64,000 nucleotides of DNA from an uncultured Nitrososphaeraceae archaeon (GCA_963779615.1 CAVZZA010000001.1:645743-709742), one strand, 5' to 3'; counted from the first letter of the stretch, positions 1 through 64,000 are shown. Program-made: numbers and translations. The notes: generated by a model not told the origin, from the sequence alone.

Positions 1-432
1 CAGGCCAGTAGATACCAAGTTCCCCCGTCTGTTGATATGGGTCATGCTTTCAATGAACCTTGACCAATCCTGAGATAAACCTCTCTGCTACAAACATGCT
101 TCTCCTTTTTGAGATTGCCAGTGCGAGAATCTGCTTTTTTTTGGCTTGCCGCCCAAAGATAGCCGGATACACTCGGAACCAACCTTGATCAATGTTTCAT
201 CAACTACAAACCCAAAAACATTTTTTCTTGAGGATATCCTCCCAGGCTTGTGCTTTTGAATCCAGTTCCAAATGAAAACGTGGTTTCGATTGATAAAGCA
301 GGGATAGCCTTTCTGAGGCCCCCCTAATGACAAACCGGAAAAGCACAGATACAAACCATAACCAATACGCAATGAAGGCGCTATGTTGCTCTTATTGCAA
401 ATGCAGGAAATGGGAATCCTCAATCTATGCAA
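1..432 (-). mobile_element. IS6-family transposase remnant (frameshifted, runs off window edge)
   Basis: Fragments in different frames read VFIWNWIQK, VDETLIKVGSE, MFVAERFISGLVKVH and STDGGTWY, typical of archaeal IS6 DDE transposases; internal stops and frameshifts. Confidence 0.8.
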
Positions 433-519
433 TTATCGTTAAGTTGACTGGAAATGTGAGTTAGCATTTGAACTCAATATGAGTTTATTAGTGAACCCAT
501 GTTTATAGTCAAATTTATT

Positions 520-535
520 GCGGGGCCGGTGGGAT
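520..535 (-). repeat. Degenerate copy of tRNA-Lys 3' end (possible att-site remnant)
   Basis: gcggggccggtgggat vs gcgggcccggtgggat at 2264-2279 (15/16 identical, same orientation). Confidence 0.6.
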
Positions 536-886
536 GTGATTCAAAAGTAAACGGAATCCAAAATAAATTTGATAAGATTTGGATATCGTTATTTAGCTAA
601 ATCAACTACCTTTTACTTTGACTATACCTTAGATTTAAATGACCTTACGTGCCATGACTATAAGAAAGTATAGAAAGCCTTCATAGTGTGCAGGTAATAC
701 TATATGTGTATTTCTCTGTCTCTCATGAAGTAGGTCATCAAAGAGATTTTCTTTTTTTATCTATAATCCCTTATCGATATGGGGCCATATGCAAAATATC
801 ATCTTAAACGATATCCACAAAAAGAAATTTAGAGCATACCATAGATAAAACTGTCATTAGTGGGTTTTGAATGCCTCTCCATTATC

Positions 887-2113
887 TCATCCATTCTTTT
901 TACTATCTTGGCTATCTCCGTTATAGTCTATAGGTCTGCCATTAATGTCGATTACAGTATTTGCAAGTATTTTATTATTTTCCTCTGCCCCTTTCTCTAT
1001 GGATATGGCATCACTTAATGAGGAGGAGGAGGGCGATGATGGAGATGAGTTGGTGTTTCCTAATTTAACAATGTTATTATGTATTGTATTATTAGACGAT
1101 TCTTTGTCTAAATCTATTCCCCCACTGCTGTTTGCAACAGTATTGTTATAAATCTCATTGTTGTTAGACTCTGAAATAACTATAGCTTTGTCTTCATTAC
1201 TGACAATGTTATTTCTAGCAACAGAATCATGCATGTTTCGGCTAAACATTATACCCATCTTGGCGTTATTGTAGGCCGTGTTATTTTCTATCGTTATGTT
1301 AAAACAATCAAGGGAACAGATTATGCCAATAGAGCCATTGTCATGCACTGTATTATTGCGGATTGTCATGTCATGAGTACCGGTGTGGGGGTCAAGACCG
1401 TAATGGATATTGTCATGGATATGGTTATTTTCAAGTACCATTCCACCAACGCCCTTTGAGTAGAAAGCAAAGTATAGATTGTGTATATCGTTTCCACTTA
1501 TGGTGCTGCCATGACCGCCTTCGTACCTTAGACCGGTAAGTCCTCCACCATATCCCGATTCATACCCGAGATATGCTATCTCTGAATTAGTTATATCGGT
1601 AGTTCCTGTTGCCTCAGGTTCTACTACTATGTAGGGTCTTGGAGTGCCAATTTCGACATCCTCTCCATCCCTATTTGAGTCAGGACTTAATGTATAATTA
1701 TTTGTTGTAGGATTCCATGAAGTTATCTTTACGGAATCAATCTTTAGGCTTCCAGATATGCGTATGGGATTTGCAGTGACTCCATCTGCGGATATCTTTA
1801 GCCATGAAGTGTCGCTAGAATTGATATATAGGGCAGCATTCTCGGCTACTGTGATTCCAGCATTCAATAACCATTCGCCATTATTCCCTTTTTGAAGTAT
1901 GCTGGGATCTTTGAGTTGATTATTGATATCTGTGAGACTTGCAGAGCCACACGTTATTGTAATTATCTTTTCAGATGAATCATATGTTATGCATGTAGTA
2001 ACAGCAGGGTTATTTGTAGATTGGGCATAAGCCATTAGAGAGGGAGGCAAGGAATATATGATTAGTAAAAATATAATTGCAAATAATGGTAATAATATTC
2101 TGGATATTGTCAT
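887..2113 (-). CDS. Secreted right-handed parallel beta-helix protein (NosD/AlgG-like)
   Basis: N-terminal signal peptide; repeated I.NN..HDN beta-helix units; YGLDPHTGTHDM motif resembling mannuronan epimerase AlgG. Confidence 0.8.
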   Translation of the reverse strand: MTISRILLPLFAIIFLLIIYSLPPSLMAYAQSTNNPAVTTCITYDSSEKIITITCGSASLTDINNQLKDPSILQKGNNGEWLLNAGITVAENAALYINSSDTSWLKISADGVTANPIRISGSLKIDSVKITSWNPTTNNYTLSPDSNRDGEDVEIGTPRPYIVVEPEATGTTDITNSEIAYLGYESGYGGGLTGLRYEGGHGSTISGNDIHNLYFAFYSKGVGGMVLENNHIHDNIHYGLDPHTGTHDMTIRNNTVHDNGSIGIICSLDCFNITIENNTAYNNAKMGIMFSRNMHDSVARNNIVSNEDKAIVISESNNNEIYNNTVANSSGGIDLDKESSNNTIHNNIVKLGNTNSSPSSPSSSSLSDAISIEKGAEENNKILANTVIDINGRPIDYNGDSQDSKKNG

Positions 2114-2264
2114 AATTTTGTACCCTTATCAAATTTTCACATCATTATTGATAAACTTTCTTAAAATTTTACTGTCCGTTTATTATATGGAAGACAAAGG
2201 AATCAACTGTCGTTTATGAACAAATACACTAAAACTTGGGGTAAAAAAGCGTTCATTATAGAAG

Positions 2265-2357
2265 CGGGCCCGGTGGGATTCGAACCCACGACAGCCGGAT
2301 TTCTTTCCATTTCTTTAGTTAAAAGTCCGGTACTCTACCTGGCTGAGCTACGGGCCC
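2265..2357 (-). tRNA. tRNA-Lys(UUU) with 19-nt intron at canonical 37/38 position (intron 2301-2319)
   Basis: Reverse complement GGGCCCGTAGCTCAGCCAGGTAGAGTACCGGACTTTTA[intron]ATCCGGCTGTCGTGGGTTCGAATCCCACCGGGCCCG folds into a cloverleaf. Confidence 0.95.
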
Positions 2358-2974
2358 ATTACCTTTCATTATAAAACTCAGTACAATTTAATTTTATAGA
2401 TCACTGAAAACAAGAAAGTCCGAAAATGCATCAACTATTATTTAAAAACCCCATGAGTTTGTTACAGATGGCAATGTAAAATAACAACACAATAGGAAAA
2501 CATCAACATGTAATAAAAATTATGATACTGGCCAAATATGGCATGATTTTATGATTGGATGACAAAACAACCCCATTTGTAGGTGCGATAATTTCACTTG
2601 TCTGCTTATTTATCTTAAATGATGTGGCATGAATAAAAACTGATGCTTTAAATTTCGCTGCTGTTGCTTTTGACCTAATCTGCAATGACTTCTTCTTCCA
2701 TCATAAGGGATATCCCTGGCTCACATGCGAATTTAAAAAGGGATCAAGGGTGAAGCTTGGGTTGCTCAACATTCAAGTGTGTAAAATGAAAAAGATTTAG
2801 AAGGGTATGTTATGGCAATTTATAACTGTGTTATTGTTGTGACAAAATCAATCTAACTGTAACTGTGACTCTATGGCGAAACAATCTCTCTTTCGTTATT
2901 CTTGTTGTTTTAAAACAAGTTGGTTTTTCAATTTATGCAATATTGACCATTCCAAAAATAAATGATGGCATGCC

Positions 2975-3472
2975 TTATTTGTGCCCGGCGCGATTGAACA
3001 AAAGCTCACCAAGTTTCCATTTTACAGAAACCCTGTTATCAAAACCCTTTATCTTACTTAACAGTATCAAATCTGGGCCGTAGTTGATTTGCATTTTATT
3101 ATGCAGTTCATCACTGACCTTAATCAGTTCCTCCCTAAAGAACACAGTTGAGCCATGATTGTCAATGTTTAAAATGAACACAATATGGCTTTTGTATTTG
3201 TCGCTTATGGAAAATTGCGCCTTGTCGCATAGCATTTTTTTCAAGGCGTCATTTTTTGGATGAAGGGCATCAATTGCCCTCATCAGTGGTTCCAGATGGG
3301 GTATCATGTTTCTTATGAAACCCTTAAGTTTTATGGCCTCATCGGAATAAATCCCTAAAGATCTGTCATCCCACTTGAAAAAATAATTTCCAAATGTGGT
3401 TTCGGGTTTAACCAAAGGGTTAATATTCCCACCGCATAAAAAATCCAGGATAAAATTGGATGACTCAACCAT
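2975..3472 (-). CDS. Hypothetical protein
   Basis: 165-aa ORF co-oriented with the upstream helicase, plausible composition. Confidence 0.6.
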   Translation of the reverse strand: MVESSNFILDFLCGGNINPLVKPETTFGNYFFKWDDRSLGIYSDEAIKLKGFIRNMIPHLEPLMRAIDALHPKNDALKKMLCDKAQFSISDKYKSHIVFILNIDNHGSTVFFREELIKVSDELHNKMQINYGPDLILLSKIKGFDNRVSVKWKLGELLFNRAGHK

Positions 3473-3559
3473 TTCGATACAACAATATTATTATCTTTTA
3501 CAACTTTTTATGATATGGGCATGCGTTAAAGAGTGTTTTGCCGTCCCCCGCCAAATTTC

Positions 3560-5278
3560 TTATCTTGAAACTATAGCTTCGGAAAACCATTTTGGTATCA
3601 TGTCTTTCCCGTTTCTCAATAAGTAGGAAATGTTGCTATCCAAAATGTAGGTATTTGCATAATCCTCTGAGTTTCGGACGCTTCGGCCATATGCTTGAAT
3701 TAGCCGCAATATGGTGTTCCATTCATACCATTTTGGGTTTCGCTGTTTGAGCACAGAAATTTTTTTATCGGTTAAATCTGGATAGGGAACTTTTACAATG
3801 ATCTGAAACCTTGAAAGATCATCCTTCAGGTCTACACCCAAATACATAGAAGGCGAAATTAGAACCGTTGGTTTTGCGCTCTGAAAGTGTTTTAAAATCA
3901 TCTCGTTTCTGTCTATTTTTGGATTTGTCTCTATCAGCCTAGAGGAGTTGTCTTTCGACATGTTATTTTTGATGAATTGCAATTGAGAGTATGAGGTTGT
4001 GTGGATTATGCCCTTGTCATTTTTATGAACTGTAAGGAGATTGTCGATAACCTTTGCTAAAAGCGGCAATGACTCGTTCATGGTTCGGGCATTTAACCAT
4101 GCAACATTCATCAGGTATATTGGCCTATGCTCAACCGGGAATTCGGATTCTTCAATCCTTATAAACTTGACTTGATCATCCTTCAGCCCAACTGCTTTAC
4201 AAAGGTTATCTTTGCTTAATATGGTGGCACTCATTAGCAAAGACAACGAGCCTTTGTCAAAAATATCGGTGAAGTATTTTGATACATCTAATGGCTCCAT
4301 TTTAATCCTGCTTATTTTGTTGTCTTTGTCGTTTTTGATTAGATTGGTGACAAGCCAGTTATCCTTGTTGGAATTCAAGTCCTCTAAAAACACGGACAAA
4401 TTCTTTTCGTATGCTATTGCATCAATTAAGTTTTTTTCATTGACATCGATTTCTGTTTTGTTCTTATCATTTGGTATCGATATTTCTGCTTTGTCTACAT
4501 ATTTGGAGAAACTTTCCTTAAGGTGTTTACAAAAATCGATATATGTATCCACATCAAGTGGCTTATTTTCAGGCAGGTTTAATTTTGGGAAAAATCTGTT
4601 GATGTATTCTTTATTTATGATAAAGTTTTTAAAAGCGGATACTTCGGATTCTAAAGTGTGTGCCTCGTCTAAAATCAAAAGTTTTCTTTTATTTACGCCT
4701 GAAGAATAGAATAAATCGGAGAAAAAATATTTGTAGTTATAAATGGTGTGGCTGGATTTTATTGAGATCCATTTTTGGTGAAAATACACGCATGGTTTCC
4801 AGTCTATCCGTACAAGTTGGGAGTGTTGCCTTGCCTTGTCATGGTATTTTTTCAAGGCGTATTTGTTTATGTCGATACTCTCATAGATGGTTCCTTCGGC
4901 CCTTACTTCATAATCGCTTAACCTGGTTTTGTATAGACAATCATAGTCATCATCCTTAAGGCACGGGCCGTAATCACAACTCTCGTTAATCCCCATATCC
5001 TCTTTGACAATACAGGGAAAGTTGTTTCGTCCTTTTACCTCATATAAATATGAAAAATCTCTGGAGTATTGGGTTTGTAAATCTTTTGTGGAGGTACAAA
5101 GATGGGAGCTGCCAAGAAACCTGGAAAGAGCTACAGCAACCGCGCTTTTTCCAAATCCAGTGGGAGCTTCTAAAAACAGAAATTTGTATCCTGACTTTAA
5201 CGACTGATCAATGTCATCAAGGACTTTTTTTTGATTGGGACGAATATTGTCAAATGGGAAAAAACTATTCAGAGACAT
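3560..5278 (-). CDS. XPD/Rad3/DinG-family ATP-dependent DNA helicase
   Basis: Q motif (RPNQ), EAPTGFGKS, DEAH, Cys residues of the Fe-S domain, QAYGRSVR. Confidence 0.92.
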   Translation of the reverse strand: MSLNSFFPFDNIRPNQKKVLDDIDQSLKSGYKFLFLEAPTGFGKSAVAVALSRFLGSSHLCTSTKDLQTQYSRDFSYLYEVKGRNNFPCIVKEDMGINESCDYGPCLKDDDYDCLYKTRLSDYEVRAEGTIYESIDINKYALKKYHDKARQHSQLVRIDWKPCVYFHQKWISIKSSHTIYNYKYFFSDLFYSSGVNKRKLLILDEAHTLESEVSAFKNFIINKEYINRFFPKLNLPENKPLDVDTYIDFCKHLKESFSKYVDKAEISIPNDKNKTEIDVNEKNLIDAIAYEKNLSVFLEDLNSNKDNWLVTNLIKNDKDNKISRIKMEPLDVSKYFTDIFDKGSLSLLMSATILSKDNLCKAVGLKDDQVKFIRIEESEFPVEHRPIYLMNVAWLNARTMNESLPLLAKVIDNLLTVHKNDKGIIHTTSYSQLQFIKNNMSKDNSSRLIETNPKIDRNEMILKHFQSAKPTVLISPSMYLGVDLKDDLSRFQIIVKVPYPDLTDKKISVLKQRNPKWYEWNTILRLIQAYGRSVRNSEDYANTYILDSNISYLLRNGKDMIPKWFSEAIVSR

Positions 5279-5395
5279 TGGAAAGAATAAACATTAAAGA
5301 CAAACGGAATATTAAAGTATAACCGAAGATTTTTATTATTTTTGTTCTGTTTCATTATTTTTAATCATGAATTGCATTAAAATTGGAAGATTATA

Positions 5396-6388
5396 TTAAT
5401 CCATATGGCCTGATCCCATAATTCTCATAGTTTTGGAATCGGGGCTAAATACTATACACAGGTCATTCTTGATGTATGCTATTGGTTTTTCCAATGCGAT
5501 ACTAATCTTGGAGCCTCCAATTTCTTTTAATCTTACGGTGCGGATCTGTAAACCTACACTTATCATATAGTTTTGGGTTTCAACAATGCCCTCCTTAAAA
5601 TAAGGATTTTTTTTAAATTCAATTTGAAAACTATCGCTGATAATTTTGGATAGGCCAGGCGATGTGATGATGTCTCCTCTAGAAACATCCTTAGCTGAAA
5701 CGCCTTTAATGGCCAGTCCTACACGAGATGACTTTATTGAGTGGTCTACAGGATCATCATGCATCTGGATGGATTTTATAACTATGGGTTTATTCAAAGG
5801 ATTTATCTCCAACTCATCATATGTTTTGATTTCTCCTTGTTTAATGCAACCTAAAACGACAGTGCCAACGCCCTTAACGTCAAAAACATGGTCTATCGGG
5901 ATATAAACAGAATTATTGGCAGCTGCAACTGTGGTTTGTTGTTCGTTTTCTTTGTCTTCGGATGGCTTTAATTCGGACAGACGGGTTTTAAGCTGTTCTA
6001 CATCATCCAAAATCTGGAAAGACGATAGACTTGTCTTTTTTATTATGTTTTTAACCTTTTCTATGTCAATTTCATAACCGTATAAGATGAACCCTTTTTT
6101 TATGTTGAAAATGTCCAGTGCAAGTATTTGCTCTCCCAAAAAAGAGTCGAGGTGGGAAATGTTTAAAATGGCATAATCTGACACAGCAATTGATTGAAGA
6201 AGAGGCTGCAGTTTGTCAGGATAAGTGTTGGGAAAGCAATAAGAAAAGATTTGATCATTGGTCTTCCTGTCATGGATGGTTATGTCAGTTGATGTCCCCT
6301 TTTTGCCCAAATTGCTTGCAATGGATGCATCCCCCAATATTACAAAATTCAAACTATTCAAAATTTTGAAAAAGATAGTCACCATCAA
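5396..6388 (-). CDS. SelB-like / EF-Tu domain protein with degenerate G domain
   Basis: IDHVFDVKGVGTVVLG and IKSIQMHD EF-Tu domain II signatures; N-terminus GKKGTSTDITI lacks a canonical P-loop. Confidence 0.85.
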   Translation of the reverse strand: MMVTIFFKILNSLNFVILGDASIASNLGKKGTSTDITIHDRKTNDQIFSYCFPNTYPDKLQPLLQSIAVSDYAILNISHLDSFLGEQILALDIFNIKKGFILYGYEIDIEKVKNIIKKTSLSSFQILDDVEQLKTRLSELKPSEDKENEQQTTVAAANNSVYIPIDHVFDVKGVGTVVLGCIKQGEIKTYDELEINPLNKPIVIKSIQMHDDPVDHSIKSSRVGLAIKGVSAKDVSRGDIITSPGLSKIISDSFQIEFKKNPYFKEGIVETQNYMISVGLQIRTVRLKEIGGSKISIALEKPIAYIKNDLCIVFSPDSKTMRIMGSGHMD

Positions 6389-6608
6389 ATAAAACCTTTA
6401 CTTTTGGCATCTGCAAAACATGTCAAGTACCCGTCTAAAAAATACTTTGGTCTGGAAGGAATAGGTTATTTCATGTGAAAAAGACATGCTTTATGCCTGG
6501 AATTATCAAGCCTAAAAAGGCTTAAAGAATAATGAATGGTAAGCTTTTTAATGCATTGCTATTTATAGGGTATAAACAAAACAAGTGTACCTGAGCTGAA
6601 AAAATTAA

Positions 6609-8051
6609 TTGAGTACTTTTGAAGAACTTGGTATTGAAAAGTTTATAGTTAAAGCATTAAAGGAAAACGGGATTGAACAACCGTTTCCGATACAAGAGTC
6701 AATAATTCCTCTTATTTTGAAAGGGGAAGACGTTATTGGTAGATCAAATACAGGAACTGGTAAAACAGCAGCTTTTGTGGCGCCGCTTTTAAGTAAAATT
6801 AATCCTCAAAATCATTTACAAGGATTGATTTTGGCCCCAACAAGAGAATTGGCTATACAAATTACCGATACGATCAACCAATTTGTTAAATATAGTTCTA
6901 TAAGGGCCACCTCCATTTATGGTGGTCAAAATTTTCAAGTCCAAAAGAAAATACTGAGCAGAGGAGTCAACATTGTGGTTGCAACTCCAGGAAGACTATT
7001 AGATCATATAAGTCATGGAACGATTTCGCTAAATAAAATTAATTTCGTTGTTCTGGATGAAGCAGATAGAATGTTGGATATGGGTTTTATAGAGGATATC
7101 AAAGATATTCTTTCCTATATCAGTAATGATAAGCAAATTTGCCTTTTTTCCGCAACTATGCCTGATTCCATAATACAGTTAGCCAAAGAATACATGAAGA
7201 ATCCAAAACAAATCAACATTGAAAAGACTATCTCCCAGACAAACATCAATCAGTCATATTTACTTCTTTATGATAAAGATAAATACAAACAACTGGTTAA
7301 TACTTTAAAACCCATTTCACAAAACAAAGATACCCATGTTATTGTTTTTGCGGCAACAAAGCAGCGAACAAGGGATCTTGCATTCAAGTTAAGAAATGAA
7401 AACTTTTTTGTAGATAGCATTCATGGAGATTTAAATCAAAGACAACGAGAAAATACGCTAGCGAGGTTTAGAAATAAAAAATTCAACATATTGATAGCAA
7501 CGGACGTTGCCTCAAGGGGATTGGATATAACGACTGTTAGTCATATCATTAACTATGACCTGCCAGATGATGTTGAAACATATTTCCATAGGATAGGCAG
7601 AACTGCAAGAGCGGGCGCCCAAGGCACATCTCTTTCATTCGTATCTCAAAATGATATGTTTACATTAAGAAAAATCCAAAACATCACACAAAATTCACTG
7701 AAAAACCTTAATACAGAACTTGGAATAGAGGTCGACTTTAAAGATAGCATTGGTAGCGGTCCAAGAAATAATCGTTATAGATCAAGCTACCAAAAAAGAG
7801 ATTACGGCCGAAATAGGTTTTCAGGAGGCGGAGGATACAGATCAAGAGGCAGTGACAGCAGATACGGCGGCGGCGGCAGTGACAGCAGATACGGCGGCGG
7901 CGGCAGTGACAGCAGATACGGCGGCGGCGGCAGTGACAGCAGATACGGCGGCGGCGGCAGTGACAGCAGGTATAATTCAAGATTAAACGGGATAACCAAA
8001 CCACTGGGCAGAAGAAATAGCTACAACAAGGAATTTAGTGAGGATTATTAA
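6609..8051 (+). CDS. DEAD-box RNA helicase (CshA/DeaD-like) with Gly/Arg/Ser-rich tail
   Basis: TGTGKT, PTRELA, TPGR, DEAD, SAT and HRIGRTAR motifs. Confidence 0.95.
   Translation: MSTFEELGIEKFIVKALKENGIEQPFPIQESIIPLILKGEDVIGRSNTGTGKTAAFVAPLLSKINPQNHLQGLILAPTRELAIQITDTINQFVKYSSIRATSIYGGQNFQVQKKILSRGVNIVVATPGRLLDHISHGTISLNKINFVVLDEADRMLDMGFIEDIKDILSYISNDKQICLFSATMPDSIIQLAKEYMKNPKQINIEKTISQTNINQSYLLLYDKDKYKQLVNTLKPISQNKDTHVIVFAATKQRTRDLAFKLRNENFFVDSIHGDLNQRQRENTLARFRNKKFNILIATDVASRGLDITTVSHIINYDLPDDVETYFHRIGRTARAGAQGTSLSFVSQNDMFTLRKIQNITQNSLKNLNTELGIEVDFKDSIGSGPRNNRYRSSYQKRDYGRNRFSGGGGYRSRGSDSRYGGGGSDSRYGGGGSDSRYGGGGSDSRYGGGGSDSRYNSRLNGITKPLGRRNSYNKEFSEDY
7848..7969 (+). repeat. 27-bp tandem repeat x4.5 encoding GSDSRYGGG
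   Basis: ggcagtgacagcagatacggcggcggc perfectly repeated. Confidence 0.95.
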
Positions 8052-8375
8052 AAAAAGGTCTCTATAACAACATAAACAAAAAACAAAACACAACGACAAA
8101 TTTCTATTTTTTTAATAATTTGCTTTATTTTAATTTAATTATGCAGTCAATTTATTTGACTATGCTCAAACAAAATACCTATAAAATCAACAATGATGAA
8201 AAACCATCTGTTTGGATGATCATAACCATTCACTGGTAATATGGTGTATTGGTGTTTAACCTGCGAATAAGTAGGCAACATCCAACTTAGATTATTTAAA
8301 ACTGGTAGTCATCTGTTACAGGTGTAATAAAAAGTTTAAAAAAAGTATTAAAATTAGTGGATTTTAAAAAAGAGA

Positions 8376-8987
8376 TTAAGCGTGTTCGTGTTCTTCTTCT
8401 CCCTCAGGTAGTGGGGCTATTTTATCAACTCCAATAACAACAGTGCTGGTTGGTGGAAAGGTTATGTCGTTTGTAGAGTTGTTCTGTATTGCTATATCAG
8501 TAATAGTATTTGTGGAATTGGACATTAAATCAACGTGATACAAGCATTGATTACCTGGAGTTGAGAGTTCAGATATCAGCTCTGGGTCAGCTACGCTAAA
8601 ATCAGGGGCTTGTCCTATCAAAATGTTGGCGTTGGCTACACTATCAGAATTGCAGGGTAACTTTGCAGCAACATGGCCAGTCACTATTTTATACGGTGTT
8701 GTATCATATAGATGAATGAAATCGCCTTTCGGCAATTGATGACCTTCTAACAATACAGTTGCAGAGTCTCTCACAACCTGACCATCGGTTGAATTTTGAG
8801 CATCAAGGTGTGATGTTGTGTTTTCGCCCATCGGTGTAGTAGTGTTTGAACTGCTGGCATCCTGTAGTGGGGATGCTGCTGCTGTTGAAGACTGTTGTGC
8901 GTAAATGCTTCCATTTATTGTGAATACACTGGAAACGAGTACAAAAGCTATAAAAATTGAAAACTTTACACTAGTGGATTTTTCCAT
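8376..8987 (-). CDS. Secreted hypothetical protein, possibly metal binding
   Basis: Signal peptide from MEKSTS; HLYDTTPY, GHVAAKLPC and CLYH motifs; EEEHEHA tail. Confidence 0.75.
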   Translation of the reverse strand: MEKSTSVKFSIFIAFVLVSSVFTINGSIYAQQSSTAAASPLQDASSSNTTTPMGENTTSHLDAQNSTDGQVVRDSATVLLEGHQLPKGDFIHLYDTTPYKIVTGHVAAKLPCNSDSVANANILIGQAPDFSVADPELISELSTPGNQCLYHVDLMSNSTNTITDIAIQNNSTNDITFPPTSTVVIGVDKIAPLPEGEEEHEHA

Positions 8988-9032
8988 TTCAATATACAAT
9001 GAAAATCTGGGGTTATGTAGTTTTTTGTACAA

Positions 9033-9725
9033 CTATCGAACTCCGTATTTCTGTACTTTATTTTTTCTATGGTTTTTGAAAACAACAATAGAAATCAATA
9101 CGGCAACCGGAACGTATACGTAATAATAATTTATGAAAAGAGTTTTCAGAATGTTGTAAAATTGCTCGGTTGCAGGAACATCCACATTGAGCTCGAATAT
9201 GAAATTAAGAAGGGATTGTGTATAGTAAATGTCCTTTAGCTTCACAAATAAGAGATACTTTCCTTGATCTGGAAAAATGGATTTGAAGTTATAGTGGCCA
9301 TTTCGGACCATGGCAAGACTTTGTGAAGGATTGTTGTTATTTTTGCCATCCTTTGCAAGAGATAGGTACACTGGGAGCTCCATTATTTCTTCACCAGTAG
9401 TTGAGGTAACACGTAAAAGAATGTCGGTAGTTTTGTTTAGCACTATTTTTGAAGGGTTTGTGGATAACTCCACTTTAAAATTCCCATTTGTTTGAGTTTG
9501 AATGCCACTCCCATTATTGCTGCCAAACAAGGAATGCCCATAAACATAAACAGAATTATGGTTGACAGACAAACATACAACAACAATGACAATAAAAAAT
9601 AATAAAAAAAGGAATGTTGAGCTCCATTTCAGAGAGCGTGATTCAACATTGCTTAATTTTGTTTTGGAGTTAAAAATTAGTGAATTCTTTAAGGTATTCT
9701 TTACATCAAAACAGGAATACAACAC
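9033..9725 (-). CDS. Membrane-anchored extracellular Ig-like (YtkA/FixH-like) protein
   Basis: N-terminal hydrophobic segment followed by GHS; beta-rich domain (GHYNF..FPDQGKY); C-terminal TM helix plus basic tail. Confidence 0.65.
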   Translation of the reverse strand: MLYSCFDVKNTLKNSLIFNSKTKLSNVESRSLKWSSTFLFLLFFIVIVVVCLSVNHNSVYVYGHSLFGSNNGSGIQTQTNGNFKVELSTNPSKIVLNKTTDILLRVTSTTGEEIMELPVYLSLAKDGKNNNNPSQSLAMVRNGHYNFKSIFPDQGKYLLFVKLKDIYYTQSLLNFIFELNVDVPATEQFYNILKTLFINYYYVYVPVAVLISIVVFKNHRKNKVQKYGVR

Positions 9726-9764
9726 ATTGAATAACCAAAATGATTAATATAAACTCATTAAAAG

Positions 9765-10574
9765 TTATTTTAAATTGAATAATTTCATGAGGCTCGGGTG
9801 GATGTTCATATGCAACAATACCATGATTTTGTTATAGTTTTCGGTATTTTTTATGTAGTTTTCATAAATATCAAGACTTTTTTGCAGCTCTATAAAAAGA
9901 TTTACCTTTGTGGCGTCATTTTGAAACTGGTTTACATCCATCTGATTCCATAGCTGATTGGATTTGTTTGCGACTCCAATAGCGTTTTGATAATAAACAT
10001 AATTTTTTACAGATACGACGTTTCCGTTTGAATCCTTGTTAATTCCAAGTTCATAAAACCTCAATGACGAGTCAAGAAGATTTTTTATTGTCAAAGCGTC
10101 AACGGTGTTGTTATTGTCTATTTGATTGTCAATAAATAACTTTTTACAGTTATCCAATAAAGAATCAATGTTATCTGTTTCTGCCTTGATTTCATCAACA
10201 GAGACAGAATCTTTGCTCTTATCATTACTGCCTGAAACTAGTTTATTCAGACTATTAAAAGATTTTGTCAAATCGCCATTATCACGGGACTCTTCAGGAT
10301 AAAGCTGGTTTGCAATACGGGATATGTAACCTTGGTTTAGAACATTATCAACGTGAAGTTTGGATAAGGTAAAGTTGGAGTCAGCATTGATTTTTATTAA
10401 ATTTAGTTCCGCCTTGTATTCTTCCATAGTGCCCAATAGTGAAGCAGTACCGTCATCAGAAAATGTATGAGCGCAAACTATGTTGTTTAGTTGAGAAGTG
10501 ATGTAAACAACAGTGGGAATAAACACAATAATGAAAAACAGAACTATGATTTCTTTTTTTTTGGTCATGTTCAC
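9765..10574 (-). CDS. Secreted helical-bundle hypothetical protein
   Basis: Signal peptide ending A-HTF; YQNA and IMVLLHMNIHPSL motifs shared with the relic at 39.5-40.1 kb. Confidence 0.75.
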   Translation of the reverse strand: MNMTKKKEIIVLFFIIVFIPTVVYITSQLNNIVCAHTFSDDGTASLLGTMEEYKAELNLIKINADSNFTLSKLHVDNVLNQGYISRIANQLYPEESRDNGDLTKSFNSLNKLVSGSNDKSKDSVSVDEIKAETDNIDSLLDNCKKLFIDNQIDNNNTVDALTIKNLLDSSLRFYELGINKDSNGNVVSVKNYVYYQNAIGVANKSNQLWNQMDVNQFQNDATKVNLFIELQKSLDIYENYIKNTENYNKIMVLLHMNIHPSLMKLFNLK

Positions 10575-10732
10575 AGTCTTTATTGGGGTATAAATTATTT
10601 TAATATTCTAGGACAACCATAAAAATAGAGTTAAAGGTGTAGATTCAAGAGAAATAGGGATAAAGCATTTTTTCCTAACAACGTCATAAAAAAAGAATAA
10701 TACCTCCGATATTAGTTTGATAGGTTACACAA

Positions 10733-11245
10733 TTGACAAATAAACCAGAAACACAAAATAACAAAACGGGAAAAACAGTGAGAGAATCAGAGGCTGAAAC
10801 CACCCTGGTGATGTTACCTTCAGATGCCAATCCCTTAGGAAATGTTTTTGGAGGGATAATCTTAAAACATGTGGACCTGACTGCAGGCTTGGTGGCAAAA
10901 AGACACGCAGGTCATGCAAATATTGTTACTGCTAGCATGGATAGCATGACCTTTTTAAAACCAGTTTATATTGGAAATGCATTGATATTGAAAGCAAGAA
11001 TTAATTATGTAAAAAGAAGTTCCATGGAGGTGCAGGTAGATATTGAAGCAGAAGATCTCAATAAATCTCAAAAAGTACACACAGGCACTGCATACGTAAC
11101 ATTGGTGGCGTTAGATGAAAAAGGAAAACCTGTTGAGGTTCCAAAGTTAGATTTACAAAACAAGGAAGAACAAGATAGATATTTTGATGGGGAAAATAGA
11201 ATGGAATTAAGATTGAGAAACAGGAAAAAGAAAAAAATTGATTAA
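10733..11245 (+). CDS. Acyl-CoA thioesterase (hotdog fold, YciA-like)
   Basis: DANPLGNVFGG..L..VD, VTASMD, FLKPV. Confidence 0.93.
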   Translation: MTNKPETQNNKTGKTVRESEAETTLVMLPSDANPLGNVFGGIILKHVDLTAGLVAKRHAGHANIVTASMDSMTFLKPVYIGNALILKARINYVKRSSMEVQVDIEAEDLNKSQKVHTGTAYVTLVALDEKGKPVEVPKLDLQNKEEQDRYFDGENRMELRLRNRKKKKID

Positions 11246-12297
11246 AAGATTTTGTTTTCATCCATAGGATAAAGGTAAACATTGGTTTTTTCATCACCTA
11301 TGGGGATAGAGTCCAACAAAATAGAATGCTCAATTTCTGAATTATCAAGGCCACTGCCCTTTTTGCCTAAAATGCAATTACTGTTAATGGTGTAATCTAG
11401 CGTTAGAGAATTAAATGGCTCCAAAGTTACGCGCTCTTCCCCCAATATCCCATAATCTCTTATTGAATTTGACATTATTCTTCCACCATCATTTAACAGG
11501 AGTTTGACCTCGAATTTCTTTCTTAAAGTTTCTAATCCTGCTTTAATATCGAAAGTTTCACCTGTGATAACATATGAAATTAAATGAGACTCTTGTACAA
11601 GTTTTGAAAGAAAGTTGTAGATTGGAAGTGTTGTGACAATGACAACTTTTAAATTGTTCTTGGGATTTAGCATCGCAATTTCGCCATTTTTATACAGTTC
11701 AATGAAATCTGAACTGGTAATGCTTCTAAAGGACCTGATAGATACAACAAAATGAAATTTACTCTCATCTACAAATTTCTTTGATAAATTCAACAGTTCG
11801 TTATAGACGTGTGGGTGGTTATCGTTGCTGCCTACAAGGTGTTTTCCAAAGAACTCCCAAGACCATATTTGGGCATGATTTTCCATCATGTTGTTTATTG
11901 TTACCATGATGGCACGATTTCCAACCAGAATGCGATGCAAAGATGCAAAGATGTTGTCACCCACTTTTCTGCTTCCTCCAGTGAGCAATTGAATACCGCC
12001 GCCTTGTTTCCCGATTACTTTGTAAGCATATGTCCCGCTATTTTGACTATATGCTTCTCCAGCAATAAAACTTGTGGCTTGATAGGGAACACTCATTTTA
12101 TCGACATATTCATTTGATGCTCCGATTAAAACATAGGGAAGAATTTTGGATAAATGATGACAGCCCAGATCCTTGTCTGTATCAAACAGTTGGACTCCTC
12201 TTTTTTTAAAATGGTCGTGTTTTTCTTGGTTTAGGGCTTTTGTTTCAAAAAGAAGATCTAACTTTTTATGATAGTTTTCAGTAAATTCTTTTAGCAA
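11242..12297 (-). CDS. RibD C-terminal/DHFR-fold-like hypothetical reductase
   Basis: C-terminal LETLRKKFEVKLLLNDGG...ILGEERVTLEP resembles the RibD_C motif LL.EGG...LVDE..L.I.P. Confidence 0.55.
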   Translation of the reverse strand: MLKEFTENYHKKLDLLFETKALNQEKHDHFKKRGVQLFDTDKDLGCHHLSKILPYVLIGASNEYVDKMSVPYQATSFIAGEAYSQNSGTYAYKVIGKQGGGIQLLTGGSRKVGDNIFASLHRILVGNRAIMVTINNMMENHAQIWSWEFFGKHLVGSNDNHPHVYNELLNLSKKFVDESKFHFVVSIRSFRSITSSDFIELYKNGEIAMLNPKNNLKVVIVTTLPIYNFLSKLVQESHLISYVITGETFDIKAGLETLRKKFEVKLLLNDGGRIMSNSIRDYGILGEERVTLEPFNSLTLDYTINSNCILGKKGSGLDNSEIEHSILLDSIPIGDEKTNVYLYPMDENKIF

Positions 12298-12787
12298 TTA
12301 AAAAACTCTTACCATAAAAAACAACGTGTTTAATAATTGGAGAAGCAGCAGATGGTTTCCACCGTTTACCTGGTCTTTTGTTATGTTGTTGCTACAAAAG
12401 CCGATACCAATATTTTCAGAAAGATGTTGTGAACCTTGGCCTGGAAATGATTTCAATTGGTTTGATCTTTGGTTACTAGTGGTAGTAGCGGGTGGAGGAG
12501 TGTGATTAGGAGAAGAATGATTGTTGCCATCGACTTTGTGTTTGCCACTACTATTATTACCGCCGCCTTGTTGAAATACTGTATTGCCTCCGTTAAATAA
12601 AATTGATGGTGGTGGTGTTTTTAGTTCTATATTTGCGACAGTTAAACAGCCATTCATGATAGCGATTTAATGTAAAACTGGGGTATTTATACTGAGCAGG
12701 TGAAGGGTTAAGGATTTGTATGGTGCTTGGACCCCTTGCGTAATTAGTACCATTAAAACATTTCAAAAATTGCAGCGTATGGATCAC
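12298..12787 (-). pseudogene. Fragmented hypothetical gene
   Basis: Two overlapping ORFs in different frames with low-complexity Gly/Asn/Pro/Thr sequence. Confidence 0.35.
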
Positions 12788-13333
12788 AATACTCTTTCAA
12801 ATAAATTTTGTATGAAATGCAAATAAAACAGGGAAAATTATGGTGCTCGTCCAATTATGCAGGATTCAATTTAGAGGGTCCGTAAAGTTATGGATCACTA
12901 AAAATCTTAATTGTTTGGGTGTGCATCTCCAAACAAATACGATGGATTATTTGTTTAGTTGAACTAAAATGGAAAAAAGGGCAACAATTCAATTATTTGC
13001 TTAAACTTTTTAATGTGTCCCAAGACAGGAAAAATGTCTTAACTTTGCAGCTCCAATTTGTGGACTGTAATTGTATAAAATATAATGTCAATACCTGTTT
13101 AACAGGATGCTAAAAACGGAGTATAATTATTTTGTTTTTCCATGTCTGTTTTAATAATAACAGTTAAATTTTTTTACCTTTTTATTGTCGGGGAAAAACA
13201 TAGAAGGTAAATTGATGGGAAAATCAGATAATGTATTTTTCCATTATAATCTAATTGAAGTTTTGAGAAAAAAACTATTATGTATTTATCAGAAACAATC
13301 TTCATAAACAATATAGAATAAAAAATCACAGTA

Positions 13334-14020
13334 ATGCATTTCAATAAAATAAGTATCAGTTTGATGTTTTTTGTTTTAATGGTTTTGACATGCGGCATTA
13401 TTGTATCTTTGCCAACAAAGACAGCTAATGCTGATGAAGATTCCGCAGTCCATAACAATAAAATTTCAAACCATGATACTTCAGATAAGCCGGATAAAGC
13501 TTCAGATGAAAATATTGAATGCATAGTGGATTTCACACAAAACTATTTTAATTCTCCTTCTTCTCCTTCCGATTCAAACATTTGCAACAAAGACAATTCC
13601 ATTTCTAACGATGAGAGCGACAATGAGAGCGACAATGAGAGCGACAATGAGAGCGACAATGAGAGCGACATGTATCAATCGAATCAAATTCAATTCCTAC
13701 AGCAAGGCAGCCCACAGCAGCAAGGCAGCCCACAGCAGCAAGGCAGCCCACAGCAGCAAGGCAGCCCACAGCAGCAAGGCAGCCCACAGCAGCAAGGCAG
13801 CCCACAGCAGCAAGGCAGCCCACAGCAGCAAGGCAGCCCACAGCAGCAAGATTCAAACATAGGAATAGTGAAAATAGTGAACTATAACAAACCAGTCAGT
13901 AGTATCAGCAATTCCCCAATACCTTATTCATATGCTAGCCCTTCTCCATACTATAAAGCTCAGGATCCATCACCAACAACAAATACAGCGATAAAGTGCC
14001 CTAAAAACAATACCAGCTAA
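13334..14020 (+). CDS. Secreted low-complexity repeat protein
   Basis: Signal peptide (ANA-D); ESDN and QQGSPQ repeats; T-rich terminator downstream. Confidence 0.75.
   Translation: MHFNKISISLMFFVLMVLTCGIIVSLPTKTANADEDSAVHNNKISNHDTSDKPDKASDENIECIVDFTQNYFNSPSSPSDSNICNKDNSISNDESDNESDNESDNESDNESDMYQSNQIQFLQQGSPQQQGSPQQQGSPQQQGSPQQQGSPQQQGSPQQQGSPQQQGSPQQQDSNIGIVKIVNYNKPVSSISNSPIPYSYASPSPYYKAQDPSPTTNTAIKCPKNNTS
13611..13670 (+). repeat. 12-bp tandem repeat x5
   Basis: atgagagcgaca x5. Confidence 0.95.
13700..13850 (+). repeat. 18-bp tandem repeat x8.4
   Basis: cagcaaggcagcccacag perfectly repeated. Confidence 0.95.
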
Positions 14021-14924
14021 GTTTGAGTGCTTTTTTTATTGGTTGTTGTAAAGAACTAATGCTAAGACCATAGATTCCAGAAACATAACAGCATACACAT
14101 AAAAAAAATATTGGTGATAAAACCGTTAGTGGAATGAGGAAGTATGAAACCTTCCAATAAATTCAAAGAATTAGGATAAACTCAATCAAAATACCTGTCA
14201 AAAAAAGGTATTTGATTTGAAATTACAAGCAAATTATTACCTGTTTGAATCTGATTTGGATAAAAATAGCCCCAGTCCAGAGAGGAAACCTTAAAGGCAG
14301 CGGCTAATAATGGCCAAGGCATATGGTACAATAACTCTCATTTAGGGTATTAGGGTTTATTCTGCTTTGTTGCATAACTCATTTTCGTATTTTTTAGACG
14401 TGTTAGTTTTATTTTTGTAAGAGGAATAATCGATATTCGTATTGTGCCGATATGTGCTCTCTTTTAATTTGACGAATTTCACAGTTATGCAACAAAGCAG
14501 TTTATTCAATAAGAGTCGACATGATTTTGATTGTATCTGTATCTGTATTTCTCATGAAGGGACAAAGTAGTTGGCAAATAAGAACAATCGGCAGCAATAC
14601 ACTGTTGCTGATAGCTTGAGTATTCCATATGGCACTCGGATGCTTCAATGACTGGTACAAAACCAAGAATTAAGACCAAAACAAAACATTTTGTGGGTTA
14701 GAAATGCTATCAAGGGATACGGCATATGCATCATGGAACATCATCAAATGGCCTGTACACATTTCAAAAAGGGCGAAAAAATAATAATCAGTTATGATCC
14801 GGAAAAAAGGGAATAATAATGCTGTGAATAAGATAAAAACTTTTTAATAATTTTTAATATAAATTAGTAATGGATAAAATGATCAAATCGTTTAATGACA
14901 ATTTAATATACAACAAAACATTAA

Positions 14925-15839
14925 TTGCCTGAGATTATCACGTCATCCTTTTTAAAATGGGCAGGAGGAAAAAAAAGATTGGTTGTCATTCTCGATAAAC
15001 TTACCCCAAAATACATAGAAAGATACTTTGAGCCCTTTTTGGGAAGCGGGGCTTTTTTCTTTTATTTGGTTCAGACAAAGAAGAAATTTAAAGCCACCCT
15101 GTCTGATTCTAATTTTGAGTTAATTAACACATACAAGGAATTAAGAGACCACACAAACGATCTAATAGAGATCTTGTGTGGACATCAGGCAAATTATTAT
15201 AAAAATAGAGAAAAATATTATTATTTTATTAGGGATGAATATGTTACAAAACACAGCACCGAATTAGCTGGGAGGTTTATTTTTTTAAATAAATCTTGCT
15301 ATAATGGGTTATACAGGGTCAACAGGCTAGGCAGTTTTAATGTTCCCCATGGAAGGTATATAAACCCAACGATCTGTAATAAAGAAAAACTAGTTGAGTG
15401 TTCAGAGCTATTACGCGTGAATGATGTGGAGATATTGTGCGATGTTTATGGGAATGTAACATCAAAATGTGAAAACAACGATTTTATCTACTTTGATCCC
15501 CCGTATTTCCCTATATCCAAAACCTCAAATTTTGCAGATTACACCAAGGAAAGTTTTGGGATATTGGAGCATAATGAATTGGCTAAAGAATTTGAAAGAC
15601 TAAATGAAGTGGGATCCAAGGTAGTTTTATCCAACTCCAATTCAGACTATGTAAAAACACTATACAGAAAGTTTGATGTAATGAAGATAAAGTCCACTCG
15701 AAATATCAATTGCGACCCAGACAAAAGGAAGGATCATTATGACTTGATAATTCTCAACTACGATAAAAAAATAAAAGACAAAAAACTAGTGTCAGAAATC
15801 AACAACAGTTCAAAGGCAAGCAGTAGTATCAAGGGTTAA
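14925..15839 (+). CDS. dam: Dam-family (D12 class) DNA adenine methyltransferase, orphan
   Basis: KWAGGK, EPFLGSGA, YNGLYRVN and DPPY motifs. Confidence 0.92.
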   Translation: MPEIITSSFLKWAGGKKRLVVILDKLTPKYIERYFEPFLGSGAFFFYLVQTKKKFKATLSDSNFELINTYKELRDHTNDLIEILCGHQANYYKNREKYYYFIRDEYVTKHSTELAGRFIFLNKSCYNGLYRVNRLGSFNVPHGRYINPTICNKEKLVECSELLRVNDVEILCDVYGNVTSKCENNDFIYFDPPYFPISKTSNFADYTKESFGILEHNELAKEFERLNEVGSKVVLSNSNSDYVKTLYRKFDVMKIKSTRNINCDPDKRKDHYDLIILNYDKKIKDKKLVSEINNSSKASSSIKG

Positions 15840-15862
15840 TTATTTGCAAAGGTTTTCTAAAA

Positions 15863-16963
15863 TTATATGACTCCCACTTGTCTAAGCTTTTGGGGCAAAT
15901 AAGTTTCCGCAAGGTATTTAAATCCATGTTTAAAAAACGCATCCAACTCGCATTTTTCCTTTTTGTTCAAGAACAGGCTAAGTTCCTTTTGCCATTGTTT
16001 CTCTTGTAACCATGGCTTTTTTTTCATATCATTAGCCCTGTTGATGTCCTCATCGGTAGCTGTCAGCCTGGCCACCTCAGGAATGTTGTATTCGTAAATG
16101 TCCGAAAACATCATTCCAAGAACTTGGGCGTTAGGAGTTACAAGTCTATCACTGTCATAACTTAGCGATTCGCTGCCAATCTTGTACCTTAGAGCAATAC
16201 CTAGTCCCCATGGGTCTGCGTCAGCAAAAACTACTACTGGCTTTTTCCAGGTTTCACTTAACATTTTTACCATTATCCTGGTTGCTCGATCGGGTTCACC
16301 TGACCCGGTCAATAGGATGGCGTTATATTTTTGAATGAACCCAGATTTTCGGATATTGTTTAAAACAGTGTCCTTTTCTACAACCATCACAAAGTCCGCC
16401 TTTACATCGTCTATTTGTACATCTCCAATATTTGTGGGAATAAGTTGGGATGTGGATCTGCTTCCCAAATTACAATCAATTATGTCGCCGCCAACTCTCA
16501 ATTTTATTGGCCCAGAAATCATCCCTTTTGGTTTGGATGTTACAGAAAACTCTTCTCGTGGTATACCGGTCAATAACTCGACAGCTTTGATGGCGTCATC
16601 TGAATTGTCTTGATTGTTCCAGAACTTTTGCTTGTTTTTTTCATCACCGACATTACTAAGAGTGGCATAGTACATTCCTCTTATGGTACTTTCCATGTCT
16701 TCGTCGAGCAGTTTTTTTATTGCGTTTGCCATGACAAGGTATTGCGCAAATGTGGGGATCCTTTTTATACTGTCTGGACTGACTTCAATTTTTTTATCCC
16801 CTATGGTAAGCATTCTTTTTTCATTAGACCACACGGTGTTATCATATCCTACTTTTGGCAGGTCTAAGATCGGCATTTGTTTTTGAATAATCACATCCTC
16901 AGAGATTTTTTTCATCATTTTTTTAATTATGAGTATAAATTCATTTTTTTTCTCCGATGACAA
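15863..16963 (-). CDS. top6A: DNA topoisomerase VI subunit A
   Basis: TIRGMYY (catalytic Tyr), VVEKD TOPRIM, G.G.PD.ATR, DADPWG. Confidence 0.93.
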   Translation of the reverse strand: MSSEKKNEFILIIKKMMKKISEDVIIQKQMPILDLPKVGYDNTVWSNEKRMLTIGDKKIEVSPDSIKRIPTFAQYLVMANAIKKLLDEDMESTIRGMYYATLSNVGDEKNKQKFWNNQDNSDDAIKAVELLTGIPREEFSVTSKPKGMISGPIKLRVGGDIIDCNLGSRSTSQLIPTNIGDVQIDDVKADFVMVVEKDTVLNNIRKSGFIQKYNAILLTGSGEPDRATRIMVKMLSETWKKPVVVFADADPWGLGIALRYKIGSESLSYDSDRLVTPNAQVLGMMFSDIYEYNIPEVARLTATDEDINRANDMKKKPWLQEKQWQKELSLFLNKKEKCELDAFFKHGFKYLAETYLPQKLRQVGVI

Positions 16964-16975
16964 ATATGATATAGC

Positions 16976-19294
16976 TTATTTTATTTTTCCTTTATTTACC
17001 CTTCTCTGATAATAGTCCAATGTGGAGTGAGCATCACTAGCTTTGATTTTTTTCCTATTATTGATTTTCGCTTTTTTCCCGGGGTTTTTTCCCAGGGGTT
17101 TTTTGAACACACGCTGACTAGCTTTTGATACCGGTTTTTCGGGGACCTTGTTTTCATTATTTTTATTGCTACTTTCCTTTATTTTCGATTTATCCTTGGG
17201 GGAGGGAGAAGAGGAAGGGGAAGGGGAAGGAGTGAACGGTGTGCTGGAGGGAATTTGATTATATATGGATAACCTGTGTTTTGATTCGGTATTTTTGCTA
17301 TTTGCAACGTCTGTTTTGGAGGCACTACTTGAAATGGTTGATTTATCTTTTTTTCCAGAATTTGGGGATATTGAAGATGGGGATGCATAAGAATCAGAGC
17401 CGGAAGCAGAAAAGCCGGGCTCATCACCAACACTATCGGCATTTGGTTTTTTTGTCAGGTGTTTTTCTATTAGTGAGGAGAAAGACTCATTCAATTTGGA
17501 GTTTTTAATGCCTAATGAATCCGTTATTGCCTCCACTATGAACGGTAGATAATGTTTGTATAATTTCATTTTGTTTTCTGCCTCCTTCATCTTGAGTTCC
17601 TTTCTTATCTGTGTACTTAGTTTTCGATAAAGTTCCGAAAGACAGGATTTCATGTAGTATTTTAATTCACCTTCAGAAGCGATACTTTCTTTACCTGCGG
17701 TTTTATAGGGTATTTTCGTAGAGCAAACATGAAAGAAAATATGTATTGGCAAAACTTCAATGACACGATCCCTTTTTGATTCTTTGTTGTTGGTAGAGAA
17801 CTGCTCTTTAGCTTGTTTTTTGGTGATGCCCATTTTATTTATTTCCACTTCTGACACCACCTCTCTTGCTACATCAGATCCTTCGTCATAAAGAAGGGGT
17901 ATTTTATTGGCAAATCGGTACAATTTAAAAGAGTTTATGTCTCCACCATATGCCAACCCGGTCTCTATAATTGTTGGCCTGTTATTTATTATTCCAGTTC
18001 TTGAAGTATATGCAGTAAGAACTGGTTGTAGTACTTTAACAGAAAAGTTGGACTTGGATGCACTATTGTTGTTTGTTTCAATATTTGAGATGTTTTTTTC
18101 ATCACTGTTGTAATTACCTGCTTTTTTGGCCTGGTCTGTCAACGCCCTATCATGGTTGCTGGTGCCAGAAGGTGAATTGTCGCTATTTTTATTAGAAACA
18201 ATGGTATATTCAGACATCATTCCGATTGTAAGAATTTCCTGGCCAATTGGGCTTAGATGATCGGTATTAGGATTTTGGAATTTTGTTTTTTTACAAATGT
18301 TTACAATTTTTATGAGATCGTGTTCACTAAAATTAGCGTTAGCTTTCTTTAATTCCATGTCCAAATCTGCATTCGATAAAATCTCTTTCGCTTTATCGTA
18401 TGAAAGCTTTTGAAAAGAGGAACACAATATTTTTGGCAGCGTTATCTTCTGCCCCGAAAATTTTGAAATAGCCTTTTTCAGTGTTTGCAGATCCATGTCA
18501 GATGGGTGCGGTAAAATTTCCTGGGCTGGCGCAGGCATTATGGAAGTCCGCCTGTCAAAAGAAAAAACCCCGTCATCTGTTTCAAATGTTATGAAAGCAT
18601 AAGGGTTTACAATACTCGTTTGTGTGACATAATCATAAATTTTGTTTTTAGTGATTGGTACAAGTCTTGCTCTCAAAATAACCTGTATTATAAATCCAGA
18701 CCGTCCTTCTATTCGAGAGTCAGGTTTGTTTACTGATTTTTTTGACAAAACTATGGGCTTGTTAGTTCCAATATCGGTTCTCAGTTCAAAATAATACTCA
18801 TCAGACTCTTCTGTTGACTTACTCCAAACCTTGATTGGAAAATCCGTATCCTTGGTTGAAAAGGCCGCAACCATTTTCAACCCTACCCCAAAAAGTCCTC
18901 GTTGTTGTTTTTCCATGTATTTTGCAGATGTTAAAAAAGAACAAACAGCAACAGGCAATTTGTCTGAAGATATACCGGTTCCGTTATCTTCACAATACAG
19001 TGTCCAAAGATCATTGGATTGATCGAATGATTTTAATGAGATTTTGATCGAAGGCAAAATTGAAAAGACTTCACAAGAGTCTAAAGCGTTTTCTATCAGT
19101 TCTCTTACCGCCATATATAATATGCGCTCTCCCGAAAAACCGGCTAAAGCTGAATTATCAACAAAGAATTCTGATTCCGCTTTTTTATTGTAAATTATTT
19201 TGTGTTCTTCTTTTTGGTGGGATGGTTGTTGGTTATTTTGGGGTTTTTGTTGGTCGGGTTTCAGAACGGCTGTGACGGGTTTAAGAGATTTCAA
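16976..19294 (-). CDS. top6B: DNA topoisomerase VI subunit B with insertion and long disordered C-terminal tail
   Basis: RELIENALD, EDNGTG, QQRGLFGVG, RFANKIPLLYD, KIPYKTAGKE. Confidence 0.93.
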   Translation of the reverse strand: MKSLKPVTAVLKPDQQKPQNNQQPSHQKEEHKIIYNKKAESEFFVDNSALAGFSGERILYMAVRELIENALDSCEVFSILPSIKISLKSFDQSNDLWTLYCEDNGTGISSDKLPVAVCSFLTSAKYMEKQQRGLFGVGLKMVAAFSTKDTDFPIKVWSKSTEESDEYYFELRTDIGTNKPIVLSKKSVNKPDSRIEGRSGFIIQVILRARLVPITKNKIYDYVTQTSIVNPYAFITFETDDGVFSFDRRTSIMPAPAQEILPHPSDMDLQTLKKAISKFSGQKITLPKILCSSFQKLSYDKAKEILSNADLDMELKKANANFSEHDLIKIVNICKKTKFQNPNTDHLSPIGQEILTIGMMSEYTIVSNKNSDNSPSGTSNHDRALTDQAKKAGNYNSDEKNISNIETNNNSASKSNFSVKVLQPVLTAYTSRTGIINNRPTIIETGLAYGGDINSFKLYRFANKIPLLYDEGSDVAREVVSEVEINKMGITKKQAKEQFSTNNKESKRDRVIEVLPIHIFFHVCSTKIPYKTAGKESIASEGELKYYMKSCLSELYRKLSTQIRKELKMKEAENKMKLYKHYLPFIVEAITDSLGIKNSKLNESFSSLIEKHLTKKPNADSVGDEPGFSASGSDSYASPSSISPNSGKKDKSTISSSASKTDVANSKNTESKHRLSIYNQIPSSTPFTPSPSPSSSPSPKDKSKIKESSNKNNENKVPEKPVSKASQRVFKKPLGKNPGKKAKINNRKKIKASDAHSTLDYYQRRVNKGKIK

Positions 19295-20288
19295 ATATAA
19301 TATGTAGACACCTTATTTGATTTAATCGTTATTTATCTATGTTAGAGGTAAGAAAGTTATAAAGAATCAGAATCAGTCAATTTGTGAGCCATATGGGGTT
19401 GAAGAGTTTTTTAATTCCTTTATAGTATCGGGCAGTATTTCTATCAAATAGCGTTTTTTTTGCTTTTGTACCACAACATAGTCGGATCCCGTGCCCACTA
19501 CACATGCCTCCATCAAATTTTTTATTTTCAACTAATTTAAAAATATCTTGCATATATTTTTGGCTTTCTTTTTTCTGTTTTGATCTGTTTGTTTTTTTTG
19601 TGGTTGAATTAAACGGGTACTTCAGCAACAATATCTTTTTCTTTGGGCGCAAGGGTCTGTGGATTGCATGTATTTTTGGCTTTGATTTTTTTAAAACAAA
19701 AAGCGAGTTGCTTATCGCGTTACCAAGTTCTTTTTTTTAACGTTTGTATGAATATTGGATAATGTTGCTGCTGTTATTGATTTTATGGAACTGAATCTTG
19801 TGCATGCATGCATGCAAGCGTCTAAAAATAAGAAAAAAAAATTGAGTTATGCGGCAAAGCAGAAGAGAATTTAAAAAGTAAAAGATCATAATATGACATA
19901 TGGATGCAAAGTGCTTTAATTGCAATAATAAAGCAAATTTTGACATTGAAAAAAATATAATAATTTGCAAAAGGTGCGATATAGAAATTGATTATGACAA
20001 ATACATAGAAGCCATGAAAGAAAAAGCATTGAGTTTGGCAGATGACCTTCAAAGTAGTTGGGATAAACCAGGGTTTTAAAATGGATTCCATTTTTTATCG
20101 AGGTGCATTATCTGTCTGAATTGTTCTCTGTTGCCACAATTGTTGAATCCTAAATGACATGCGAAACATATTCAACACATAGTCAGTTTTTTGGCATGAT
20201 GGCTTTTCACGCCCGGACACCCCATGACGACATGCAAAAAAACATTTAGCAAGGTTAATTAAGGCTGAAAATTTATTTATACTATACT

Positions 20289-20684
20289 TTGGTAGAGTTT
20301 AAAGTAGTTGTTTCAGATTCTAATGGTATTAGTATTAGTCAGGAAATTAAAGACAAAAGCGCACAGCCTTTGTTAGGCTCCAAATTGGGTGATATTATAG
20401 ACTCATCGGTTTTTGGATTCAAAGACGGAAGGATAAAGTTAACCGGTGGTAGCGACAAGTCCGGCACTCCAATGCGTTCGGATCTTCATGGGGGCTCAAA
20501 AAAATACATCCTCATGACAACAGGTGTAGGCTTAAGAAACATGGAACTTGGTGGAAGAAAAAGAAAACTAGTTAGGGGAAATTTAATTACTGAAGAAATC
20601 TATCAGTTAAACTGCCAACTACTAGATTCGACATTGCCTGAAAAAGAGAAACCTGAAATTACTCAAACCGCAGACAATAAGTAA
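20289..20684 (+). CDS. rps6e: 30S ribosomal protein S6e
   Basis: KLTGGSDKSGTPMR and RKRKLVRGN motifs. Confidence 0.95.
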   Translation: MVEFKVVVSDSNGISISQEIKDKSAQPLLGSKLGDIIDSSVFGFKDGRIKLTGGSDKSGTPMRSDLHGGSKKYILMTTGVGLRNMELGGRKRKLVRGNLITEEIYQLNCQLLDSTLPEKEKPEITQTADNK

Positions 20685-20778
20685 AAGACTTTATATTTTT
20701 ACAGCCTGCATGTCTATCCGATGGCCAAGAATTTGATTTTAAGTAAATTAATATTTGTAAGAAAAAATACAAACAATA

Positions 20779-22041
20779 TTGCACTGGAAGGATACTTTAC
20801 CTGAATGGTATATTCAAAAATATGGATATCAACCATGTATAAACATTGGCACATCAGGACATGTAGATCACGGTAAAACTACATTAATAGAAGCTATTAC
20901 GGGAGTTTGGACAAGCGGACATAGTGAAGAACTTAGACGGGGAATTACCATTAAAGTTGGATATGCAGACGCTGCCTTTTACAAATGTCAAAATTGCGAA
21001 CCGCCTTCTAACTATTCAGTCCAGCCAAAATGTAACTTGTGTGACTCTGATGCGCAGCTAACCAGGGTGGTTAGCTTTGTAGATTCCCCTGGCCACGAAA
21101 GTTTGATGGCCAATATGCTTTCGGGTGGTGCTCTAATGGATGGGTCTATACTGGTTATTGCTGCAAATGAAAAAGTTCCTCAACCTCAAACTAGAGAACA
21201 TCTGTTAGCATTACAAGTGCTGGGAATAAATAACATTGTAATTGTTCAAAATAAGGTAGACTTGGTGGAGAAAGAAAAGGCGGTAGAAAACTATAATCAA
21301 ATTATAGAATTTGTAAGTGGAAGTGTGGCGGAAAAGGCTCCTATAATACCAATCTCCGCTCAACATAGGGTGAATATTGATGTATTAATTGAAAACATCG
21401 AAAAACACATCCCCACGCCTGAAAGAATCAATAATAATACTGGAATAATGCATATCTTAAGATCGTTTGATATCAACAAACCCGGTACCCCCATAAAGAA
21501 TATCAAAGGGGGGGCGCTAGGAGGGGCACTGATCCAAGGAGAATTTGAAACTGGTGGCGAAATAGAAATCCTTCCGGGCATTTATAATGAAAAAAAGAAC
21601 AAATATGAACCCATTTTCTCTGAAATTGCGTCATTGGCTACTGGAGCTGGCATAGTGGATAAGGTAAAACCAGGGGGATTGGTCGCAATTGGCTCAAAGT
21701 TGGATCCGTCCTTCATTAAAAGTGATTCTCTAATAGGGTCAGTTATTGGAAAGCCCAACTCATTGCCAGATACAGTTGAGGAAATATCCATTGACATCAA
21801 TTTATTTGACACTGCAGTAGGAACACAGGACATGGTAAAAGTTGACCCCATAAAAAATAAGGAAAACCTTAGACTAAACATTGGGACAGCGGTAACAACA
21901 GGAACTGTTACAGGCTCAAAAAACCAAAGAATTGAAATAAGGGTAAAAAAACCCGTTTGTTTAATGCAAAAAAGCAAGGTAGCAATAAGTAGAAGGATAG
22001 CAGACAGGTGGAGATTGATTGGAGCCGGAACAACCGTATAG
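20779..22041 (+). CDS. eif2g: Translation initiation factor 2 gamma subunit
   Basis: GHVDHGKT, EELRRGITIK, zinc knuckle, DSPGH, QNKVD, RWRLIG. Confidence 0.97.
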   Translation: MHWKDTLPEWYIQKYGYQPCINIGTSGHVDHGKTTLIEAITGVWTSGHSEELRRGITIKVGYADAAFYKCQNCEPPSNYSVQPKCNLCDSDAQLTRVVSFVDSPGHESLMANMLSGGALMDGSILVIAANEKVPQPQTREHLLALQVLGINNIVIVQNKVDLVEKEKAVENYNQIIEFVSGSVAEKAPIIPISAQHRVNIDVLIENIEKHIPTPERINNNTGIMHILRSFDINKPGTPIKNIKGGALGGALIQGEFETGGEIEILPGIYNEKKNKYEPIFSEIASLATGAGIVDKVKPGGLVAIGSKLDPSFIKSDSLIGSVIGKPNSLPDTVEEISIDINLFDTAVGTQDMVKVDPIKNKENLRLNIGTAVTTGTVTGSKNQRIEIRVKKPVCLMQKSKVAISRRIADRWRLIGAGTTV

Positions 22042-22052
22042 ATCAAATTAAA

Positions 22053-22481
22053 ATGGAAATCATTTGCGATACAAGTTTTTTAATGGTTTTATGCTACGAA
22101 CCGGTCAAGAATATTGATTTCCTGGCCTCAAAATTTGGAAAAACAACATTCCTTGTTTACTCAAAAGTTCTCAAAGAATTAACACAAATAAAACACCATG
22201 GCAATATAAAAAGATCAAAAATAGCAAATTTGGCTTTAGAGGTGATAAATAAAGAAACAGAAAATAGCAATTTTAAATACATCATGGACAATGAAAGCAA
22301 AAATCTGCTTTGTGGGGTGGACTCATATCTGCTGACATTGTCACTACAAAAAAAATGTCCATTAGCAACAATAGATAAGATTTTGATGAGGCGGGCACTG
22401 GGTAGGGGCGCAGATATAATTACTTTAAAAAACAACAAAATTCTTTTTCTCCACTCCAATATCAGACCTAATCAAACTTAA
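22053..22481 (+). CDS. PIN-domain protein (Fcf1/Utp24-like)
   Basis: IICDTSFL, V..EL, VDSYL, LATID; conserved position after aIF2-gamma. Confidence 0.85.
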   Translation: MEIICDTSFLMVLCYEPVKNIDFLASKFGKTTFLVYSKVLKELTQIKHHGNIKRSKIANLALEVINKETENSNFKYIMDNESKNLLCGVDSYLLTLSLQKKCPLATIDKILMRRALGRGADIITLKNNKILFLHSNIRPNQT

Positions 22482-22506
22482 ATTATCCCAAAGCCATTTT
22501 TCCTAT

Positions 22507-23166
22507 ATGTTAGAAATTGGCGGCATAAATATACGATGGAATGGGCATGATGGCTACAGATTAAAAACAGAGGATGCAACAATATACATCGATCCTTTCA
22601 AGTTGATTCAAGAGTACGATAATAAGAAAGACGCAGACTTGATTTTTATCACCCACAATCATTTTGACCATCTGAGCATAAAAGACATTGATAATGTAAT
22701 AAACAACAACACAAAAATAATTTGTCCCCATGAATGTTTAGAAATACTAAATAAAAACTATGGCGAAAACGAGATTGTCCCCCTTAAACCTCAAGACAAC
22801 ATAGTGATCAAAAACGTAAAAATAGAGGCAGTAAAGGCTTATAACACAAATAAAGACTTTCACCCAAAAGAAGACAACAAAATTGGATTTATCATAGACA
22901 TAAACAATTTGAAGGTTTACCATACCGGTGACACGGATAGAATCCCGGAAATGGACAGCGTTAATCCAGACATAGCATTCGTACCTGTGTCAGGAACATA
23001 TGTAATGACTGCTGAAGAAGCTGCTAAAGCCGTAAACGAATCAATCAAACCCAAAAAGATCGCAATACCAATGCATTATAACTCAATTGTGGGTACGATC
23101 AAAGACGCAGACACATTTTGCAGCATGGTAAATGTTTGCAAAACAGAAATATTGAATGCAGAATAA
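22507..23166 (+). CDS. MBL-fold metallo-hydrolase
   Basis: THNHFDH, YHTGDT, IPMHY. Confidence 0.92.
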   Translation: MLEIGGINIRWNGHDGYRLKTEDATIYIDPFKLIQEYDNKKDADLIFITHNHFDHLSIKDIDNVINNNTKIICPHECLEILNKNYGENEIVPLKPQDNIVIKNVKIEAVKAYNTNKDFHPKEDNKIGFIIDINNLKVYHTGDTDRIPEMDSVNPDIAFVPVSGTYVMTAEEAAKAVNESIKPKKIAIPMHYNSIVGTIKDADTFCSMVNVCKTEILNAE

Positions 23167-23249
23167 GAGTGATCTACAAAAAACTTGAGCATTATAAAGA
23201 AATATTAAATAAGAAAGTTCAGAAAAATAGAGGAAAAGTGTGATAGGCA

Positions 23250-26071
23250 ATGGCAGGAAGAGAATCCTTAAAGTTAGGAAAAGATCGGGGTATTAAAACA
23301 AAATATTTGTTAGTAATTGTAATAATATGCTTATCCTTTTCAGTTGCATTTATTTTAAGAGCGTATCCGATTAAATATGGATTTTACTTAAATGAGTTTG
23401 ACCCTTTTTTTGACTTCAGAGCTACTCAATACATTGTTGACAATGGATTAACTGCGTATTTCAACTGGCATGACCACATGTCGTGGTACCCTGAGGGCAG
23501 AGATATAGCAACGACGTCGCAGTCTGGTTTACATATAACGGCAGCAGTTCTTTACAAAATTTTTGGCATGAATATGCCATTGTTGGATTTTACCATCTGG
23601 TTTCCAGTAATAATAGGATCTGCATCCACAATACTGATGTTTTTGCTAGTGAGATCCATAACAGGCAGCAACATTCCAGGACTAATCGCATCGGTTTTTT
23701 TTGCAGTGAGCCCTGCAATTATTCAAAGAGGAAATTTGGGTTGGTTTAAATCGGAACCATTAGGAATTTTTTATGGTTTAGGGGGCTCATACCTATTCAT
23801 TTCTGCATTAAAAGAGAAGAAGTATAAATTTTTAATCCCAAAAGCAGTTTTTAGTGGAGTGATGTTGGGATTGGCCGCGGCATCATGGGGTGGTTCGCAA
23901 TATTTTGTCATCCCAATAGCAATTTTCATATTCATACTTGCATTTGTTTCAAAAGACCTCAAAAACCCCCTCTTGGTATCCGTGCTGTTCACAACATCAA
24001 TTTTGCTGGTGGCATTAGCCTTTCCAAGGCCAGGGACATCTTTCGTCTTTGGATTACCGGGAATTTTATTGATGGGAAGCACTGCCTTTTTATTTGTATC
24101 AACCCTAATAAAGAAAAAAGCTCTGAAAGAACAGCCATCAGAAATACGGCCATAGTGTTTGTTATTTTTATTATCATAGGATTCGCAATAATTTCTAGCG
24201 GCCTGTATAAAACCCCCTCATTCAGGTACCTTAACGCAATAAACCCATTCATATCCTCGCAAAACAAACTGGTAGAATCAGTTGCAGAACACTCTACCCC
24301 TACAATAGTGGATTATTTTAGGCAGTTCTCTATTTTAATAATTTTTTCAGGTCTGGGGGCGTGGGTTGCATTTAAAAATAAAAATAATACCACAATGATT
24401 TTTGCATTGATAATAGGCTTAACTGGGATTTACATTAGTGCAACTTTTGCTAGACTGCTGGTTTTCGCATCTATTGGTATGGTAATTCTGTCAAGCATAG
24501 GAATTTATGAGGCAGTTAGGAGCATAACGTCGATTAGAAGGGACACAGAAAAACAGAGTATTGGGCCTGTTCAGAGTGGTGCAAAATCATCGGCAAAGAG
24601 CATAAAATCAAAAAAACATATTTTTGCATACATCGCATTTTCTTCTATCTTGATTGTCATGCTAACTATACCAATGGTGTATGACAAGAATACAAACTGG
24701 ATATCTTCTGCAGACGTGCCTACATCAATTTCCAATGGTGGCACAAACTACAGGCTAACAACAAACGATTGGATAGATACTCTGGATTGGATGTCAAAGA
24801 ATACGCCCAAGAATTCAACAATAGCGTCATGGTGGGACTATGGGTATTGGATAACAGCTCTTGGAAACAGAACGTCATTGGCAGATAATGCGACAATTAA
24901 TCAAACAAGAATTGAAACAATAGCGAAAATGTTTATAAGCCCTGAAGAAGACGGATGGAAACTAGCGAAAAATCTGAAAGCTGATTATATTTTAATATAT
25001 GTAGTTGGGCAAAAACTGCCTGCTTCAGATCCCACCAGTAAAAGCCCCATCTTTGTACTGGGAAGCGGCGGAGACGAAAGTAAAAAACATTGGTTTATCA
25101 GGATAGGGGGGTTTAACGAAACAGATTATTTGGAATCCAATGGGGATGCACCAAAACAAAAGTTCTGGGATTCGCTTATAGGTCACATGATGCCTTTTAA
25201 GCCAATAGGAAATTACAATCCAAATACCGGATCAATATCCCCAACCTTTGAGCCAAACACGATTCCCTTTTACATGAAAGACATAAAGTATCCTAAAGGA
25301 AATTCATCGCAACCACTTACGTTAGAATACGCCTCAAAGAGTTTTGAGAGCAATGATCCAGGATTATTTTTCGGAGTGTTGTTGTACAAAGTAAACCCCA
25401 ATTATGCCTTTGACATGCATCAACAACAACAAACCGCCACTTCGGAAAACCCACTGGAAAACAACACCAAAAAAGTACCAGCATCGTCATCTGAAACAAT
25501 ATCGAAACCAACTGAAAATAACAAATCTAATATTATCAACAGCAGCAACGGATTAACAGATAACATGACCGCAAGTAATTCTAACAATGCGACAGCCACT
25601 GTTGAAACAACACAAGGTCCAATTAAAATACAATTTTTCCCAAATGCAGCTCCAAAACATGTCAAAAACTTCCAGGATTTGGCTAAAAAGGGATTTTATG
25701 ACGGAGTAGTCTTTCACAGATTGGTGAAAGGTTTTGTTATACAGGCAGGTGACCCTAATACCAAGAATGATAGCAATAGAGAGGCATGGGGAACAGGGGG
25801 ACCGGGGTACACAATAAACCAAGAGTTTAGCAACATTTCTCATGAAAGGGGAATAGTTTCTATGGCACGAACAATGGATCCCAATAGTGCAGGTTCGCAG
25901 TTTTTCATCGTATTGAATGACTCAAAGTTTTTAGATAATCAATACACCGTGTTTGGAAAAGTGGTAGAAGGAATGGATGTGGTGAACAAAATAGCCAACT
26001 CTGCAACCAACACAATGGACCAGCCCAGTGATCCAAATTTGGCACGCATAAATAAAATAACCATTCCATAA
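23250..26071 (+). CDS. aglB: Oligosaccharyltransferase AglB (STT3) fused to a C-terminal cyclophilin PPIase; 1-nt frameshift at A6 run 24114-24119
   Basis: EFDPFF, SVAEH and WWDYG STT3 motifs; C-terminal FHRLVKGFVIQAGDP, SMAR, SAGSQFFI and YTVFGKV cyclophilin motifs; adding one A joins ORF 23250-24155 to ORF 23885-26071. Confidence 0.9.
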
Positions 26072-26085
26072 CTAATTTATTTATT

Positions 26086-27033
26086 TTATTTTGAAATCAA
26101 CCCGTAATAGATGAAGGGTAAAACTGTACTAACATCCGCGTGAATGGTGATTTGTTTTGCCTCACTTGTAACCTTTCCCCACGAAATAGCTTCTGCGACA
26201 AGGGCCCCACTTAAGCTTCCGTCCCATTCAGAGGATGTGGTGATATACACAGCATAGTCCAATCCTCCTCGATATTGGTTCCACCACAGGGTGTGATGTT
26301 TGGATATTCCGCCACCCATCATAAACGCGCCGGTCATTTTTGAATCAAATACCAATTCAGATAGTCTTGTCTGATCCTTTAATATGTCAATTTTAAAGTC
26401 TTTGTGGCTTTGGTTAAACAACCATATTTGATTTCCAACCGCGCCGTCAACAATTCCAGGCACAAAAACAGGAATGCCGTTCTTAAAACTCCAGTGTAAA
26501 AAAGAGGTTTCATTTAACTTGCTACCTATATAACTAATGATTTCTGATGGGGAAAATTCCTTGGAGGATTTTGTTTTATCATACAAATCCTGCAGCATGG
26601 GCTGAATTTTATTTTCAATTAAGGGGCCGTAGTTTTTATTTGGAACAAGAATGTTTCCCAACCTGTGGATGTTTTTGTTTAAAAGAAATTTATCGTCCAA
26701 ACGGAAATCGCCCTCATAATAGTGGGAAAAAGATCTGGCAACATCATGGTCCAAAGACCCGCAAGTTGTAACAACACAATCAAACATTTTGTTTTTTACC
26801 ATGTCACGAACAATTCCCCTATTTCCTGTCGAAATCAAAGATCCGACAAAAGACAAGAATTTTGTACAATTTTTTTCGCTTATCATGCTTTGTAAAATGG
26901 TAATACCGTTTGCCAGATGCCGCCCTTCAAAACCACCCGAGTCACCCATATCCTTAAAAACTTGTTTAAGCTCTGTAGTAACATTAATATCATAATCCCT
27001 CACAATCTTTGATAAAATACTTTTGGAATCCAT
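26086..27033 (-). CDS. dys: Deoxyhypusine synthase
   Basis: GGGISKHH, WDGSLSGA, EAISWGK (active-site Lys). Confidence 0.92.
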   Translation of the reverse strand: MDSKSILSKIVRDYDINVTTELKQVFKDMGDSGGFEGRHLANGITILQSMISEKNCTKFLSFVGSLISTGNRGIVRDMVKNKMFDCVVTTCGSLDHDVARSFSHYYEGDFRLDDKFLLNKNIHRLGNILVPNKNYGPLIENKIQPMLQDLYDKTKSSKEFSPSEIISYIGSKLNETSFLHWSFKNGIPVFVPGIVDGAVGNQIWLFNQSHKDFKIDILKDQTRLSELVFDSKMTGAFMMGGGISKHHTLWWNQYRGGLDYAVYITTSSEWDGSLSGALVAEAISWGKVTSEAKQITIHADVSTVLPFIYYGLISK

Positions 27034-27344
27034 TTTATTGCTTGTTTTTTTTTTTACCTGTTTCAATAAGTTACGTAAAATTTTTAATATTAAATACATT
27101 GCTTTATTTGACAACTTGATGGTTTGATCAAAATGGTGTTCCCATAACTAAAATATCTTTTCTTTTGGGTATTGATTGATGGCCTCAGACAAATGTATGC
27201 GTTCGTGGTGATTCCGGATTGATCCAATTTCGCTTTGAATTCAGTGATTTAAATCAAAACCGCCAGATAAAAAAATAAACGAGCCGTTTAAACACAGTAA
27301 GTTATGTTAAATTACATATATACTAAGATGCCATGTAAATTGGA

Positions 27345-28418
27345 TTGAGCAATAACCGGCACAGTTTTTCAGGAAAGAAAATAGATCCTCCAGAAGTATT
27401 TGCAGGCATGACTGTATCGCAACTGATAGATTTGTTTGGAAAAACAGGGTATAATGCAAGAAGACTGGCAGAGGCTGCCGAAATTATGATCAAAATGGTC
27501 GAGTCCAACGCTACCATTTGTTTAACGATTGCTGGGGCGATGACCCCAATCGGCTTTGGAAAGATGATCTCAACGATGATGGAAAATGGTTTCATTGATT
27601 GGATTGTTACAACTGGTGCCAACGCATACCATGACCTGCATTTTGCATATGACTTACCGGTAAGGCAGGGCCATTTCGATGTTGATGATGATATCCTATA
27701 TTCAAAACAAATAGTTAGAATTTATGATGTTTATATTAAAGAAAACGGAACACTTCAGTCCCAGGATACAATAATCCAAAAAAACATTCAGGATGTTTAT
27801 AAAAAAAATAAATATATGGAAATTGGCTCTACCGCTGATTTATCTTATTTTATTGGAAAGGCTGCTTCCGAAGGGTCCAAATACCCGGAAAAATCACTTA
27901 TGGTTTCTGCTTTTAAATCAGACGTACCTGTTTATATTCCGGCTCTTAGCGACTCATCAATCGGCTTGAACATGTTGCCATTGATGATGTTAAATGAAAA
28001 GGTATCGATAAATGTTGTTCGGGATATTGCTGAATCTGCTGCAATTTTGTGGAAAAGCGATAAATCCGGTGGAATTGAATTGGGCGGGGGCGTTCCAAAA
28101 AATTTCTTTCAACAAACGGGTCCGGCGCTTTATCAAATATTAAAAATAAAAGAGGGAGGGCATGATTTTATAGTTCAGCTTACTGATGCAAGGCCTGACA
28201 CAGGAGGCCTTTCAGGGGCAACACTGCAAGAGGGTAAAAGCTGGGGAAAAATTAAAACATCCCATAGGGGAAACGTTGTAGTCTATGGGGACTCATCAGT
28301 ATATTTTCCAATTCTCTGTGCGCATATACTAAGTAAATGTAAACCACGGAACAAAAAGCGAATTTACAAGAATAAGGATAAATGGGTTGAAGAAATGAGG
28401 CAAAACTTTAACAGATGA
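27345..28418 (+). CDS. Deoxyhypusine synthase-like protein (homospermidine biosynthesis, SpeY-like)
   Basis: AGAMTP, TGANAYHD, GGGVPKNF, DARPDTGGLSGAT, SWGK. Confidence 0.85.
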   Translation: MSNNRHSFSGKKIDPPEVFAGMTVSQLIDLFGKTGYNARRLAEAAEIMIKMVESNATICLTIAGAMTPIGFGKMISTMMENGFIDWIVTTGANAYHDLHFAYDLPVRQGHFDVDDDILYSKQIVRIYDVYIKENGTLQSQDTIIQKNIQDVYKKNKYMEIGSTADLSYFIGKAASEGSKYPEKSLMVSAFKSDVPVYIPALSDSSIGLNMLPLMMLNEKVSINVVRDIAESAAILWKSDKSGGIELGGGVPKNFFQQTGPALYQILKIKEGGHDFIVQLTDARPDTGGLSGATLQEGKSWGKIKTSHRGNVVVYGDSSVYFPILCAHILSKCKPRNKKRIYKNKDKWVEEMRQNFNR

Positions 28419-28499
28419 ACCAAAAGCGCCATTACTAAAAAAGTCGGTATGTAACATGGCTAAAAAAGTATTTAGAATAAGTTATCAGGATATAATCAG

Positions 28500-28967
28500 A
28501 TGTCTGATTCTAGCCAACTGTTGGTAAGAAGAATAAAAAACGGCACTGTAATAGACCATATCGAGTCACCAAGGGCATTACTTGTCCTTAACATATTAAA
28601 TATTACAGGGCAAGAGGGAAATGTAATTACGGTGGCATTAAATGTTCCAAGCGTAAAACATGAAAAAAAGGACATTATAAAAGTTGAAAACAAATTCTTG
28701 GAAAAGAAAGAAACAGACAAACTCGCTTTGATAGCACCGAACGCCACCATAAATATCATCAAAAATTACAATTTAGTTGAAAAAAGAAGGATACAGTTGC
28801 CCGACAAGATTATCGGCTTTTTTAAATGCCCAAATTTAAGGTGCATCACAAATACCGAGGATGGCCTGAAATCCAAGATAGAGATAATGGATAAGAAAAC
28901 CCTTATATTAAAATGCCAATATTGCGCAAGGTCGATAACAACAAACGAACTGATAAATTATCAGTGA
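28500..28967 (+). CDS. pyrI: Aspartate carbamoyltransferase regulatory subunit
   Basis: IKNGTVIDHI, KKDIIKVE, CPN..C and C.YC zinc site. Confidence 0.96.
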   Translation: MSDSSQLLVRRIKNGTVIDHIESPRALLVLNILNITGQEGNVITVALNVPSVKHEKKDIIKVENKFLEKKETDKLALIAPNATINIIKNYNLVEKRRIQLPDKIIGFFKCPNLRCITNTEDGLKSKIEIMDKKTLILKCQYCARSITTNELINYQ

Positions 28968-29308
28968 TATAATGCACTGACTGATAGGCTCCGTGTTACT
29001 CTTATCCGCCGCCGTTTTGTGTTGTTTCGGTTGTGTTTGAGCGTTATTGATGAGGATAATATTGCCATGTTTGATGAAAATACTGCATTACCTTAAGGAT
29101 TGTTAATGCTGGTTGATTTTAACAACAAACTCTTGCTTTTGGAATAGCTTGTCAGTGTTGTCGTTTTTTAGCCTTCCGATTCCCCAGTTAACTGACATGG
29201 GGAAATCCAGGAAGAATGTTGTTTTGGTTTTTATACCATACCTGGCAATCAAATAAACGATAATGAGCGATAGGCATGAGGAAAACAAATGCGCATAAAC
29301 CCTGAATG

Positions 29309-29878
29309 TCATTCCCCTCTGCAAGCTTCACAAGTGTATGACCCATCAGCATATAGCAGGAAATCTGACCATTCACCACACTCATCACAATACCCGGATA
29401 CATTTCTTGGAGATCGCCCGATTTCACCCCTTATCAACAACGCTTTTTCGGAAACCACGTCAAATAATTCGGGTGTAACCGCCAGAACATCAGACACCGA
29501 AATTATCCCAACAACGTTGTTTTTATGAGTTACGCCTAGGCGTTTTATGCTGTGCTGCCTTAATAGCCTTGCTGCAGAGGTAATGCTTTCATCGCCATTA
29601 ATGGTGACCAGCTTTTGCATTATATCTGATGCTTTTATCCCTGACGGGACTGAACCTTTTGCAACGGCTTTAGTGACAATGTCCCAATCAGTCACTATTC
29701 CTAGGGGTGAATCGTTATCCAGAATAACAATGCTTCCAATTTTAGCTTCATCCATAAGTTTTGATATCGTAATAATGTCATCACCAGGTTTTGCGTGGAT
29801 AATGGGGCTGTTCATAACATCACTAACCAATATTCTGGTAGTCATCCCTGTCTCTTCGTCTCGAATGTCTTTAGCCAT
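29309..29878 (-). CDS. CBS-pair protein with C-terminal zinc ribbon
   Basis: Two CBS repeats; GYCDECG...CEAC. Confidence 0.9.
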   Translation of the reverse strand: MAKDIRDEETGMTTRILVSDVMNSPIIHAKPGDDIITISKLMDEAKIGSIVILDNDSPLGIVTDWDIVTKAVAKGSVPSGIKASDIMQKLVTINGDESITSAARLLRQHSIKRLGVTHKNNVVGIISVSDVLAVTPELFDVVSEKALLIRGEIGRSPRNVSGYCDECGEWSDFLLYADGSYTCEACRGE

Positions 29879-29900
29879 ATCAAACCATTATAATCTGAAT

Positions 29901-31910
29901 TTAATTACTTTTCTCTTTTTTTTTATCAAATTCCTCCTTTAGGTCGCCTTTTTCAACAGGCATTAATTTGAACTGACCGACTGGCAAAATTCTGACTATT
30001 TCATCGATTGACAGGCTTTTGAGATGTTGAACTATATTTTCTGAAAAACCGTTTTTAATCGAATAGTCCACAAAATCTGCTTTGATTTTTTTTGAGGCTT
30101 TAACTACATCCAAGCCGGAAGGCAATAATGTCCTAATGCACACGGATCTTTTTTTTACCGTATGGTAAGGCCCCGCGATTAATAAGGATTTATCGCCAAT
30201 AAAAGATAGTCCAACAGCCAGTTTTATCTCCAAATTTTTTACAAAATTCCTTTTCCCGTCTATCACAAAGGAGCCTTTGGGAAGAAACTGCCCGGTTGGA
30301 GCTCCCATTTTCAGTTGAGAGGGAAATACCCAATATGCGTCAGAGCTTGACAGGGCATCTCTCCAGGATCTACTAAATGATACGGTAGCTTGAGACACCT
30401 CTAAAATACTTTGAGATATGTCTGTATTGGAGTTGTTAGCATTTTGCAATATAAAAAATGGAGACCCATGAACTTCAGCATGAAAGACATAGTCATTTTC
30501 TGTAAGGTGTTTGCGAATGATTACAGAATTGGATGATGCATCCTTTCCGCCTATTGCCAAAAGATTGTCGCTTGTAAAAAACCATCGATATTTCTCGTAC
30601 CATTCTTTGTTGCTCAAAACCTTGATAGTGGACAATTGTTTTTTATTTTTTTGTTGCTTGAGTTTGTCTATTTGTTCAACCAATTTTGACTGGACGTTTT
30701 CTATGGTTACTAGTCCTCTCTCCATTTCTTTTGCAAGATTGAATAGGGATGATGAGAGCTTTGGGATGTTGAAATTGCCTAAATCCAAAGGCATTTTTTC
30801 GCCAACAATTTCCAAAAAATACCTTCCTTTAGCATTCAATATTTTTGCATTAAAATCAAGGAGGATTTTTTGAAACAGGTGATTTTCAATATTCATAACG
30901 ACATCTGACTGCTGCATCAACAAAATGGCAAAATCTCTCAGTTTACCCGATTTTGAGATAACCAGGCTTTTAGCTTTTTCTTGCTCCTGCAAGTCATGTT
31001 CCAACAACTCAATCCGTTTTTCTAAATCAAGATTTTTTGAAACATCACTATTAACAATAAGGTTGTTTAAAAATTCATCAACAGCGTCAGAATATGAGCT
31101 AAAATTCTTAATTCGCTCTGGATTGACAGAGGGGGGAACAAATGGACTGACATCTGTGGGGTTATTGTTTTCATCCAATATGATGCAAGCTTCATGACCA
31201 ACCCCATTGGTAACATTGCTGATTAAAAAAATCAATTCATCAAATAAATTCCTCAGGTCATCCGTAGATAATTCATTAATGCTTTTGTTTTTAACCTTAG
31301 AGTTATCCGCAACATGCTCAACAAACTTCTTTGAAATAGAAAGATTTCTTCCCAACCATCTTTTGATATCGATGTTATCGTTTTTGGTGGTATTAACAAG
31401 GGTTAAAAAATCATCAAAAGTTATTGAAAAAGGATTGACTCCCCTAGGTGGTGGGGGAAAATAATTCAACCCCGGTTTTAAAACCCTGTGTCTTACATTT
31501 ATTGGGTTTATAAGAGCTAAAATTTTCAATGATTCGTTGCATAAGATAATGTTCCCGTTTCCGAACAGTTCAACGAGTAAAAAATATTTTATGCCTGCGA
31601 TGTTTTGAAAAACAAACTGCACTATCCTCTCTCCAGCAAAAACAGAGACATCCATTAATTTGGAGCGCTCCAATTCGGACTTGACTTTTTTTATTGCGTC
31701 ATTATCCTCTATTATGGAATACTTGTACTTTGTAACGCATATTCCGAAAGTAGAAACAAGCAACGAGACGTCATTTTTTTGAGAATGATGAAATTTTATG
31801 ATTAAAGAATTCTTTGTGATGGGGTAGACGTTGCTTATGTAATACACATCATCGATAGTTTCCTTAACATGATTTACAAGGAATTTTAACTCTATTTCAG
31901 AAATAGCCAT
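29901..31910 (-). CDS. rqcH: Ribosome quality-control protein Rqc2/NEMF (RqcH)
   Basis: NFACT-N (ELFGNGNIIL), WYEKYRWF, GGKDA..N, FHAEVHGSP, LPKGSF. Confidence 0.92.
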   Translation of the reverse strand: MAISEIELKFLVNHVKETIDDVYYISNVYPITKNSLIIKFHHSQKNDVSLLVSTFGICVTKYKYSIIEDNDAIKKVKSELERSKLMDVSVFAGERIVQFVFQNIAGIKYFLLVELFGNGNIILCNESLKILALINPINVRHRVLKPGLNYFPPPPRGVNPFSITFDDFLTLVNTTKNDNIDIKRWLGRNLSISKKFVEHVADNSKVKNKSINELSTDDLRNLFDELIFLISNVTNGVGHEACIILDENNNPTDVSPFVPPSVNPERIKNFSSYSDAVDEFLNNLIVNSDVSKNLDLEKRIELLEHDLQEQEKAKSLVISKSGKLRDFAILLMQQSDVVMNIENHLFQKILLDFNAKILNAKGRYFLEIVGEKMPLDLGNFNIPKLSSSLFNLAKEMERGLVTIENVQSKLVEQIDKLKQQKNKKQLSTIKVLSNKEWYEKYRWFFTSDNLLAIGGKDASSNSVIIRKHLTENDYVFHAEVHGSPFFILQNANNSNTDISQSILEVSQATVSFSRSWRDALSSSDAYWVFPSQLKMGAPTGQFLPKGSFVIDGKRNFVKNLEIKLAVGLSFIGDKSLLIAGPYHTVKKRSVCIRTLLPSGLDVVKASKKIKADFVDYSIKNGFSENIVQHLKSLSIDEIVRILPVGQFKLMPVEKGDLKEEFDKKKEKSN

Positions 31911-32043
31911 CCAACATTATGGATGTAACATTGAATATAATAACATAAAATATGTGATGATGATTTTCTCTTAATCACATTGGTAAAAAAAAGAAAGCAG
32001 TAGGAATTAAATGTGGTTGATGGAAAAACAATAGCGCATATAC

Positions 32044-32337
32044 TTGGACGTTCAAGACAAAATCTATTACCTGAGAACTATTTTGGCTGCCATTGCAGGA
32101 TCAATATTGGGAATAATAGTAAAACCTGATTCGGTGCAATCCAATACACTAGGAGTTACAATTTTGGTTGGAGTTGTTTTTTATATCATATCTTACATTA
32201 TTGCCAAGAAAATGGTTGGAGAAATTCCAAAAGACAAAAAGAGAAAATTAATAACAAACGGAATATTCGCTTATATGTTTATGTTATTAACGTTTATGGT
32301 ACTGATATACACCGCAATAAATCAACACATCGTATAA
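32044..32337 (+). CDS. Small 3-TM membrane protein, EMC6/Rab5ip-like
   Basis: YYLR..LA.IAG..LG pattern, three hydrophobic helices, C-terminal ..LIYT. Confidence 0.6.
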   Translation: MDVQDKIYYLRTILAAIAGSILGIIVKPDSVQSNTLGVTILVGVVFYIISYIIAKKMVGEIPKDKKRKLITNGIFAYMFMLLTFMVLIYTAINQHIV

Positions 32338-32339
32338 GT

Positions 32340-32960
32340 ATGAATGAGAAAGTTTTATGGGAACACAAAACCCCAGGAATTCCGGATGATCTCTTTAATA
32401 GAACCGATAACGTGCCTATAACAAAAGAAGAGATCAGATCCATAATAATAAGCAAATTGCGCCTAAAGGAGGGGTGTTTATCCATAGACATTGGCTGCGG
32501 TAGCGGCAGCATATCAGTCGAGCTAGCCATCCAAACAAAAGCCCCTGTATATGCGATAGATATAGACAAAAATGCAATTGATCTGACCGGGCATAATATT
32601 TCAAAATTCGGATTACAAGATAGGGTAAAAATCTTGCAGGGATGGGCTCAGGACATATTGCCTGATCTACCGATTGTAGACGCAATTGTAATAGGGGGGA
32701 CTAGTGGTGACACTGAGAAAATAGTGAACCTAGCGATAGACCGGTTAAACCATGGCGGGAGATTGGTTGTCACCTCCATATTGATAGAAACGATTTACAG
32801 AACCTTAAAAGCAATGGATGATTCAAATCTACTGGATATTGATATGACCCAAGTCACTGTTGCAAAATCCAAAAAAACCAGCTCGGGAACCATGATGATT
32901 TCAAGGAACCCAGTGATCATTTTTTCGGCTACCAAACAGAAAGGCAAAAACTTTAATTAA
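32340..32960 (+). CDS. cbiT: Cobalt-precorrin-6B C15-methyltransferase (decarboxylating)
   Basis: PGIPDDLF, PITKEEIR, DIGCGSGS, RNPV. Confidence 0.92.
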   Translation: MNEKVLWEHKTPGIPDDLFNRTDNVPITKEEIRSIIISKLRLKEGCLSIDIGCGSGSISVELAIQTKAPVYAIDIDKNAIDLTGHNISKFGLQDRVKILQGWAQDILPDLPIVDAIVIGGTSGDTEKIVNLAIDRLNHGGRLVVTSILIETIYRTLKAMDDSNLLDIDMTQVTVAKSKKTSSGTMMISRNPVIIFSATKQKGKNFN

Positions 32961-32979
32961 CACTTTTAAAAGTGCTTCT

Positions 32980-33717
32980 ATGACAGATACGGACACAAAA
33001 CTCTACTGCATAGGATGTGGACCGGGAGATCCGGATTTACTCACATTAAAAGCAATAAACATCATCAAGAATGCAGATGCCATTTATACGCCTACTGCTA
33101 GGGAAGGAAAGCCCAGTTTTGCACTGTCCATAGTTGAAAGATTTCTCAACAAAGATACCGAAATCAACCAATTGGTTTTTCCAATGATCAAAGACTTTGA
33201 CAAATTGAAGGAAAACTGGAAAAACAATGCGATAGAAATAACGAATTCTATACGAAATGGAAAAAAAACCGTATACCTAACTGTGGGTGACCCTTCCCTT
33301 TACAGCACTTGGATTTATATCTACAGGGAGATAATCAATAACCATAAAGACATAAAAGTTGAAATTGTCCCCGGCATAACGTCAATTTTCTCATTTTCAG
33401 CTGAGATTAAAACACCCGTGGGGGAGGGCGAAGAAATAATAGGAATAATCCCCGCGTGTTACAACCTGGATAGGTTAAAAATTGCCGCACAATGCTGCGA
33501 TACCCTGGTATTCCTAAAAGATGGAAGGTATTTTAACAAGGTGATAGAAATTTTGGCGGATTCGGGCTTTCCTGAGGACTCGGATGTTTTCATAGCACAA
33601 GAGGTGTCAACAAATAGCGAAGCACTACAAAAAAGGAAACTGTCTGAATTGCTAAAAAATCCAAATGAAAACAATGATAAATACTTTTCAATAATGATAG
33701 CCAAAAAGAAAAAATGA
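32980..33717 (+). CDS. cbiL: Cobalt-precorrin-2 C20-methyltransferase
   Basis: GCGPGDPDLLTLKA, FPM, GDPSLYST, PGITS, YFS. Confidence 0.9.
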   Translation: MTDTDTKLYCIGCGPGDPDLLTLKAINIIKNADAIYTPTAREGKPSFALSIVERFLNKDTEINQLVFPMIKDFDKLKENWKNNAIEITNSIRNGKKTVYLTVGDPSLYSTWIYIYREIINNHKDIKVEIVPGITSIFSFSAEIKTPVGEGEEIIGIIPACYNLDRLKIAAQCCDTLVFLKDGRYFNKVIEILADSGFPEDSDVFIAQEVSTNSEALQKRKLSELLKNPNENNDKYFSIMIAKKKK

Positions 33718-34499
33718 CTCAAGAAAACACAGTTTATTTTGTAGGTTCAGGCCCTGGCGATCCAGAACTAATGACAATAAAGGCAAAAAGGCTATTAGAA
33801 AACGCGGACATTGTGATATATTCAGGATCTCTTTTAAACCTTGAAATATTGAATTTTGCCAAAAAAGGGGCTAGTCTATACGACGCAGCCAAATTGGACA
33901 GGAACGAAATATACGAAATCCTCCGAGATTCTGCAAAAAACGGCAAACTCGCTATAAGGTTTCACGACGGCGATCCGGCAATCTTTAGTACAATAAGGGA
34001 GCAAATAGACAAATTAGAAAAAGATGAAATTAATTGTAAAGTAGTTCCTGGGATCACCTCACTACTTGGGGCAGCAGCCTCGATGAATTTGGAGTTAACA
34101 CTGCCCGGTATAACACAAACAATAATAATTTCGCGAGCCGAGTTCAGAACCGCGGTTCCAGACAGAGAAAAAATTTCCGAATTAGCAAAACATGGAGCTA
34201 CCATGGCTTTTTATCTTAGCGTACACCTGCTTGACAGAGTCACAGAGGAGCTATTAAAAGGCGGAGTGTATGATGGCGAAACACCCGTTGCAATAGTGTA
34301 TAAAGCCACATGGGAAGAGGAAAAAATCATAAAGGGAACGATTGCAACGATATCAAAAAAAGTGAAAGAGGCAAGAATAGTAAAAACTGCATTGATAATA
34401 GTGGGTGATGTTATATCTCCCAAAAAATATGAGTTTTCAAAAGTTTATGACTCACAGTTCACTCATGGCTTTAGAAGAAGTAAAGAAAAAGGGGTTTAG
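33714..34499 (+). CDS. cbiF: Cobalt-precorrin-4 C11-methyltransferase
   Basis: GSGPGDPEL, RFHDGDP, ELTLPGITQT, SKVYD..FTHGFR. Confidence 0.93.
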   Translation: MTQENTVYFVGSGPGDPELMTIKAKRLLENADIVIYSGSLLNLEILNFAKKGASLYDAAKLDRNEIYEILRDSAKNGKLAIRFHDGDPAIFSTIREQIDKLEKDEINCKVVPGITSLLGAAASMNLELTLPGITQTIIISRAEFRTAVPDREKISELAKHGATMAFYLSVHLLDRVTEELLKGGVYDGETPVAIVYKATWEEEKIIKGTIATISKKVKEARIVKTALIIVGDVISPKKYEFSKVYDSQFTHGFRRSKEKGV

Positions 34500-34792
34500 T
34501 CTAAGGAAAAGCGCTCCAATTCTTTTTTATTGAGTGAGGCCCAGGCGCCCATTCCCTGACCGCCGCTATTGTTAAAGTCAATAATTTCACTAAGAATTAT
34601 TTCCTTGGCAGCCATCGGAGGCCAAACCATGGCGACAAGGTCACCTGGATTCCCCGGTTTATCCATATCGGCAGCAACTAGTTTATCGCTTTTAAACCCC
34701 AGGACAGAAAGCTTTGATTTTACTGTGTCAAGCAGCTGTTTTTGGCCATGAACAATCACATAAACACTTTTCTCTGTATTGTAGTTAGACAT
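34496..34792 (-). CDS. Hypothetical protein
   Basis: 98-aa ORF, convergent 4-nt overlap with cbiF, globular composition. Confidence 0.7.
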   Translation of the reverse strand: MSNYNTEKSVYVIVHGQKQLLDTVKSKLSVLGFKSDKLVAADMDKPGNPGDLVAMVWPPMAAKEIILSEIIDFNNSGGQGMGAWASLNKKELERFSLD

Positions 34793-34904
34793 TCAGTAAG
34801 TGAAACTATCCATTGCCATAAAGATATTGCTATTGTGTTAACTAAGTTTCTAAAAAACAGGATAGGTGGAGAGGAGCCTTGACAGCATTGGACTCGATAG
34901 ATAG

Positions 34905-35025
34905 AGCGTAGATGAAAAAGTACAGGATAATGGGCGACATACCAGAAACAGGTGAGAAAGCATGACAAGGTATTATCAGATATGGTGGCAGGACTGGTAA
35001 ACTACAGAGCATTGTCGCCTCTTTA
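34905..35025 (+). mobile_element. 3' remnant of an IS5/ISL2-type (DDE_Tnp_4) transposase
   Basis: Broken frames read MKKYRIMGDI / RNR / RKHDKVLSDMVAGLVNYR. Confidence 0.5.
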
Positions 35026-35300
35026 GATGGGCATCAGTCATTGTCGTACTGATAGAATATGCTGTTTCTGAATATGCAAGAGACCTAATAAATTGAAATG
35101 TTCCTAAAAAAGGAATTAACAACAACAAATCACCACAAGAAAAAAGACGGCATGGTTATTTTTAAATGGGTATAACACTGCCAGCATTGTAACTTTGCCT
35201 GCGCTCATTTAATCGTCTGCCAGATTTTATGAATTGGTGCGCACTACATTTATAAAATATGTGCGCATAGGTTGAGGTACCACTAGATTTATTATACCCA

Positions 35301-35314
35301 TTAGGGTAGCCTAA
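35301..35314. promoter_or_regulatory. DtxR/IdeR-type operator at ftr1 promoter
   Basis: ttagggtagcctaa between a TATA-like tttattata (35288-35296) and the ATG at 35329. Confidence 0.85.
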
Positions 35315-35328
35315 CTATATAACATTTT

Positions 35329-37776
35329 ATGAAAATTCTAGATAGTATAAATAAAAGTCACATTAATTTGCGCACGTTTTCTTTCCTTGTAATCGTTTTT
35401 TCATTTTCGTTTTTTCTAACATCATCAAGCCATGTCATGGCTTTGGGGGGCCCATCCGAATCCGGACTGACCAAGGATGAATTGCAATCTACCTTTGTAA
35501 ATCTGGAGAGAATCAAAACCCAAATAAATTTGGTGAATAGCAGCATAAATGGCGGCGATGCCGATGGGTCCTTTTACCATTCCTATATTCCCCATTCCAC
35601 TACTTTTCCCGTCATAAAAAAAACAATAAGTAAAATAGACCCTGCTTCTGCCGCTAGTTTGGAATCATTACTTACTGATTTGCCCGTAACAATCAAATCC
35701 CAAATCTCAAATAACAGTTCTCTTCCGTCTTCAAATATAAAACCTGACTTGAACCAAATTCAAAACCTGATAGGGAATTTTAACGCTTTGGTAATTTCTC
35801 AAACAAATTCATCAGAGCAAAATCTGCTGTATCTTCAGGCATCCCTGGTATTGTTAAAGGATGCCTTGCAGTCTTACAATATTTCAAATGTGGCAAACAA
35901 TGCTAATGCTATGGCTGAAAACAAGTTCAGTAAGGTGGATTATGAAAACACGCTGGGTCTCCTTAATGCGTCCAAAAACTTGTTTAACAAATCGGCCATT
36001 ACAGAAAAAAACACCGTATCTGAAACAATGGGCCTCTTTGCTCAACTGGAGGATGCAGTTAAAAGCAAACAAAGCCCACAAAACCTGTCTAAAATATATT
36101 ACTCAATAGAAAGGGCTTACTCTAAAGGACTGTCGCCATACAGCAATGGCGAAGGAAACCCTGGCACAACCGCTCAATACCTTGCAAACATTCGCGAATT
36201 GCTGTCCAAGGTTGTTGATTCAGTAGATGATGGCGATTACACACAGGCAGGTAAATTTGCAACAACTGCCTATTTGGACAATTACGAATACCTTGAAGCT
36301 CCTATCGAAAAAATAAATGCCACATTGATGAGTGGCATTGAAGTGGATATGAGGGAAAACCTTCGCGGTATGATCAACGCCCACAGGCCCTCAGAGGAGA
36401 TCTCCTTGTTTATCGATAAATCTATACTGCAAAAGCTAGACGTGGTAGAGCCATTGCTAAAAAATGAGGCCGGCAACGGTGTTTTACCAAACACCGCAAA
36501 TGTCCCAAAAACCCTGGCAAATATCGACGCATTGCAGCAAGGCTTTGGTGTATACACTGGTGAAAGAAAGGAGATGGGGCAGGCAAATGATTCGCAGAAA
36601 CAGGAAGTCAGAAACAATATCGACCAGATACGATTGAAACTAAATGAAATGCTGGATTTATACAAAAAAGGAAATTCTGCCGAAGCCCTGTCAGTAGCAC
36701 GATCCGCTTATCTGGACAGTTATGAGAACATTGAAATCCCCCTAAGGCCAATCAATCCCGACTTTACTTTGGACATGGAGATAAAATTTGCAGAACTAAG
36801 GAATCAAATGCAGAGTCAAAAGCCATTTGCAGATGTTGAAAAAAAGGTCATTGAGATAAGAAAAGGGCTGGATGAATCTGAACGCCTGGTTTCAGGAACG
36901 GGGGTTGTTGCCCCGACTATTGCTTTTTCGTCTTCATTTTCCATAATATTCAGAGAAGGCCTAGAGTCGGCATTGATAATCGGCGCGATACTGACCTACC
37001 TTGAAGCTTCAAGAAATGAGCGTTTTAAAAAACATGTTTATTACGGAATCTTTATTGCAGTGGCAGGAACCGCTGTAACATGGGTTATCGCCGAACACCT
37101 AATCCAAATTTCAGGGGCTAACCGTGAACTGATCGAGGCAATAGCGGGGTTATCCGCGGTGGCTGTCCTTTTCTGGGTGAGTTTTTGGGTTCTTAATAAG
37201 ATTGAGACAAAAAGGTGGATTGAATTTGTTAAAGCAAAGGTGTGGCAGGCAACCGCGACTGGCAGCGTAATGGTTTTTGTCATGCTGTCATTCTTTACAG
37301 TGTACAGGGAGGGGTTTGAGACCGTTCTTTTCTACCAGGCAATGCTTTCTTATGCCAAGCATATGGAACTATATGTAGTTTTGGGATTAGTTGTGGGAAT
37401 CGCTGTAATAACCGTTGTTGCCCTTCTTATCATAAAGTTAGGAAAACGGTTGCCTTTGCGTGTTCTTTTCGGATTGACAATGGGTATAGGTGCTTACATG
37501 TCTGTCGCATTCCTTGGAAATGCTATCAGGGAGTTTCAGGAGGTAGGATATTTGCCAACTACCCCTGTTTTTGGGCTCGTGCCACGTTTGGATATAAATG
37601 TCGCCTCAATGACAGGCATTCACCCCACCCTTGAAAGCATAGTCGGCCAAATAATTCTTCTTTCCGTATATGCCATTGGATCCCTGTATGTGTTGGTAAT
37701 CCAACCCAGAAAGAAGAAGAAGATTGAGTTAGCTAGAAAGTCTATTGGGGATATGCCCGATCCCAATAGAAGATAG
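35329..37776 (+). CDS. ftr1: FTR1-family iron permease with large extracellular N-terminal region
   Basis: Two RExxE motifs (FREGLES, YREGFET) in the C-terminal TM domain; repeated AYLDxYE helical domains. Confidence 0.93.
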   Translation: MKILDSINKSHINLRTFSFLVIVFSFSFFLTSSSHVMALGGPSESGLTKDELQSTFVNLERIKTQINLVNSSINGGDADGSFYHSYIPHSTTFPVIKKTISKIDPASAASLESLLTDLPVTIKSQISNNSSLPSSNIKPDLNQIQNLIGNFNALVISQTNSSEQNLLYLQASLVLLKDALQSYNISNVANNANAMAENKFSKVDYENTLGLLNASKNLFNKSAITEKNTVSETMGLFAQLEDAVKSKQSPQNLSKIYYSIERAYSKGLSPYSNGEGNPGTTAQYLANIRELLSKVVDSVDDGDYTQAGKFATTAYLDNYEYLEAPIEKINATLMSGIEVDMRENLRGMINAHRPSEEISLFIDKSILQKLDVVEPLLKNEAGNGVLPNTANVPKTLANIDALQQGFGVYTGERKEMGQANDSQKQEVRNNIDQIRLKLNEMLDLYKKGNSAEALSVARSAYLDSYENIEIPLRPINPDFTLDMEIKFAELRNQMQSQKPFADVEKKVIEIRKGLDESERLVSGTGVVAPTIAFSSSFSIIFREGLESALIIGAILTYLEASRNERFKKHVYYGIFIAVAGTAVTWVIAEHLIQISGANRELIEAIAGLSAVAVLFWVSFWVLNKIETKRWIEFVKAKVWQATATGSVMVFVMLSFFTVYREGFETVLFYQAMLSYAKHMELYVVLGLVVGIAVITVVALLIIKLGKRLPLRVLFGLTMGIGAYMSVAFLGNAIREFQEVGYLPTTPVFGLVPRLDINVASMTGIHPTLESIVGQIILLSVYAIGSLYVLVIQPRKKKKIELARKSIGDMPDPNRR

Positions 37777-38052
37777 CAAAAAAACCAAAAACAAATATCT
37801 TTTTTTTGAAATTCAAATAAAAATATATTTTGTTTTGTCTTTGTCTGTTTATTGGGTATTCTCTATTTTTCGGTCATTGATGTTGTTGTGGGGAAAAATA
37901 AAATTAACTTGGCAGTAAGCAACAATTGTAGAATCAGTGTTTATTCTAATATGCCTGTATAAAAAAAGTATTGCAATTTCTTGATAAAAGAATCCGCAGG
38001 GAATGTTTTTTATAAATTAACTATAAAACTGATAAAAAAAGGAGATGGGGAC

Positions 38053-39150
38053 TCAGGATTTTAACAGACTCTCCGCCTTGTCCAAAACCATGTTTATTTC
38101 ACTGATGGTTTGCTTGATTTCCTCCACTGATGCGTTACCGTCTATCTGTGTCCTTAGTTTTTCCCTTAACAGTGATTCTCCCTGGTCTGACAAGTCTTTG
38201 CCTATTGGCTGCTCAATGTGCTCAAAATTGTCCAAATAGGCTGCTGTTGCCAACTCTTCGGCCTTGGTAGCGTCATTGGCCGAGTATGATGCGATTGCCT
38301 GATCAAGCAATGATCTTATGTTTGATATGTAGCCTTGGCTGCTTTGCTCACTGGATGCTGTTGTTGTTGTTGTGTTTGCGGCAGCGGTGGAAGATGATTC
38401 GGACAATTCATGGTTGATTTCATCTATGATTTGATCTATCTCAGACGAGTTCTTTTGCTGCTGAACAGAATTGGTTAAGTTGTTAAACAGTGTCGAAATT
38501 GTCTCCCTTTCATTTGCTATCGATTTTGTGTCGTTGAATATCTTGTGGGCCCTGTCCATAAATGCTGACCCGTCTTGGTACTCAAGTATTAGTGTGATTT
38601 TGCCATCCTTTACGCCCTCTTCATACTCCCCTTCTGACGTTGTCAGCAGATCCTGGATTACGGCGATATTGTGGTCTGTGCTGTTCAGTGTTGTTGCAGG
38701 TACGACGGCAGCTATGACTTTGTTTGACAGGTCAACTGAACTCTGTGCCTGTTTGCTAAACTCTTCTTTTGTGCTGTTGTTAGGTCCTGTGGGTGACACT
38801 AGGTTTGATAACAAATAAAGGTCACTGGTGTACGTGCCATTTAGTTTTGAATCAGTATTGTTTAATGGTATGGCTATAAGTGATAAAACCTCCTCTATTG
38901 GGTGGCTTGTGTGACTGTATGCCAATGTATTGTTGTCGATGTTTTTGTTGTATACTGCCTTTTCAATATGGCCTATTATCTGCTCGATGTTTGAATGAAA
39001 CTTTACATACTCGGTTCCATTACCCTGGGTATTGTTTGTCTGGGCAAATGATGATTGTGATGGTGATATGGTATTGCATATCACTAAAGACATGGCAGCC
39101 ACAACAATTGCGATAAATGCCTTATTTCCTTGTTGAATGTTTATAAGCAT
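38053..39150 (-). CDS. Secreted helical-bundle protein homologous to the FTR1 N-terminal domains
   Basis: Signal peptide; HTSHPIEE, EYQDG, and Y...IR.LL...ATAAYLDNFEHIE.PI matching FTR1 YLANIRELL...ATTAYLDNYEYLEAPI. Confidence 0.8.
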   Translation of the reverse strand: MLINIQQGNKAFIAIVVAAMSLVICNTISPSQSSFAQTNNTQGNGTEYVKFHSNIEQIIGHIEKAVYNKNIDNNTLAYSHTSHPIEEVLSLIAIPLNNTDSKLNGTYTSDLYLLSNLVSPTGPNNSTKEEFSKQAQSSVDLSNKVIAAVVPATTLNSTDHNIAVIQDLLTTSEGEYEEGVKDGKITLILEYQDGSAFMDRAHKIFNDTKSIANERETISTLFNNLTNSVQQQKNSSEIDQIIDEINHELSESSSTAAANTTTTTASSEQSSQGYISNIRSLLDQAIASYSANDATKAEELATAAYLDNFEHIEQPIGKDLSDQGESLLREKLRTQIDGNASVEEIKQTISEINMVLDKAESLLKS

Positions 39151-39479
39151 GCTTTGGGTTTTTCTTTGAAAATCTATTTAATCCATTATCCGATTCTCCA
39201 TTTATGAGAATACTTGATAAAACATTATTTTCGTTTTTTTTTGATTGTCTGTGGTTAGAGATGTTTTTTATATTATTGAACATGTGATTTATATTTTCTT
39301 CTTGCCCTTAATCCACACACTGTTAAAATTAAATTGAACTGCTTTGTTGCATGATTATTGTAAATCGTTTTTTGTTGGCGTTTTGGTTACTGCCCAAAGG
39401 GTAACTAGTCACAATTTAATGGGAAATACCAGGAAAGTGGCATAGTTTTAACTGTATTTCGAATCATGCAACAAAGCAA

Positions 39480-40130
39480 AATTGGACCTATTGTTGCTAT
39501 CACATTGCTAAATAGGCCATTCATATCCCGCATTTCGTCATAATAACAGCAATACTGATATCACTAATTTGTATTCTTTTTAGTACATTAAAAATATTGA
39601 AAACATAATCGATGATATACTAATCAGCGAAGATTTCTTCATTATAGACAGCGATCAATTTTCTAACAATAGGGTTGTCGCATTAGTTGTTGCTAATCTT
39701 GCAGATGAGGTTTTAAGAAAGTGTGGACATGTTTTTGGAGTTCCCTCAAATGTAATGCTACGTATGAGTTTCTCAAATATCTTCAACAATATGGAGAACG
39801 AATCAAGTGGTGAATTAATTTGAATTCAGGTTCTAATGGCATGACACACCATCCAAAAAATATTACTGCCAATAACTCCATTATTGACAAACCAAGTTAC
39901 CTCGATGCATTGGAAATCCCTAAAAAGATGATTGAAATACATCAGCAAGAATTGAATGGCACTTCATCAAACCCTTCTTCTGCCTTTGCTAATAAAGCAT
40001 TATCCGATCTTGGTATTGGTTATATTAACTGAAAAAAAATGTTAAATTAAAGGAGAACCCATCCAAAATAATGGAAATTGCTCATCGAAAGGTGCATCCA
40101 AATTTGCAAATGGCATTTAACCCAACACTT
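39480..40130 (+). pseudogene. Degraded paralogue of the secreted protein at 9765-10574
   Basis: Fragments NNRVVALVVANLADEVLR, IIDKPSYLDA and KIMEIAHRKVHPNLQMAFN align with NNTVDALTIKNLLDSSLR, VKNYVYYQNA and KIMVLLHMNIHPSLMKLFN. Confidence 0.65.
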
Positions 40131-41048
40131 GATCGATATATGGATAATAAAAATATAAGTTTAATCGATATTTTCTATTGTTATAGTAATTTTTGTAAAT
40201 TGTATTAGCCTCAAAACGGTTTTGGACAGTGTCATTCCTTTTTCTTATGCTAATTCAAATTGATATGTTATCTTCAACGATACTTTTTTGGATAAACAAT
40301 AAAAACTTCTATTATTTGTATACATATATCAACTTCCTAAGTAAATATTGGTTATGGATAGTATATTTAACGTGGTAATAGCAACGATGGGTTTAATTAT
40401 AATAGCCCTTACATTTAAGGCGAGAAGAAAATATTAATCATGACCTCGGCCAAGCATATGAGAAAATTTGACATTGAGCAGCATACTTTAATTTGATATT
40501 ACTTGGACATACACTCCTGACAATATCATTGTAAAATCTCCAGTTAATTCAACAATAGCACTTTCTGGTGGAGTTACTCAAAAAACTGAGCGGTGGATTT
40601 AGATATCCGATACTATAGGATATATCGTTACCTGAGCCATACATGTTAAATATGGATATCCAAAAGAAATTCAATGATGGTTTTGTAGTTGAGGAAGCAT
40701 ATATTTGAATCAAATATTAACCACTTGTATTACATCTGTCCTGCCGCAATGTTGATCGAAATGATTTGTGAGGGATTTTTTGGTCCAACACCCAAATGGT
40801 GAAAACGATTACAAATGGGACTTTTTCGACTCTTGGAGGGTATTGTATTTGTAATGGGCATTGGGACATTCATTGTGTGCTGTTTGTCTTGCCGGTACAA
40901 TATCAGAAGCTGCTAGTAGATTTAACAGGGGATGAAACTTCCCAATAAACCTGAGTAACTGGGCTTTACCTAAGAATAGTTATGTTCTATTTGATGCTTA
41001 GAGTGGGCAGAACGAAAACTTGCAAAGAAAGTTTTGTATAAAAATTAG

Positions 41049-41234
41049 GTTATTCTCACAATTGAGATTGAAAATATAATTTATATAATATCCACATCAC
41101 ATAAAAAAAATGTCTACGTCAAAGGAACCTGATGTTACCAAAGATTCTGCATCAAGCAATGAGCAGAAGGAAGGGACCATCAAAAAGGATGCAGTCATGG
41201 ATGAAAAGCAACTAATCAAAGATAAAGAATCAAA
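41049..41234 (+). repeat. 186-bp inverted duplication, left arm
   Basis: Reverse complement of 42139-42324, one mismatch seen. Confidence 0.95.
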
Positions 41235-41734
41235 CTATTATGAATTAATTGATTGGCTACAGAAATGGGGTTATAAAGTGATAGATAGGACAAAAGAGAA
41301 CAAAATTACAGTTACAGATATTCAGTTTCAGGCAGAGGTACAACCAATATTGCCTTACTCCTCTGGACTAAATACGCCATTTTTTTTAGAATTTCAAAAT
41401 GATCTTGATGATGGTTTAATAATCAGAACTACCTTCGAGCTTGATAAAAACATAGAGATTCATCTTAAAAATCAAAATATGGTGAGAGAAATGGAATTAA
41501 ACGTACATAGAAATCGAACAACTTCTCTTGCCCATGAAAATCTCCATGATTAGATCTCATCCATTGATTAATCTGTATAAAGTGATATTTTACGATGATT
41601 TGAAAAAGCAGTTCTTTTATGACTGCATTATCGATTTGGTCAATTCAATGTCCCTTGCTATAGGCAAATGGGATGAAAAATACTATGAAGTAAAGCCGGA
41701 AAATGTATCAGATCAGCCTCAAGAGAAGAAATAA
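41110..41734 (+). CDS. Hypothetical protein split by a 1-nt frameshift near 41498
   Basis: Removing one A in gaattaaacg joins ORF 41110-41553 to 41528-41734 (…MELTYIEIEQLLLPMKIS…). Confidence 0.7.
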
Positions 41735-41879
41735 TGATATCAAGAAAGAGAAACGCTAGTTATTTTTTTATTTTAAATTAGTATATCATAGGCCAATATC
41801 ATTCAAAAAAAAGCCTTGACTTTAGATATGATAAATATATTACGTTAAAATGCGTTTACAAATGGAAATATCAAGTTTT

Positions 41880-42071
41880 TTAAATATCCATGTTAACTTT
41901 TCTTCTTTTAATTTTATTCCCATTATCTTTTTCTAGGTTGTGGGTGTGAATATGATCTTCTGTGTTTGAACAATTGTCGCAGGTCCAGTCCAAAGTCTCG
42001 AGACATATGCTACAAACCATATTGGGTATGAAAACCCATCCGCATTTTCTACACGACTCTTTATTGAACAT
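41880..42071 (-). CDS. Small Cys/His zinc-finger-like protein
   Basis: CRKC, CSIC, W.CDNC, HIHTH. Confidence 0.7.
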   Translation of the reverse strand: MFNKESCRKCGWVFIPNMVCSICLETLDWTCDNCSNTEDHIHTHNLEKDNGNKIKRRKVNMDI

Positions 42072-42138
42072 GTATCATCTTCAAGGATTTTATTTTGTGA
42101 GTCAATTACATTAGCATTGGGCTAAACCTAATGATAAT

Positions 42139-42324
42139 TTTGATTCTTTATCTTTGATTAGTTGCTTTTCATCCATGACTGCATCCTTTTTGATGGTCCC
42201 TTCCTTTTGCTCATTGCTTGATGCAGAATCTTTGGTAACATCAGGTTCCTTTGACGTAGACATTTTTTTTATGTGATGTGGATATTATATAAATTATATT
42301 TTCAATCTCAATTGTGAGAATAAC
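42139..42324 (-). repeat. 186-bp inverted duplication, right arm (promoter plus first ~41 codons of the 41110 gene)
   Basis: Near-identical reverse complement of 41049-41234. Confidence 0.95.
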
Positions 42325-42376
42325 TAGTAACGTGTAGTTTTATGGGTAAATGAAACTATGATTGTTATAATATTTA

Positions 42377-43303
42377 GAGCCTATCCCAAAATTCGATAGA
42401 ATTACATCTTGTTGTGATCACCGCTAATGTGTGGCCTGCATCCAGAAGAAGGAGAAGGATAAAGGGGATGATTATACCATACTCAATATTCCAGATGAAC
42501 TGTCGGATGAAATTAGAATCATTTTGCCCAGAGGGAAACCGCCTAAAACAATAGGCCAACCAATCGTACCCTTCAGAAAAGTACTTGATGGTGTCCCATA
42601 CATCCTAAGAACTGGATGCCAGTGGAGGTTGAGGTTGCTGCCTGCAGAGCATGGTTCAGGTTCCACATGTCACAGGCGATTTCAGGTGTGGGTTGGGTTG
42701 TTGCAATCACATGATGACAAACAAGGTATCAAGTGGACATGGCAACTGCCTGACAGCACATCCATAAAGTCTCCTTTAGGGGGGCAATGACCGAAGGAAG
42801 CAATCCCGCTGACAGAGGCAAACTGGGAACAAAAAGGCACATTTTAACTGATGCAAAAGGAATCCCACTCTCAGTTGCCATGTCTTCCGCAAGCACTCAT
42901 GACACAAAACTAGCAACAGGCGTAATGGATAGTGTGGTTGTCAAACGATCATCATCATCATCATTAACAAAACATGACAAATCCAGAAAAAGAAAACCGT
43001 AACACCTATGCCTTGACAAAGCGTACAACTCCAAGCCGGCAAAACAAAAAATCATCAGCAGAGGCTATGTACCGCATTTACCGTGAAAGAGAAAAAGAGG
43101 GGGATGTCAATACAGAAACACAAAAAATTCCAAATCGAAAAAAACATCCTGCCAGAAGATGGGGGTGGTGGAGAGAGACAACTCATGGCACAACCGGTTC
43201 AGAAAGCTGTTCACAAGATGTGAGAGGAACGTAGAACTATGTTGGGTTGGTGCAGTTCTCATGCTGTATCATTATCTACAGAAAGATACTTTGGGGTGGG
43301 CTC
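42377..43303 (+). mobile_element. IS5-family insertion sequence with degenerate transposase
   Basis: YILRTGCQWR, GSTCHRRFQ, DRGKLGTKRHILTD..GIPL and CLDKAY fragments; imperfect TIRs gagcctatcccaaa / tttggggtgggctc flanked by TA. Confidence 0.9.
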
Positions 43304-43690
43304 TAAATATATAAATTTCATGTACTCCAAAATTCAACGATTAAACAGGAATTAGTTCTTATCTGAATTAACATTAATAAGAAATTGAGGTATAGTCAAT
43401 TGTTCAAAAAGAACAGTAAGGGACAAGAACTAAAAAAGTAATAAAGGTTTTTGTCATTACTAAGGATGTAGCCTCTATTACTTATTATTTGAGTAACCAA
43501 TTTACCCAAATGAGTCTGAATATCTTTATTGTTATTTACTACAGAAAGTATTTATTATTGATCTAGATTCTCATTTTTGATTCCATCGATAGAAATGTAT
43601 TTTTTCGAAAATAGTTCATTCTTTTAACGAATTTTCTATTTTATCGTGTTATTTTAACAATGGAGAATTATGGCTAGCTTTATATCATTG

Positions 43691-43704
43691 TTAGGCTTAC
43701 CTAA
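43691..43704. promoter_or_regulatory. DtxR-type operator downstream of TATA (ncRNA copy A)
   Basis: ctttatatcattg-ttaggcttacctaa. Confidence 0.85.
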
Positions 43705-43706
43705 CT

Positions 43707-43924
43707 ATGTCTATAAAATAACAAAATAGACACAAAAAAACAAGCGCGACATATACAAGCCAAGTTTGCCATTCTTACCGTGTCATAACCAGATTCATTG
43801 GTCATCTGGAAACTGACAAGCATGATAATAAAGGAGTGAACAAATATGGAGAAAATGGTATTTGCATTTTACTTCATTCACTCCTTTATTGTGTTATTTT
43901 ATATTTTACAGTAACAACTTTTTT
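43707..43924 (+). ncRNA. Putative iron-regulated structured small RNA, copy A
   Basis: Promoter plus operator; 5' hairpin tgtctat/atagaca; 14-bp stem 43827-43840/43877-43890; oligo-T end; homologous to 47232-47438 and 49725-49927. Confidence 0.6.
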
Positions 43925-43973
43925 ATACCATTTACCAAAGGGTCCTTATCACAACCTCATAATAGCTTAAATG

Positions 43974-44001
43974 TTAGGCTGGATTAACTAGGCATTTCTA
44001 A
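43974..44001. promoter_or_regulatory. Tandem degenerate DtxR-type operators after TATA (cttaaat)
   Basis: ttaggctggattaa-ctaggcatttctaa directly before ATG ACC ATT CAA AAT, a truncated paralogue of the 47517 ORF. Confidence 0.6.
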
Positions 44002-44504
44002 TGACCATTCAAAATCAATCCTCCTCCGGAATTGTGAAAAAGATGAAAAAGATGAAACAAAAGTAATGGATTTTATCTATGGATTTACACTCGTGATAAT
44101 ATCTTGTGTGACCAAAACTGTTATACGAATTATCCCAATCTTTTTAATTAGTCTAAATTGGTACGGGGTTACAATTTGTACCTCTGCTCTTGTTATCTTT
44201 CTTTTTGTGCTGTATTTGTAGATTGTCATGCGAGGATTACTGGCGATATTGTTTTATGTTTATTGGCAAAATTTGGAACTAGATAGGATATCGGATAAAA
44301 AAATGCTCAATATGATAAACTATACCGAAAATATAAAATGATTTTATTGATATCCAAAAACAAAAAATATTTAATGTAAAGGATCCTAATATATTATTGT
44401 AAACAATAACGTTATTATCTTACTATAAAATTTATAGAAATAATACATTTCTTTAACGTAGAACCGTATTGTGTGTTTATATATGTTCACAAAAAAGGAT
44501 TCAC

Positions 44505-45648
44505 GTGATTAAAAACCTCATATTTAGTGCCATAGTACTTTACGGTAATCGCATTTGGATACAATGCTTTTGCATACGCAACAGACTGGGATAAATCTGA
44601 TTTACCATTTAGGGGTAATCATGATCCGTGGCAATCAAATCATCAAAGTAAACTAATGTATAATTGGGACAAACTGCTTGAAAAGTATAAAGATATCATT
44701 CCATTAACTGGTAAACACCTTGCTAAATTATCTGGAAAGATCGGCGTATTGATATATACTCATGGAGATCCTTCTGATCCAATGCATGGACATGAACCAG
44801 TAAAAACTGAAAGCATAAAAAAAGCACTTGAAAAACTAGGATACCCTTCTGAAATAATAACACACATGCCCTATACATGGGATGAAGGATTACAAAAACT
44901 AGATGATCAGAATGTAAAATATGTAGTCTTTTTGTATACTGATTTATTTGGGCCAAAGTCTACTGTAATTCATAACGTAACTAGAGGGATCTTTGGAGGC
45001 ATTGAAGACTATAAATATTGTCCTGGTGTTCCTATGGGGCCTGATGTATGTATGTATATGGGAGAAGTAACAAAGCCAGCAAGCGAGACAAGTGATGCAA
45101 CTTTAGTTTTCTCAAGACCTGCGAGCCCAGATGACAAAACATTAAGAGAGATCTTTCTTAAGATAGCACAAAAATCAGATATGAATGAAAACGGGAAACC
45201 TAAAAAAGAAATTTTTGTATTGGTAGGTCATGGCGCGAGGTCAGACTTAAATGATCTCTATCAAACCAAAGAACTAACAAGTGCTGCTAAATATGTTCAA
45301 CATAAAATGAAATATGCTGATGCCTTTGGAGTTACTGCAAGAGAAGATTGGCCTGAACTAATGCCTGATGCTGTAAATAGCGCAGCTGATAAAATCGAGG
45401 AATCAATAAATATGCATAACGCCGACCATGCTGTTCTTGTTCCTGCAGCTGGAAGCGGTTCGGGCTTTGACGCTGTTAAACAAGAATTAGATAATAGGGG
45501 AATATCGTATGTTGAAACTGAGGGAACATTGCCAATAGGCGCCAAACAATTTACTCAATGGGCTCTAAAAAACATCATTGGATCCACAGTATTTATTCTG
45601 ATGGAGAAACCTTCCGAGAATACCATAACCTCTACTTGGGGGGTATGA
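44505..45648 (+). CDS. CbiX/sirohydrochlorin-chelatase-fold protein, probably secreted (signal peptide separated by a frameshift near 44540)
   Basis: Two class II chelatase His motifs (VLIYTHGD, VLVGHGARS); GTG at 44505 after TATA 44476 encodes MIKNLIFSAIVL then, shifted by 1 nt, TVIAFGYNAFAYA in frame with ORF 44656-45648. Confidence 0.7.
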
Positions 45649-45799
45649 CATATTTCTATATTTTTTTTGGCAAATCCATTATACCTCAACAACAAAAGAA
45701 ATTTATAGTGAAAATCTCATGAAAGCGAAAGAAACCTTATTGTCAGATTTTGACAATGTTTTTTTAATTAAATCTTTGTTGTCATTGGAAATTATGATT

Positions 45800-46454
45800 A
45801 TCCAAACATTTCTTATAGAAAAGTAATGGAGGGTATCACGCATATCCTTAGAACCGGATGTCAGTGGAAGGTGTAACCAAGAGAACGTAGATTAGATTCT
45901 GCATGCCATAGCCGATTCCAGGAATGGATTCGATCAAATATTTTCAAAAAGATGGGGATTAGGTCGTTTGAATTAAACTGGGAACAAAAAGGCATTTTCA
46001 CCGGATAAAGAAGGTATCTCACTTTCAGTTGCCATACCGTCTACCAGCACTCATGATGGTAGATTTAGTAACAGATGTAATGGATAATGTGGTTGTCAAA
46101 CGATCATCATCATCATTAACAAAACATGACAAATCCAGAAAAAGAAAACCGTAACACCTATGCCTTGACAAAGCGTACAACTCCAAGCCGGCAAAACAAA
46201 AAATCATCAGCAGAGGCTATGTACCGCATTTACCGTGAAAGAGAAAAAGAGGGGGATGTCAATACAGAAACACAAAAAATTCCAAATCGAAAAAACGTCC
46301 TGCCAGAAGATGGCGGTGGTGGAGAGAGACAACTCATGGCACAACCGGTTCAGAAAGCTGTTCACAAGATGTGAGAGGAACGTAGAACTATGTTGGGTTG
46401 GTGCAGTTCTCATGCTGTATCATTATCTACAGAAAGATACTTTGGGGTGGGCTC
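45800..46454 (+). mobile_element. Second IS5-family element, degenerate and mosaic
   Basis: ILRTGCQWK and CHSRFQEW fragments; ~46077-46454 nearly identical to 42922-43303 including the right TIR. Confidence 0.85.
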
Positions 46455-46559
46455 TAAATATGTTTAAATAAATCAAAATTATTTATCAGCTCTGTTCACT
46501 TAAGGATAAAACTAAATCTTGAAAATTCCTGTTTCCATTGTGATTAGTAGAAACAGGAT

Positions 46560-47090
46560 TCCTCAGCGTATATTGGTTGTGGACTGTATTTTTATTTTTC
46601 TGGCCTGTCATCAGGAAGAACCTCTCAAACACTGTCCTCATGTTTTGTCAAATCAAATCATGTTCTCCATTTGGAACTGGATACAATAGTACACACCAAA
46701 GAGGCTTTCCTCAAGGAAAAAGAAGGTGGAGGAGTTTCTCGTTGACGAGACATTATTTGAAATTGGTTCAGAAATGTTATGGCTTTGATGGGTGGCAATT
46801 GAGATGCCTGCCAACAAGAAAATTCTTTCAATAATCATATACGAGGAAAGAAACATGTTTGTGGTGGCCGAACCCTTTCTATCCGGCATGTTAGAAGACA
46901 TGGCTAACACCCTTTCTCGACTGATGGTGGAATATGGTATCCACAAGCATGCAGGTTCCTGATTGTAAAATATCATGTCCATTCCCCTTGTGAGAAAAGC
47001 ATGATTGAACGTACAATGCAATACATCAAGGACAGAACTTAATGCTTTAATGCTGATTATTTTCCGTGTAAAAAGAAGAAATGCTAATTT
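46560..47090 (+). mobile_element. IS6-family transposase remnant
   Basis: Broken frames WNWIQ, FLVDETL, WVAIE, ERNMFVVAE, STDGGIWYPQACRFL, IERTMQYIKDRT. Confidence 0.85.
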
Positions 47091-47215
47091 TTCATAAAAT
47101 TTTTCATTAAATTTTACTTGTATTTTAATTTAGGTGATGTGAATATGAGAACAATGAATTGAAGGATTGTTCTTTATTATAACAATGGAGAATCATGGCT
47201 ATCTTTATATCATTG

Positions 47216-47229
47216 TTAGGCTTACCTAA
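47216..47229. promoter_or_regulatory. DtxR-type operator downstream of TATA (ncRNA copy B)
   Basis: ctttatatcattg-ttaggcttacctaa. Confidence 0.85.
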
Positions 47230-47231
47230 TC

Positions 47232-47438
47232 ATGTCTATCAAGTAACCAAATAGACACAAAAAAATAGGCTCGACCTATACAAGCCAAATCCTGGGGTAT
47301 GTCATATCCGCTGGAACATATTGGTCTTAGAAACTAGTAAGCATGATAATAAAGGAGCGAATCACTATCTAAGGTAGTGTTGATTTTTTCAACATTCGCT
47401 CCTTTATATTATTTTATATTTTACAGAGCAACTTTTTT
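47232..47438 (+). ncRNA. Putative iron-regulated structured small RNA, copy B
   Basis: Same architecture as copy A; 14-bp stem 47349-47362/47394-47407 with a compensatory U-A to C-G change. Confidence 0.6.
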
Positions 47439-47489
47439 ATTTATCCAATTGTCTGACCATTTTATTATGATTGCATAATAACTTAAATA

Positions 47490-47517
47490 TTAGGCTGGAT
47501 TAATTAGGCATTACTAA
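47490..47517. promoter_or_regulatory. Tandem degenerate DtxR-type operators
   Basis: cttaaata-ttaggctggattaa-ttaggcattactaa-tg, overlapping the start codon at 47517. Confidence 0.65.
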
Positions 47518-47702
47518 TGACCATTCAAAATCAATCCTCCTCACTAATTTATGAGAAAGATGAAGCAGATGAGATTCAGTTTACAACATATATTTGCGAG
47601 AACACCGACGGTATTTTAGACCCCCTTGACCAAATGACTTTTGCATTGAATGAGACTGCATTAAGGTATGGTCCTATCACAGTATTAAAAGACGCCCCAT
47701 AA
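47517..47702 (+). CDS. Small acidic hypothetical protein (leaderless, putatively DtxR-repressed)
   Basis: ATG ~30 nt after TATA; 5' end duplicated at 44001. Confidence 0.6.
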   Translation: MTIQNQSSSLIYEKDEADEIQFTTYICENTDGILDPLDQMTFALNETALRYGPITVLKDAP

Positions 47703-47725
47703 CTTTAGGCAAAAGTAGTTACAAA

Positions 47726-48007
47726 ATGAAATCACCATCTACTGCTTCTTCTAATTCTCACGCTTCATCAGGAAAGCACTCGCTTCAAGAAGATAAAGCA
47801 GATGAAATTAAGGCACTTATAGCGCGATATGTATTGCTAAAAATAGAGCAAAAGAAGATAGAGTCAAAATTGTCTGAAATTGCCAAATATTACAATGACG
47901 AATCGCTTAGAACGATATTCGAGCCCATAGGCGAATCCATGATGGGAGTTATAGGTTTGGAACTTCCACACACCAGAAAAAAGGATTATGATGGTGTGAG
48001 CAGTTAG
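47726..48007 (+). CDS. Small helical/coiled-coil hypothetical protein
   Basis: 23 nt after the 47517 ORF on the same strand; EDKADEI resembles EKDEADEI of the upstream ORF. Confidence 0.6.
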   Translation: MKSPSTASSNSHASSGKHSLQEDKADEIKALIARYVLLKIEQKKIESKLSEIAKYYNDESLRTIFEPIGESMMGVIGLELPHTRKKDYDGVSS

Positions 48008-48108
48008 TAAAGTAGTTGGTGCTTAATCTACGAACTAAAATTATCCGTGATAAAAACAATCATTATTATTGTTATTTGCCAGATAAATCTCATCGTGTTT
48101 TATAGGCA

Positions 48109-48417
48109 TTATATTTTTTTAGGGGATGAGGGTTTCTGTTTTGATGACTTGTAAACACTCAATCTTTTTTTGTTGCCCTTTCTTTTGCTCTTTCGTAGAG
48201 GGTTTTTTCCGGCAGTAGGCATTATCTTTCCTTTAATCAATTTTGTGCTACAGATAGTGCAATTTCCTTCAATTACGGCCATTCTGGTTGCCAGCTTAAC
48301 AAATTTGATATTTGACAGTTTAACATTTGTTTTACATAGTGTACAATAGGTAGAATATCTGGAAATATTACCGCCTTCTGCTTCAGCTACTGCTACTGCT
48401 TCAGATTCTGATGCCAA
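48109..48417 (-). CDS. Zinc-ribbon protein (DUF5679-like) with Lys/Arg-rich tail
   Basis: YCTLCK...GNCTICSTKL followed by a basic tail; TATA-like element upstream. Confidence 0.75.
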   Translation of the reverse strand: MASESEAVAVAEAEGGNISRYSTYCTLCKTNVKLSNIKFVKLATRMAVIEGNCTICSTKLIKGKIMPTAGKNPLRKSKRKGNKKRLSVYKSSKQKPSSPKKI

Positions 48418-48522
48418 CTAGTATACTAGGTTCTTTAATACTATAAATGTATATTTAAAAATAATAATAAAAAAATAATAATTTGCTATCTGTAAATAAA
48501 AAAATATGTTAAAAGAAAGGTT

Positions 48523-49008
48523 TTATTGGATTTCTAGCCTTGCTAGGATATCCTCAATGTTTTGTTCGTCCTCAAGTTCTGCATCCAACAGTTCTAATGC
48601 AAGCCTGTAGGTTCCGTGATCCTTGTCTTTGACATTGTTTGCCAAATCATTATAGTGCTTAATTACGACTCTTTCAAATTCCAAGGCTTTCTCCAGTGCG
48701 GTTCTTAGGGACAAGTATCTTGATGGCTGAAGCTTTCCAAGTCCGCTCTCCTGCTCCCATTGTGCCGGGTCATCAGTTGGCTGCACTTCAAGCTGCATTA
48801 GCCTAAAAGCAACTTTTTTTGAATGGCCCAACTCCTCTTTTGCCCTGTCCTCAAAGAAGCCCTGCTCTAATACCCCTAACCCTTCAATGTTTTGTGAAAC
48901 ATACCAAAAATAATGGAACGCTGATAACTCCGCGCTATAAGCCGTCTTTAACATTTCTACTGTTCCCTCAACACCGGGTCCAGCTATCTCTTTTGACATT
49001 TTTCCCAT
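48523..49008 (-). CDS. Ferritin-like di-iron protein (bacterioferritin/DpsL-like)
   Basis: AE..A...Y, EELGH, ALEFE...I..Y, KDHGT and E.EDE four-helix ferroxidase pattern. Confidence 0.88.
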   Translation of the reverse strand: MGKMSKEIAGPGVEGTVEMLKTAYSAELSAFHYFWYVSQNIEGLGVLEQGFFEDRAKEELGHSKKVAFRLMQLEVQPTDDPAQWEQESGLGKLQPSRYLSLRTALEKALEFERVVIKHYNDLANNVKDKDHGTYRLALELLDAELEDEQNIEDILARLEIQ

Positions 49009-49059
49009 AAGTATCTATACGAGAATCGATTATATAAATATTTGAATAAAATTGTGATT

Positions 49060-49132
49060 AATTAATAAAATATTAGTACAAATTAATAAAATATTAGTAC
49101 AAATTAATAAAATGTTGGTACAAATTAATAAA
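49060..49132. repeat. 21-bp tandem repeat x3.5 upstream of the ferritin-like gene promoter
   Basis: aattaataaaatattagtaca x2, aattaataaaatgttggtaca, then partial aattaataaa. Confidence 0.92.
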
Positions 49133-49724
49133 CTTTTTTTTGGGTTTGATGATTTGCAACAATTCGTTATTATTAATGAAAATTGTATTGTGAATTGAAT
49201 TTAGTGATTATCGTGTTATTTCGTCTATCTATCAAAAGAATTTTTCCAGTTTTAGAATAGGGCAAAAAAATTAATGGCAAGGAAATCCTGCTCCATGTCA
49301 AATCAGGAATAATTTCATGCAGATGTATTGTATTATACATATCACTATCTTGAACAAGACTAAAAATATGATTTGGTCATAACCTGCAACAAAAAGACCA
49401 AAAACTACAATGGATGCAAAAAACCAATATCTATTTTTGGATTGTCACATTTTCTAACAATGGTTTTATTGTAAGTTGACATTAATTCAATGTTTTTAAT
49501 TATGTATGACCTGCTGGGTGGTTATCCAATCAATGTTCTAAAGTGTATGGATTGAAAAAATATGTGAACGACTTTGAAAACTTGTATCTTAATTAGTTAT
49601 CATAAATATTCGTTAGTTGCACAATAATAATATCTTTTTAAAGCTGCTTTTAATTATAAAACGAAAATGGTGGGTTATTGTTTATGTGTGAATATAGTTA
49701 AAACAATAAAAATACCTCTGGTTT

Positions 49725-49927
49725 AAAAACGATAGGCATTAATGTAAAGAGACAATAAAGGAGTGAGGATAAAAATTCCAGTTTCATCCCAATAGTTTAT
49801 TTACTCCTTTATTATAGTGAATTTGAGTCCCAGTTTGCTGATGTTCCAGTGGATATGACATACCCAGGATTTGGCTTGTATAGGTCGAGCCTATTTTTTT
49901 GTGTCTATTTGGTTACTTGATAGACAT
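49725..49927 (-). ncRNA. Putative iron-regulated structured small RNA, copy C
   Basis: Reverse complement nearly identical to copy B for the first ~85 nt; 11-bp stem 49754-49764/49803-49813 around a different loop. Confidence 0.6.
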
Positions 49928-49929
49928 GG

Positions 49930-49943
49930 TTAGGTAAGCCTAA
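49930..49943. promoter_or_regulatory. DtxR-type operator (ncRNA copy C)
   Basis: ttaggtaagcctaa with minus-strand TATA (atataaag) just upstream. Confidence 0.85.
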
Positions 49944-50421
49944 CAATGATATAAAGCTAGCCATGATTCTCCATTGTTAAAATAACGCTATAAAATAGGA
50001 AACCATATGGATAAAAATATTCTCCCAAAAATGTTTTGCTTGACTATTTCTCACTTGGATTGGTTGATTTTGTGAGTGTTGATAGCAACAATCGTATTAA
50101 ATTAATCTTGAGTCAACACAGAATCATTGTAAATTTTATTTAGAAGCCTAATTCAGGTACCAAAGCAAAAGAAATTACAATCTGGGAGAGCCTAAATTGC
50201 TGTTCTGCATTACTTTATGTTAACACACAAATTTTGAGAGCAAATTCGGATAGTTATTCTTTTGTCAATATAAATATATATCAAAAGTACTGCATATTTA
50301 TTTTTCTTATGCAGTACTTGGCAAAGCGAATATCATAAAGATAAACCTGATATCGAAATTCTCTATATAAAAATTTTGTTAAAAAACATTTAATACCATC
50401 GTCGGTTAACCTAGTAACAAT

Positions 50422-50682
50422 ATGACATTACCCAAGGGATTCGGTTCACAAGCTACTACTAAAAAAAATAGAACTTTCGAAGAGTGGTGGACAACTGTTC
50501 CAGGAGACTTAAAAACAAAGGCTCGCAAAGGTGACGAAGCCAACAAGGTTATTCTGAATCAGGTAAATTATGTGTTGCTTCATCTGCATCTTCAAGGAAA
50601 ACATGATGCAAAGCCATCACATGATGAATTAAAAGACTGGCTTCATAGTGGTCAAGTAGATACAATGCGTGCCAAAAAATAG
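50422..50682 (+). CDS. Small hypothetical protein
   Basis: MTLPKGFG...WLHSGQVD; TATA (tttaata) upstream and T-rich terminator downstream. Confidence 0.8.
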   Translation: MTLPKGFGSQATTKKNRTFEEWWTTVPGDLKTKARKGDEANKVILNQVNYVLLHLHLQGKHDAKPSHDELKDWLHSGQVDTMRAKK

Positions 50683-50791
50683 AAATTCTTAAAAGCCACA
50701 ATATTTTTTTTATTCCTACTTTTTTTTAACCCATGCATTACATAAAATAAAATACATATAAATAGACGGTTGAAGAAAACGGATAGGACTT

Positions 50792-51493
50792 TTGAAGAGG
50801 GGCAACCATATTGCAATTTTTGACACTTTTAAAACTCACCATACAAAGTCAACTAGAGAGGCAAAAAGGCAGAGAGGAATAATTGCTCATATAGCAATAG
50901 AAAAAGACCCCAAGGGCAAAACAAGAACTTCAATAGCTCATATATTGGCAAAAAAATACGACATAGCTTGGCAAAATATCTATTCAGCAATTTTTAAGGA
51001 TCTCGACGAGGTGCTTTTACCTGCCCGGGTTGTCAAAGAGGGAGGCAGATTGCCAATAAAAAGAGGCCCAAAAGCTCTTCAGATAGAAGGAATTCCATAT
51101 TATGAGCTTACCCATATCGGCCTAATCATCGCATCGACTATTGAAGAAACAGGTGACATAAGGTTAAGAATGAAATTACTAGAGTCGTATATTTCTAATT
51201 CTAATTTTAACGGAAAAGATAACAATGTAAATAATGGTAATAATTCCACAATCAACGACGGTATATTGCTACTATCCAAATACGCCCCATCCTTCATATT
51301 GAAAATAATAAATGAATACATCATAGCATACAATCATGGAGAAATAGAAAAATTAGACAAATTAGATGGTGAAAAATTAAAACAAATAATGTCAAAACAG
51401 ATAACCATAGAAAGAGAGCTTGTTGAAGCGTGTATGGTATTGTCAAATGACAAAAGGGAATTAATAAGAAATTTTATAAAAATAATTAGCTAG
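50792..51493 (+). CDS. Hypothetical winged-helix-like protein
   Basis: TRTSIAH.LA...IYSAIF helix-turn-helix-like segment, YYELTHIG wing. Confidence 0.75.
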   Translation: MKRGNHIAIFDTFKTHHTKSTREAKRQRGIIAHIAIEKDPKGKTRTSIAHILAKKYDIAWQNIYSAIFKDLDEVLLPARVVKEGGRLPIKRGPKALQIEGIPYYELTHIGLIIASTIEETGDIRLRMKLLESYISNSNFNGKDNNVNNGNNSTINDGILLLSKYAPSFILKIINEYIIAYNHGEIEKLDKLDGEKLKQIMSKQITIERELVEACMVLSNDKRELIRNFIKIIS

Positions 51494-51521
51494 AGATGGA
51501 GAGTTGATATTTGGGGACCAT

Positions 51522-52451
51522 TTAAACCCTATACGGAACAGATAGAGATTTCAAGTCGTAAGCCAAATCGACCTCTGGGAAAACAGATTTGGCCTCATTT
51601 AGCAAAACCGTCAAATCCTTGTACCTAGTACTAAAATGGGTAAGACATAACTTGTGCACACCTGATAATTTTGCAAGATTTGCTGCTTCAAAAGCAGTAG
51701 AATGGAAGCTTTCTTTGGCTTTGTCAAGTTCAGTTGACCTGAATGTGGATTCAAAAATCAACAGATCGCAATTTTTGAAAAATTTGCATAACTCGTCTGT
51801 AGGTCTGGTGTCCCCGGAAATGCCAATTTTTCTTCCAGGACGCAATGGACCCACAATGGTGTTAGAAGGTATTAACTTGTCGTTAAATGTTATGTTTTCA
51901 CCTTTTTGTAACGTTTGATACAAAATACCTGCTGGAATTCCCAAAGATTTGGCCTTTTTTATATCAAATTCACCCGGGCGACTACCTTCAACCAGGCAGT
52001 ACGCATAGGAGGAAATTCCATGACCGTGATTGGATCGGCAAAACATTATTTTGTAGTCTTTATCGACTACAAGGACTCCACCATTTTCAGAAATGATGTG
52101 TATGTTTAAGTTGAAAGAAAAATGAATATCGAGAATTTTGATATTTTCAATCAAAAAATCATAAAGTGATTCAGGGCCGTAAATATCTATGGGCAAATTG
52201 CGTCCCTGTAATGAAAGTGTCTGAAAGAAACCCAAGAGTCCCAAAATGTGATCCGAATGCATGTGTGTGATAAAAATCCTAGTTTTTTTATTAAAACCAA
52301 ATCGCCCCCGGATAAAATTATACTGCATTCCTTCACCCGCATCAAAAATAAATAAGCTTCCATTCCTGTTAATAACGACGGAAGAGAGAAACCTGTTTTC
52401 TGAAGGCATTGCTGCTGATGTTCCAAGGAAAGTTACATCAAGGTTGGCCAT
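51522..52451 (-). CDS. rnz: Ribonuclease Z
   Basis: FLGTSAAMP, FDAGEG.Q, THMHSDH, SGDTRP, HST, THFSTRY. Confidence 0.96.
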   Translation of the reverse strand: MANLDVTFLGTSAAMPSENRFLSSVVINRNGSLFIFDAGEGMQYNFIRGRFGFNKKTRIFITHMHSDHILGLLGFFQTLSLQGRNLPIDIYGPESLYDFLIENIKILDIHFSFNLNIHIISENGGVLVVDKDYKIMFCRSNHGHGISSYAYCLVEGSRPGEFDIKKAKSLGIPAGILYQTLQKGENITFNDKLIPSNTIVGPLRPGRKIGISGDTRPTDELCKFFKNCDLLIFESTFRSTELDKAKESFHSTAFEAANLAKLSGVHKLCLTHFSTRYKDLTVLLNEAKSVFPEVDLAYDLKSLSVPYRV

Positions 52452-52491
52452 GATCTTGTCTCAAATAAAAAGGTCATTCTAGTACAATCAG

Positions 52492-53388
52492 TCAACAAAG
52501 CATAGAAGACAATGCATTTGTTATATCCACACTTAAATCAACTTTAGAGCATGATCTGGGAACACTGTTAGTAGAAATGATGTCAGTTAATCCGGCATTT
52601 CTCAAGTTTTGTATAGAGCCTTCATCAGATAATGCGTGAACACACATAACATACGTTTTTCCACATTGATTTTTTTTTAAAAGATCCAGTGCTTTTAAAA
52701 TAGTCCCTCCACTAGATATCATGTCATCTATTATGATTATGTCACGATCTTTAACATCAACTTCCAAATTTTCATCCATGATGATATTTCCGGAAATTCG
52801 ATCTCTAATTTTTTTTAGCCCAAGGAAATCGCATTTCAGTATTTTGGAAAATTCATTAGCTCGTGCAATGCCACCGATATCTGGAGAGACAACAACAGGA
52901 TTTGCCAAACTAAATTTGGTCCTGGCATAGTCAGCAAGTGAATTTATGGAGGAAACATTAATTATGTTTGATTTAAAATACGAAAGTGCTCTAATGCTGT
53001 GAATATCCACCGTGATTAAATTACGTATCCCAGTGCATTCTAACAGCCTGGAGATTAGGGAAATTGTAACAAATTCTCCATCCAGAAACTTTCTATCTTG
53101 GCGAGCGTATCCCATGTAAGGCATGACAGATATGACCTCTGAAGCCCCCGATGCATAACAACTAGAAATAATCATTAAATTTTGCAATAGGTGTGAATCT
53201 ACAGGAGGATATGTGGATTGAACTACCACACATTTTTTACCTGTCAGATTCGCATCAATCCGTATTTTACTTTCACCATCTGAAAATATTCTTAAATCTA
53301 TAGGAATGGATATGGACTTTAAACGTGCAGCGATAAAATTTCCTAACTCCAATGATGAAGGGCCAGGCAATATCACCACATCTTTCAA
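52492..53388 (-). CDS. prs: Ribose-phosphate pyrophosphokinase
   Basis: FSDGES, PYMGYARQD, VDIHS, SPDIGG, IIDDMISSGGT. Confidence 0.96.
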   Translation of the reverse strand: MKDVVILPGPSSLELGNFIAARLKSISIPIDLRIFSDGESKIRIDANLTGKKCVVVQSTYPPVDSHLLQNLMIISSCYASGASEVISVMPYMGYARQDRKFLDGEFVTISLISRLLECTGIRNLITVDIHSIRALSYFKSNIINVSSINSLADYARTKFSLANPVVVSPDIGGIARANEFSKILKCDFLGLKKIRDRISGNIIMDENLEVDVKDRDIIIIDDMISSGGTILKALDLLKKNQCGKTYVMCVHALSDEGSIQNLRNAGLTDIISTNSVPRSCSKVDLSVDITNALSSMLC

Positions 53389-53470
53389 GACATTTGAAAA
53401 TAATTTTAGAATCTTAAAAACGTTAATCAAACATATTGAGTTGTAAAACAAAAAGAATTAAAAGAAATTA

Positions 53471-55612
53471 TTAGCTCTTTGCAATCAATAATACATCAGA
53501 GTTTGTTTTATCCAGTTGCTCTCGAATGGCTTTAATCACCTGTTCCTTGGCAGTAAGGCTTGAAAAATCCAGTATCTGAAACCCGTCAATTAAGTGGATT
53601 TGAGGTGAAAGTTCAGAGGTAGATGAGAATTTAGATAATATGGATGGTAAGTTTTCTGATATGTCATTTGAATAACCTTTTATCAATTTTCCTTTCTCTA
53701 GGGATAATCTTACCCTGCCAAATTTATCCAGTACCAAAATTGATTGTTTTTTTATTTTAAACAAAAATTTTTTGTGCAAATATGAATTAGAGAATACGTA
53801 ATAATTTCCAATTGTGTTTTCTAAAACAATGTTTCCGCTTTGCCTAAACAACTCATTAGCCGTTTTTCTCAATTCGTCATTAGTCAATTCCTTGGAGATG
53901 GCGTCAGCGTCAGCGTTAGCAGCAGACAAATCCAATGTAATGTTACCTATGACCGTAACTCTAAGCACAGAACGTTCGCTGATGTACTCGGATTGAATCG
54001 ACAGCGAATCTGGTGATGCATTTTTGGAAATAGCCTCATTTTTGACTTCATTTATTAATTGGGAAACATCGTTTGGGGATGGATTGTTGATTGTACGCTC
54101 CTTTTCTTCATATATCATTCCTGTTGCCACGCCTATGGATGATATTACATCAGCATATTCTGCTTTTTTGTACTGAAACCCCATTTTTTTGGCTACCTTT
54201 GGGACTAAAACTGATACGCCACCGCCGCCACCAATTATGACCACTCGACTCTTTGCTAATTTGTACTCTTTTATTGCAGGGGTTATGTAATTGACAATTT
54301 TGGTGACGGAAATATCAAGAACTTGCTCGGCTATTTGTTCGTAGGGCATTCCAAGGTATTCCGATAGTTTTGCGAAGGTAATTTTTGCAGATTCCGCATT
54401 TCCATAGGCGTTGTCAGTGGCAGGAATAATGTTTAATGCATTGGCTGCACATGTATTAGTAATGCCATATATCTTTCCACTCTGAGTTTGGATACAAAGG
54501 TAATCTGATGGATCATCATTTAGTGGACTAGTAAGTATAATTTTTCCCTCCTTTAGTTCCATCGGATCAGCAAAACAAGAATATTCTAACCCCGCTATAT
54601 GTGACGATCTCGGGCCTACATCTACAATTTTTTTGCGATTGGAAATTCTCACAAGAGAACCGCCTGCAACTCCACAAATACGTACATCAAATGACCTGAC
54701 ACATGTGGGATGATTCATAATGGTAACGTAACGCATTTCAGGCTTTCCATCCTTAATTATGCTGATGTTTGTGGAAGTTCCACCTACTTCAATAAAAATG
54801 CCGTCCAAAATTTGTAAAAAAAGAAGCGCCCCAACCACGCTTGCAGCAGGACCAGACAAAACCGTAATAATGGGCCTGTGCAAAAAGGATTCCAATGTAG
54901 TTACGCCACCATCTCCTTTCATTATCATCAGTGGGACGGAGATGTCAAGTTTTTTTACCGCCAATTTGACAAAAGTTGCAGTACTGATGGCTTTTGGAAG
55001 AATGCTTGCATTGATGATTGCGGTTAGTGTTCTGATTTCTAATCCATATATGCCCGTCAATTCATGTCCAGCAGTACATGGCAATTTTGAATGTCTCATC
55101 ACAAAAATTTCGTTGCTTGGATCGTCCACGCCAAAGGCTTCACTGACAACAATAGATTGAGCACCATCGGAAACTAAATTTTCAATTGATTTTTTAACAT
55201 CAGATTCCTCCAAATATTTAGAGGTGTCTAAAAAAGCATAACAAGTCTTTAAAAATTTATCAGAGCCCAGTGGAATGTCCTTAATGTTGGTTCTTTTTAT
55301 AACATTGGATTTTTCCAATCCTACTCCCATTCCAACCACACCAACTTTTGCAACATCGCCTTCTAAAAGAGCGTTAACTGCCTGAGTGGTACTGTGAGAA
55401 ATTAGTTCTATTTCCTCAGTGTTTATGTTGTTCCTTTCGATTAAGGATGATAATACCTTGACAATTCCTTCGGAAACCCCATCTGCCGAAGAATGGGTTG
55501 TATGGATGGACATTTTTCCCATTATCTGTTTACTCAGGACGTCAATAGCCACTGCCTTTGTAAAAGTGCCCCCAACATCTATTCCGATCCTAATTTTTTT
55601 CATTATCCTCAT
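53471..55612 (-). CDS. Hydantoinase/oxoprolinase family protein
   Basis: GIDVGGTFT, HSTT..VNALLEG, LSGPAAS, EVGGTST, GGGGG. Confidence 0.9.
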   Translation of the reverse strand: MRIMKKIRIGIDVGGTFTKAVAIDVLSKQIMGKMSIHTTHSSADGVSEGIVKVLSSLIERNNINTEEIELISHSTTQAVNALLEGDVAKVGVVGMGVGLEKSNVIKRTNIKDIPLGSDKFLKTCYAFLDTSKYLEESDVKKSIENLVSDGAQSIVVSEAFGVDDPSNEIFVMRHSKLPCTAGHELTGIYGLEIRTLTAIINASILPKAISTATFVKLAVKKLDISVPLMIMKGDGGVTTLESFLHRPIITVLSGPAASVVGALLFLQILDGIFIEVGGTSTNISIIKDGKPEMRYVTIMNHPTCVRSFDVRICGVAGGSLVRISNRKKIVDVGPRSSHIAGLEYSCFADPMELKEGKIILTSPLNDDPSDYLCIQTQSGKIYGITNTCAANALNIIPATDNAYGNAESAKITFAKLSEYLGMPYEQIAEQVLDISVTKIVNYITPAIKEYKLAKSRVVIIGGGGGVSVLVPKVAKKMGFQYKKAEYADVISSIGVATGMIYEEKERTINNPSPNDVSQLINEVKNEAISKNASPDSLSIQSEYISERSVLRVTVIGNITLDLSAANADADAISKELTNDELRKTANELFRQSGNIVLENTIGNYYVFSNSYLHKKFLFKIKKQSILVLDKFGRVRLSLEKGKLIKGYSNDISENLPSILSKFSSTSELSPQIHLIDGFQILDFSSLTAKEQVIKAIREQLDKTNSDVLLIAKS

Positions 55613-55674
55613 CCATCAATAACAAGAAAAATATTCATATCATCATTTAAAGTAATTTAATAACATTAACAAGT

Positions 55675-56473
55675 TTAGAACTGCAGAGATACGTCATAAA
55701 TGATTTCCCTCGTGCCCATGTACCTGAGTATGTCCTGAAAGTCTTTTTTATTTGAGGAAACAAGTATCTCAAGTTTTCCGGGTACTGTTTTTATTTATGT
55801 CTTTATAGAACTGCAAATGATTCTTAACGTCCTTTGCAACATGGGATGAGGAGTCGATAAGTTTCACTGAGGGTAAAAGTTCCTCAAGATAATTCTTAAT
55901 AAAAGGTAAATGAGTACTGGATAGAGCGGCAACATCGATAGAATCTTCAAAATTTGATTGTATTACCTTTTGAATTGTTTTAAACGTGTGATTTCTATTT
56001 GACAAAAAAGAGCCATTTTCGACCAAATCAATAATGCCAGAAGAGTCTATTTTGGTAATAAAAATATTCTGGGGAACTTCTCTTTTTACCAAATAGTCAA
56101 ATTCTTTACTGTGCAGCACTCCGCTGGAAGCCATGATGGCGATGTGTTTTTTTTTGCTCATATTGGTTGCCTTTTTCAGCGGTGGTTTTGTAGGGATGAT
56201 GTCAATTGAGAATTTATTTTTTATTTCGTCAAAAACTTGAACAGAAGGTGTATTGGAAGCCATGACTATGAGTTTAGGCCTGTATTTTTCTAAAAAACTG
56301 ATGGAGTTTATTATTATGGATTTTAACTCATCTTTGGATTTTTTACCATAAGGAAAATTCATTTTATCGGCAAAGTATAGTATGTTTTCTGAAGGGATGA
56401 TTTTTCTTATTTCCCTGACAACTGACATGGATCCTAAACCGGAATCAAAAACTGCAATGGGGCGGTACAACAC
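55675..56473 (-). CDS. murI: Glutamate racemase-like protein (1-nt frameshift near 55780)
   Basis: AVFDSGLG and D..NFPYG.K; catalytic positions read ASNT and SSTH; removing one base extends the C-terminus GKLEILVSS…LQF to a stop at 55675. Confidence 0.8.
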
Positions 56474-56551
56474 GATAGATAACCTTGATTTAACTAAATT
56501 TAAATTAATAATTTATAGCAGTGATGATGCTTCTTGATAGCTCCATAAAAC

Positions 56552-57019
56552 TTATTTTTCAATACAACAAACCCCAGCAGGAATATGGTATCCGTGTGGA
56601 CATACTTTGGGGTGTTTTAGTAAAGTACACAATGCCTCGGTAAATATCTCTTTCATGTGATGTTCAATACCACATACCATTTCTTCATCAATGTCTATTT
56701 TTAAAGCATCTTTCATCAAAACTTCCAACAATCGAGTATTGCGTATCATTTGTTTACCTATTTTTTCCCCCTCGCCTGTAAGAACAACTATGGAGCCTTT
56801 CTTGTAGTCAATTAAACGAGAATCATTTAGTTTGTGAAGCATTTGAACAACCGAAGGTTGAGTTACATTCAATATTTTCGCTATTGAGCTAACTTTCAAC
56901 TCCTGGCCATTTTCTAAAATCGACCACATTGCCTTCAAATACATTTCAATGTGTTCTGCCTCTGCGGTACCCACATACAATTGTTCTGGTAATTCGGAGT
57001 GGTTTGGAGAAATAGTCAC
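56552..57019 (-). CDS. dtxR: DtxR/MntR-family metal-dependent transcriptional regulator
   Basis: EMYLKA, IA..LNV.QPSV..ML..L, LT.EG, RLLE, CGIEH, P.VCPHG..IP. Confidence 0.93.
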   Translation of the reverse strand: MTISPNHSELPEQLYVGTAEAEHIEMYLKAMWSILENGQELKVSSIAKILNVTQPSVVQMLHKLNDSRLIDYKKGSIVVLTGEGEKIGKQMIRNTRLLEVLMKDALKIDIDEEMVCGIEHHMKEIFTEALCTLLKHPKVCPHGYHIPAGVCCIEK

Positions 57020-57074
57020 TACTAAATGCTATATACGGTATATTTTTTAACTTTATCTGATAAAAATTTTGAAA

Positions 57075-57479
57075 TCAATAATGTGTTGTTTCCATTTGTT
57101 TTGATGGTTTTTGCATGTCTTTGACATCTTTGACATGAGGATTTTTCTCATTTTTTTTTAATTGCCAAATAACCCCTTGATTGTTTAACATCAATTCAAT
57201 GGATTGGATTTTGCTTTTATAGAAAACGACTTTTTTTCCTTTTTCATTAATTACAATTTTGTCAATAGATAGTATGCCCGAATCTTTTAGTCTTCTAATT
57301 TTTTTGTAGGTTGAACTTATTGCAATGTCATTCTCGTTACATATCTGAAAAACTGTTTTTGGTTCATCGATTGTCGACAAAAGTATTTTGTATGAAAATC
57401 CATTAAATAACTCCTTTAAAAGAGGCATGAATTCCTGTTCTTTGTTTTTAATTTCATATTGCTGGGTATGGCGCATCAT
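57075..57479 (-). CDS. Winged-helix (ArsR-like) transcriptional regulator
   Basis: KILLST..PKT..QI....I.ISSTYKKIRRL...G.L and GKK..FYKS. Confidence 0.85.
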   Translation of the reverse strand: MMRHTQQYEIKNKEQEFMPLLKELFNGFSYKILLSTIDEPKTVFQICNENDIAISSTYKKIRRLKDSGILSIDKIVINEKGKKVVFYKSKIQSIELMLNNQGVIWQLKKNEKNPHVKDVKDMQKPSKQMETTHY

Positions 57480-57510
57480 TTAGGTGCGCCTAATTGTTAG
57501 GGACACCTAA
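57480..57510. promoter_or_regulatory. Two DtxR-type operators at the wHTH-dtxR operon promoter
   Basis: ttaggtgcgcctaa (57480-57493) and ttagggacacctaa (57497-57510) between the minus-strand TATA (tttaaata) and the start codon. Confidence 0.88.
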
Positions 57511-57948
57511 TATTTAAACAGTATCTCTGTTAGGAGGAGTGTGGCAATCCCTGTTATCATGTTAGCCGAACTTGTCAATTGGGTAATTGGTTAACCCCAA
57601 AAATAACCTGCTCAACTTACCTGCGGTTTTGATATAAAAGTAATGCAAACAAAAAAAGAAATGAAACTTTAACACTATGGATTATCTTTTGTGGATTCAA
57701 TTCTGCTTATTCCAGTTATCTAATTTTCGACGGTTGTTAAATTACCTTTAGATTCCATACATGTCAAATTGTCCAGATTATTTACCTTGCCGACATATTA
57801 AAATAAACCAAAAAACAACCCTATGTGTTATATTTTTTTTATTGAATTTTACGTAAATAAGATATGACGAATAGTGGTTAAAAATAAAATAAAGAATAAA
57901 AAGGGGAGGTGGGTCGACTATTTTCAAAAAATATTGATAATTTCTACC

Positions 57949-59616
57949 TCACCTTACGTGTATTGTACCAACCATCGATGGGTGATAAATGCAATAATAG
58001 TCATAATCTCCTGGGCCGTCAAATATCAAACTAAAAGACTGTTTGGATAGTATGGCGTGAGAATCAAAGTCGGCCCCTGAGCTTGAATCGCCCGCAGAAC
58101 CAGACGTTACGGTGTGAGATATCGCATCATCATTGTACCATGTGACTGCTTGCCCTGCGCTAATTTCAATTGGCTCTGGGGAATATGAGGCCTTGCCCTG
58201 TATGCCCACAATTTTTGCAGGAATTGAGTCAGCAGGGGCAACGGAGGGGTTATTTTGCGCAGCGGTATCCGGCGTGTTTTGTGGTGCCGAACTTTCTGAA
58301 GATGGCATTATCCTATACAACGATCCGGGATAGGTTAAAACGTACAAATACCCATCAGGGCCCACTTCGAGATCAGTTATTCCACCAAAGCCTTGTCCAA
58401 AAATAATTGGTTCACTTTCTTTCGGACTATCAGCTTTGTTGTCAGATAGCATCGTTAAATCTCCAACATAGGTTGTATTGTTTATTGCAATGCCGTCTCT
58501 GTTGTCGTTGAGATTCAGCCTGTAAAGGTATCCGTTATTTATGTCTCCGGCGAAAAGATTGTTTGCATATTCTTTTCCCAATTTGTCTGAACTTAGGAAT
58601 TTGGCATCTGTTATGCCTATGGGCGTGTTGAACACGAATTTAGGATCACTGTACTGGCTATTTCCTAATTTCACCAGGTTGTTTTCTGAGGCGCCATTAT
58701 TTAGGCTATTATCCTTGGCATATCCTTGAATTTGGGCCCATCCACTGTTAAACCCCTGTTTGACTAGGTTGATCTCATCAGCTATGGCTGGGCCATTTTC
58801 AGTGTCCCACAAATTCCCAGTTATGGGATCAAAATCCATCCCAAAACTATTGCGAATGCCTATAGCATAATAAATGCTAAATGGTAGGTCGCTCCCAAAA
58901 ATGCTGTCACCGGGCACAGCTTGTCCATCCTGGGTTATTCTTAGGATGCCCCCGGTCCCGTCAGCAGCCGGGCCGCCATTGACATTTTGAGCCTCAGTTC
59001 TGTGCGCACCGACTTCTCCGATTGCCAGATATACATTATTGTCAGGCCCGATCAAGACTTTACCCCCAATGTGTTCTCCCCTGTTATTTTGAGGTGTGGC
59101 AGGCAGGTCTAAAAGACGAACAGGATTCAGTAATTCTCCATTTACATACTCATATCTATACAGTCTGTTGCCTGCAGGGTCGACATTATCGGTAAAATCA
59201 TCTCCGTCCTTTGCGCCACCTGACTCGGTATAATAAATAAAAGCGTAGATTTTGCCATCACTTTGTGTAGACAAAGCAATTCCCAACAAACCACGCTCTA
59301 TGGCATAGGCCACATCTACATCAAGCACAGGATTTGGCTGAATCTTGCCATCGCGTATTTCAACAACCGTACCGGTGTTCTTTTCTGTCACAAGGATATC
59401 ATTAGGGCCCAAAAAGGCCATACTTGTTGGGTATCTCAAGCCGTCAGTGACCTTTTCAACAGTAAGGCGTGGGTCATTTATTACAGGCCCAGTCGGTGAC
59501 GGTGGTGCCTTTGAATAAGCACCATATGATGTTTGAGAAGATGAAAATGTTCCAAAAATTAATATAAACATTAAGGCAAAAACAGACATCGACCATCGGT
59601 TAAGCATAACATTCAC
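57949..59616 (-). CDS. Secreted PQQ-dependent glucose/sorbosone dehydrogenase with C-terminal cupredoxin domain
   Basis: ERGLLG, H.GG....GPD, GIRNSFGMDFDP, TENGP, DEIN; C-terminal HTVT...YYCIYHPSM type-1 Cu site. Confidence 0.92.
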   Translation of the reverse strand: MNVMLNRWSMSVFALMFILIFGTFSSSQTSYGAYSKAPPSPTGPVINDPRLTVEKVTDGLRYPTSMAFLGPNDILVTEKNTGTVVEIRDGKIQPNPVLDVDVAYAIERGLLGIALSTQSDGKIYAFIYYTESGGAKDGDDFTDNVDPAGNRLYRYEYVNGELLNPVRLLDLPATPQNNRGEHIGGKVLIGPDNNVYLAIGEVGAHRTEAQNVNGGPAADGTGGILRITQDGQAVPGDSIFGSDLPFSIYYAIGIRNSFGMDFDPITGNLWDTENGPAIADEINLVKQGFNSGWAQIQGYAKDNSLNNGASENNLVKLGNSQYSDPKFVFNTPIGITDAKFLSSDKLGKEYANNLFAGDINNGYLYRLNLNDNRDGIAINNTTYVGDLTMLSDNKADSPKESEPIIFGQGFGGITDLEVGPDGYLYVLTYPGSLYRIMPSSESSAPQNTPDTAAQNNPSVAPADSIPAKIVGIQGKASYSPEPIEISAGQAVTWYNDDAISHTVTSGSAGDSSSGADFDSHAILSKQSFSLIFDGPGDYDYYCIYHPSMVGTIHVR

Positions 59617-60009
59617 GTAAAAATTAGTTGAGCGAATTAATTAAAGTGTTGCGTACAACCGTTTGTACGATTATTATTGTATAATCGGATAAACGTTTTT
59701 TCCATAACATTGGATCGTTCATCTCCCTCCCTAAAAGAATGCCCTGGTTTTGGTGCATTATTTTATGAAGTGAACTTTGGAGCCAATTTGAAAAAGGCAA
59801 CCAAACGGGCTCTAAAATAACTCCAAAACCTGGCTATTGAGAGATTTTCTGATTTAGATAAAATAAAGTATTTTATTTTTTTAGTAAAAGAAGAATGTTT
59901 ATAATTTGAAGCAAAAAGAGCATAACCAATACAGTATCTCTAATGATATATAGGGTATATGCATATAATATTTCTAAATACTACCCAATGAAACATAGTT
60001 TGAGAACAG

Positions 60010-60648
60010 TTGAAAATAATTGATCTTACACAGGAGATGACAGAAAGCACACAGGTTTTTCCAGGCTCCCCAAATTTAAAGATCTTAAAATGGTCAAACT
60101 ATGACCTGCATCAATATTATTCAGAGATGGTTTTTACAAGTACGCATTTGGGTACGCATATTGATGCGCCAATTCATTTTAGTTCGGGTGGAGAGTCAGT
60201 AGAACAAATCCCTTTAACAAAAATAGTGGTTTTAGACAACACCAAAGTATTAAAAATCATAAAAAATGACAATGAGGATATTGGTGTAAACGAGATAAAA
60301 AAATACAATGTAGAAAAAAATGACACTGTGTTAATATACACAGGGTGGTCCTCAAACAAGCTCAAAGATAAATACTTTAAAAAAAACCCTGGACTGTCAA
60401 AGATGGCCGCAGAATATTTGTCGGATTTGGAGATAAATTTGGTTGGAATCGATAGCCCTAGTATTGATCCAGCATTTGACAAAGAATTCAGTTCCCATAA
60501 AGTTTTTTCTTCCAAAAGCATCCCAGTAGTAGAAAATCTAATTAATTTGGATAAAATAAAAAAAGACAATTTTATCTTTATCGCTTTGCCGCTAAAGTTG
60601 AAAAACTGTTCCGGGTCGCCTGTTAGGGCAATAGCCATAATAAAATAA
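60010..60648 (+). CDS. Cyclase family / kynurenine formamidase-like metal hydrolase
   Basis: HLGTHIDAP.H, GIDSPSID, ENL.NL, GSPVRA. Confidence 0.92.
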   Translation: MKIIDLTQEMTESTQVFPGSPNLKILKWSNYDLHQYYSEMVFTSTHLGTHIDAPIHFSSGGESVEQIPLTKIVVLDNTKVLKIIKNDNEDIGVNEIKKYNVEKNDTVLIYTGWSSNKLKDKYFKKNPGLSKMAAEYLSDLEINLVGIDSPSIDPAFDKEFSSHKVFSSKSIPVVENLINLDKIKKDNFIFIALPLKLKNCSGSPVRAIAIIK

Positions 60649-61119
60649 TATTGCTCAATTACGCATATCATTAAGAGTTTTTCACTGTTAATAAATAGCC
60701 AAAAATCCAAAAATCCGTAATCAATAACAAAATGTTACATATAAAATACAATTATGATATCTTTGCTTTTGGATTTGTAGGGGTATCTATACTTTAATTA
60801 TTGCCTTATGCTGCTGTAGGATTTTGGAATCATCAGCTGTGATGGCAATGCTTTTATTTTTAAGAAATGCCGCTTGGCAAACAAAGAATCATTTCATTAA
60901 AGTTCTTGGTTGTTTTTAATTTTATGCCATAAATGCTTACTTTTACCATGATTCGCAAAATTATTTCTATTGAATAAAGCATATTAAATATCATTATCAG
61001 GGTTCCAAAGCTATATTTATTAGATAATATTTTAAAAAAAATTTTTCAAAAATAAAAAAATGCCAAACGAAGATGTTTCTTTGAAAGGTTGTTTTACCTT
61101 AAAAAATAAAACAACAGTG

Positions 61120-63309
61120 TTAGGAAGGATTGGAGTTTTTATGTCTTGGCTTGTATTTGCCAAGGAGCAATGAGTTTGTTACCACCGTTACAGAGCTCAA
61201 AGCCATTGCAACCCCTGCAAGTATTGGAAGCCAACCAAATACCCCTATTCCAAAGACAGGAACCAATGCCCCAGCTGCTATTGGTATCAGTCCCGTGTTG
61301 TAGGCAAATGCCCAGAATAGATTTTGCTTTATCTTTGCAACAGTTTTTTTTCCTAAATCCAAAGCAGTGACCACATCTCGTATATCATCTTTTATCAGTA
61401 TTATCCCCCCCGTTTCCTTGGCAACATCTGTTCCAGAGCCTATTGCTATTCCCAAATCTGCCCTGGCTAGGGCTGGTGCATCATTGATACCATCACCAAC
61501 CATTGCAACAATTTTATTTTCTTCTGTCTTTAATTTCTGAATTATTTCTTCCTTTTGTTGTGGGAGAACCTCTGCTATTACCCTGCCAATATTAAGTTTG
61601 GATGCCACTGCTTTTGCAGTTCTTTCGTTGTCTCCTGTAAGCATAATTACCTCCATCCCTTTGGATTTTAGGTCATTTATCGCCTCTTTGGCGTTTTCTT
61701 TTATTGTATCGGATATGGCAATTATTCCGGATAGGCTGTTATCTATTGCAACTAAAACTGCAGTTCTGCCTTCCTTTTCCAATGTGAAAAGTTTTTCATT
61801 GGTGTTTTCGGTAACTGGAATGTTGTTATTCTCCATCATCTTTCTGTTGCCGATCATAATTTCATGGTTTGAATACACTGCCTTGAGCCCATATCCTGAC
61901 AGTGCCTCAAAGGATTGGGGATTTGAGACAGTGATGCCATTTTCCTTTGCCTTCCTTATCACTGCCTGTGCCAAAGGGTGCTCTGAACCTGATTCGGCTA
62001 CCGCTGCCAGTCGGAGTAGTTCTTGTTCTCCAATATAATCTGTTAATGATATCAAGTCTGTTACTGCCGGTTTCCCGACGGTTAGAGTCCCTGTTTTATC
62101 AAAAACTATGGTGTCAATTTTGTTTGCTATTTCTATATACTCGCCCCCCTTGTACAGTATTCCATTTTCTGCACCTTTTCCAATTCCCATCATTAATGCA
62201 GCGGGTGTGGCTAAACCTAAAGCACAGGGGCATGCAATTATCATGACAGAGACAAATGCGAGAATGGAATAGGTTAGCCCTGCGTCTCCAATAAAGTACC
62301 ATCCCAAAAATACTCCAACCGCTATTGCAATGATTGCAGGGACAAAATATTTTGCTACCTGGTCTACCATTTTCTCCAATTTTGCCCTTCCCGTTTTCGC
62401 CTCCTCAACCAATGTTATTATTTTAGATAACACTGTGTCCTGGCCCACCTTTGTTGCCTTGACCTTGAGAAGGCCATTCTTGTTTATGGTAGCGCCGATT
62501 GCCTCATCGCCCTTTGTCTTGTCTACCGGTATGCTTTCACCGGTTATGGCAGACTCATCAATAGAGGATGTCCCGTCAATGACTATGCCGTCTGTCGGTA
62601 CCCTTTCGCCTGGCCTTACAATCATCAGGTCTCCTTCTTGTATTTGCTCCAACGGAATCTCGATTTCTTTAAATTCTTTTGAAACCATTTTTAATTCTGC
62701 ATTGTTTCCCTCTTTTATTATTGGTCTGACAACTCTGGCAGTCCTTGGCTTTAAATCAAGCAATTTCCTCACCGCATCCGAAGCCTTTTCCTTGGTTTTA
62801 GTCTCCAGTAGCCTTCCCACAAGAATTAACGTGATTATTATTGCAGCTGTCTCAAAATACACGGAAGTGAAAGGGAAATAGCCCGGAACAACAGTTACTA
62901 TTGCGCTATATAGGTATGCAGCTGTTGTTCCTATAGCTATTAATGTATCCATGTTGGATGCTTTGGCTTTAATCCCATCCCAGAACCCTCTATAAAAGCG
63001 CAGGCCAACCCAAAATTGTATTGGAGTTGCCAGGGCCATTATTATGTAATTGGTATATCCCATCATCTCCATCGGAAAGAAATGCCCTAGCTGTGGCACC
63101 ATGTGGGGCAAACTAAGTATTATTATTGGAATGGTGAGTGCTATGCTTATAGATACATGCATTTTTAATTTTCTTAGCTCCTTTTCGGGCTCAAGAAACT
63201 CATTTAAACATTGGGTGGAGCAAAAATAGTATGTTGTTCCATTTTTTGGGTGATGAATGGAATTATCGCTTTCCTCTACAAACATTCCACAAATCGGGTC
63301 TTTTGCCAT
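61120..63309 (-). CDS. copA: Cu(I)-translocating P1B-type ATPase with N-terminal YHS/TRASH domain
   Basis: KDPICGM...YYFCS..C; TGES, CPC, DKTGT, SEHP, GDGIND, YN, MALSS. Confidence 0.95.
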   Translation of the reverse strand: MAKDPICGMFVEESDNSIHHPKNGTTYYFCSTQCLNEFLEPEKELRKLKMHVSISIALTIPIIILSLPHMVPQLGHFFPMEMMGYTNYIIMALATPIQFWVGLRFYRGFWDGIKAKASNMDTLIAIGTTAAYLYSAIVTVVPGYFPFTSVYFETAAIIITLILVGRLLETKTKEKASDAVRKLLDLKPRTARVVRPIIKEGNNAELKMVSKEFKEIEIPLEQIQEGDLMIVRPGERVPTDGIVIDGTSSIDESAITGESIPVDKTKGDEAIGATINKNGLLKVKATKVGQDTVLSKIITLVEEAKTGRAKLEKMVDQVAKYFVPAIIAIAVGVFLGWYFIGDAGLTYSILAFVSVMIIACPCALGLATPAALMMGIGKGAENGILYKGGEYIEIANKIDTIVFDKTGTLTVGKPAVTDLISLTDYIGEQELLRLAAVAESGSEHPLAQAVIRKAKENGITVSNPQSFEALSGYGLKAVYSNHEIMIGNRKMMENNNIPVTENTNEKLFTLEKEGRTAVLVAIDNSLSGIIAISDTIKENAKEAINDLKSKGMEVIMLTGDNERTAKAVASKLNIGRVIAEVLPQQKEEIIQKLKTEENKIVAMVGDGINDAPALARADLGIAIGSGTDVAKETGGIILIKDDIRDVVTALDLGKKTVAKIKQNLFWAFAYNTGLIPIAAGALVPVFGIGVFGWLPILAGVAMALSSVTVVTNSLLLGKYKPRHKNSNPS

Positions 63310-63492
63310 ACCCTATATACCGGTTAAACCATATATAACAACCGGGCTTTACATTTGTAAATTGTAACCATTGCAGTTGTTTTTCGATTCTTATCTGCTC
63401 TGAAATAAATTACGTGGACCCTTTAGGTGAATATTATTTATTTCCAAATCCATTTTGACAGTAAAGAATTACTTTGATTGAAAAAAGTATCA

Positions 63493-63860
63493 ATGAAAGA
63501 TTAAACATTTGTCTCATTGCATAGCAAACAACCAGTAAATTGGGTTTTTGTCGTTGATAGCTGTCTTTGCTGGTCTCTTACATCACTAGCTGTTCTTGGC
63601 ATTCAATTTTCTGCCAACGCATTAGTTGTTATGGTTGATAATAAAAGTGGGATTATTATAAATCCTGAACAGGTATGATGATGGACCCAAAACTGGAAAG
63701 GCTATGATGGTGAATCCTGATAAATAGAATGATGGCTATGATATATGATAAAACAGGAATGATGATGGCAGTGAATACTCAAACGGATATGACAGAAAAT
63801 AAGACAGATGTGATGATGAAGGACCCAAGTATTGGAACCCATGATTCACAGTAAAAAAAC
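63493..63860 (+). pseudogene. Degraded gene for a secreted Met-rich (MMxxP repeat) protein
   Basis: Hydrophobic signal-like segment, then broken frames MMMDPKL, MMVNPDK, MMMAV and MMKDP; early stops. Confidence 0.45.
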
Positions 63861-64000
63861 TGGACAGGAGGGTTGGTTAATAAACGAAAGTGAAAACACC
63901 ATCTTTTTTATCTACTGCCTTGGTATAAATCGAATTTGTTGTATTTCAAAAAGCTGCCACAAACCTCAAGAAAAGAGGTCATGGAATATTACTTGAAAGC

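Follow-up and report, generated by a model that had tools for sequence, protein, structure and literature searches.

In bacteria, the operator of a metalloregulator overlaps the promoter of the small non-coding RNAs RyhB, PrrF1/2, FsrA and IsrR. PrrF occurs as paralogous copies, and the Fur-repressed sRNAs, which are bacterial, act with Hfq or other chaperones. In archaea, sRNA41 of Methanosarcina mazei is reportedly controlled by a nutrient-responsive repressor, with nitrogen as the nutrient, and its anti-SD-like sequences mask ribosome-binding sites. A study on mycobacteria names RyhB and PrrF as iron-sparing (PMC6016810), and a published abstract uses the same term for IsrR. In the mycobacterial study, MrsI (ncRv11846) is described as a small independent RNA with a site for the DtxR-family regulator IdeR near its start; iron starvation induces it, and its short seed, with which it acts, lies in a hairpin loop, the ferritin gene bfrA being among its targets (PMC6016810). 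According to another source, archaeal DtxR-family repressors confer metal-dependent repression on genes that include their own and those of iron uptake, and MDR1 of Archaeoglobus fulgidus, a DtxR homolog, represses its own transcription (PMC3074139). Small RNAs are not reported as members of archaeal DtxR-family regulons in the literature surveyed, and the term “sRNA” does not occur in PMC3074139.

The locus considered here lies in a window of 64,000 nucleotides, the whole stretch of DNA that was analysed, from an uncultured Nitrososphaeraceae archaeon. Its three repeated units, A, B and C, are testable candidates for a metal-starvation small RNA, which would be the first one in these soil archaea, and a metalloregulator-repressed sRNA family would be new for archaea. 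The IdeR-box sRNA MrsI is the closest analogue: it has the logic proposed for the units, a DtxR-type operator on an sRNA promoter together with a conserved loop motif. MrsI is bacterial, single-copy, about 100 nt long and equipped with a rho-independent terminator, whereas the proposed family has an archaeal TATA promoter, an operator of 14–16 bp instead of 19, 2–8 copies, and hypothetical induction and targets. The units resemble MrsI neither in sequence nor in structure, judging by the lack of any Rfam match at E<=1, and Rfam likewise revealed no homology to RyhB, PrrF1/2, FsrA or IsrR. The Fur-repressed sRNAs resemble the units in the operator over the sRNA promoter and, for PrrF, in the paralogs, and the role here would also be the down-regulation of non-essential iron proteins; they differ in regulator family (Fur), bacterial hosts and chaperones. 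Among the archaeal DtxR-family proteins compared (MDR1, T. kodakarensis DtxR and Halobacterium Idr1, Idr2 and SirR), the MDR1 motif GTT-N8,9-AAC resembles the extended palindrome of the units, GTTAGG-N4-CCTAAC or GTT-N10-AAC, with the spacing off by 1–2 bp. The units recall sRNA41 in that two of their elements, the 3' arm UCACUCCUUU and the conserved motif CCAAAUCCU, are similar to the 3' end of 16S rRNA; however, sRNA41 concerns nitrogen and not metal, its sequence is unrelated, and the anti-SD-like arm here is paired in a stable stem.

A repeat family with its own promoters

The initial annotation had described three homologous non-coding units, and a repeat search together with direct reading recovered all three in place, along with every sequence motif quoted for them. 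Units A and C form an inverted repeat (43632–43763 and 49871–50002, 132 nt, 91% complementary), as do B and C (47174–47296 and 49863–49985, 123 nt, 98%), while A and B form a direct repeat (43649–43763 and 47174–47288, 90%). In B and C, the 5' halves are 97–98% identical and the 3' parts are unrelated. The units are about 190 nt long (185–200 nt), and A, B and C each have their own promoter.

43650–43706, plus strand: promoter of unit A, with GAGAAT at 43663–43668, the TATA box TTTATAT at 43679–43685 and the palindrome TTAGGCTTACCTAA at 43691–43704
43707–43908, plus strand: predicted transcript of unit A (start and end predicted, unmapped), with the 5' hairpin 43709–43714/43726–43731, an A-run, a variable middle, the long stem 43825–43840/43877–43892 and T-rich sequence 3' of the stem
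47175–47231, plus strand: promoter of unit B, TATA box at 47204–47210, palindrome at 47216–47229
47232–47424, plus strand: predicted transcript of unit B, 5' hairpin 47234–47239/47251–47256, long stem 47346–47362/47394–47407, T-rich end
49928–49990, minus strand: promoter of unit C, palindrome at 49930–49943, TATA box at 49949–49955
49738–49927, minus strand: predicted transcript of unit C, 5' hairpin 49920–49925/49903–49908, long stem at about 49801–49816/49753–49767

Three copies proved to be an undercount. An nhmmer profile finds seven full-length copies in the 3.17-Mb genome (E 7e-39 to 5e-29), so the family is far beyond chance. In all seven, and in the congeners, the promoter runs from the TATA box through the palindrome TTAGG-N4-CCTAA to the predicted start, an architecture kept in 33 promoter-pattern units and 16 units of a diverged form (type II). 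The palindrome, 14 bp long, occupies the whole gap between the TATA box and the predicted start; across units its arms are invariant and its centre is free. The upstream motif GA(G/T)AAT is unit-specific.

One clade of the genus carries 2–8 copies per genome and the other carries the single-copy type II. The promoter-plus-start pattern occurs in 11 of the 34 genus genomes (0 control hits), with 2–8 matches to covariance model R1 in each positive genome. Type II is distributed in a complementary manner, in 16 of the remaining genomes, and has promoter blocks and motif blocks in common with the multi-copy form. Together the two forms cover 27 of the 34 genomes, and no units were found outside the genus. 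In Rfam 15, the sole match of the whole window at gathering thresholds was tRNA, and for five loci (units A, B and C, one congener and one type II unit) there were 0 hits with E<=1; these results and the literature searches agree with the earlier remark that no such family was known.

The palindrome, its putative regulon and the candidate regulators

The genome holds 12 TTAGG-N4-CCTAA sites: seven in the units, one in the promoter of an FTR1 permease, two in tandem 5' of the HTH-dtxR genes and two in coding sequence.

35301–35314, plus strand: palindrome TTAGGGTAGCCTAA, between a TATA-like box and the ATG of the FTR1-family permease
35329–37776: FTR1-family permease, 815 aa (Pfam FTR1, 3.6e-20)
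57497–57510 and 57480–57493, minus strand: tandem palindromes, between the TATA box TTTAAATA and the ATG of the HTH gene
57075–57479, minus strand: 134-aa HTH protein, candidate regulator, predicted to be co-transcribed with dtxR
56552–57019, minus strand: 155-aa DtxR-family protein, candidate regulator (Pfam Fe_dep_repr_C 1.6e-19, Fe_dep_repress 7.3e-13)

FTR1-like genes of three relatives (G012, G024, G044) have the palindrome at the equivalent upstream position. The tandem pair, 17 bp apart with invariant arms and variable centres, is present at 22 of the 30 dtxR loci of the genus, and the palindrome is absent at the other eight; three genomes (G003, G010, G018) have tandem sites 5' of a ZIP-like transporter gene. 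This footprint supports the palindrome as the mark of a small putative metal regulon that comprises the units, the FTR1 permease, the HTH-dtxR operon and, in relatives, the ZIP-like transporter. The weight of the palindrome is limited to its position and footprint because, in relatives, there is no genome-wide excess over a reversed control (2–8 sites against 5–11 control hits).

The match to the DtxR operator core that had been claimed for TTAGG-N4-CCTAA stands: the published DtxR/IdeR consensus TTAGGTTAGCCTAACCTAA (PMC7762939) opens with 14 nt that agree with it, and one congener unit (L025) carries an exact copy of that 14-mer. The site measures 14 bp, or 16 with the flanking G/C, against 19 bp for the DtxR/IdeR operator; it occurs singly in the units and as a tandem pair at HTH-dtxR. 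As far as sequence can indicate, an operator of metalloregulator type thus overlaps the promoter of a putative sRNA.

The 155-aa protein has the N-terminal HTH and the dimerisation/metal domains of the Fe-type DtxR family (PF01325 and PF02742), and an ortholog is found in 33 of the 34 genus genomes. Its M26, C116, E119 and H120 align with primary-site positions 8, 99, 102 and 103 of MntR. These ligands are Met/Cys/Glu/His in the iron sensor CdDtxR and Asp/Glu/Glu/His in MntR (PMC4805248); judged by this alignment, the protein carries the Fe-type set, unlike MntR.

On this evidence, we lean towards reading A, B and C as free-standing small-RNA genes, three of seven paralogs, repressed by metal-bound DtxR and acting in trans. 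A metal-loaded dimeric repressor, most likely the 155-aa protein with its Fe(II)-type ligands, would sit on the palindrome and block the promoter, and production of the RNAs would then be confined to times of scarcity of the metal, which is probably iron. The FTR1 permease and the HTH-dtxR operon, having this site as well, would be induced alongside them. Of the iron-starvation sRNA reading proposed earlier, the free-standing, structured unit without a conserved ORF and with the palindrome of a metal regulon is supported by comparison; a discrete RNA, its response to iron, binding by DtxR and iron sparing through pairing with mRNAs are proposals.

The RNA reading could also be right with a different binder or signal, which we regard as unlikely though worth serious attention: the 134-aa HTH protein would bind the palindrome, or DtxR would sense Mn, Co or Zn, and the family would answer to another signal. 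The HTH protein could be the binder because the sites lie directly upstream of its gene. The tandem sites go with this gene and not with dtxR, eight of the 30 dtxR loci having neither; an HTH ortholog lies 1–2 kb from a unit in G049 and G001, and four genomes without the ortholog (G003, G010, G018, G045) also lack a unit. However, this co-occurrence is confounded by phylogeny, and the palindrome fits the DtxR consensus. Furthermore, the three genomes that keep tandem sites 5' of the ZIP-like transporter have DtxR and only HTH paralogs of 33–35% identity. Another metal is suggested by the best structure-database relatives of the DtxR protein, the Mn sensors SloR, ScaR and MntR, and by two units that adjoin cbtBA cobalt-transporter genes; the Met/Cys ligands argue for iron.

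Conserved helices and coding potential

The folds of A, B and C have MFE z-scores of -4.73, -4.70 and -2.46 against dinucleotide shuffles (unit A, -50 kcal/mol). RNAalifold recovers the 5' hairpin and the long stem, with double changes at 7 of 17 pairs. For 23 named pairs, 89.4% of cells pair (85.9% in shuffles) and double changes fall at 12 pairs (4.9 in shuffles), values reached by 0 of 500 shuffles; slid controls give 40–50%. The compensatory U-A to C-G change between the long stems of A and B, noted at the outset, is real (alignment columns 184/236). At one hairpin pair, 10 of 28 sequences have A-U changed to G-U, which fits RNA pairing and not DNA pairing. Homologues thus keep two helices, with compensatory and G·U changes, and, most helix columns being nearly invariant, only a few events between related sequences underlie the covariation; in type II, one of 36 pairs shows a double change.

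The RNA would begin with the 5' hairpin, followed by an A-rich linker, a less conserved middle and the long 3' stem. The middle holds the motif CCAAAUCC(Y)U, which in the diverged form lies in a hairpin loop. The long stem (11–17 bp) is followed by U-rich sequence, and both would serve as terminator and stabiliser; three copies have an additional hairpin and T8 beyond the stem and T-run. The enclosed loop had been said to differ completely between copies. It is variable in part, but the motif AUUGGCAU recurs inside it in many members and in type II, and the picture of a constant scaffold whose loops vary throughout is right only to that extent.

Trans action on mRNAs by base pairing is proposed by analogy with bacterial iron-starvation sRNAs. 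An exact-complement scan returned only the antisense strands of the units and scattered coding hits, and complementarity to translation-initiation windows was not enriched (e.g., 21 observed against 14.1 expected; 12 against 12.7). In four soil and rhizosphere metatranscriptome contig sets, one piece falls on a unit (unit B, 47182–47323, depth 3.7). This 141-nt insert of a size-fractionated contig has its 5' end within the promoter, about 50 nt ahead of the predicted start, and may be DNA or read-through.

The earlier statement that the units have no conserved ORF is borne out, as frames vary and the ORFs are 5–47 aa long. Congeners do not conserve the ATG of mini-ORF MSIK at the predicted start; AAG, GTG, CCG, TAG, ATA, GCG, ACG or TTG replaces it. 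The conserved start and frame expected of a small-protein gene or type I toxin-like mRNA were not found. It is distinctly improbable, in our view, that the unit serves as mRNA and encodes a tiny hydrophobic peptide translated from the loop ORF once the stem opens; the 5' arm UAAAGGAGUGA would then be a Shine–Dalgarno sequence masked by pairing with the 3' arm UCACUCCUUUA, whose sequence is similar to the 3' end of 16S rRNA. This reading stays alive because 23 of 28 units have an ATG 7–24 nt 3' of the SD-like GGAG in the long stem's 5' arm. Additionally, the 16S rRNA of the genome ends in ...GGAUCACCUCCUUA, a minority of genes have GGAG 8–18 nt before the start, and several of the peptides are hydrophobic and have xLA(F/Y)TNSLL in common. 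Nevertheless, frames and stops differ, the other five units lack an ATG (two without any start codon, three with GTG or TTG only), and the two stem arms show covariation as a helix. Type II lacks an ATG at usable distance 3' of its AAAGGG, and its other candidate ORF is frame-shifted in two of 16 sequences (G017, G014) and shows 6 synonymous against 12 non-synonymous changes.

Neighbouring genes and mobility

We consider it very doubtful that the units, instead of being independent RNAs, work in cis as leaders or promoter modules for the genes behind them. Such genes would be the small ORFs behind A and B, the ferritin-like gene behind C and cbtBA behind two other copies. About 50–100 nt after A and B there is indeed, in each case, a conserved block of 76 nt and a short ORF, two copies stand 250–300 nt 5' of cbtB-cbtA on the same strand, and unit C shares its strand with the ferritin-like gene. 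However, the downstream neighbour changes from copy to copy and in one case is a convergent dehydrogenase, separate TATA boxes lie at leaderless distance from cbtB and from the ferritin-like gene, the units close with a stem and T-run, and type II in G012 is an isolated intergenic gene. The constant downstream gene expected of a riboswitch or 5' leader was not found, the genes in that position being different or convergent and having TATA boxes of their own.

The marks of a MITE or IS end were likewise not found; as first reported, the borders show no terminal inverted repeats, those found being internal RNA stems, and they lack target-site duplications. It is highly improbable that the family is a selfish or mobile repeat without RNA function, whether MITE-like or a fragment associated with an IS: it is multi-copy and clustered, transposase pseudogene fragments adjoin A and B, and B and C are nearly identical in their 5' halves and unrelated in their 3' parts, but the conserved stretch starts at the promoter and stops at the T-run, the operator is common to metal genes, the helices show compensatory changes, and the single-copy form is kept at 74–84% identity across 16 genomes.

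Copies of the putative RNA units and their genomic surroundings

Three homologous non-coding units, A, B and C, had been described in the initial annotation, and a repeat search, reading of the sequence and a three-way alignment confirmed that they are present as described. In the window, 43632-43763 forms an inverted repeat with 49871-50002 (132 nt, 91% complementary), 47174-47296 forms another with 49863-49985 (123 nt, 98%), and 43649-43763 and 47174-47288 are direct repeats at 90%. All the quoted motifs can be found, i.e., the upstream AACAATGGAGAAT, the TATA box TTTATAT, the palindrome TTAGGCTTACCTAA, the 5' hairpin GUCUAU/AUAGAC, the A-run, the long stem AUAAAGGAG.../...CUCCUUUAU and the T-rich end. 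The compensatory change between A and B (U-A to C-G) is real in the sequence. The family had been regarded as having three copies; the three units stand, but this copy number does not. A blastn search with unit B as the query gave seven copies in the 3.17-Mb genome, and an nhmmer profile recovered the same seven (E-values from 7e-39 to 5e-29). The copies and the genes near them are as follows:

43707-43908, plus strand: unit A (predicted transcript)
47232-47424, plus strand: unit B (predicted transcript)
47517-47702: short ORF after B, 61 aa; the counterpart after A is truncated
47726-48007: 93-aa ORF, following the 61-aa ORF
49738-49927, minus strand: unit C (predicted transcript)
Contig C1, 611k: further copy (blastn)
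Contig C1, 617k: further copy (blastn)
Contig C1, 640k: further copy (blastn)
Contig C4, 91k: further copy (blastn)
Fetched locus L046:5895-6891 (C1, ~609.9-610.9 kb), minus strand: cobalt-transporter operon of cbtB (71 aa) and cbtA (243 aa, PF09490, E ~1e-47)
Fetched locus L047:17172-18150 (C1, ~641.2-642.1 kb), plus strand: near-identical cbtB-cbtA operon

The units are free-standing. A ferritin-like gene with a TATA box of its own is located 700 nt downstream of unit C, and the near-identical cbtB-cbtA operons, which also have their own TATA boxes, are located 250-300 nt downstream of two other copies. One copy is convergent with a dehydrogenase/cupredoxin gene. Downstream of A (43958-44033) and B (47474-47549), there is a conserved 76-nt block with a TATA-like box and a leaderless short ORF; the 61-aa and 93-aa ORFs matched no family in a Pfam search.

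Several other features of this region were recorded. A broken transposase-like element with split reading frames occurs in two copies (42431-43310 and 45802-46461) just upstream of A and B, with a 193-nt stretch at 100% identity and a 188-nt stretch at 95% identity in common. For a 147-aa ORF (MSTSKEPDVTKD...), the 5' end is duplicated in inverted orientation, and approximately its first 40 codons are found again on the other strand at a distance of about 1 kb (41097-41553 and 42111-42276). A 330-aa ORF (44656-45648) adjoins unit A and matched no Pfam family (E<=0.01). Just upstream of the promoter region of the ferritin-like gene, a 21-nt AT-rich repeat is present in three tandem copies (49060-49129). 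At C1:627541-627619 (L032), there is a stem-only remnant that resembles the long 3' stem alone (nhmmer E 0.007; E 0.058 with R1, the covariance model built from 28 units).

The palindrome, its regulon and the protein that may bind it

The palindrome TTAGG-N4-CCTAA occurs at 12 sites in the genome, seven of which belong to the units. Two palindromes are located within conserved ORFs, and the following lie in promoters:

35301-35314: palindrome downstream of a TATA-like box and upstream of the start codon (ATG) for an FTR1-family iron permease of 815 aa
57480-57493 and 57497-57510: tandem palindromes, preceded by the TATA box TTTAAATA and followed by the ATG of a leaderless 134-aa HTH gene; a 155-aa DtxR-family gene comes next

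Six of the seven copies, FTR1 and dtxR are all found within approximately 95 kb of contig C1. The same arrangement recurs in relatives. The FTR1-like genes of three of them (G012, G024 and G044) are preceded by palindromes at the same position, and in 22 of the 30 fetched dtxR loci, two palindromes 17 bp apart precede the HTH-dtxR pair. The remaining eight have their own dtxR promoter, from which the palindrome is absent. Across the loci, the tandem palindromes have invariant arms and freely varying centres, a footprint that a dimeric DNA-binding protein would be expected to leave. The unit palindromes are likewise fixed-armed, and their centres include CTTA, CATA, ACTA, CCTA, TATA, AATA, CGAA, CCAA and TTAG. 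In a genome-wide search of relatives, the bare palindrome was no commoner than a reversed control; the argument for a regulon is therefore one of position and footprint and not of counts.

Two proteins may be considered as the binder. The palindromes travel with the HTH gene, which makes the 134-aa HTH protein a candidate. However, three genomes (G003, G010 and G018) carry only HTH paralogs with 33-35% identity and yet keep the tandem sites, approximately 200 nt upstream of a metal transporter gene labelled ZIP-like from a reading of its translation. DtxR is present in these genomes, and this combination favours DtxR as the probable binder. Its ortholog, with 86-92% identity, was found in 33 of the 34 genomes of the genus. 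In G049 and G001, where the HTH gene is not beside dtxR, its ortholog and a unit are 1-2 kb apart (contigs C46 and C309, respectively). In several genomes with the multi-copy form of the unit (type I), the matches to the HTH protein cross one or two stop codons near the end.

The DtxR consensus TTAGGTTAGCCTAACCTAA, as given in section 5 of PMC7762939, starts with a 14-mer of the TTAGG-N4-CCTAA form, and this exact 14-mer occurs in one congener unit. When extended, the palindrome reads GTT-N10-AAC. In a phmmer alignment, M26, C116, E119 and H120 of the window DtxR correspond to positions 8, 99, 102 and 103 of MntR. According to the account in PMC4805248, B. subtilis MntR has its manganese site at Asp8/Glu99/Glu102/His103, and C. 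diphtheriae DtxR has an iron-specific site made up of Met10/Cys102/Glu105/His106. The window protein matches the DtxR-type set and thus has iron-type ligands. Its top-scoring solved relatives are manganese sensors.

Distribution, predicted RNA structure and coding potential

In the genomes searched, type I was found in the genus only. Its pattern of TATA box, palindrome and start was found at 31 places in 11 of the 34 genus genomes, and a reversed control gave no matches. In an order-wide sample, 6 of 401 genomes had the pattern, all of this genus, and none of the 378 genomes outside it. A covariance-model search had been proposed, and the matches of R1 were confined to the genus: it matched 7 of 119 family genomes (>=90% completeness), all seven within the genus and with 2-8 matches each, and no match was found in the 98 genomes that represent 13 other genera.

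A diverged unit, type II, was first met during the listing of palindromes in a complete congener genome. When this unit was used in blastn searches, type II was found as a single copy in 16 of the 34 genus genomes, precisely ones that have no type I; seven genus genomes have neither. In one relative (G012), type II stands alone amid unrelated genes. R1 matched 0 of the 16 type II loci at E<=1, so the homology of the two types rests on their complementary distribution and on common blocks, i.e., the upstream GA(G/T)AAT, the TATA box, the palindrome, CCAAAUCC(Y)UUGC, CUGG, the loop motif AUUGGC and the 3' UCAC(U)CC. A pattern consisting of the operator, a gap of 45-75 nt and CCAAATCC was also tried beyond the genus, and its single match in 204 non-genus genomes, versus three control matches, was taken as chance; this gap setting missed most type II units.

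The structure was studied with an alignment (A2) that takes in 28 of the 33 promoter-pattern units. It omits a 230-nt variant (L042/G001), a unit cut by a contig end (L036), one with a variant 3' end (L045/G049) and the two type III units, on the minus strands of L035 and L037. RNAalifold gave exactly two helices for these predicted transcripts, the 5' hairpin and the long 3' stem, with double changes in 7 of the 17 pairs. For 23 named pairs, the share of cells that pair is 89.4% versus 85.9% in shuffles, and both sides change in 12 pairs versus 4.9 in shuffles. None of 500 shuffles reached any of the five pairing measures, and slid controls gave 40-50% pairing. At one pair of the hairpin, 17 sequences have A-U and 10 have G-U, an alternation that fits pairing in RNA and not a DNA palindrome. 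There are few independent covariation events because both arms of the long stem are highly conserved in sequence. A scan of all A2 column pairs for at least four stacked pairs with at least 80% pairing found no further helix in the type I middle. Minimum free energy z-scores against 200 dinucleotide shuffles were -4.73 for A, -4.70 for B and -2.46 for C. In type II, a double change occurs at 1 of 36 pairs, and conservation is too high for a covariation test; in the predicted fold, a 10-bp hairpin has CCAAAUCCC in its loop, and the 3' domain is closed by a long interrupted helix.

The family belongs to no described RNA family. At gathering thresholds, Rfam gave a tRNA alone in the window, and five unit-bearing loci had no Rfam matches at E<=1. 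The tRNA match (2265-2357, minus strand) spans 93 nt against a 71-position model, which suggests an intron.

A small peptide as the product of the units is a minor rival to a structured RNA. The 5' arm of the long stem is Shine-Dalgarno-like, its 3' arm is like the genome-read 3' end of 16S rRNA, and in 23 of the 28 units an ATG is found 7-24 nt after GGAG. However, the putative peptides are 5-47 aa in length and differ in frame and end, the other five units have no ATG, and type II has no comparable ORF. Two specific ORFs were rejected. A mini-ORF at the start (ATG TCT ATH AAR TAA, MSIK) is present in six of the seven own copies, and its ATG is replaced in congeners. The type II ORF M[AS]YL[QK]TNT... 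is frame-shifted in 2 of 16 sequences (G017 and G014) and has 6 synonymous versus 12 non-synonymous differences in a hand count.

Expression, targets and a possible iron-sparing role

Of 21 sequencing runs found, 20 contained 8-14% of the sequence words, and the contigs of four soil and rhizosphere metatranscriptome sets were examined; all of this material is environmental. The contigs span 47.5-49.0 kb, with the small ORFs, a 102-aa ORF and the ferritin-like gene, and cover the short ORFs after B (47524-47931). The sole piece on a unit is a low-depth 141-nt insert (47182-47323) that begins inside the predicted promoter. The cover of the units by environmental contigs neither supports nor excludes the predicted transcript, and missing cover proves nothing. 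Exact complements of the CCAAAUCC region were found only on the antisense strands of the units and at scattered coding sites, and complements were not enriched in 9407 candidate initiation windows.

Ammonia-oxidising archaea require iron and copper, and their growth is affected by metal supply. To our knowledge, almost nothing is known about post-transcriptional regulation in these organisms. The best-supported reading of the locus is that a DtxR-type repressor, probably iron-responsive, occludes the promoters of a small structured RNA family. Under starvation, the RNAs would be released together with FTR1, and they may act in trans through the conserved CCAAAUCC region, by analogy with bacterial systems. 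The closest known system is MrsI, for which PMC6016810 describes an IdeR site at the sRNA start, induction by iron starvation and a 6-nt loop seed that acts on bfrA and other mRNAs. The literature searched for sRNAs of ammonia-oxidising archaea or DtxR-linked archaeal sRNAs contained, in the parts covered, nothing relevant and no metal-responsive sRNA for any archaeon, which agrees with the earlier statement that no such family was known. The units would form a new family within a known functional kind and be its first archaeal example.

A further reading, possible but in our view rather doubtful, is that the units represent the first archaeal riboregulator of iron starvation, an sRNA under DtxR repression whose single gene gave rise to as many as 7-8 paralogs in one clade of a soil ammonia-oxidiser genus. 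The promoter, 5' hairpin, CCAAAUCC and closing stem would have been kept while the middle and the stem-enclosed loop diversified, with each paralog sending one starvation signal to different mRNAs. In a bolder variant, the closing stem, with its SD- and anti-SD-like arms, would let the RNA compete with 16S rRNA or ribosome-binding sites.

The locus offers a complete candidate circuit, with a regulator gene, a 14-bp footprinted operator, a small metal-transporter regulon and a conserved RNA family with predicted ends. If this circuit is confirmed, iron-sparing riboregulation would have arisen independently under a DtxR-type sensor in archaea, and the increase from one to as many as seven or eight copies would be a natural experiment in sRNA paralog diversification. 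The operator also provides a means to read the metal regulons of uncultured relatives.

A second sRNA-like unit of approximately 100 nt was observed on contig C4 (108010-108170). It has GAGAATCA and a TATA box upstream as in the units, a palindrome in which one arm is degenerate (TTAGGCTAACCGAA / TTAGGATAACCAAA), and then two hairpins and a U-run. Homologues are present in L035 (minus strand, ~2486 in reverse-complement coordinates) and L037, and the second hairpin shows compensatory changes between genomes.
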